Shown here: positions 1 to 12,434 of the stretch, one piece after another | How positions within the stretch are numbered: position 1 is the first letter of the stretch | Layout of the letters: every line of letters begins with the position of its first letter | NCBI GenBank assembly: GCA_937879845.1 | Contig: CALFML010000712.1 | Location: forward strand, 1 to 12,434 | DNA length: 12,434 nucleotides | Direction of reading: 5' to 3' | Origin: an uncultured Myxococcales bacterium | GTDB lineage: Bacteria; Myxococcota_A; Polyangia; Palsa-1104; JAEUJZ01 | Notes under the pieces: generated by a model | Database searches by the model: none | What the model saw: only the letters and a program-made list of their open reading frames with translations | What the model was told of the DNA's origin: nothing | Made by a program: the position numbers and the translations under genes

Positions 1-684
1 CGGGCGCAGATCGCCAACGCGGTGCGCGACGCCGAAAACGCCGAGAACCAGGCCACCCAGGAGATCCTGCAGGAGGAAGCGGCGGCGCGGCAGCTGGCCG
101 AGGTCGCGGCCAAAGAAGCGGAGATCGGCGTCGCCCAGCGCCGCAACCAGCTGCGCCAGCTGGTCGGTCAGCTGGAAGGCAACGCCCAGGCGATCGAGCG
201 CGAGGCGAGCGTCGCCGCCGAGCAGGCGCGCGCCGAGGCGGAGCAGGAGCTGCAGACCCTGCGCAAGGAGCTGGAGCAGCGCCGCCTGTACGCCGAGATC
301 GTCCTGCCCGCCGAAGCGCAGCAGCAAGCGGCGATGCTCCTGGCCGAAGGCGAAGCCGCCCTGCGGCGCGAGCAGGGCGCCGCCGCCGCCGAAGCGATGA
401 CCGTGCTGGCGCAGGCGCTGGTCACGGTCGGGCCGCAGGCGCGCGAGCTGTTCGTGCTGTCGCAGCTCGATCAGCTGGTCGGTCAGGTCGCGGCCAAGGT
501 GAGCGGCCTGTCGGTGCGCGAGATCCACGTCATCGATAGCGGCGACGGCCGCGCTCTGCCGTCGGTCGCCGCGAGCTATCCGGCCATCGTGACCCAGGTG
601 CTAGCGACGCTCAAAGACCTCACCGGGGTGGACATCTCCGCGATGCTCGCCCGGCCTGCTGAAGTGGATGGAGGTGCGCCATGA
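1..684 (+). CDS. Flotillin/SPFH (band 7) family protein, C-terminal part (5' end off-window)
   Basis: The frame-1 ORF is open from nt 1 (track start 22 is only the first Met) to TGA at 682-684. The translation is a coiled-coil Ala/Glu/Gln-rich flotillin region (EQARAEAEQELQTLRKELEQRR...). It is followed by the typical flotillin C-terminal tail (...VGQVAAKVSGLSVREIHVIDSGDG...). The stop overlaps the next start in an ATGA arrangement. Confidence 0.7.
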   Translation, partial: RAQIANAVRDAENAENQATQEILQEEAAARQLAEVAAKEAEIGVAQRRNQLRQLVGQLEGNAQAIEREASVAAEQARAEAEQELQTLRKELEQRRLYAEIVLPAEAQQQAAMLLAEGEAALRREQGAAAAEAMTVLAQALVTVGPQARELFVLSQLDQLVGQVAAKVSGLSVREIHVIDSGDGRALPSVAASYPAIVTQVLATLKDLTGVDISAMLARPAEVDGGAP

Positions 685-1988
685 GCGTGCTCGGTCTGAC
701 GATTCTGCTCGCCGCCTGCTGCGCCGCGGGCTTTTTCCTGCTCGTCACCATCGCCCGCAACACCGAGGTCTGCCCGCCGAGCGAGGTGCTCATCTTCTCC
801 GGCCGGCCGCGCAAGCTGCGCACCACCTCCGGCCCGCACGACCGCACCGAGGTCGGCTTCCGCATCGTCCGCGGCGGCCGCGCCGTGCGCATCCCGCTCA
901 TCGAGACGGTCAACCGCATGACCCTCACCAACATGGCTATAGAGCTGTCGGTGACCAACGCCTTTTCGCGCGGCGGCATCCCGCTGAAGATCCACGCCGT
1001 CGCCAACATCAAGATCCCCAGCGAAGAGCCGCTGCTCCACAACGCCATCGAGCGGTTCCTGGGCTACCCGCGTGAGGGCATCATGCGCGTCGCCAAGGAC
1101 ACCCTGGAAGGCAACCTGCGCGGCGTCATCGCCGAGCTTACGCCCGAGGAGATCAACCAGCAGAAGACGATCTTCCAGCAGAAGCTCATCGAAGAGGCGG
1201 ACAAGGATCTGCAGCGGCTGGGCCTGGTGCTCGACAACCTGCAGATTCAGAACATCAGCGACGATGTCGGCTACCTGAGCTCGGTAGGGCGGGTGCGCGG
1301 GGCGATGGCCAACCGCAACGCCAAGATCGCCGAGGTCAAGGCCATCGCCAGCGCCCTCGTGCAGAAGGCGCGCAACCAGATGCAGGCGGAGATCGCCAAG
1401 ATCGAAGCCGAGATGCAGGTGGCGCAGAAGGAAAACGAGCGCCGCATCGTCGAGGCCAAGACCAAGCGTGAGGCGGTCATCGCCGAGGTCCGCGGCCAGG
1501 TCAAGGCGCAGGTCTCGGAAGCTTCGGCGCAGGTCAAGTCGTGGGAGGCGCGCGGCGAGCAGATGCGGCGCAAGCTGGAGGCCGACGTGGTCGCTCCGGC
1601 GGCGGCCAGCAAGGCCCAGGCAGAGGCCAACGCCAAGGCGCAGGCGGCGACGGTGGCGGCGCAGGGCCGGGCGGGAGCGGCGGCGCTTACGAGCCTGGCC
1701 GAGGCCTACCAGTCGGGCGGCGAGTTCGCGCGCGAGTCGCTGCTCTTGCAGAAGCTGTTGCCGGTGTTTGAGCAGCTCACGAGCACCATGAAGGCCCTGC
1801 GCATCGACCGGCTGACCGTGCTCGGGCAGTCGGCGGGCGGCGGCGCGGGCGCGGCTTTCGGTCCGGCGGTGGTCGCCACCAATGAGCAGGTGCGGGCGGC
1901 GACCGGCGTGGATCTTTTGTCTTCGCTGCAGCGGCGCATCGCAGTCGCACCACCGGGCGAAAAAGGCGGCGCACCGGGTTCCAAGTAG
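681..1988 (+). CDS. Flotillin-like SPFH/band-7 domain membrane protein (435 aa)
   Basis: ATG at 681 overlaps the upstream stop (ATGA). There is an N-terminal TM helix (LGLTILLAACCAAGFFLLVTIA). An SPFH domain follows (EVLIFSGRP...GFRIVRGGRAVRIPLIETVNRMTLTNMAIELSVTNAFSRGGIPLKIHAVANIKI). After that comes a long EA-rich coiled-coil flotillin region. Stop TAG is at 1986-1988. Confidence 0.8.
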   Translation: MSVLGLTILLAACCAAGFFLLVTIARNTEVCPPSEVLIFSGRPRKLRTTSGPHDRTEVGFRIVRGGRAVRIPLIETVNRMTLTNMAIELSVTNAFSRGGIPLKIHAVANIKIPSEEPLLHNAIERFLGYPREGIMRVAKDTLEGNLRGVIAELTPEEINQQKTIFQQKLIEEADKDLQRLGLVLDNLQIQNISDDVGYLSSVGRVRGAMANRNAKIAEVKAIASALVQKARNQMQAEIAKIEAEMQVAQKENERRIVEAKTKREAVIAEVRGQVKAQVSEASAQVKSWEARGEQMRRKLEADVVAPAAASKAQAEANAKAQAATVAAQGRAGAAALTSLAEAYQSGGEFARESLLLQKLLPVFEQLTSTMKALRIDRLTVLGQSAGGGAGAAFGPAVVATNEQVRAATGVDLLSSLQRRIAVAPPGEKGGAPGSK

Positions 1989-2179
1989 GGTCGCGGCGGC
2001 GTCTGGGGCGTTCAGGTCGCAGTCAAAAAAGAGACTCATGGACGCACGTCAAAGCCGACTTATGCTGGCTGCGCCGCGGGGCCCGTCACCTGCGGCACCC
2101 CGTCGCTGGCGCGTCGGGGGCCCCGCCTCCGGCGCCACCCGCTGAAGGGTAAAATGGCGGGACCGCTTGGGCCGGCTGC

Positions 2180-3256
2180 TCAGAGAGCGGGGCGCGCGGC
2201 TTCGCTCAGGAAGTAGCGCTCCATCTCTTCCGCGGCGGGCTTGTGGCGCGGGGTGTAGCCGCGTGAGGCGCGGCCGCCCCAGCCGTAATAGTTCCAGAAA
2301 TAGACGCCGCGCAGCAGCGGCGAGCCGGCCCACGTCGTGGCAAACGCCTGGTAGCAGCGGCGCTGTTCTTCCAGATCCACCGGACCCTGCGCCCCCTCTT
2401 CCCACGGCCAGGCCGCCGCGCCGCGCTGGCTCAGGTAGCCGACCTCGGTGAGCAAAAGGGGGCGGCCAAGACCGGTGGCGAACGCCTCCAGCTCGCGGCG
2501 CTTGCTCTGCCAGGCGGCGGTCAGCTGCGCCACCGGCACCGGGATCGGATCGGTGCGGCTCGCCAGGGGGAAGTAGGCGCACATGCCCGGCAGATCGCAC
2601 AGGTCGTAGATGCCCACCTGCGCGTAGTGATCCCAGTTGCCGGAGTAGGTGAGCAGCCCGCGATACACCTTGCGAATGCCGGCGACCAGCCGCTGCCAGT
2701 GCGGCCGCTCCGCCAGCCGGTCGAGCGTCGATAGCTCGCTGCCGATGCACAGCAGCGCCAAGCGCTCGCGGCCGGCCAGCTCCGCCAGGTGCAAGAGCAG
2801 GCGTTCGTAGCTCTGCCACCAGGCCGCCGGGTCTTGCGGCTTCAGGGTGCCGCGCCACTCGCTGTCGTTGCGGGGGCTAGACAGCCGCAAGATCGGAAAC
2901 AGCATCACCGAAAGACCCAGCGCCTGCGCCGCCCGCACGGTGTGCAGAAGCGTCGAGTCAGGCGCCGAGAACCGCGGGTGGGCCGAGATCACGGTGCTGC
3001 CGGCGTGTTCCTGGTAGTACGCCAGGGTGAGCGCGACGTGGCTCGCTCCCAGGTCTTTGATCTCGCGCAGCAGGCCGGCGTAGGACCACTGCGGGTCTTC
3101 GTGAAAAAGACCCAGCGATACCCCGCGCTGCAGCGGCGGCAGCGGCGCCTTCGTCTCCGGCTGGGCGGCACTGTTTTTTTCCCCGAGCAGCACCGCTGCC
3201 GATGGACCCAGCGTCGTGCCGAGCAGCGCCCCCAGCGTCCGCCGCCGGCCGAGCAT
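2180..3256 (-). CDS. Secreted clan GH-A-like (beta/alpha)8 glycoside hydrolase, family unassigned (GH5/GH113-like)
   Basis: 358-aa ORF. N-terminal signal, possibly Tat-like (MLGRRRTLGALLGTTLGPSAAVLLG). GH-A style start (RGVSLGLF...YAGLLREIKDLGASHVAL). Candidate acid/base Glu is at residue 174 (LLCIGSELS). Candidate nucleophile is in LLLTEVGY (Glu at residue 271), about 97 aa apart, which is a typical GH-A spacing. Aromatic-rich C-terminus (YFWNYYGWGG). The family assignment rests on motif recall only. Confidence 0.55.
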   Translation of the reverse strand: MLGRRRTLGALLGTTLGPSAAVLLGEKNSAAQPETKAPLPPLQRGVSLGLFHEDPQWSYAGLLREIKDLGASHVALTLAYYQEHAGSTVISAHPRFSAPDSTLLHTVRAAQALGLSVMLFPILRLSSPRNDSEWRGTLKPQDPAAWWQSYERLLLHLAELAGRERLALLCIGSELSTLDRLAERPHWQRLVAGIRKVYRGLLTYSGNWDHYAQVGIYDLCDLPGMCAYFPLASRTDPIPVPVAQLTAAWQSKRRELEAFATGLGRPLLLTEVGYLSQRGAAAWPWEEGAQGPVDLEEQRRCYQAFATTWAGSPLLRGVYFWNYYGWGGRASRGYTPRHKPAAEEMERYFLSEAARPAL

Positions 3257-3259
3257 CGC

Positions 3260-4165
3260 CTAACGTCCCAGCTTGATGAGCACGACCAGCCCCGACCGGC
3301 CCAAGTACATCGTATGCGCGAGGACGTACGGCACGAGGAACCACTCGATCTGCCCGAGCAGCGCCGGGATGTAGAACCAGGCCGGGTAGTGCAAAACGAG
3401 CTTCCCGGTCTCCTCGAGGAGCGTGATCGGCAGGCGAATGAGTCGGCGCAGGAGCGACGGCGGCGCCGCCGGCTTGGGCTCTTCGAAGCGGGTGAAGCCC
3501 ACGACCCGCACCGCCTTTTGCCCGGTCGTCGCTTCGAAGTACTCGGGGCGGCGCATGAACGTGGTCAGCGACATGCCGCTCGCCGCCGCGGTGACGCCAA
3601 ACAGGCCGAAGCCGAGCCAGAACAGCGAGCCATCCACGCCGGCAAACAGCGACCCGGCGGCAACGGCCGGCGCGCTCTGCAGCGCCAGGCGTCCGGCGAT
3701 CGCGGCGATCAGCGTCACCGCCTTGATCTCATCGACCAGGAAATCCAGATACGAGCCGACGACGCTGGTCTTGCCCGTGATGCGCGCCAGCTGCCCGTCC
3801 ACGCAGTCGAGCACGAACGCCAGGTAAACCAGCGCCGCCGACACGCCCAGACCCACGCGATCGCGGCAGAACAGCAGCGTCGCCGCGGACAGAAGCGAGG
3901 TGAAAAGCGACAAGAAGGTGATCTGGTTCGGCGTAACCCGCGTCGATCGCAGCAGGTACACGAGCACCGCCGCCGGCGGGCGGCACACCCAGTTGTTGAA
4001 GCGCAGGTCCTTGGGCTTGAGGCTGCGGCGGTAGATCTCCGGGATGGACAGCGGGCCTACGGGCGGGGGACTGGCGGCGGGTGCAGCGGCGTCCGCATCC
4101 GGCGGGGACGCGGCAGCGGCAGCAGAAGACCCGCCGGGCGGCGGCGCGGTGCCGGCAGCGGCCAT
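3260..4165 (-). CDS. CDP-alcohol phosphatidyltransferase family membrane protein
   Basis: 301 aa. Canonical CDP-OH-P-transferase motif D-G-x2-A-R-x8-G-x3-D-x3-D is present as DCVDGQLARITGKTSVVGSYLDFLVDEIKA. Multiple TM segments. Ala/Pro-rich low-complexity N-terminus (~45 aa). ATG at 4165-4163 immediately follows the gyrA stop (TAAATG on the coding strand). Its stop at 3260 is 3 nt from the GH gene start. Confidence 0.8.
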   Translation of the reverse strand: MAAAGTAPPPGGSSAAAAASPPDADAAAPAASPPPVGPLSIPEIYRRSLKPKDLRFNNWVCRPPAAVLVYLLRSTRVTPNQITFLSLFTSLLSAATLLFCRDRVGLGVSAALVYLAFVLDCVDGQLARITGKTSVVGSYLDFLVDEIKAVTLIAAIAGRLALQSAPAVAAGSLFAGVDGSLFWLGFGLFGVTAAASGMSLTTFMRRPEYFEATTGQKAVRVVGFTRFEEPKPAAPPSLLRRLIRLPITLLEETGKLVLHYPAWFYIPALLGQIEWFLVPYVLAHTMYLGRSGLVVLIKLGR

Positions 4166-6868
<2,703 letters not shown>

Positions 6869-6991
6869 AGAGTGCGCGTTCATATCGCACTTTGCCGCCC
6901 TCAGCAAGTTCCGCGGCTCGGGTTCAGCCTCGCCGGAGCGGACCGCCAGCGCATGCGGCGCGGCGACCGGCTGCCGTGGTATGGATTTGCT

Positions 6992-7666
6992 ATGACGAAG
7001 AAGTGGATTGTTTTGGGCGCCGGACTTTTACTGCTCGTCCTTGCGGGCGCCGCCGCGTCCTACATCGGGCCGCGCAACATCATCGGCATCCTGCGCTACG
7101 ACACGCGCCGCGAGGGAGAGCTCAAGCTCGGCGACGCCGCCCCCGATGTCGAGCTCGTGGCGCTTGGCGATGACACCGGCGCCGGAGCCAGTCGCATCAG
7201 GCTGCGCGAAAAGCTGCACGGGCGGCCCCTTGTGCTGATCTTCGGCAGCTTCACCTGACCCCCGTTTCGGCGCTCGGTCGAGCGCCTCCAACAGCTTTAC
7301 CGAAGCTATAAGGGCCAGGTCGATTTTTTGACCATCTACATTCGCGAGGCGCACCCGACCGACGAATGGCAGATGACCGCCAACGAGCGCGACAGCGTCT
7401 GCTACCGCCAGCCGCACAGCACCGCCGCGCGGGCGGCGATCGCGCGCGACTTCCGCGCCCGCTTCCACTACGAGCTGCCGCTAGTCGTCGACGCGATCGA
7501 AAACCCCGCCGACAAGCTCTACGCCGGCTGGCCGGAGCGCTTCTACATCCTTTCTGCAGAAGGCTCCATCGTCTATAAAGGCCAGCTCGGCCCCTTCGGC
7601 TTCCACCCCGAAGAAGTGGAAGCCTGGCTCAAAGCACACGCTCCCGCTGCGGCGCCGCCAAAATAA
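6992..7666 (+). CDS. Iodothyronine-deiodinase-like thioredoxin-fold selenoprotein (224 aa). In-frame UGA at 7256-7258 is read as selenocysteine.
   Basis: ATG at 6992 ([26 protein letters not shown], a TM helix). The frame is open to TGA at 7256-7258. It continues in the same frame through 7259-7327 with no stop, into track ORF 7328..7666 (7328-5972=1356, divisible by 3). The joined translation is ...[51 protein letters not shown]...[48 protein letters not shown] matches the deiodinase active site (FGSCTUPPF / FGSATUPPF). [12 protein letters not shown] matches the deiodinase YIEEAH.SDGW block. PERFYIL..G.IVYKG..GP....EEV matches the deiodinase C-terminal block. Stop TAA at 7664-7666. Confidence 0.8.
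7269..7286 (+). promoter_or_regulatory. Putative bacterial SECIS hairpin directing Sec insertion at UGA 7256-7258
   Basis: Perfect inverted repeat GGCGCUC / GAGCGCC (7269-7275 / 7280-7286) around a GGUC tetraloop (7276-7279). The hairpin starts 11 nt after the UGA. From memory, the minimal E. coli fdhF SECIS is a 17-nt upper stem-loop placed 11 nt downstream of the UGA, with apical loop GGUC whose G and U contact SelB. Confidence 0.6.
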
Positions 7667-7741
7667 AACCAGCCAACGCCAATCTTGTGGGCCGGCCGCT
7701 TCGCCGCTCCTTGCTGATTCGCAAGTTGCGCTTTGCCGCGG

Positions 7742-7780
7742 CGTAAAACAAAAAGGCCGGCTAGTTTCCTAGCCAGCCTT
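7742..7780 (-). terminator. Rho-independent terminator downstream of tRNA-Gly
   Basis: Hairpin aaggccggctag (7753-7764) / ctagccagcctt (7769-7780) with loop tttc and one mismatch/wobble. On the minus-strand transcript it is followed by UUUUUGUUUUA, the complement of plus 7742-7752. On the plus strand only a weak UUUC tail follows, so it is mainly a minus-strand terminator and possibly a weak bidirectional one. Confidence 0.55.
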
Positions 7781-7791
7781 TCAAAATCGAG

Positions 7792-7863
7792 AGCGGGAGA
7801 AGGGACTTGAACCCTCGACGTCCACCTTGGCAAGGTGGCACTCTACCACTGAGTTACTCCCGC
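7792..7863 (-). tRNA. tRNA-Gly (anticodon GCC), 72 nt, no encoded CCA
   Basis: Reverse complement is GCGGGAG-TA-ACTC-AGTGGTA-GAGT-G-CCACC-TTGCCAA-GGTGG-ACGTC-GAGGG-TTCAAGT-CCCTT-CTCCCGC-T. It forms a 7-bp acceptor stem, D arm, a 5-bp anticodon stem with loop uuGCCaa, a 5-nt variable loop, and a T arm with a TTCAAGT loop. It closely resembles E. coli tRNA-Gly(GCC). Confidence 0.9.
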
Positions 7864-7876
7864 GCGATGCCCTGGC

Positions 7877-7914
7877 AGTCTATCTAAGCTGCCTTGCGGG
7901 TCAAGGTTTTTTTT
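7877..7914 (-). promoter_or_regulatory. Candidate sigma70-type promoter for tRNA-Gly (-35 TTGACC, -10 TAGACT, upstream A8 tract)
   Basis: On the minus strand: AAAAAAAA-CC-TTGACC (complement of 7899-7904), a 16-nt spacer, then TAGACT (complement of 7877-7882). This lies about 13 nt upstream of the tRNA 5' end at 7863. An A-tract at 7907-7914 could act as an UP element. Prediction by eye only. Confidence 0.35.
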
Positions 7915-8001
7915 AGGGAACCGCTTGGTTAGCGCAGGACGGGGGCATTTTGGCGCGGGCCGCCAGCGCAAGGCAGGGGCCAGGCGGGGCGAAGTTACCG
8001 T

Positions 8002-9387
8002 ATGATGCGGGGTATGTTGACGCAGAGCGAGTCTCCGGGGCCCGGAGCGGAGTTTCAGACCAGCGCGGATCTTTTATCGTTCATCGAGGCTTCGCCGACC
8101 CCGTTTCATGCCGCGGCGAGCGCGGCGCAGCGGCTTATTGCCAGCGGGTTTGTCGAGCTGCGGCCCGACAGCTCCTTTTCGCAGCTGCAGCCGGGGCGGT
8201 ACTTCGTTCCGGTGGGGGATGCGACGATCGTCGCGTTCGTGCTGCCGCAGCTGGCGGCGGGGAAGCTGCGCGGCTTCCGCATCGTCGGGGCGCACACCGA
8301 CAGTCCGAACCTGCGGCTCAAGCCGCGCGCCCCGTATGAGAAGGCCGGCTATCTGCAGCTCGGGGTCGAGGTCTACGGCGGCGTGCTCCTAAACTCCTGG
8401 CTCGATCGCGATCTGCTCCTGGCCGGCCGCGTCGTGTACCGCGACAGCGAGGGGCGGCTGCGGCGCGGCCTTGTGCGGCTTGGGCAGCCGGTGGTGCGGG
8501 TGCCGCAGCTGGCGATTCATCTTGAGCGCGAAGTAAATGAAAAGGGACTTGTACTAAACCGCCAAGAACACCTGGCGCCGATCATGGGTCTTGCGGGGAG
8601 CCTGCCCGGTGGGGCGGGCGGACGGCACGGCGGACGCGATCTGGCGCTGCTCCATGGGCTGTGCGCGCAGGCGCTCGGCATCGATGAGGCGGCCGTCGTC
8701 ACCACGGAGCTCATGCTGCATGACGCGCAGCCGCCGGCGCGGGCGGGGCTTGGGCAGGAGCTTATTCTGGCGCCGCGCCTTGACAACCTGGCGATGTCGC
8801 ACGCGGCGGTGCTGGCCCTCGGGCGGGCCGCCGCGCCGACCGACCCCGACAGCGGGCTGGTTCCGCTCGTCGCGCTGTTTGACCACGAAGAGGTCGGCAG
8901 CAACAGCGCGTACGGGGCGCAGGCGCCGATCCTGCCGACCATCCTGGAGCGGCTGGTGCTGGCGACCGGTGGCGACCGCGAGCGCTACCACCAGGTGATC
9001 GCCGGCTCGCTGTGCGTCTCGGCGGACATGGCGCATGCGGCGCACCCCAACTACCTCGATCGTCACGAGGCGCACCACCGCCCGGTGCTCAACGGCGGGC
9101 CGGTGATCAAGAGCAACGCCCAGCAGCGCTACGCCACCTGTGCCCGCACCGCCGCCCTGTTCCAGGAGCTCTGCCGGCGCGTCGAGGTGCCGGTGCAGCA
9201 CTACGCGCACCGCACCGACCTGCCGTGCGGCAGCACCATCGGGCCGATCACGGCGACCCTGCTCGGCATCCCCACCGTCGACGTCGGCAATCCGATGCTC
9301 AGCATGCACTCGGCGCGCGAGCTGGCCGGCGCGGCTGACCCGGAAAACATGTCGCGCCTGCTCGCCCACTTTTTGCTTTCGCGCTAG
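8002..9387 (+). CDS. apeB: M18 family aspartyl aminopeptidase (aminopeptidase 2-like)
   Basis: 461 aa. The block IVGAHTDSPNLRLKPRAPYEKAGYLQLGVEVYGGVLLNSWLDRDLLLAGRVVY matches the M18/DNPEP signature (GAHTDSPCLRVK...VGVETYGG...WFDRDL.LAGRV). C-terminal ...PMLSMHSARE is typical of M18. Alternative start ATG at 8014 (MLTQ...). Stop TAG at 9385-9387. Confidence 0.85.
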   Translation: MMRGMLTQSESPGPGAEFQTSADLLSFIEASPTPFHAAASAAQRLIASGFVELRPDSSFSQLQPGRYFVPVGDATIVAFVLPQLAAGKLRGFRIVGAHTDSPNLRLKPRAPYEKAGYLQLGVEVYGGVLLNSWLDRDLLLAGRVVYRDSEGRLRRGLVRLGQPVVRVPQLAIHLEREVNEKGLVLNRQEHLAPIMGLAGSLPGGAGGRHGGRDLALLHGLCAQALGIDEAAVVTTELMLHDAQPPARAGLGQELILAPRLDNLAMSHAAVLALGRAAAPTDPDSGLVPLVALFDHEEVGSNSAYGAQAPILPTILERLVLATGGDRERYHQVIAGSLCVSADMAHAAHPNYLDRHEAHHRPVLNGGPVIKSNAQQRYATCARTAALFQELCRRVEVPVQHYAHRTDLPCGSTIGPITATLLGIPTVDVGNPMLSMHSARELAGAADPENMSRLLAHFLLSR

Positions 9388-9414
9388 CGTGGCAACACGT
9401 CGCGTCTGCTCGAA

Positions 9415-11025
9415 TCAAAACAGCTTCGGATCGAGGCTCGGGAAGAGGTTATCGCGCGACTCGCAATCGGCGACAAACGCTTCGTCGATCGTCCCCGATT
9501 CGAGATCGCTCGCCAGCTTGGTAAAGCGCTGCAGATGCGTCTTGACCCGCGATTCGGCATACGACACCGCCGTCCCGGTCTTCATGATGAACGCCCAATC
9601 CGACGACTGCGCGAGCAGCAGCTCACGTCCGGCTTGGGTGAGCGCCCGCTGAATCAGCGCCTGCTGCGGACTTTCTTGCGGATCTTTGCTCGCAAACTTG
9701 GTCACAAGCTCGTGCAGTCTCGATTCGGCGTGGTGCAGGTGACGGTAAATCCAGTCGTTGCTCTGATCGAGCCACACCGCGGAATAGCCGCCTTCACCCC
9801 ACGACGACGGCGCCGGTTCGCAGACCGCGTTGACGGGATGATCGACAAGATAACCGCTCGCGGTCTGAAGCTGCACGACACTGCCGGGCTCGCTGCACAG
9901 CCGCAGCACTTCGCCCAGAAACATCGGCCCCTCGAACCACCAGTGGCCAAACAGCTCGGCGTCATACGGCGAAACAATCACCGGACGGCGATCCATCCGC
10001 TGCGACAGCCAGGCAATCTGCGCTTGGCGCTTTTCGACGAAGTCCCGCGCATGCTCGCGCGCTTTTGCCCGCGCCAGTTCCGGCTGATACGGCGCTTTGT
10101 CTTGCAGATCGACGCGCGCCCCCGTCACCCGGTGGTACTTGTAGCCGGTGTTGACGCGGATGCCGTCGGGATGAATGTACGGAGCGATCTGCTCAAGCGG
10201 CCTGTCAAAGCCGATGTCGCGATAAAATTCGCGATACACACCGTCGGCGGGATAGCCTTCCGTCGACGACCACACCTGCTTTGATGACATCAGGTCGCGA
10301 CCAAACGCCGCCACGCCAGCGCGGGTGAAAATCGGCGCATGCAGCCCGAGCGGCGGACGCGGTCGCGCATACGTCAGTCCGTGCGCATCCAGGAAGAAGT
10401 AGCGCAGGTCTAGCTCGGCGAGCAGCTCGTCCAGCCCGTCGACGTAGCCACACTCAGGCAGCCAGATGCCGCGCGGATAGCGACCAAAACACTCGCGGTA
10501 GTGACGGACCGCGATAATCAGCTGCGCCCGACGCGCCGACGGCTTTTGCACCACCGGCAGATAGGCATGCGTCGCACAGGTCGTAATCAGTTCGACCGTG
10601 CCGCGATCTTGAAGCTGACCAAATGCCGCGACCAAGTCACTGTCCAGCGAACGCCACAGCGCCCGCAGCTCGGTAAACCGCGACAGGTAAAAGCGCACCA
10701 GCTCCGATTGCGCGGGATCTGCTTTGGCGCGGGTCAGTTCCTCTTCCCCGAGCCGCAGCAGTCTATCGAGATAGCTGCGATAGCGGTCGGTCAAGAGCTT
10801 GTCGCGCAGCATCGAACACAGCGTCGGCGAAAGCGACAGCGTCAGCTTGGGCCCAGATGATGTCGTGCCAAACTTTTGCAGCTCTTGCACAAGCGGCAGA
10901 TACGTCGCGGTGATCGCTTCGTAGAGCCAGTTTTCTTCCAGGTGATAGGAATTTTCGGGGTGGCGCACATACGGCAGGTGCGCGTGAAGCAAAAGAAGCA
11001 GATCACCCCGAGCCGCCGCCGACAT
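9415..11025 (-). CDS. GH57 family 1,4-alpha-glucan branching enzyme-like protein
   Basis: GH57 N-terminus LLLLLHAHLPYVRHPE. Nucleophile motif GIWLPECGY. Acid/base motif SPYDAELFGHWWFEGP. The C-terminal alpha-helical region (...WGEGGYSAVWLDQSNDWIYRHLHHAE...) is characteristic of GH57 branching enzymes (TK1436/TTHA1902 type). Start is chosen at ATG 11025-11023 (MSAAARGDLLLL...). It overlaps the upstream stop by 1 nt (TGATG). The track's first ATG at 11103 would overlap the upstream gene by 78 nt and adds a non-conserved 26-aa extension. Confidence 0.8.
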   Translation of the reverse strand: MSAAARGDLLLLLHAHLPYVRHPENSYHLEENWLYEAITATYLPLVQELQKFGTTSSGPKLTLSLSPTLCSMLRDKLLTDRYRSYLDRLLRLGEEELTRAKADPAQSELVRFYLSRFTELRALWRSLDSDLVAAFGQLQDRGTVELITTCATHAYLPVVQKPSARRAQLIIAVRHYRECFGRYPRGIWLPECGYVDGLDELLAELDLRYFFLDAHGLTYARPRPPLGLHAPIFTRAGVAAFGRDLMSSKQVWSSTEGYPADGVYREFYRDIGFDRPLEQIAPYIHPDGIRVNTGYKYHRVTGARVDLQDKAPYQPELARAKAREHARDFVEKRQAQIAWLSQRMDRRPVIVSPYDAELFGHWWFEGPMFLGEVLRLCSEPGSVVQLQTASGYLVDHPVNAVCEPAPSSWGEGGYSAVWLDQSNDWIYRHLHHAESRLHELVTKFASKDPQESPQQALIQRALTQAGRELLLAQSSDWAFIMKTGTAVSYAESRVKTHLQRFTKLASDLESGTIDEAFVADCESRDNLFPSLDPKLF

Positions 11026-12434
11026 CACAGACCTCCGCTCTTGCCTGGCTGTGGTGTAAGACCACTGCTTGTCGGACTGCTCGACGGAGCATCGACGATC
11101 CATTCCGAGTCCGTCACCGGTAGCTGCCCGGACGGCGGAGAACTCCCCGTCCGCCAGGGAAGCTCACGCTCTTTGTGCGGCGTCTGGGGCCGTGACAGCA
11201 CGATATGTTCACGCTGCCTCCCGTCGCCAGAAACCGGCTGCACATGCGCCCATTCGATCGCGGTTTCCGACGATGGATGCATCGGCGGCAAGCGCACTGA
11301 CTGCGACTGTGCGATCGGCGAAAACAGACCGTCTTTCGACACAAGACCCACCGCCGCCCGCAGGTGCGCCCCGGCTTTCGGTGACTCCAGATATTTTTTG
11401 CCGTGGTGCTGGTGCAGCGAAAGATCGCGAATTTCGCGGTTTTCGCGCCCCTGCGGGAGCTGCGTCGTGATGAACACCCGCAAAATCAGACGGCCATCGC
11501 CTTCAGAAATCCCGAGCTGCGACTGCGCTTGCGCAAGCCCCGCCGCCGTCACTTCCCAGTAGATGAAGTACCAGTGCGGATCTTTGGACAGGATCTCGAC
11601 TTCGTCGCGCCCATACGTTTCGGGCAGCGCGTCATCGTGAGCCGCTCGTCGCCGCTGTTTTGGTTCAGGCGAGCTGTCGCCCTGACCACTGCCATCCTGA
11701 TGTGTAAAAACCGCCGCGGACGACGAGTGCCCGCCGTCGTGTGGTGGTCGTCCGCCTGCTTCCCTGTCTGTCCCGGAACCCATGGCAACTCCAGCTCCGT
11801 CGCGCGCCGCCAAAACGTCGCGGTCTGCAGACGGAGTCCCCCCGGTTAGCTGTCTTGTGGTGGCGATGTCTTTGTGGATCTGCGCGACCAGCTCCGCCAC
11901 CTGGGAAAACTTCTTCTCGTCACGCAGCCGGGCCACAAAGCACAATCGCAGCTCGCAGCCATACAGCGAGGGAAGCGTTTCACCCGCCGCGAGCAAAAGG
12001 TGTGCTTCGACGGAGAGTGGCGACGTTTCGACCGTACCCGGACCCTGGAACGTTGGATTATATCCAAGGTTTACCGCCGCAGGGTGTCTAGCCGCCACAG
12101 GCCGCAACACCGACGGGGACAACGGGTCAATCGGCGCCAAAATTTCCGCCCACGCCGCATAGACACCGGGCCGCAGCTTCACATCCGAATGCACGCGCAG
12201 GTTGGCTGTCGGGACATCGATGGTTCGCCCTCGCCCATGGCCATGCACCACCGTCCCTTCGACCTCGGGAGCCCGCCCAAGCAAAAGCGCCGCCCGGTCG
12301 ACATCCCCGTCGCCAAGCGCCTTGCGAATCAGCGTCGATGAACAGATCAGCGTATCGCCGCTCGCCGTCGAAACCGTGATCGCGCCAAGCTGCAGATCGG
12401 AAGAGCACACGTCTGAACTCCAGTCACGCCAATG
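11025..12434 (-). CDS. ribF: Bifunctional riboflavin kinase/FMN adenylyltransferase (RibF), 5' end off-window, fused in-frame to a ~275-aa C-terminal extension containing a DUF4912-like domain
   Basis: The frame is open to the window edge; the track's start at 12410 is a GTG. The N-terminal part matches the RibF FAD-synthetase C-terminus (ICSSTLIRKALGDGDVDRAALLLGR, compare E. coli ISSTAVRQALADDNLALAESLLG). It also matches the riboflavin kinase domain (VVHGHGRGRTIDVPTANL...GVYA...NLGYNPTF...VEAHLLL...LYG.ELRLCFVARLRDEKKFSQVAELVAQIHKDIATTRQL). Where E. coli RibF ends, this ORF instead continues with no stop. A G/S/D/P-rich linker (residues ~186-267) is followed by KDPHWYFIYWEV...GRLILRVFITTQ...REIRDLSLHQHHGKKYLESPKAGAHLRAAVGLVSKDGLFSPIAQSQSVRLPP (nt ~11280-11609). 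As I recall, this resembles Pfam DUF4912, a family often encoded next to GH57 genes. Stop TGA at 11027-11025. Confidence 0.7.
   Translation of the reverse strand, partial: HWRDWSSDVCSSDLQLGAITVSTASGDTLICSSTLIRKALGDGDVDRAALLLGRAPEVEGTVVHGHGRGRTIDVPTANLRVHSDVKLRPGVYAAWAEILAPIDPLSPSVLRPVAARHPAAVNLGYNPTFQGPGTVETSPLSVEAHLLLAAGETLPSLYGCELRLCFVARLRDEKKFSQVAELVAQIHKDIATTRQLTGGTPSADRDVLAARDGAGVAMGSGTDREAGGRPPHDGGHSSSAAVFTHQDGSGQGDSSPEPKQRRRAAHDDALPETYGRDEVEILSKDPHWYFIYWEVTAAGLAQAQSQLGISEGDGRLILRVFITTQLPQGRENREIRDLSLHQHHGKKYLESPKAGAHLRAAVGLVSKDGLFSPIAQSQSVRLPPMHPSSETAIEWAHVQPVSGDGRQREHIVLSRPQTPHKERELPWRTGSSPPSGQLPVTDSEWIVDAPSSSPTSSGLTPQPGKSGGL

What the first reader, a model, noticed from the sequence alone, without database searches (positions are those of the whole stretch)
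6992..7666. UGA-recoded iodothyronine-deiodinase-like selenoprotein hidden as two separate ORFs
Standard ORF calling ends one ORF at TGA 7256-7258 and starts an unrelated 112-aa ORF at 7328. The two are in the same frame and the 69 nt between them has no stop. The TGA sits exactly where deiodinases carry selenocysteine: FGSFT-[TGA]-PPF. The downstream deiodinase blocks follow: [12 protein letters not shown], and [36 protein letters not shown]. The resulting 224-aa protein has an N-terminal TM anchor like eukaryotic deiodinases. Deiodinase-like thioredoxin-fold selenoproteins are known from bacterial selenoproteome surveys. They are routinely mis-annotated, and their substrate in bacteria is unknown; proposed functions are reductive dehalogenation and peroxiredoxin-like redox activity. 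The only tRNA in the window is tRNA-Gly, not tRNA-Sec, so the Sec machinery must be encoded elsewhere.
Basis: partly seen in the sequence, partly recalled or inferred. Interest (0 to 1): 0.85.

Follow-up and report, generated by a model that had tools for sequence, protein, structure and literature searches.

The report
Bacterial deiodinase-like selenoprotein gene, mis-split
A single gene for a membrane-anchored relative of thyroid-hormone deiodinases is interrupted by a UGA that almost certainly encodes selenocysteine; the reading is correct, but this bacterial selenoprotein family has been known since 2005 and its function is still unknown.

Summary
Window 6992-7666 (+) is one reading frame of 224 codons with a single in-frame TGA (7256-7258) in FGSFT-U-PPF. 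Pfam T4_deiodinase matches across the TGA (125 bits). Mouse Dio3 and Dio2 are the best solved relatives.

The evidence for selenocysteine decoding is strong:
- All 83 copies examined, from Polyangia, Acidobacteriota, Planctomycetota and Eisenbacteria, keep TGA at this codon.
- Four full-length homologues carry Cys there.
- The half upstream of the TGA is conserved.
- A 6-7 bp hairpin with a GGUC loop (7269-7286) starts 10 nt after the UGA. It shows compensatory base changes and frozen synonymous sites, and the Cys forms lack it.
- TGA is a normal stop for three neighbouring genes.

The Sec machinery could not be checked, because only 12 kb of this genome is available.

The protein keeps the deiodinase catalytic core. 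It lacks Dio3 His219, Arg275 and both Dio cysteines, and it has its own invariant Cys137. Thyroid hormone is therefore an unlikely substrate.

The family (the deiodinase-like selenoprotein of the Sargasso Sea and GOS surveys) is already known. This is a new, unannotated member from a Polyangia bacterium. Interest is moderate to low.

The parts
6992..7666 (+). Complete coding sequence of the deiodinase-like selenoprotein: 224 residues including Sec89, with stop codon TAA at 7664-7666.
   Evidence: Single frame with one internal TGA. Pfam PF00837 scores 125 bits over residues 43-214. Dio3 4TR3 E=5e-24 and Dio2 9H48 E=3e-21. The start at 6992 matches the MTKK start of L003 and L004.
7004..7066 (+). 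N-terminal hydrophobic segment (about residues 5-25, after Lys3-Lys4): a signal anchor or transmembrane helix, followed by the invariant motif GPRN.
   Evidence: The best 19-residue Kyte-Doolittle mean is 2.2. A comparable segment (>1.6) lies before GPRN in 77 of 79 relatives, and no AxA cleavage motif is conserved. The AF2 model of homologue P0001 has a helix at residues 3-27. Which side of the membrane the catalytic domain faces is unresolved.
7256..7258 (+). In-frame TGA, the predicted selenocysteine codon (Sec89), in the motif G-S-F-T-U-P-P-F.
   Evidence: TGA is present in 83 of 83 loci. Full-length homologues P0001-3 and P0119 have Cys at this column. It aligns with Sec170 of mouse Dio3.
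7269..7286 (+). SECIS-type hairpin inside the coding sequence: GGCGCUC-GGUC-GAGCGCC. The loop GGUC is at 7276-7279, and the stem begins 10 nt after the UGA.
   Evidence: RNAalifold finds the same 6-bp helix on 83 sequences. Three pairs show compensatory changes; the covariation score is 0.128 against 0.043 in shuffles, with 0 of 500 shuffles reaching it. Synonymous sites in the hairpin codons are frozen. The Cys-form homologues lack the hairpin. Its position matches the E. coli fdhF minimal SECIS at nt 15-31, 11 nt from the UGA, with G23/U24 in the loop (PMC8659212).
7337..7369 (+). Y116-I-R-E119-A-H121-P-T-D-E-W126: the deiodinase 'YIEEAHPSDGW' block, containing the equivalents of Dio3 Tyr197, Glu200, His202 and Trp207.
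   Evidence: Y116, E119, A120, H121, P122, D124 and W126 are invariant in 82 distinct Sec-form proteins. The roles of the Dio3 residues are taken from PMC7506546 and PMC11592359.
7400..7402 (+). Codon for Cys137, an invariant clade-specific cysteine in the omega-loop region (aligns with Dio3 Val215). It is a candidate resolving cysteine.
   Evidence: Cys is present in 82 of 82 distinct Sec-form proteins, and it is the only conserved Cys besides the Sec position. It is absent from Cys forms P0001-3. The proposed role is inferred.

Best explanation
Window 6992-7666 is one functional gene of a Polyangia (Myxococcota) bacterium. It encodes a 224-residue, N-terminally membrane-anchored member of the iodothyronine-deiodinase family in which UGA 7256-7258 is decoded as selenocysteine.

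How the recoding works is inferred from sequence and covariation. The hairpin GGCGCUC-GGUC-GAGCGCC, 10 nt downstream of the UGA, acts as a bacterial SECIS. SelB carrying Sec-tRNA(Sec) binds its GGUC loop while the UGA sits in the ribosomal A site. Sec89 is therefore inserted instead of translation terminating.

How the enzyme works is inferred by homology to Dio3 and Dio2. Sec89 sits at the start of helix alpha-1 of a thioredoxin/peroxiredoxin-like fold. The conserved Ser86/Thr88/Tyr116/Glu119/His121 hydrogen-bond network tunes it. It attacks an electrophilic atom of a small substrate. The oxidised selenium (Se-X or Se-OH) is then resolved, probably by the invariant Cys137, to a selenenylsulfide that an external thiol reductant reduces.

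The substrate is not thyroid hormone, because His219 and Arg275 of Dio3 are replaced. My preferred guess, at about 0.4, is deiodinase-type reductive dehalogenation of a halogenated aromatic compound. The main alternative, at about 0.35, is peroxide or disulfide reduction.
For: Shown:
- One frame with a single TGA.
- PF00837 at 125 bits spanning the TGA.
- Homology to the Dio3 and Dio2 structures. The model of the Cys homologue matches Dio2 and Dio3 best, with TM-scores of 0.81 and 0.78 normalised to the target.
- TGA in 83 of 83 loci from at least four phyla, and Cys at that column in four full-length homologues.
- 18 positions at least 97% conserved upstream of the TGA.
- A hairpin predicted independently by RNAalifold, with three covarying pairs.
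- Frozen codon choice inside the hairpin: Ser TCG in 73 of 73 against a 31% background, and Val GTC in 80 of 81 against 66%.
- No hairpin in the Cys forms.
- TGA used as a normal stop by three neighbouring genes.
- The catalytic core S86, T88, U89, P90, P91, F92, Y116, E119, H121, W126, Q140, R147, E182 and R183 is invariant.

Established knowledge: the features of bacterial SECIS elements and the residue roles in Dio3.
Against: No selA, selB, selC or selD lies in the window or in 940 kb of relatives' flanks, and the rest of the genome is not available. The hairpin is short, has no bulged U as in E. coli fdhF, and matches no Rfam family. There is no experimental evidence of selenium incorporation. 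The function is unproven. His219, part of the proposed Dio proton relay, is an invariant Pro. Cys-form relatives P0001-3 lack Cys137, so a resolving role for it is not universal in the family. Membrane topology is ambiguous, because positive charges lie on both sides of the hydrophobic segment.
Confidence: 0.87

Rival explanations
1. Pseudogene or true stop. The TGA terminates translation, and the gene is decaying or yields only an 88-residue membrane peptide.
For: Gene callers treat it this way. About 115 of the 120 best database hits are C-terminal fragments of about 124 aa. No Sec machinery is visible in the window.
Against: The TGA is kept in 83 of 83 loci across phyla, with both halves under strong conservation and no other frame disruption. 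The stop would cut the thioredoxin fold at its active site. The Cys homologues are continuous. A covarying hairpin follows the TGA.
Confidence: 0.02
2. Two separate polypeptides. Translation terminates at the UGA and restarts downstream (TTG 7328 in the window, Met in relatives), so the two halves are made separately.
For: Many relatives have an in-frame Met about 13 codons after the TGA, which gene callers use as a start.
Against: That Met is present in only 41 of 81 sequences and is Leu in the window. The window's only candidate start, TTG 7328, lies inside the conserved [11 protein letters not shown] strand and has no purine-rich ribosome-binding sequence upstream. The 23 codons between the TGA and 7328 ([10 protein letters not shown]...) are conserved as protein.
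Confidence: 0.03
3. The UGA is read through as a standard amino acid (Cys, Trp or Gly), either by a suppressor or near-cognate tRNA or because UGA is reassigned genome-wide, and not as selenocysteine.
For: The Sec machinery has not been demonstrated for this genome. Cys works at this position in related proteins.
Against: TGA is a normal stop for the GH113, GH57 and RibF-like genes in the same window, and GC content is 67%. If Cys were wanted, TGC/TGT would appear among 83 diverse sequences, yet none does. The conserved hairpin at SECIS distance with a GGUC loop has no explanation under plain read-through.
Confidence: 0.04
4. Functional rival (the gene is still a selenoprotein). It is a peroxiredoxin- or TlpA/ResA-like peroxidase or thiol-selenol oxidoreductase, and not a dehalogenase.
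For: There are weak sub-threshold Pfam hits to Thioredoxin_8, AhpC-TSA and Redoxin. After Dio2 and Dio3, the next fold matches are ResA/TlpA-type thiol-disulfide oxidoreductases and 1-Cys peroxiredoxins. The literature suggests only 'a redox function'. His219 of the Dio proton relay is lost.
Against: All Prx/Redoxin scores are below their gathering cut-offs, while PF00837 is far above its own. The deiodinase-specific insertion and its invariant residues (AHPxDxW, Gln218 and Arg225 equivalents) are retained. Exclusive Sec use in 83 of 83 fits chemistry where selenium is hard to replace.
Confidence: 0.35

Closest known systems
Bacterial 'deiodinase-like protein' selenoprotein family (PF00837), described in the Sargasso Sea selenoproteome (Zhang, Fomenko & Gladyshev 2005, PMC1088965), the GOS survey (PMC2398784) and reviews (PMC9312934, PMC13188914)
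   Same: A bacterial PF00837 protein with an in-frame UGA at the deiodinase Sec position, Cys-containing homologues, and a bacterial SECIS hairpin with a G in a small apical loop directly downstream. Its function is unknown.
   Different: The earlier examples were a few marine metagenome reads (4 Sec sequences in the Sargasso Sea, 22 in GOS). This clade occurs in MAGs labelled Polyangia, Acidobacteriota/Thermoanaerobaculia and Planctomycetota, and 535 GTDB species representatives encode a relative of the protein. Two reviews give the family's redox motif as UxxC, whereas this clade has U-P-P-F with no Cys at +3.
Animal iodothyronine deiodinases Dio1-3 (structures 4TR3 and 9H48)
   Same: An N-terminal membrane anchor followed by a Trx/Prx-like catalytic domain with the Dio-specific insertion. 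The FGS-x-T-U-PPF active site is shared. The equivalents of Tyr197, Glu200, His202, Trp207, Gln218, Arg225, Glu259 and Arg260 are invariant.
   Different: The SECIS is a short hairpin inside the coding region, not a 3'-UTR kink-turn element. Dio3 His219 is an invariant Pro. Arg275 is Pro, Thr or Leu. The proximal Cys168 is Phe or Tyr, and the distal Cys239 is aliphatic. The omega-loop is 3 residues longer and carries a new invariant Cys137. Thyroid hormones are not expected in bacteria.
E. coli fdhF SECIS, the prototype bacterial Sec insertion element
   Same: A hairpin within the coding sequence about 11 nt after the UGA, occupying roughly nt 15-31, with G and U in a small apical loop as the SelB contact. 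Here the stem and loop occupy nt 14-31, with GU at nt 22-23.
   Different: The stem is a perfect 6-7 bp helix without the bulged U17. No extended lower stem is conserved. SelB binding has not been tested.
NCBIfam NF038285 'deiodinase family protein' (347-aa profile)
   Same: It shares the deiodinase domain: 186 bits, aligned to profile positions 177-338.
   Different: The score is below the 250-bit cut-off. The window protein lacks the roughly 176-residue N-terminal part of that profile and has a single transmembrane segment instead.

Membership tests
Bacterial selenoprotein gene (UGA decoded as Sec) | In-frame UGA aligned with Cys in homologues | tested here: met
   P0001, P0002, P0003 and P0119 read FGSFTCPPFR at the TGA column. 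Their codons are TGT or TGC.
Bacterial selenoprotein gene (UGA decoded as Sec) | Protein-level conservation on both sides of the UGA, and the UGA itself conserved among orthologues | tested here: met
   TGA in 83 of 83 loci. There are 18 positions at least 97% conserved upstream of the TGA and about 50 downstream, across 82 distinct proteins.
Bacterial selenoprotein gene (UGA decoded as Sec) | Bacterial SECIS: a stem-loop directly downstream of the UGA with a small apical loop containing G | tested here: met
   A 6-7 bp stem with a GGUC loop, 10-11 nt after the UGA. RNAalifold recovers it, three pairs covary, and 0 of 500 shuffles reach the covariation score. Synonymous sites are frozen.
Bacterial selenoprotein gene (UGA decoded as Sec) | Genome encodes selA, selB, selC (tRNA-Sec) and selD | not testable with these tools
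   None lies in the 12.4-kb window, and no tRNA-Sec lies in 940 kb of related flanks.
Bacterial selenoprotein gene (UGA decoded as Sec) | Selenium physically incorporated (75Se labelling or mass spectrometry) | not testable with these tools
   This needs an experiment.
Iodothyronine deiodinase family (Pfam PF00837) | Profile match above the gathering threshold | tested here: met
   125.1 bits against a cut-off of 27, over residues 43-214.
Iodothyronine deiodinase family (Pfam PF00837) | Trx/Prx-like fold with the Dio-specific insertion, closest to the Dio structures | tested here: met
   Sequence matches to 4TR3 and 9H48. The AF2 model of the 52%-identical Cys homologue P0001 (pLDDT 83) has Dio2 and Dio3 as its top hits, with TM 0.81 and 0.78. 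The window protein itself could not be submitted because of the stop codon.
Iodothyronine deiodinase family (Pfam PF00837) | Catalytic S-x-T-U motif plus the Tyr197/Glu200/His202/Trp207 network | tested here: met
   S86, T88, U89, Y116, E119, H121 and W126 are invariant in 82 proteins.
Thyroid-hormone deiodinase in the functional sense (acts on iodothyronines) | Thyronine-binding and relay residues His219 and Arg275 (or Lys), plus the proximal and distal Cys used for regeneration | tested here: not met
   His219 is an invariant Pro141. Arg275 is Pro, Thr or Leu at position 199. Cys168 is Phe or Tyr at position 87. Cys239 is Ile, Val or Leu at position 162.
Thyroid-hormone deiodinase in the functional sense (acts on iodothyronines) | Measured deiodination activity | not testable with these tools
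   No biochemical study of a bacterial member was found in the paper library.
Peroxiredoxin / Redoxin (PF00578, PF08534) | Profile match above the gathering threshold | tested here: not met
   AhpC-TSA scores 22.5 against a cut-off of 26, and Redoxin scores 19.5 against 26.6.
NCBIfam NF038285 deiodinase_rel | Full-length match above the curated cut-off | tested here: not met
   186 bits against a cut-off of 250, and only profile positions 177-338 of 347 are matched.

The most novel reading that the evidence does not exclude
This compact clade is always Sec-containing and membrane-anchored, with an invariant Cys137. It is found in MAGs labelled Acidobacteriota, Polyangia and Planctomycetota, within a family detected in 535 species representatives. 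It could be a selenium-dependent, cobalamin-independent reductive dehalogenase (deiodinase or debrominase) acting on natural organohalogens. That would be the ancestral chemistry from which animal thyroid-hormone deiodinases were recruited. The near-identical SECIS hairpin shared across phyla would then mark a horizontally mobile selenoenzyme module.
Probability: 0.3. Interest if true: 0.8.

Novelty: new member of a known kind. Interest (0 to 1): 0.35.

Why it matters
For annotation, this is a clean example of a real gene that standard pipelines split or truncate. About 115 of the 120 closest database entries are C-terminal fragments, and no NCBIfam model covers this architecture. The TGA-plus-hairpin signature could be used to repair hundreds of gene models.

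For biology, the function of bacterial deiodinase homologues has been open since 2005. This analysis gives concrete handles for testing it. The clade uses Sec exclusively. The residue map shows which Dio features are kept and which are lost. Cys137 is a candidate resolving cysteine. One carrier, Polyangium sp. 6x1 (L078), has a non-MAG genome record, so selenium labelling, knock-outs and enzyme assays may be possible in culture.

If the enzyme proved to be a dehalogenase, it would link selenium use to halogen cycling in the environment and to the evolutionary origin of thyroid-hormone metabolism.

Tried and rejected
- **Rfam.** A scan of the whole window at E<=10 gave only tRNA-Gly and chance hits, and no SECIS family match. 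The hairpin is too short for those models, so I used covariation on 83 sequences instead.
- **Structure prediction of the window protein.** I modelled the 52%-identical Cys homologue P0001 instead.
- **tRNA-Sec near the gene.** An ARAGORN scan of 940 kb of flanks from 86 records found none.
- **Extending the window.** Exact look-ups of the M18 peptidase and the Band7 protein found nothing on record.
- **Conserved operon partners.** The window's own context (gyrA, tRNA-Gly, M18 peptidase) is lineage synteny only. An FmdA/AmdA amidase recurs in 36 of 83 loci, but opposite-strand genes intervene, so I did not use it as functional evidence.
- **Genome-wide UGA reassignment.** Rejected, because three neighbouring genes stop at TGA.
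- **Cleavable signal peptide versus anchor.** The window has AAA-S, but relatives show no conserved AxA motif. I favour an anchor, and topology stays open.
- **Biochemical literature.** A search for any characterisation of bacterial deiodinase homologues found none.
Full report
**1. The observation**

The sequence is as described. The mechanical ORF list has an ORF ending at TGA 7256-7258 and a 112-aa TTG ORF starting at 7328 in the same frame. Translating 6992-7669 gives one open frame with a single internal stop: [29 protein letters not shown]...[48 protein letters not shown]...[36 protein letters not shown]..., ending at TAA 7664-7666. That is 224 residues with the TGA as residue 89. The only tRNA gene in the window is tRNA-Gly(GCC) at 7791-7863 on the minus strand. 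An alternative in-frame ATG lies at 6953, but the two closest homologues begin MTKK, which supports 6992.

**2. One gene of the deiodinase family**

With Cys in place of the stop, Pfam T4_deiodinase (PF00837) matches at 125 bits (cut-off 27) over residues 43-214, across the TGA. Thioredoxin_8, AhpC-TSA and Redoxin all fall below their cut-offs. Among solved structures, only mouse Dio3 (4TR3, E=4.9e-24) and Dio2 (9H48, E=2.8e-21) match well. The window protein itself could not be submitted for structure prediction. An AlphaFold model of the closest full-length Cys homologue, P0001 (52% identical, mean pLDDT 83), has Dio2 and Dio3 as its top fold matches, with TM 0.81 and 0.78. ResA/TlpA-type oxidoreductases and 1-Cys peroxiredoxins follow.

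**3. Is the TGA a selenocysteine codon?**

- **Cys homologues.** Four full-length homologues read FGSFTCPPFR at this column, encoded by TGT or TGC.
- **Truncated database entries.** About 115 of the 120 best database hits are C-terminal fragments of about 124 aa. This is what gene callers produce when a conserved UGA interrupts a gene.
- **Conservation of the TGA.** I fetched the DNA for 82 related loci. Two came from metagenome contigs. Eighty came from a scan of one genome per species, in which 535 species representatives encode a relative. All 83 sequences, counting the window, have TGA at this codon in G-S-(F/Y)-T-U-P-P-F, and none has a Cys codon. The organisms are labelled Polyangia/Myxococcales, Thermoanaerobaculia/Acidobacteriota, Holophagales, Planctomycetota and Eisenbacteria.
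- **Upstream half is translated.** Eighteen positions between G26 and T88 are at least 97% conserved in 82 distinct proteins, so the upstream half is read in this frame.
- **Standard genetic code.** TGA is the ordinary stop of three neighbouring genes with intact Pfam matches (GH113, GH57 and the RibF-like gene), and the window is 67% GC. UGA is therefore not reassigned genome-wide.

**4. The SECIS-type hairpin**

Ten nucleotides after the UGA lies GGCGCUC-GGUC-GAGCGCC (7269-7286, loop 7276-7279). The 81-nt stretch around it folds better than shuffled versions (z = -3.4).

On the alignment of 83 sequences, RNAalifold independently predicts the 6-bp core with the GGUC loop. For the named structure, 86% of cells pair. 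Three pairs show changes on both sides: G-C to C-G at the outer pair through two synonymous Arg third positions, C-G to G-C, and U-A to G-C. The covariation score is 0.128 against 0.043 in shuffles, with 0 of 500 shuffles reaching it, and it exceeds every slid control.

The element lies in coding sequence, so I checked codon choice. Within the hairpin, Ser is TCG in 73 of 73 (31% elsewhere in the same genes). Val is GTC in 80 of 81 (66% elsewhere). Arg is CGC in 79 of 81 (53%). Glu is GAG in 63 of 63 (75%). The two Pro codons just before the hairpin vary freely at the third position. The sequences are related, so these are not true probabilities, but the effect is large and confined to the hairpin.

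The Cys-form homologues have a different peptide here (RRNTGD or RHTATD) and no corresponding hairpin.

The position and loop match the published description of the E. coli fdhF minimal SECIS: a 17-nt stem-loop at nt 15-31, 11 nt from the UGA, with G23/U24 in the apical loop as SelB contacts (PMC8659212). They also match the general criterion of a small apical loop containing G (PMC1088965). Here the hairpin occupies nt 14-31, with GU at nt 22-23. It differs in having no bulged U. No Rfam family matches it.

**5. What could not be tested**

The window contains no selA, selB, selD or tRNA-Sec. No tRNA-Sec lies in the 940 kb of flanks held. The window's own contig is not on record. The presence of the Sec machinery in this genome is therefore inferred, not shown.

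**6. Source organism and genomic context**

The window is collinear with L003, a Polyangia MAG, in the order Band7, GH113, CDP-alcohol phosphatidyltransferase, gyrA (divergent), the deiodinase-like gene, then M18 aminopeptidase. GyrA is 94% identical. It is also collinear with L001 and L004. The source is therefore a Polyangia (Myxococcota) bacterium. The gene stands alone between the divergent gyrA and a convergent tRNA-Gly, so the context gives no functional clue.

**7. Anatomy of the protein compared with Dio3**

Residue roles are taken from PMC7506546 and PMC11592359. The mapping uses the alignment and conservation in 82 distinct Sec forms.

- **Kept and invariant:** Ser167, Thr169, Sec170, Pro171, Pro172, Phe173, Tyr197, Glu200, Ala201, His202, Pro203, Asp205, Trp207, Gln218, Arg225, Glu259, Arg260, Gly276 and Pro277. 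In the window these are S86, T88, U89, P90-F92, Y116, E119-P122, D124, W126, Q140, R147, E182, R183, G200 and P201.
- **Lost:** His219 is an invariant Pro141. Arg275 is Pro, Thr or Leu. The proximal Cys168 is Phe or Tyr. The distal Cys239 is Ile, Val or Leu.
- **Gained:** The omega-loop is three residues longer. Cys137, which aligns with Dio3 Val215 at the loop's constriction point, is invariant in all 82 Sec forms. It is absent from Cys forms P0001-3, which have no other cysteine.
- **N-terminus:** Lys-Lys, then about 20 hydrophobic residues, then an invariant GPRN. A comparable hydrophobic segment is present in 77 of 79 relatives, with no conserved AxA motif. A membrane anchor is therefore more likely than a cleaved signal peptide. 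Positive charges on both flanks leave the orientation open.

**8. Mechanism**

The recoding step, in which SelB binds the GGUC hairpin and Sec89 is inserted, is well supported by sequence evidence.

The catalytic cycle is inferred by homology. The Sec89 selenolate, tuned by the conserved Ser/Thr/Tyr/Glu/His network, attacks an electrophilic substrate atom. The oxidised selenium is captured by Cys137 as a selenenylsulfide, which an external thiol then reduces.

Thyroid hormone is an unlikely substrate, because the residues proposed to hold it are gone and the hormone is not expected in bacteria.

I rate deiodinase-type reductive dehalogenation of some halogenated aromatic at about 0.4. The reasons are that the deiodinase-specific insertion is retained and Sec use is exclusive. 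I rate peroxide or disulfide reduction at about 0.35, and something else at the remainder.

**9. Comparison with what is known**

Deiodinase-like Sec and Cys proteins with bacterial SECIS elements were reported from the Sargasso Sea in 2005 (4 Sec sequences), with the comment that they probably serve a redox function other than hormone deiodination (PMC1088965). The GOS survey counted 22 Sec and 21 Cys sequences (PMC2398784). The 2022 and 2026 reviews still list the family as one of unknown function. I found no biochemical study.

NCBIfam has only NF038285, a 347-aa architecture. The window protein matches it below the cut-off and only over its C-terminal half.

A search of 1.84 billion cluster representatives finds 2,767 relatives at E<=1e-3 and 838 at E<=1e-10. 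These include fragments, forms of about 220 aa and long fusions. Only 2 representatives reach E<=1e-30, so this clade is compact.

**10. Verdict**

This is a genuine selenoprotein gene that is routinely mis-annotated. It is a new member of a family known for about twenty years, so it is not a surprise to specialists.

What this analysis adds:
- Sec use is exclusive in the clade.
- The SECIS hairpin is nearly invariant yet covarying, and is shared across phyla.
- The residue map shows loss of the thyronine-binding residues and gain of Cys137.
- The family was detected in 535 species representatives, including one non-MAG genome record (Polyangium sp. 6x1).

Noticed in passing
L056 about 4927-5973 (+); L013 about 7270-8261 (+); 36 of 83 loci (offsets): A secreted acetamidase/formamidase-family gene (Pfam FmdA_AmdA) lies on the same strand within about 4 kb of the deiodinase-like gene in 36 of 83 loci, either upstream or downstream. 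It is absent from the window's Polyangia lineage. Opposite-strand genes often intervene, for example a DUF2127-like membrane protein in L013, so it may be lineage synteny and not an operon.
   Followed up: partly
window 7751-7904 (-): tRNA-Gly(GCC) at 7791-7863 (-) is convergent with the selenoprotein gene. A sigma-70-like promoter match lies at 7904-7877 and a 14-bp terminator-like hairpin at 7782-7751.
   Followed up: no
window 11025-12410 (-) and 9415-11103 (-): The ORF at 11025-12410 combines a riboflavin-kinase (Flavokinase) domain with DUF4912. It overlaps by 79 nt the start of the downstream GH57/branching-enzyme-like ORF. The true gene boundaries and this domain combination were not examined.
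   Followed up: no
window 6953-6991 (+): An alternative in-frame ATG lies 13 codons upstream of the chosen start. It would add [13 protein letters not shown] before MTKK. The nearest homologues start at MTKK.
   Followed up: partly
literature versus window 7256-7267: Two reviews list the redox motif of the bacterial deiodinase-like family as UxxC, and the GOS paper lists none. This clade is U-P-P-F with no Cys at +3 in any of 82 proteins. Either another subfamily exists or the table entries are loose.
   Followed up: partly
L083 160-753 (+), next to the Cys-form homologue at 795-1487: The closest Cys-containing homologue, P0001, sits directly downstream of a gene with a weak CMD (carboxymuconolactone decarboxylase / AhpD-like) hit. 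AhpD-like proteins are themselves a redox and selenoprotein family.
   Followed up: no
one search hit list (e.g. P0134, P0141, P0157, P0168, P0231): Many distant family members are 400-900-aa proteins in which the deiodinase domain is a C-terminal or internal module. NCBIfam NF038285 models a 347-aa form. The partner domains were not identified.
   Followed up: no
L003-L082, alignment A2 columns 22-40: The hairpin sequence CGGCGCUCGGUCGAGCGC is almost identical in MAGs labelled Acidobacteriota, Polyangia, Planctomycetota and Eisenbacteria. This could reflect strong SelB-binding constraint, horizontal transfer of the gene, or MAG mis-binning. No phylogeny was made.
   Followed up: no

Follow-up and report, generated by a model that had tools for sequence, protein, structure and literature searches.

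A probable bacterial SECIS hairpin within the coding region of a deiodinase-like selenoprotein gene of an uncultured Myxococcales bacterium

The window, that is, the whole 12,434-nt stretch of DNA that was analysed, carries gyrA, a tRNA-Gly gene and genes for an M18 aminopeptidase, a GH57 branching enzyme, riboflavin kinase, a GH113 protein and a CDP-alcohol phosphatidyltransferase. In addition, an open reading frame on the plus strand that starts at ATG 6992 has a single interruption, the in-frame TGA at 7256-7258. The two features on which the analysis of this gene rests are as follows.

6992 to 7666, plus strand: deiodinase-like selenoprotein gene, from its ATG start to the TAA stop at 7664-7666, 224 codons including the selenocysteine (Sec) codon
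7256 to 7258, plus strand: in-frame UGA predicted to be read as selenocysteine in the motif FGSFT-U-PPF, on the basis of TGA conservation and of the alignments with Cys homologues and with Dio3

When the 224-residue read-through product was compared with Pfam, the T4_deiodinase family (PF00837) matched residues 43-214, on both sides of the TGA, with E = 3.6e-36. The score of 125.1 bits lies far above the cut-off of 27, and the Sec falls at the active-site position of FGSxT-U-PPF, as in members of this family. The best matches among solved structures were mouse Dio3 (4tr3, E = 4.9e-24) and Dio2 (9h48). In the alignment with mouse Dio3, the TGA falls on the catalytic Sec/Cys, FGSFT-U-PPF here corresponding to FGSCT-C-PPF in the crystallised protein, and it also aligns with the TGT/TGC (Cys) codons of bacterial homologues. 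A hydrophobic N-terminal segment was seen in the translation of the deiodinase-like product.

Immediately 3' of the UGA lies a hairpin, the parts of which are listed below.

7259 to 7268, plus strand: spacer of 10 nt between UGA and stem (codons PPF and the first base of Arg), read from the sequence
7269 to 7275, plus strand: 5' arm of the putative SECIS hairpin, GGCGCUC, from RNAfold and the alignment; its outermost G (7269) is paired in only 38 of 80 homologues
7276 to 7279, plus strand: apical loop GGUC, the presumed SelB contact; G, G and U in 80 of 80 homologues, C in 77 of 80
7280 to 7286, plus strand: 3' arm of the putative SECIS hairpin, GAGCGCC, from RNAfold and the alignment; compensatory pairs at 7270/7285, 7273/7282 and 7274/7281

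An earlier note, made from the letters of the sequence, had described a perfect 7-bp stem with a 4-nt loop at 7269-7286, and both the sequence and the folding agree with it: RNAfold of 7256-7300 returned this 7-bp/4-nt hairpin as the minimum free energy (MFE) structure and as the centroid, at −14.3 kcal/mol. The stem does start on the 11th nucleotide after the UGA, as that note had it, but the intervening nucleotides number 10 and not 11. Similarly, the hairpin encodes RRSVER(L) and is constrained at the RNA as well as the protein level, while the Phe with which the note had begun the encoded peptide (FRRSVER) has its codon (7265-7267) outside the hairpin. Folded alone, the 18-mer 7269-7286 gave −12.9 kcal/mol (z = −3.7). 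In its context, z was −1.72 with 10 of 200 shuffles folding equally well, which is not significant by itself. The fdhF 43-mer of Escherichia coli, which occurs with 100% identity at fdhF in 5,413 records of that species, was put through the same shuffling test. Because this authentic SECIS was also not significant, with a z of only −1.28, the shuffling test was judged to have no discriminating power and was dropped as a criterion. The window has a G+C content of 67%, and on its plus strand a perfect 7-bp stem closing a loop of 3-9 nt occurs 15 times, with a 4-nt loop in this instance only. A perfect 7-bp stem with a G in its loop follows at SECIS distance after about 1.6% of positions, and 6% of the 33-nt windows in the stretch fold equally well. 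Taken as a single sequence, the hairpin is only mildly unusual, and the case that it is there by more than chance rests on the comparison of homologues.

For this comparison, genomes were scanned with each GTDB species represented once, which yielded 80 loci with a full-length relative, at 47-71% identity (hereafter the genome set). Most were metagenome-assembled genomes (MAGs) labelled Acidobacteriota or Thermoanaerobaculia; the others included Planctomycetota, Myxococcota (among them two cultured Polyangium strains), Pseudomonadota, Eisenbacteria and Verrucomicrobiae (Verrucomicrobiota), and the two closest relatives, L001 (DAOMZC01) and L002 (DAORCZ01), are Pseudomonadota. All 80 loci have TGA at the Sec codon, and the UGA-C context is likewise invariant (80/80). 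The two codons that follow the UGA encode Pro in every one of the 80, with all four third bases in use (entropy 1.66 and 1.48, respectively). These Pro codons vary only at the third base, which shows that the stretch just 3' of the UGA is translated and under protein-level selection.

These data bear on the alternative that the UGA does end translation, whether in a pseudogene or at the boundary of two separate genes, and that the hairpin serves there in regulation, termination or stability. In most genomes the C-terminal part is annotated as a protein of its own, about 124 aa long, and TGA serves as a stop elsewhere in the window. Against a true stop, 116 of the 120 best protein-database hits were C-terminal fragments of 123-167 aa, the product to be expected of gene callers that halt at the TGA; members of several phyla keep the TGA at the catalytic codon, a single Pfam domain spans it, and the 23 codons between it and the first possible restart (TTG 7328) are conserved at the protein level and align with Dio3; there is no ATG ahead of the WQM motif. 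We consider the probability that the UGA simply ends the protein to be next to negligible. As a variant of this explanation, a terminator was rejected, as no T-run follows the hairpin (the sequence there is TCCAACAGC). Genome-wide reassignment of UGA was also ruled out, TGA being the ordinary stop of three of the eight large neighbouring ORFs of the window.

The conservation of the hairpin was evaluated on the alignment of the 80 genome-set sequences (A1), in which nucleotides are numbered from the U of the UGA as 1. In A1, 84.3% of cells were paired in the structure at 7269-7286, compared to 76.6% in column shuffles (none of 500 reached the observed value) and 35-60% when the 3' partners were slid; the covariation score was 0.204, compared to 0.073 after shuffling (again 0/500). 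In a gene-wide scan of the 80-sequence codon alignment, the helix nt 15-20/25-30 ranked first among 3,199 candidate 6-bp helices, with 90.4% of cells paired and every pair formed in 76% of sequences, whereas the next unrelated helix was fully paired in 21%. The outermost pair, 7269/7286, is present in only 38 of the 80, and the conserved element is a stem of 5-6 bp with the GGUC loop. RNAalifold on all 80 sequences did not return the helix, its output being limited to a 3-bp ACC/GGU pairing without covariation, because the hairpin of eight sequences is out of register with the rest; when the 72 core sequences were used, the 6-bp helix reappeared at −10.7.

As the earlier note had proposed, we looked for compensatory base changes in the orthologues, and the changes in the stem proved to be largely compensatory; disruption of the stem by non-compensatory substitutions, which the note had named as evidence against its reading, was not what the alignment showed. 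Both partners of the pair nt 15-30 are third bases of Arg codons and hence synonymous. Among the 80 sequences it is G-C in 43, C-G in 10, G-U in 8, A-U in 1 and unpaired in 18. A 5' C is accompanied by a 3' G in 10 of 20 sequences, a 5' G in only 1 of 52, and in a neighbour-joining tree computed with the hairpin codons left out, the C-G type turns up in six separate positions. Where Glu is replaced by Asp (GAG>GAC), the third base of the paired Arg codon changes from C to G (CGC>CGG) in 10 of 10 variants. In the four RRAVAR sequences, in which Ser and Glu are both replaced by Ala (SVE>AVA), a U-A pair becomes G-C, and the pair that results in six Glu>Gly variants is U-G. In the second-closest relative, L002, two synonymous changes together replace a G-C pair of the window by A-U. 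Protein coding does not account for these compensatory changes.

Constraint on synonymous sites was scored as third-position entropy over the 77 alignment columns dominated by four-fold-degenerate codons. Everywhere in the gene except in the hairpin, the entropy was 0.5-1.74 bits. The first loop base, G21 (third base of codon +6), was G in 73 of 73 four-fold codons (entropy 0) and G in 80 of 80 sequences overall, those with a CAG or AAG codon included; the last, C24 (third base of Val +7), was C in 77 of 80 (entropy 0.23). These are the two lowest values among the 77 columns, and no synonymous sites of the gene are more constrained than G21 and C24.

If the hairpin were a by-product of the protein-level conservation of RRSVER in a G+C-rich genome, without any RNA function, one would point to its arms, which lie in conserved Arg/Ser/Val/Glu/Arg codons, to the G+C content of 67%, to the in-context z of only −1.7 and to the 6% of windows that fold equally well. 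The synonymous third positions of the loop are nevertheless frozen (entropy 0 and 0.23, compared to 0.5-1.74 elsewhere in the gene), the two synonymous Arg third positions covary, and the amino acid replacements that do occur are matched by compensating changes in the RNA (SVE>AVA, and SVE>SVD accompanied by CGC>CGG). Equally strong synonymous constraint was not found at many other positions of the gene, and this explanation is largely refuted. In addition, subfamilies with unrelated peptide motifs (RREVGYL, RREIGNL and RRQVGD) still form hairpins, and forms with Cys at the Sec codon have neither the motif nor the hairpin, as described below. Taking these points together, we hold a mere by-product of protein coding to be extremely unlikely, and the comparison of homologues shows a hairpin conserved by its structure and not by sequence alone, with translation continuing in frame past the UGA.

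A further scan, of metagenomes and seeded with a Cys-containing homologue, yielded 80 more loci, 79 of them with the active-site motif. The Sec codon is TGA in 74 of these 80, Cys (TGT or TGC) in five and Trp (TGG) in one, L092, which is frameshifted and looks like a decaying gene. Most metagenome TGA forms differ from the genome-set majority in both peptide motif and hairpin, and three classes of helix were distinguished. Class A, to which the window belongs, has the GGUC tetraloop at nt 21-24 and the peptide RRSVER. Class B is GUCGCC-AGGUC-GGCGAC, with the register shifted by one, a 5-nt loop and the peptide RRQVGD; L075 and L077-L080 also belong here. Class C is GCGAGGUA-GGC-UACCUCGU or CGAGAUU-GGA-AAUCUCG, an 8-bp stem at nt 17-24/28-35 with the loop GGC or GGA at nt 25-27 and the peptide RREVGYL or RREIGNL. 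Within class C, 96.8% of cells were paired over 43 distinct sequences (a value reached by none of 500 shuffles, with slid controls at 29-55%), and exchanges of G-C for A-U were found in 14 sequences and of A-U for U-A in 10.

The combined set held 140 distinct 45-mers, of which 134 were TGA forms and 6 were Cys/Trp forms. At least five of six pairs were present in 133 of the 134 distinct TGA forms (74 of class A, all with GGUC; 14 of class B; 45 of class C). A conserved TGA without a hairpin at this distance, the other observation that the earlier note had said would speak against it, is thus not the pattern in this family. The class A, B or C helix was absent from all six distinct Cys/Trp forms, none of which had more than three of six pairs, and the mean MFE was −11.9 for TGA forms compared to −2.7 to −5.5 for the others. 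The Cys forms lack the peptide motif and the hairpin alike. In these sequences the co-occurrence of TGA and hairpin is strict and runs in the direction expected for a SECIS, the Cys forms representing one or two clades and so few independent contrasts. The three helix architectures each dictate a different peptide, and the Cys forms have lost both helix and motif; that the SECIS was rebuilt at least twice within the family is a suggestion to which we would give even odds.

The earlier note had also held that the hairpin favours Sec recoding over a chance stop. This claim is supported, by the comparison of homologues and not by the single-sequence fold, which is not significant in context. A related possibility is that the UGA is recoded with the help of the hairpin but without SelB or Sec, either by near-cognate read-through with Trp or Cys or through a mere ribosome pause. 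UGA-C is a leaky termination context, and one relative, L092, has TGG at the Sec codon. Moreover, no selA, selB, selD or tRNA-Sec was detected in the 12.4-kb window by Rfam, by ARAGORN or by Pfam on the eight large ORFs, and no tRNA-Sec was found by ARAGORN in the flanks of the first 60 loci (L001-L060). The Sec machinery is not linked to the deiodinase-like gene in the window or in the tRNA-scanned flanks of L001-L060, and this counts in favour of recoding without Sec. Conversely, L092 is frameshifted and apparently decaying, and the site in question is the catalytic Sec of a family that includes animal selenoenzymes and alternates with Cys, which is the classical signature of a selenoprotein (PMC1088965). 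The invariant GGU that opens a small loop 17 nt from the UGA also matches the SelB-dependent consensus (PMC13188914). Recoding without selenocysteine is, in our judgement, very unlikely.

Overall, these results support the interpretation, to which we assign a probability of roughly 0.9, that the hairpin at 7269-7286, which lies inside the coding sequence of a selenoprotein gene of the deiodinase-like (thioredoxin-fold) type, is a bacterial SECIS (bSECIS). If decoding proceeds as in E. coli and Moorella, the hairpin would stand at the mRNA entrance when UGA 7256-7258 occupies the ribosomal A site, and SelB·GTP carrying Sec-tRNA(Sec) would bind the GGU(C) loop with its C-terminal winged-helix domain. 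The tethered ternary complex would then outcompete RF2 so that Sec is inserted, after which the ribosome would melt the hairpin and translate its arms and loop as RRSVER.

For annotation, this means that the gene should be given as one selenoprotein of 224 codons, with Sec expected at residue 89 of a product of about 25 kDa, and not as an 88-aa stub followed by a C-terminal fragment, and the source organism is a probable selenocysteine user. With 116 of the 120 best hits being fragments, mis-annotation of the deiodinase-like family is systematic among MAGs from soil and sediment. In three hairpin classes and with matched Cys controls, the alignment of 154 Sec forms provides a compact set for a SECIS model of Acidobacteriota and related phyla, a model that Rfam does not have. 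If the SECIS was in fact rebuilt within the family, these genes would form a natural series for the study of how selection on RNA structure drives amino acid replacement, and would also measure the drift of SelB specificity between phyla. What is known of Sec decoding itself is unchanged by the hairpin.

The hairpin was compared with the bacterial SECIS consensus, for which we used the bSECISearch model of Zhang and Gladyshev (2005) as restated in PMC13188914, a comparison that the earlier note had suggested. This consensus describes a loop of 3-9 nt on a stem of 4-16 bp, a G within the first two loop positions that is followed by G or U, a distance of 16-37 nt from UGA to loop and an MFE of −7.5 kcal/mol or lower (PMC13188914). 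The window agrees with it in every published respect, having a loop of 4 nt (GGUC, with GG first), a stem of 7 bp, a UGA-to-loop distance of 17 nt (7259-7275) and an MFE of −12.9 (18-mer alone) or −14.3 kcal/mol (7256-7300). As in other members of this class of element, the hairpin lies in the coding region immediately 3' of a UGA that aligns with Cys/Sec, and its structure is retained, with covariation, by the orthologues, but not by the Cys forms. Since the consensus is permissive, the fit to it is weak evidence alone, and the weight is carried by the comparative data. A search of Rfam gave no SECIS family, either at the gathering threshold over the whole window or at E ≤ 10 over 7150-7400; the hits obtained were the tRNA-Gly and a chance 'hya' match only. 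To our knowledge, Rfam holds no general bacterial SECIS model, and for this reason the miss is of little weight.

The animal deiodinases DIO1-3 share with the product of this gene a homologous catalytic domain, the active-site motif FGS-x-T-U-PPF and a hydrophobic N-terminal segment. Animal deiodinase genes carry a kink-turn SECIS in the 3' UTR that is read by SBP2/eEFSec. The signal described here, in contrast, is in the coding region a few nucleotides after the UGA, and no animal-type element was found in the window.

The closest likeness drawn by the earlier note was to the SECIS of E. coli fdhF, for which it had given the same spacing and the same loop. The loop tetranucleotide is indeed identical to that of the minimal 17-nt upper stem-loop of fdhF (GGUUGCA-GGUC-UGCACC), and the two elements share the UGA-C context and are similar in size and position. 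The spacing, however, is 1 nt shorter: GGUC occupies nt 21-24 here and nt 22-25 in fdhF, and 10 nt intervene before the 7-bp stem here compared to 11 in fdhF, although the conserved inner 6 bp (from 7270) begin after 11. In fdhF, the bulged U17, which SelB of E. coli requires, is a contact of SelB together with the loop G23 (PMC8659212). The loop G and U (G23 and U24) by which fdhF contacts SelB are both present in the GGUC here. The stem in the window is perfect and has no equivalent of the bulged U17, which sets it apart from the fdhF type, and it also lacks the lower stem that pairs with the UGA region, the MFE structure of the 43-45 nt after the UGA consisting of the upper hairpin only. 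In isolation the hairpin folds at −12.9 kcal/mol, compared to −4.2 kcal/mol for that of fdhF, and GGU stands in another codon phase. With its fdhF loop, the class A hairpin might be read directly by E. coli SelB.

Bacterial deiodinase-like proteins, with Sec and Cys forms and a predicted bacterial SECIS, were reported from the Sargasso Sea in 2005 (Zhang, Fomenko and Gladyshev, PMC1088965), and a recent review lists the family with its motif tabulated as UxxC (PMC13188914), whereas all forms seen here read T-U-P-P-F. The window resembles the Sargasso Sea/GOS deiodinase-like selenoproteins in Pfam family (PF00837), in the existence of Sec and Cys forms and in the bacterial-type SECIS after the UGA (PMC1088965). 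That report had 4 marine sequences, while the relatives found here are mostly MAGs of Acidobacteriota/Thermoanaerobaculia, together with Myxococcota, Planctomycetota and Pseudomonadota. The type of gene and its signal have been known since 2005, and the hairpin is a clean, ordinary example of them; what is mildly new is the presence, within one family, of three alternative hairpin architectures with matching peptide motifs.

When the residues at and after the selenocysteine (Sec) codon were compared across the window (7256-7267) and all homologue loci, the motif T-U-P-P/F-F was found in 154 of the 154 Sec forms, and none of them carried a Cys at +3. In contrast, the table of a recent review gives the motif of the deiodinase-like family as 'UxxC' (PMC13188914), a mismatch that reflects either a loose table or differing marine forms. 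Gene callers systematically cut members of this family short: among the 120 best matches in the protein database, 116 were C-terminal fragments of 123-167 aa that begin after the TGA, some of them bearing the name 'type I thyroxine 5'-deiodinase'.

The sole TGA form outside all three helix classes (the hairpin architectures A, B and C) was locus L032 (3169-3222; peptide RRRVAQV), which folds in RNAfold into a different hairpin, CCGGCGCC...GGUGG, at -13.5 kcal/mol, and this predicted fold may represent a fourth architecture. At the Sec/Cys codon itself, one relative in the Cys-type clade (L092:601-1256) has TGG (Trp), within the motif FGSFT-W-PPFRRNT. Since its N-terminal part sits in a different frame, this locus is probably a decaying copy. 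At L081:160-753, the gene beside a Cys-form deiodinase-like gene weakly matched CMD (carboxymuconolactone decarboxylase/AhpD-like); selenoproteins of the CMD/AhpD-like family likewise appear in the Sargasso Sea list (PMC1088965).

The neighbouring features of the window, and of L001, the closest relative (a MAG labelled Pseudomonadota), are as follows.

Window 7791-7863, minus strand: tRNA-Gly(GCC), downstream of the deiodinase-like gene
L001, 2737-2809: tRNA-Gly(GCC), downstream of the deiodinase-like gene
Window 9415-11103, minus strand: GH57 branching enzyme ORF, as listed
Window 11025-12410, minus strand: riboflavin kinase + DUF4912 ORF, as listed

In the window as in L001, the deiodinase-like gene is followed by tRNA-Gly(GCC), which indicates local synteny and gives a clue to the taxon from which the window comes. 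The two listed ORFs overlap by 79 nt (11025-11103), and the GH57 gene probably begins at a more internal position of its listed ORF. Two other ORFs of the window, one of 487 aa (576-2039, minus strand) and one of 220 aa (22-684, plus strand), had no Pfam match at E <= 1e-5.

Judged from its sequence, the N-terminus of the deiodinase-like protein (encoded by 6992-7070) resembles either a signal sequence or one lone membrane anchor, and this putative segment recalls the N-terminal anchor of the animal deiodinases.

Follow-up and report, generated by a model that had tools for sequence, protein, structure and literature searches.

An in-frame ribF-DUF4912 gene fusion upstream of a GH57 branching-enzyme gene in uncultured Polyangia

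Introduction

The N-terminal ~340 residues of the fused protein analyzed here resemble the FADS of Corynebacterium ammoniagenes (2X0K/5FO1), and GxFDGVHRGH, SSTxIR, PTAN, and the catalytic Glu are all present. None of the solved RibFs, in contrast, has the C-terminal extension of ~270 residues, which consists of a linker, DUF4912, and a tail. Stand-alone DUF4912 proteins resemble this second part in their identical Pfam domain, their place directly upstream of GH57, the overlapping stop and start codons, and the start-codon context. They differ in that the DUF4912 studied here has no upstream boundary of its own and is read through from ribF. In a further form, described as "Rho-like" in cyanobacteria (PMC13613805), DUF4912 is preceded by an N-terminal Rho_N/SAP-like module, which is absent from the protein described here. 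The searchable literature mentions DUF4912 but not for its function, and PF16258 is not mentioned; the titles and abstracts of the GH57 papers listed do not address the neighbor gene. The pairing of a flavin cofactor enzyme with a glycogen-locus accessory domain is not described in the searchable literature. Here, we compare these systems with a locus from an uncultured Myxococcales bacterium, lying in a stretch of 12,434 nucleotides (GCA_937879845.1 CALFML010000712.1:1-12434), which as a whole is termed the window.

Results

Direct reading combined with Pfam revealed a single open frame on the minus strand (11025-12393) encoding a flavokinase, a disordered linker, and DUF4912 in this order (Table 1). 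The frame is open up to the end of the window and gives a translation of 469 aa; the complete fused protein, as seen in relatives, has 608 aa. Flavokinase (PF01687) matched aa 52-196 (nt 11847-12281) with an E value of 1.2e-32 and 113 bits (cut-off 19.6). DUF4912 (PF16258) matched aa 274-390, the core in Table 1, with an E value of 4.2e-21 and 75.9 bits (cut-off 29.4); this match lies above the gathering threshold and spans profile positions 1-115 of 118. A preliminary description of this DNA had proposed the same one-frame order, which was borne out by Pfam and the AlphaFold2 model, and the peptides that it quoted (AQIHKDIATTRQL, DPHWYFIYWE, LILRVFITTQ, and HLRAAVGLVSKDGLFSPIAQSQSVRLPP) were each found in frame. 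The ORF is real, with the correction that it lies on the minus strand, a point absent from that description. About 270 codons follow ...RQLTG (nt 11841). The linker is disordered as had been claimed, but its length is ~66-75 aa and not ~80 aa.

Table 1. Features of the ribF-DUF4912-GH57 region in coordinates of the window
Feature	Position	Strand	Remarks
RibF part	11841..12393	-	FAD_syn end with SSTLIR plus complete riboflavin kinase domain; ends ...IATTRQLTG
Former intergenic ribF-DUF4912 spacer, now 19 in-frame codons, GTPSADRDVLAARDGAGVA	11784..11840	-	no stop codon
Kept Shine-Dalgarno (SD) region, GGAGCTGGAG	11789..11798	-	proximal GGAG 11792-11789, 5 nt 5' of internal ATG
Internal ATG	11781..11783	-	M218 of window translation = M357 of P0001
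Disordered G/S/D/P/R-rich linker	11619..11816	-	spacer plus N-terminal low-complexity region of former DUF4912 protein
DUF4912 (PF16258) core, LPETYGRDEVEILSKDPHWYFIYWEV ... GLFSPIAQSQSVRLPP	11265..11615	-	predicted seven strands and one helix, FN3-like beta-sandwich
C-terminal tail of DUF4912 protein	11028..11264	-	conserved motif; last codons (KSGGL) contain GH57 SD
TGA stop, its A common to GH57 ATG (TGATG)	11025..11027	-	direct reading
SD of GH57 gene, GGAGG	11036-11032	-	5' of GH57 start
GH57 1,4-alpha-glucan branching enzyme gene, 536 aa	9415..11025	-	Pfam Glyco_hydro_57 and BE_C
Illumina TruSeq adapter read-through (AGATCGGAAGAGCACACGTCTGAACTCCAGTCAC plus index GCCAAT)	12394..12434	.	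exact 34-nt adapter match

In the RibF portion, the PTAN motif (VPTANL) and the glutamate of SVEAHLL align to CaFADS. The FAD-synthetase part ascribed to this gene is incomplete in the window, where it is reduced to the final ~35 residues of the FMN adenylyltransferase domain, CSSTLIRKAL included, before the contig ends; it is complete in relatives. The full-length, 99%-identical protein P0001 contains PF06574 and GNFDGVHRGH, and its residues 12-337 align to C. ammoniagenes RibF (5fo1/2x0k) with an E value of 1.5e-38. NCBIfam RibF equivalog models matched aa 22-197 with 93-133 bits, under their cut-offs of 184-461 (TIGR00083, 184 bits; PRK05627 sub-models), as expected of a gene that is truncated in the window. 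Similarity to the solved RibF structures stops at ...RQLTG. The RibF domain of the P0001 model had pLDDT values >90, and the chemistry of RibF (riboflavin to FMN to FAD) would be unchanged in the fusion. Among the best 150 representatives of a search of 1.84 billion representative proteins, the C-terminal extension was present in just one (P0004), a single cluster at 50% identity spanning both domains.

Similarity of the window to four related contigs (L001, L002, L003, and L013) ends at 12393, and the contig ends inside ribF. Because the last 41 bases (12394-12434) are adapter and not genome, the first ~14 residues of the earlier translation are artifactual. Identity and synteny break sharply near 9390, and the contig may be chimeric to the left of ~9390. 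On account of the adapter end and this break, the assembly quality of the contig is imperfect. Both flaws could be taken to speak for a sequencing or assembly artifact, in which a homopolymer indel or a chimeric join falsely merged two genes, as could a G6 run (C-run 11838-11843 of the plus strand) in which the spacer starts, exactly at the end of RibF. However, the junction agrees with four other assemblies. The fused ORF was found at 99% identity in ERZ27248705 (ENA, 59-kb contig), ERZ27268148, GCA_035333665.1 (NCBI), and DAORGN01 (GTDB genome). Over the junction (11644-11893), the window was 100% identical to L013 and 99.6% identical to L001, and it was 99.3-99.4% identical to L002 and L003 over the aligned stretch. 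The fused ORF also occurs in three further, diverged lineages: L034 (RibF 79% identical), P0002 (57%, eight contigs), and P0004 (53%, seven contigs). Their spacers differ from one another, yet each stays in frame without a stop, and spacer length in the fusion sub-clade is 17-19 codons. All sequences are short-read metagenome assemblies, and a homopolymer of 6 nt is rarely miscalled in Illumina data. The frameshift artifact that had been suggested as an alternative is thus contradicted by independent assemblies and by diverged lineages with other in-frame spacers, and an artifact of either kind is scarcely credible.

The gene following DUF4912 encodes a GH57 branching enzyme (Glyco_hydro_57 PF03065, E 2e-31; BE_C PF09210, E 3e-34), 100% identical in protein sequence to the L001/L013 gene product. 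Its start (MSAAARGDLLLLLHAHLPY...) was picked by the conserved overlap with the DUF4912 stop. This gene came next after DUF4912, with stop and start overlapping or abutting, in all 24 loci inspected, and a Rho_N-DUF4912 protein from outside the clade, only 27% identical, likewise lies ahead of GH57, overlapping it by 4 nt, and has no ribF upstream. The link between DUF4912 and GH57 named in the preliminary description is therefore confirmed. The TGATG overlap indicates that the GH57 gene is translationally coupled to the fused ORF. The order ribF, DUF4912, GH57 was seen in 20 of 20 related Polyangia/Myxococcota GTDB species loci with enough upstream sequence, and it is kept down to 41% RibF identity and 58% GH57 identity. 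In most of these 20 loci ribF and DUF4912 are separate genes; in P0292 the ribF stop and the DUF4912 start overlap. Orthologous loci are accordingly of both kinds, most of them split and one sub-clade fused.

In a GH57 tree, the fused loci formed one clade, whereas the sister group and the outgroups were split. This was a simple neighbor-joining tree of one protein, in which two gains and one gain plus one re-split were equally parsimonious. Two 255-aa "DUF4912-only" proteins on ~1.1-kb contigs (P0003 and P0005) were rejected as close split relatives and left out of the split count. At its N terminus, P0003 is identical to the protein that the internal ATG of the fused locus L034 would give, so both are probably calls of fused genes that were cut short.

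These distributions bear on whether the fusion is adaptive, with DUF4912 sitting at glycogen or GH57 and the tethered RibF either localizing FMN/FAD synthesis or responding to glucan status. Conservation of the gene order over deep Polyangia divergence in every informative locus would fit such a role, as would the ribF/DUF4912 overlap in P0292. In addition, the fused frame has stayed open in lineages just 53-57% identical to each other, so that the fusion protein itself could be under selection and not neutral; "Rosetta-stone"-type fusions often mark interacting proteins. Against it, the genes are separate in the sister clade and all outgroups, DUF4912-GH57 occurs without ribF outside the group, and the features of the junction described below suggest that independent DUF4912 is still needed. 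Moreover, ribF often shares its operon with housekeeping genes of unrelated function, and alpha-glucan branching is not known to include a flavin-dependent step. Adaptive fusion is unlikely on balance. The proposed coupling of flavin status to glucan metabolism found no support, given that the two genes are usually separate, the fusion is narrowly distributed, and the DUF4912 start signals are kept.

The SD and ATG of the once separate DUF4912 gene (GGAGTTGCC-ATG, ATG 11783-11781) are identical in fused and split lineages. The block TGGAGT(T/C)(G/A)C(C/G/T)ATGG was invariant in five fused and six split loci, and in the fused lineages this invariance includes synonymous positions (GGA-GTT/GTC ahead of ATG). 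The 27 nt 5' of the block are unconserved, as is the spacer generally apart from this SD block at its 3' end. On L004, L014, and L016-L019, all of them long contigs, stand-alone DUF4912 genes begin at the corresponding ATG (MVFTKDTE..., MGFTKDTE...), and the fused proteins retain the internal Met followed by the (G/V)xxKDxE motif. In the split relative L004, ribF ends with ...QLTGESR-TAG, and 44 non-coding nt precede the ATG of DUF4912, which is out of frame; a lone in-frame TAG stands at the position of the spacer in L018 and L019.

Because SD and ATG are invariant in both kinds of lineage, DUF4912 is probably also made separately from the internal start in fused lineages. As the spacer is unconserved while SD and ATG are kept, an independent DUF4912 product is apparently still needed. 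If, conversely, the internal ATG were unused, DUF4912 would exist solely as the C-terminal domain of RibF at a fixed 1:1 ratio. Ribosomes entering at the ribF start must indeed translate on to 11025, and internal initiation sites can be occluded by elongating ribosomes. The invariant synonymous positions of the SD block and the kept N-terminal M(G/V)xxKDxE motif are, however, hard to explain with an unused site, which makes a fusion-only product very unlikely.

Other routes from ribF into DUF4912 were considered. For split relatives, programmed -1 frameshifting on the G-run was rejected; just one heptamer (G GGA AAG) looks slippery, and it lies outside the ribF zero frame. In L004, DUF4912 is in frame -1 relative to ribF, and this frame is open for 88 nt ahead of the ribF stop. 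Stop-codon read-through was rejected too, as no signal was seen in the same-frame lineages with one TAG (L018/19 and L027/28). The same-frame, one-TAG case occurred in two of ~14 independent split lineages, below the chance expectation of one in three. A search for a sigma-70-like internal promoter found none, and terminator-like hairpins were only weak and lay within coding sequence. An Rfam scan of the window returned a tRNA (7792-7863) as its only match; neither an FMN riboswitch nor any other element was seen near the ORF.

AlphaFold2 assigned a pLDDT of ~32 to residues 346-411 of P0001, flanked by two domains with values >90, and values <50 to residues 1-50 of a DUF4912-only model. The linker is weakly conserved and has many indels. 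For the DUF4912 core, the predicted fold is an FN3-like beta-sandwich. Fold searches gave generic FN3/Ig matches only and no match to a CBM or enzyme strong enough for a function; sequence-level membership in Pfam fn3 was not found, nor did a PDB sequence search with the DUF4912 profile give a match. FN3/Ig-like beta-sandwiches share ~10-15% sequence identity with DUF4912, in which strands 2 and 3 are separated by an additional helix. The fold-search scores point to a generic fold in common and not to homology. The tail motif SETAIEWAHVQPVSGDGRQREHIV...HKERELPWRTG (~11145-11267) is strongly conserved and predicted to be non-globular (pLDDT 40-64). In 22 sequences, Glu177, Trp178, His180, Val181, Pro183, Gly188, Glu192, Ile194, Glu205, Arg206, Leu208, and Trp210 were invariant or nearly so. 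Rho_N (PF07498) was not matched at E<=1 in the translation, and the region 5' of the core is disordered; the N-terminal Rho_N/SAP-like module is confined to outgroups, the more distant relatives L026, L031, L032, L035, and L036.

Gene order and translational coupling suggest that DUF4912 may be a non-catalytic partner of GH57. A bolder reading takes the long-lived in-frame fusion and the class-wide operon as signs of a real physical coupling and makes DUF4912 a glycogen- or GH57-binding adaptor that, in these myxobacteria, recruits the essential FMN/FAD synthetase to the glycogen-synthesis machinery. We consider this quite unlikely. If true, it would provide a first functional handle on DUF4912 and a possible metabolic checkpoint in starvation or sporulation; myxobacteria build and consume glycogen during both.

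Discussion

The gene fusion is real at the DNA level; it recurs, lies in an operon, and has kept the SD and ATG of DUF4912. Since most relatives have adjacent, separate ribF and DUF4912 genes, the fusion is attributed to loss of a stop codon between operon neighbors. The explanation that we favor, and hold to be likely, is a local merger of this kind with two products, DUF4912 as partner of GH57, and a near-neutral fusion. An uncultured clade of Polyangia (Myxococcota) possesses a tightly packed, conserved operon of ribF, DUF4912, and the GH57 glycogen-branching-enzyme gene. In one sub-clade, the organism of the window included, the ribF stop codon would have been lost and the short spacer brought into frame. 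Ribosomes on ribF would continue via the spacer through the entire DUF4912 and end at the TGA overlapping the GH57 start. One product would be a ~66-kDa RibF with a flexible tether of ~70 aa and a DUF4912 module; the other, predicted from the conserved internal SD/ATG, would be a stand-alone DUF4912 of ~27 kDa. With its FN3-like module and conserved extended C-terminal motif, DUF4912 may serve GH57 as a non-catalytic partner, scaffold, or glucan-binding module, and acting together with GH57 would account for their stop/start-coupled co-translation. The fusion would then be tolerated or close to neutral and would not amount to a new regulatory device.

For annotators the locus is a caution, as the 608-aa fused protein is labeled simply "RibF" at NCBI. 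DUF4912 is a widespread, uncharacterized family, which is here, judged by the overlapping or abutting stop and start codons, consistently co-translated with GH57 branching enzymes. Gene order and the predicted fold suggest a testable hypothesis, in which DUF4912 would be a partner that binds GH57 or glucan. Natural RibF-DUF4912 fusions along with split sister lineages also offer a ready system for studying neutral versus selected fusions.

The fusion itself is a textbook merger of operon neighbors. It does not differ in mechanism from known stop-loss fusions of adjacent operon genes ("Rosetta-stone"). As in these, split orthologs stand in the same order in sister lineages, the spacer has become a linker, and the initiation signals of the downstream gene are still visible.

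The fused reading frame and its domains

On the minus strand of the window, a single frame was open for 469 codons from the window end (reverse complement) to a TGA stop at 11027-11025. All peptides quoted in the preliminary description were found in its translation, and Pfam placed Flavokinase and then DUF4912 in this one frame, as had been supposed (see table). NCBIfam RibF equivalog models matched residues 22-197 with scores under their cut-offs, only because the contig end cuts ribF. The last 41 bases (12394-12434) represent Illumina TruSeq adapter, AGATCGGAAGAGCACACGTCTGAACTCCAGTCAC followed by GCCAAT, and the similarity of the window to all related contigs ended at 12393. Thus, the contig terminates inside ribF and, owing to adapter read-through, the naive translation opens with ~14 artefactual residues. 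The untrimmed adapter contamination translates as a spurious ...WSSDVCSSDL at the ORF start. The RibF motifs GNFDGVHRGH, SSTLIR, PTAN, and SVEAHLL and the predicted RibF fold were intact, as seen in the full-length relative P0001.

The expectation of a disordered linker followed by a folded domain was borne out by AlphaFold2. When the DUF4912 part was modeled from a 22-sequence alignment, residues ~55-165 formed a confident core (pLDDT 90-98) built of seven strands plus a single helix, flanked by low confidence N- and C-terminal regions; the linker had a low pLDDT in the full-length model. After the Pfam core, the motif ETxVEWxHV..GDGxQRE..H.ER.LPWR was nearly invariant in 22 homologues. Conserved but non-globular motifs are typical of segments that fold on a partner, and this one may be a partner-binding segment. 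Distant DUF4912 proteins (L026, L031, L032, L035, and L036) begin with a Rho_N/SAP-like helix module (MDRDEL.KLKLEALR.LA..G...), the place of which is taken by a disordered region in the clade of the window and by a weak TPR_14 match in some other relatives.

Features of the window and of the full-length model
Feature	Position	Strand	Evidence
Riboflavin kinase domain (PF01687)	nt 11847-12281, residues 52-196	minus	Pfam E 1.2e-32
DUF4912 (PF16258)	nt 11265-11615, residues 274-390	minus	Pfam E 4.2e-21, 115/118 profile positions
Post-core motif SETAIEWAHVQPVSGDGRQREHIV...HKERELPWRTG	nt ~11145-11267	minus	predicted non-globular, pLDDT 40-64
tRNA gene, between M18 aminopeptidase gene and gyrA	nt 7792-7863	minus	Rfam RF00005, 68.6 bits
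gyrA	nt 4166-6907	minus	
RibF, full-length model	residues 1-340		pLDDT above 90
Linker, full-length model	residues 346-411		pLDDT about 32
DUF4912 core, full-length model	residues 412-525		pLDDT above 90
Tail, full-length model	after DUF4912 core		low confidence

Recurrence of the fusion

A protein search retrieved P0001, a 608-aa protein from a MAG with 99% identity and FAD_syn, Flavokinase, and DUF4912 domains, named 'riboflavin biosynthesis protein RibF' at NCBI. It is encoded on three contigs of different assemblies (one of 59 kb) and in a GTDB species genome (locus L013). Across the junction (nt 11644-11893), the window matched L013 at 100% identity and the related contig L001 at 99.6%. 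A fused single ORF was also present in three diverged lineages: L034 (RibF part 79% identical), P0002 (624 aa, 57% identical, seen on 8 contigs), and P0004 (591 aa, 53% identical, seen on 7 contigs). The spacers of the fused lineages were unlike in sequence (GTPSADRDVLAARDGAGVA, GTPSQKTDATATGDGAGVA, GTSLHITGGRSARSEDGVA, and ETPRGGWPGAPHGGGVT), every one being in frame and stop-free. The suggestion that a frameshift artefact had merged two genes was thus rejected: with the fused ORF in independent assemblies and different in-frame spacers in diverged lineages, it is extremely improbable that sequencing or assembly error makes the apparent fusion.

Of 1.84 billion representatives (50% clusters) scanned in full with HMMER, P0004 was the only one spanning both domains, confining the architecture to one small clade. 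Two 255-aa 'DUF4912-only' database entries on ~1.1-kb contigs, P0003 and P0005, have their first residue precisely at the internal ATG. The match of P0003 is the fused locus L034, and both entries probably stem from fused ORFs that were called in truncated form. Such entries make the family appear split more often than it really is.

A break in identity was evident elsewhere in the contig. The window was 98-100% identical to L001/L013 over 9394-12393; identity fell abruptly to 60-80% left of ~9390 and was lost at 8272. The break falls between the convergent ends of the GH57 (9415) and M18 peptidase (9387) genes, and the gene order left of it differs (tRNA, gyrA, CDP-alcohol phosphatidyltransferase, GH113, and SPFH in the window versus PmbA/TldD and ValRS in L001). 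Taken with the end adapter, the break points to chimerism in the assembly or to a site of recombination; possible chimerism near 9390 is without effect on the fusion finding. Two plus-strand ORFs antisense to gyrA without Pfam match (2789-5347, 852 aa; 5972-7258, 428 aa) are likely spurious GC-rich shadow ORFs.

Gene order and origin of the fusion

One genome per GTDB species was scanned with a DUF4912 alignment, followed by tblastn and stop-to-stop analysis. The 23 loci recovered all belonged to Myxococcota/Polyangia MAGs, some labelled 'Pseudomonadota' or 'Deltaproteobacteria'. Given sufficient flanking sequence, ribF was directly upstream of DUF4912 (20/20 loci) and a GH57 branching enzyme gene directly downstream in all loci. 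Orthologous loci had been put forward as a check on the architecture; the same fusion occurs in some lineages, and most surveyed loci have separate ribF and DUF4912 genes. In L004 (86-kb contig; RibF 71% identical), ribF ends with ...QLTGESR-TAG, and 44 non-coding bases precede the DUF4912 ATG, which is out of frame with ribF. The two genes share a frame in L018/L019 and L027/L028, where they are parted by a lone TAG (L018 3956, L019 3854, L027 250, and L028 3863) and would be fused again by a single substitution. By our count, this arrangement occurs in 2 of ~14 independent split lineages, no more than chance.

In a neighbor-joining tree of GH57 proteins, the fused loci (L010, L006, L015/L034, and L013/window) fell in one clade with a split sister group (L004, L014, and L016-L019) nested inside it, and all outgroups were split. 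One gain plus one re-split and two gains are equally parsimonious on this tree. The (G/E)T(P/S) residues directly after ...QL(T/V)(G/S), common to all fused lineages, speak somewhat for a single origin. Mechanistically, the ribF stop was lost, and the short intergenic spacer came into frame.

Probable independent initiation of DUF4912

A junction alignment of five fused and six split loci, anchored on the DUF4912 ATG, revealed an invariant TGGAGT(T/C)(G/A)C(C/G/T)-ATG-G, with the 27 bases upstream unconserved. Because this block is non-coding in split lineages, the conserved feature is the Shine-Dalgarno sequence (GGAG, 5 nt from ATG). In the fused lineages, it was unchanged, synonymous positions included, and the Met (window ATG 11783-11781) and subsequent M(G/V)xxKDxE motif were retained. 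From this conservation we infer that DUF4912 is still independently initiated there. The fused locus would then yield two products, RibF-linker-DUF4912 and stand-alone DUF4912; that just the fused protein is made appears very unlikely. Without a stop codon behind the RibF domain, RibF can be made only with the tail attached, unless it is processed. A terminator-like hairpin with T-run (GCGGGCACTCGTCGTCCGC GGCGGTTTTT; 11711-11734, minus strand) lies in the linker-coding region just past the internal ATG; the region contained four such sites versus 1.2 expected, and this one is probably fortuitous.

We consider it probable that the fusion is a stop-loss merger of operon neighbors, tolerated or near-neutral, in which RibF keeps its chemistry and DUF4912 is produced on its own as well. 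The deeply conserved three-gene order and the long-open fused frame would fit a reading in which RibF is adaptively tethered to the glycogen machinery, but the sister group and outgroups are split and no flavin step in branching is known, making tethering unlikely.

Coupling of DUF4912 to GH57 and relation to known proteins

Of 24 loci, 23 had the DUF4912 stop overlapping the GH57 ATG (as TGATG or TAATG in 21, as ATGA in 2), and in the remaining one the two abutted. The GH57 Shine-Dalgarno sequence (GGAGG) lies inside the conserved last DUF4912 codons (KSGGL; window 11025-11036). A GH57 branching enzyme gene, overlapping by 4 nt, also comes after a distant Rho_N-DUF4912 gene (27% identity), upstream of which ribF is absent. 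Thus, the DUF4912-GH57 linkage is general and the ribF linkage lineage-specific. We infer that DUF4912 serves the GH57 enzyme as a non-catalytic partner or scaffold.

On DUF4912 function the searchable literature is silent; its sole relevant mention is of a cyanobacterial Rho_N-DUF4912 termed a 'Rho-like' protein of unknown role (PMC13613805). The RibF-DUF4912 architecture is undescribed there; neither the domains nor the mechanism of fusion is new, and the protein is already public, labelled RibF. The most useful lead is not the fusion but the way in which DUF4912 is consistently coupled in translation to GH57 branching enzymes.
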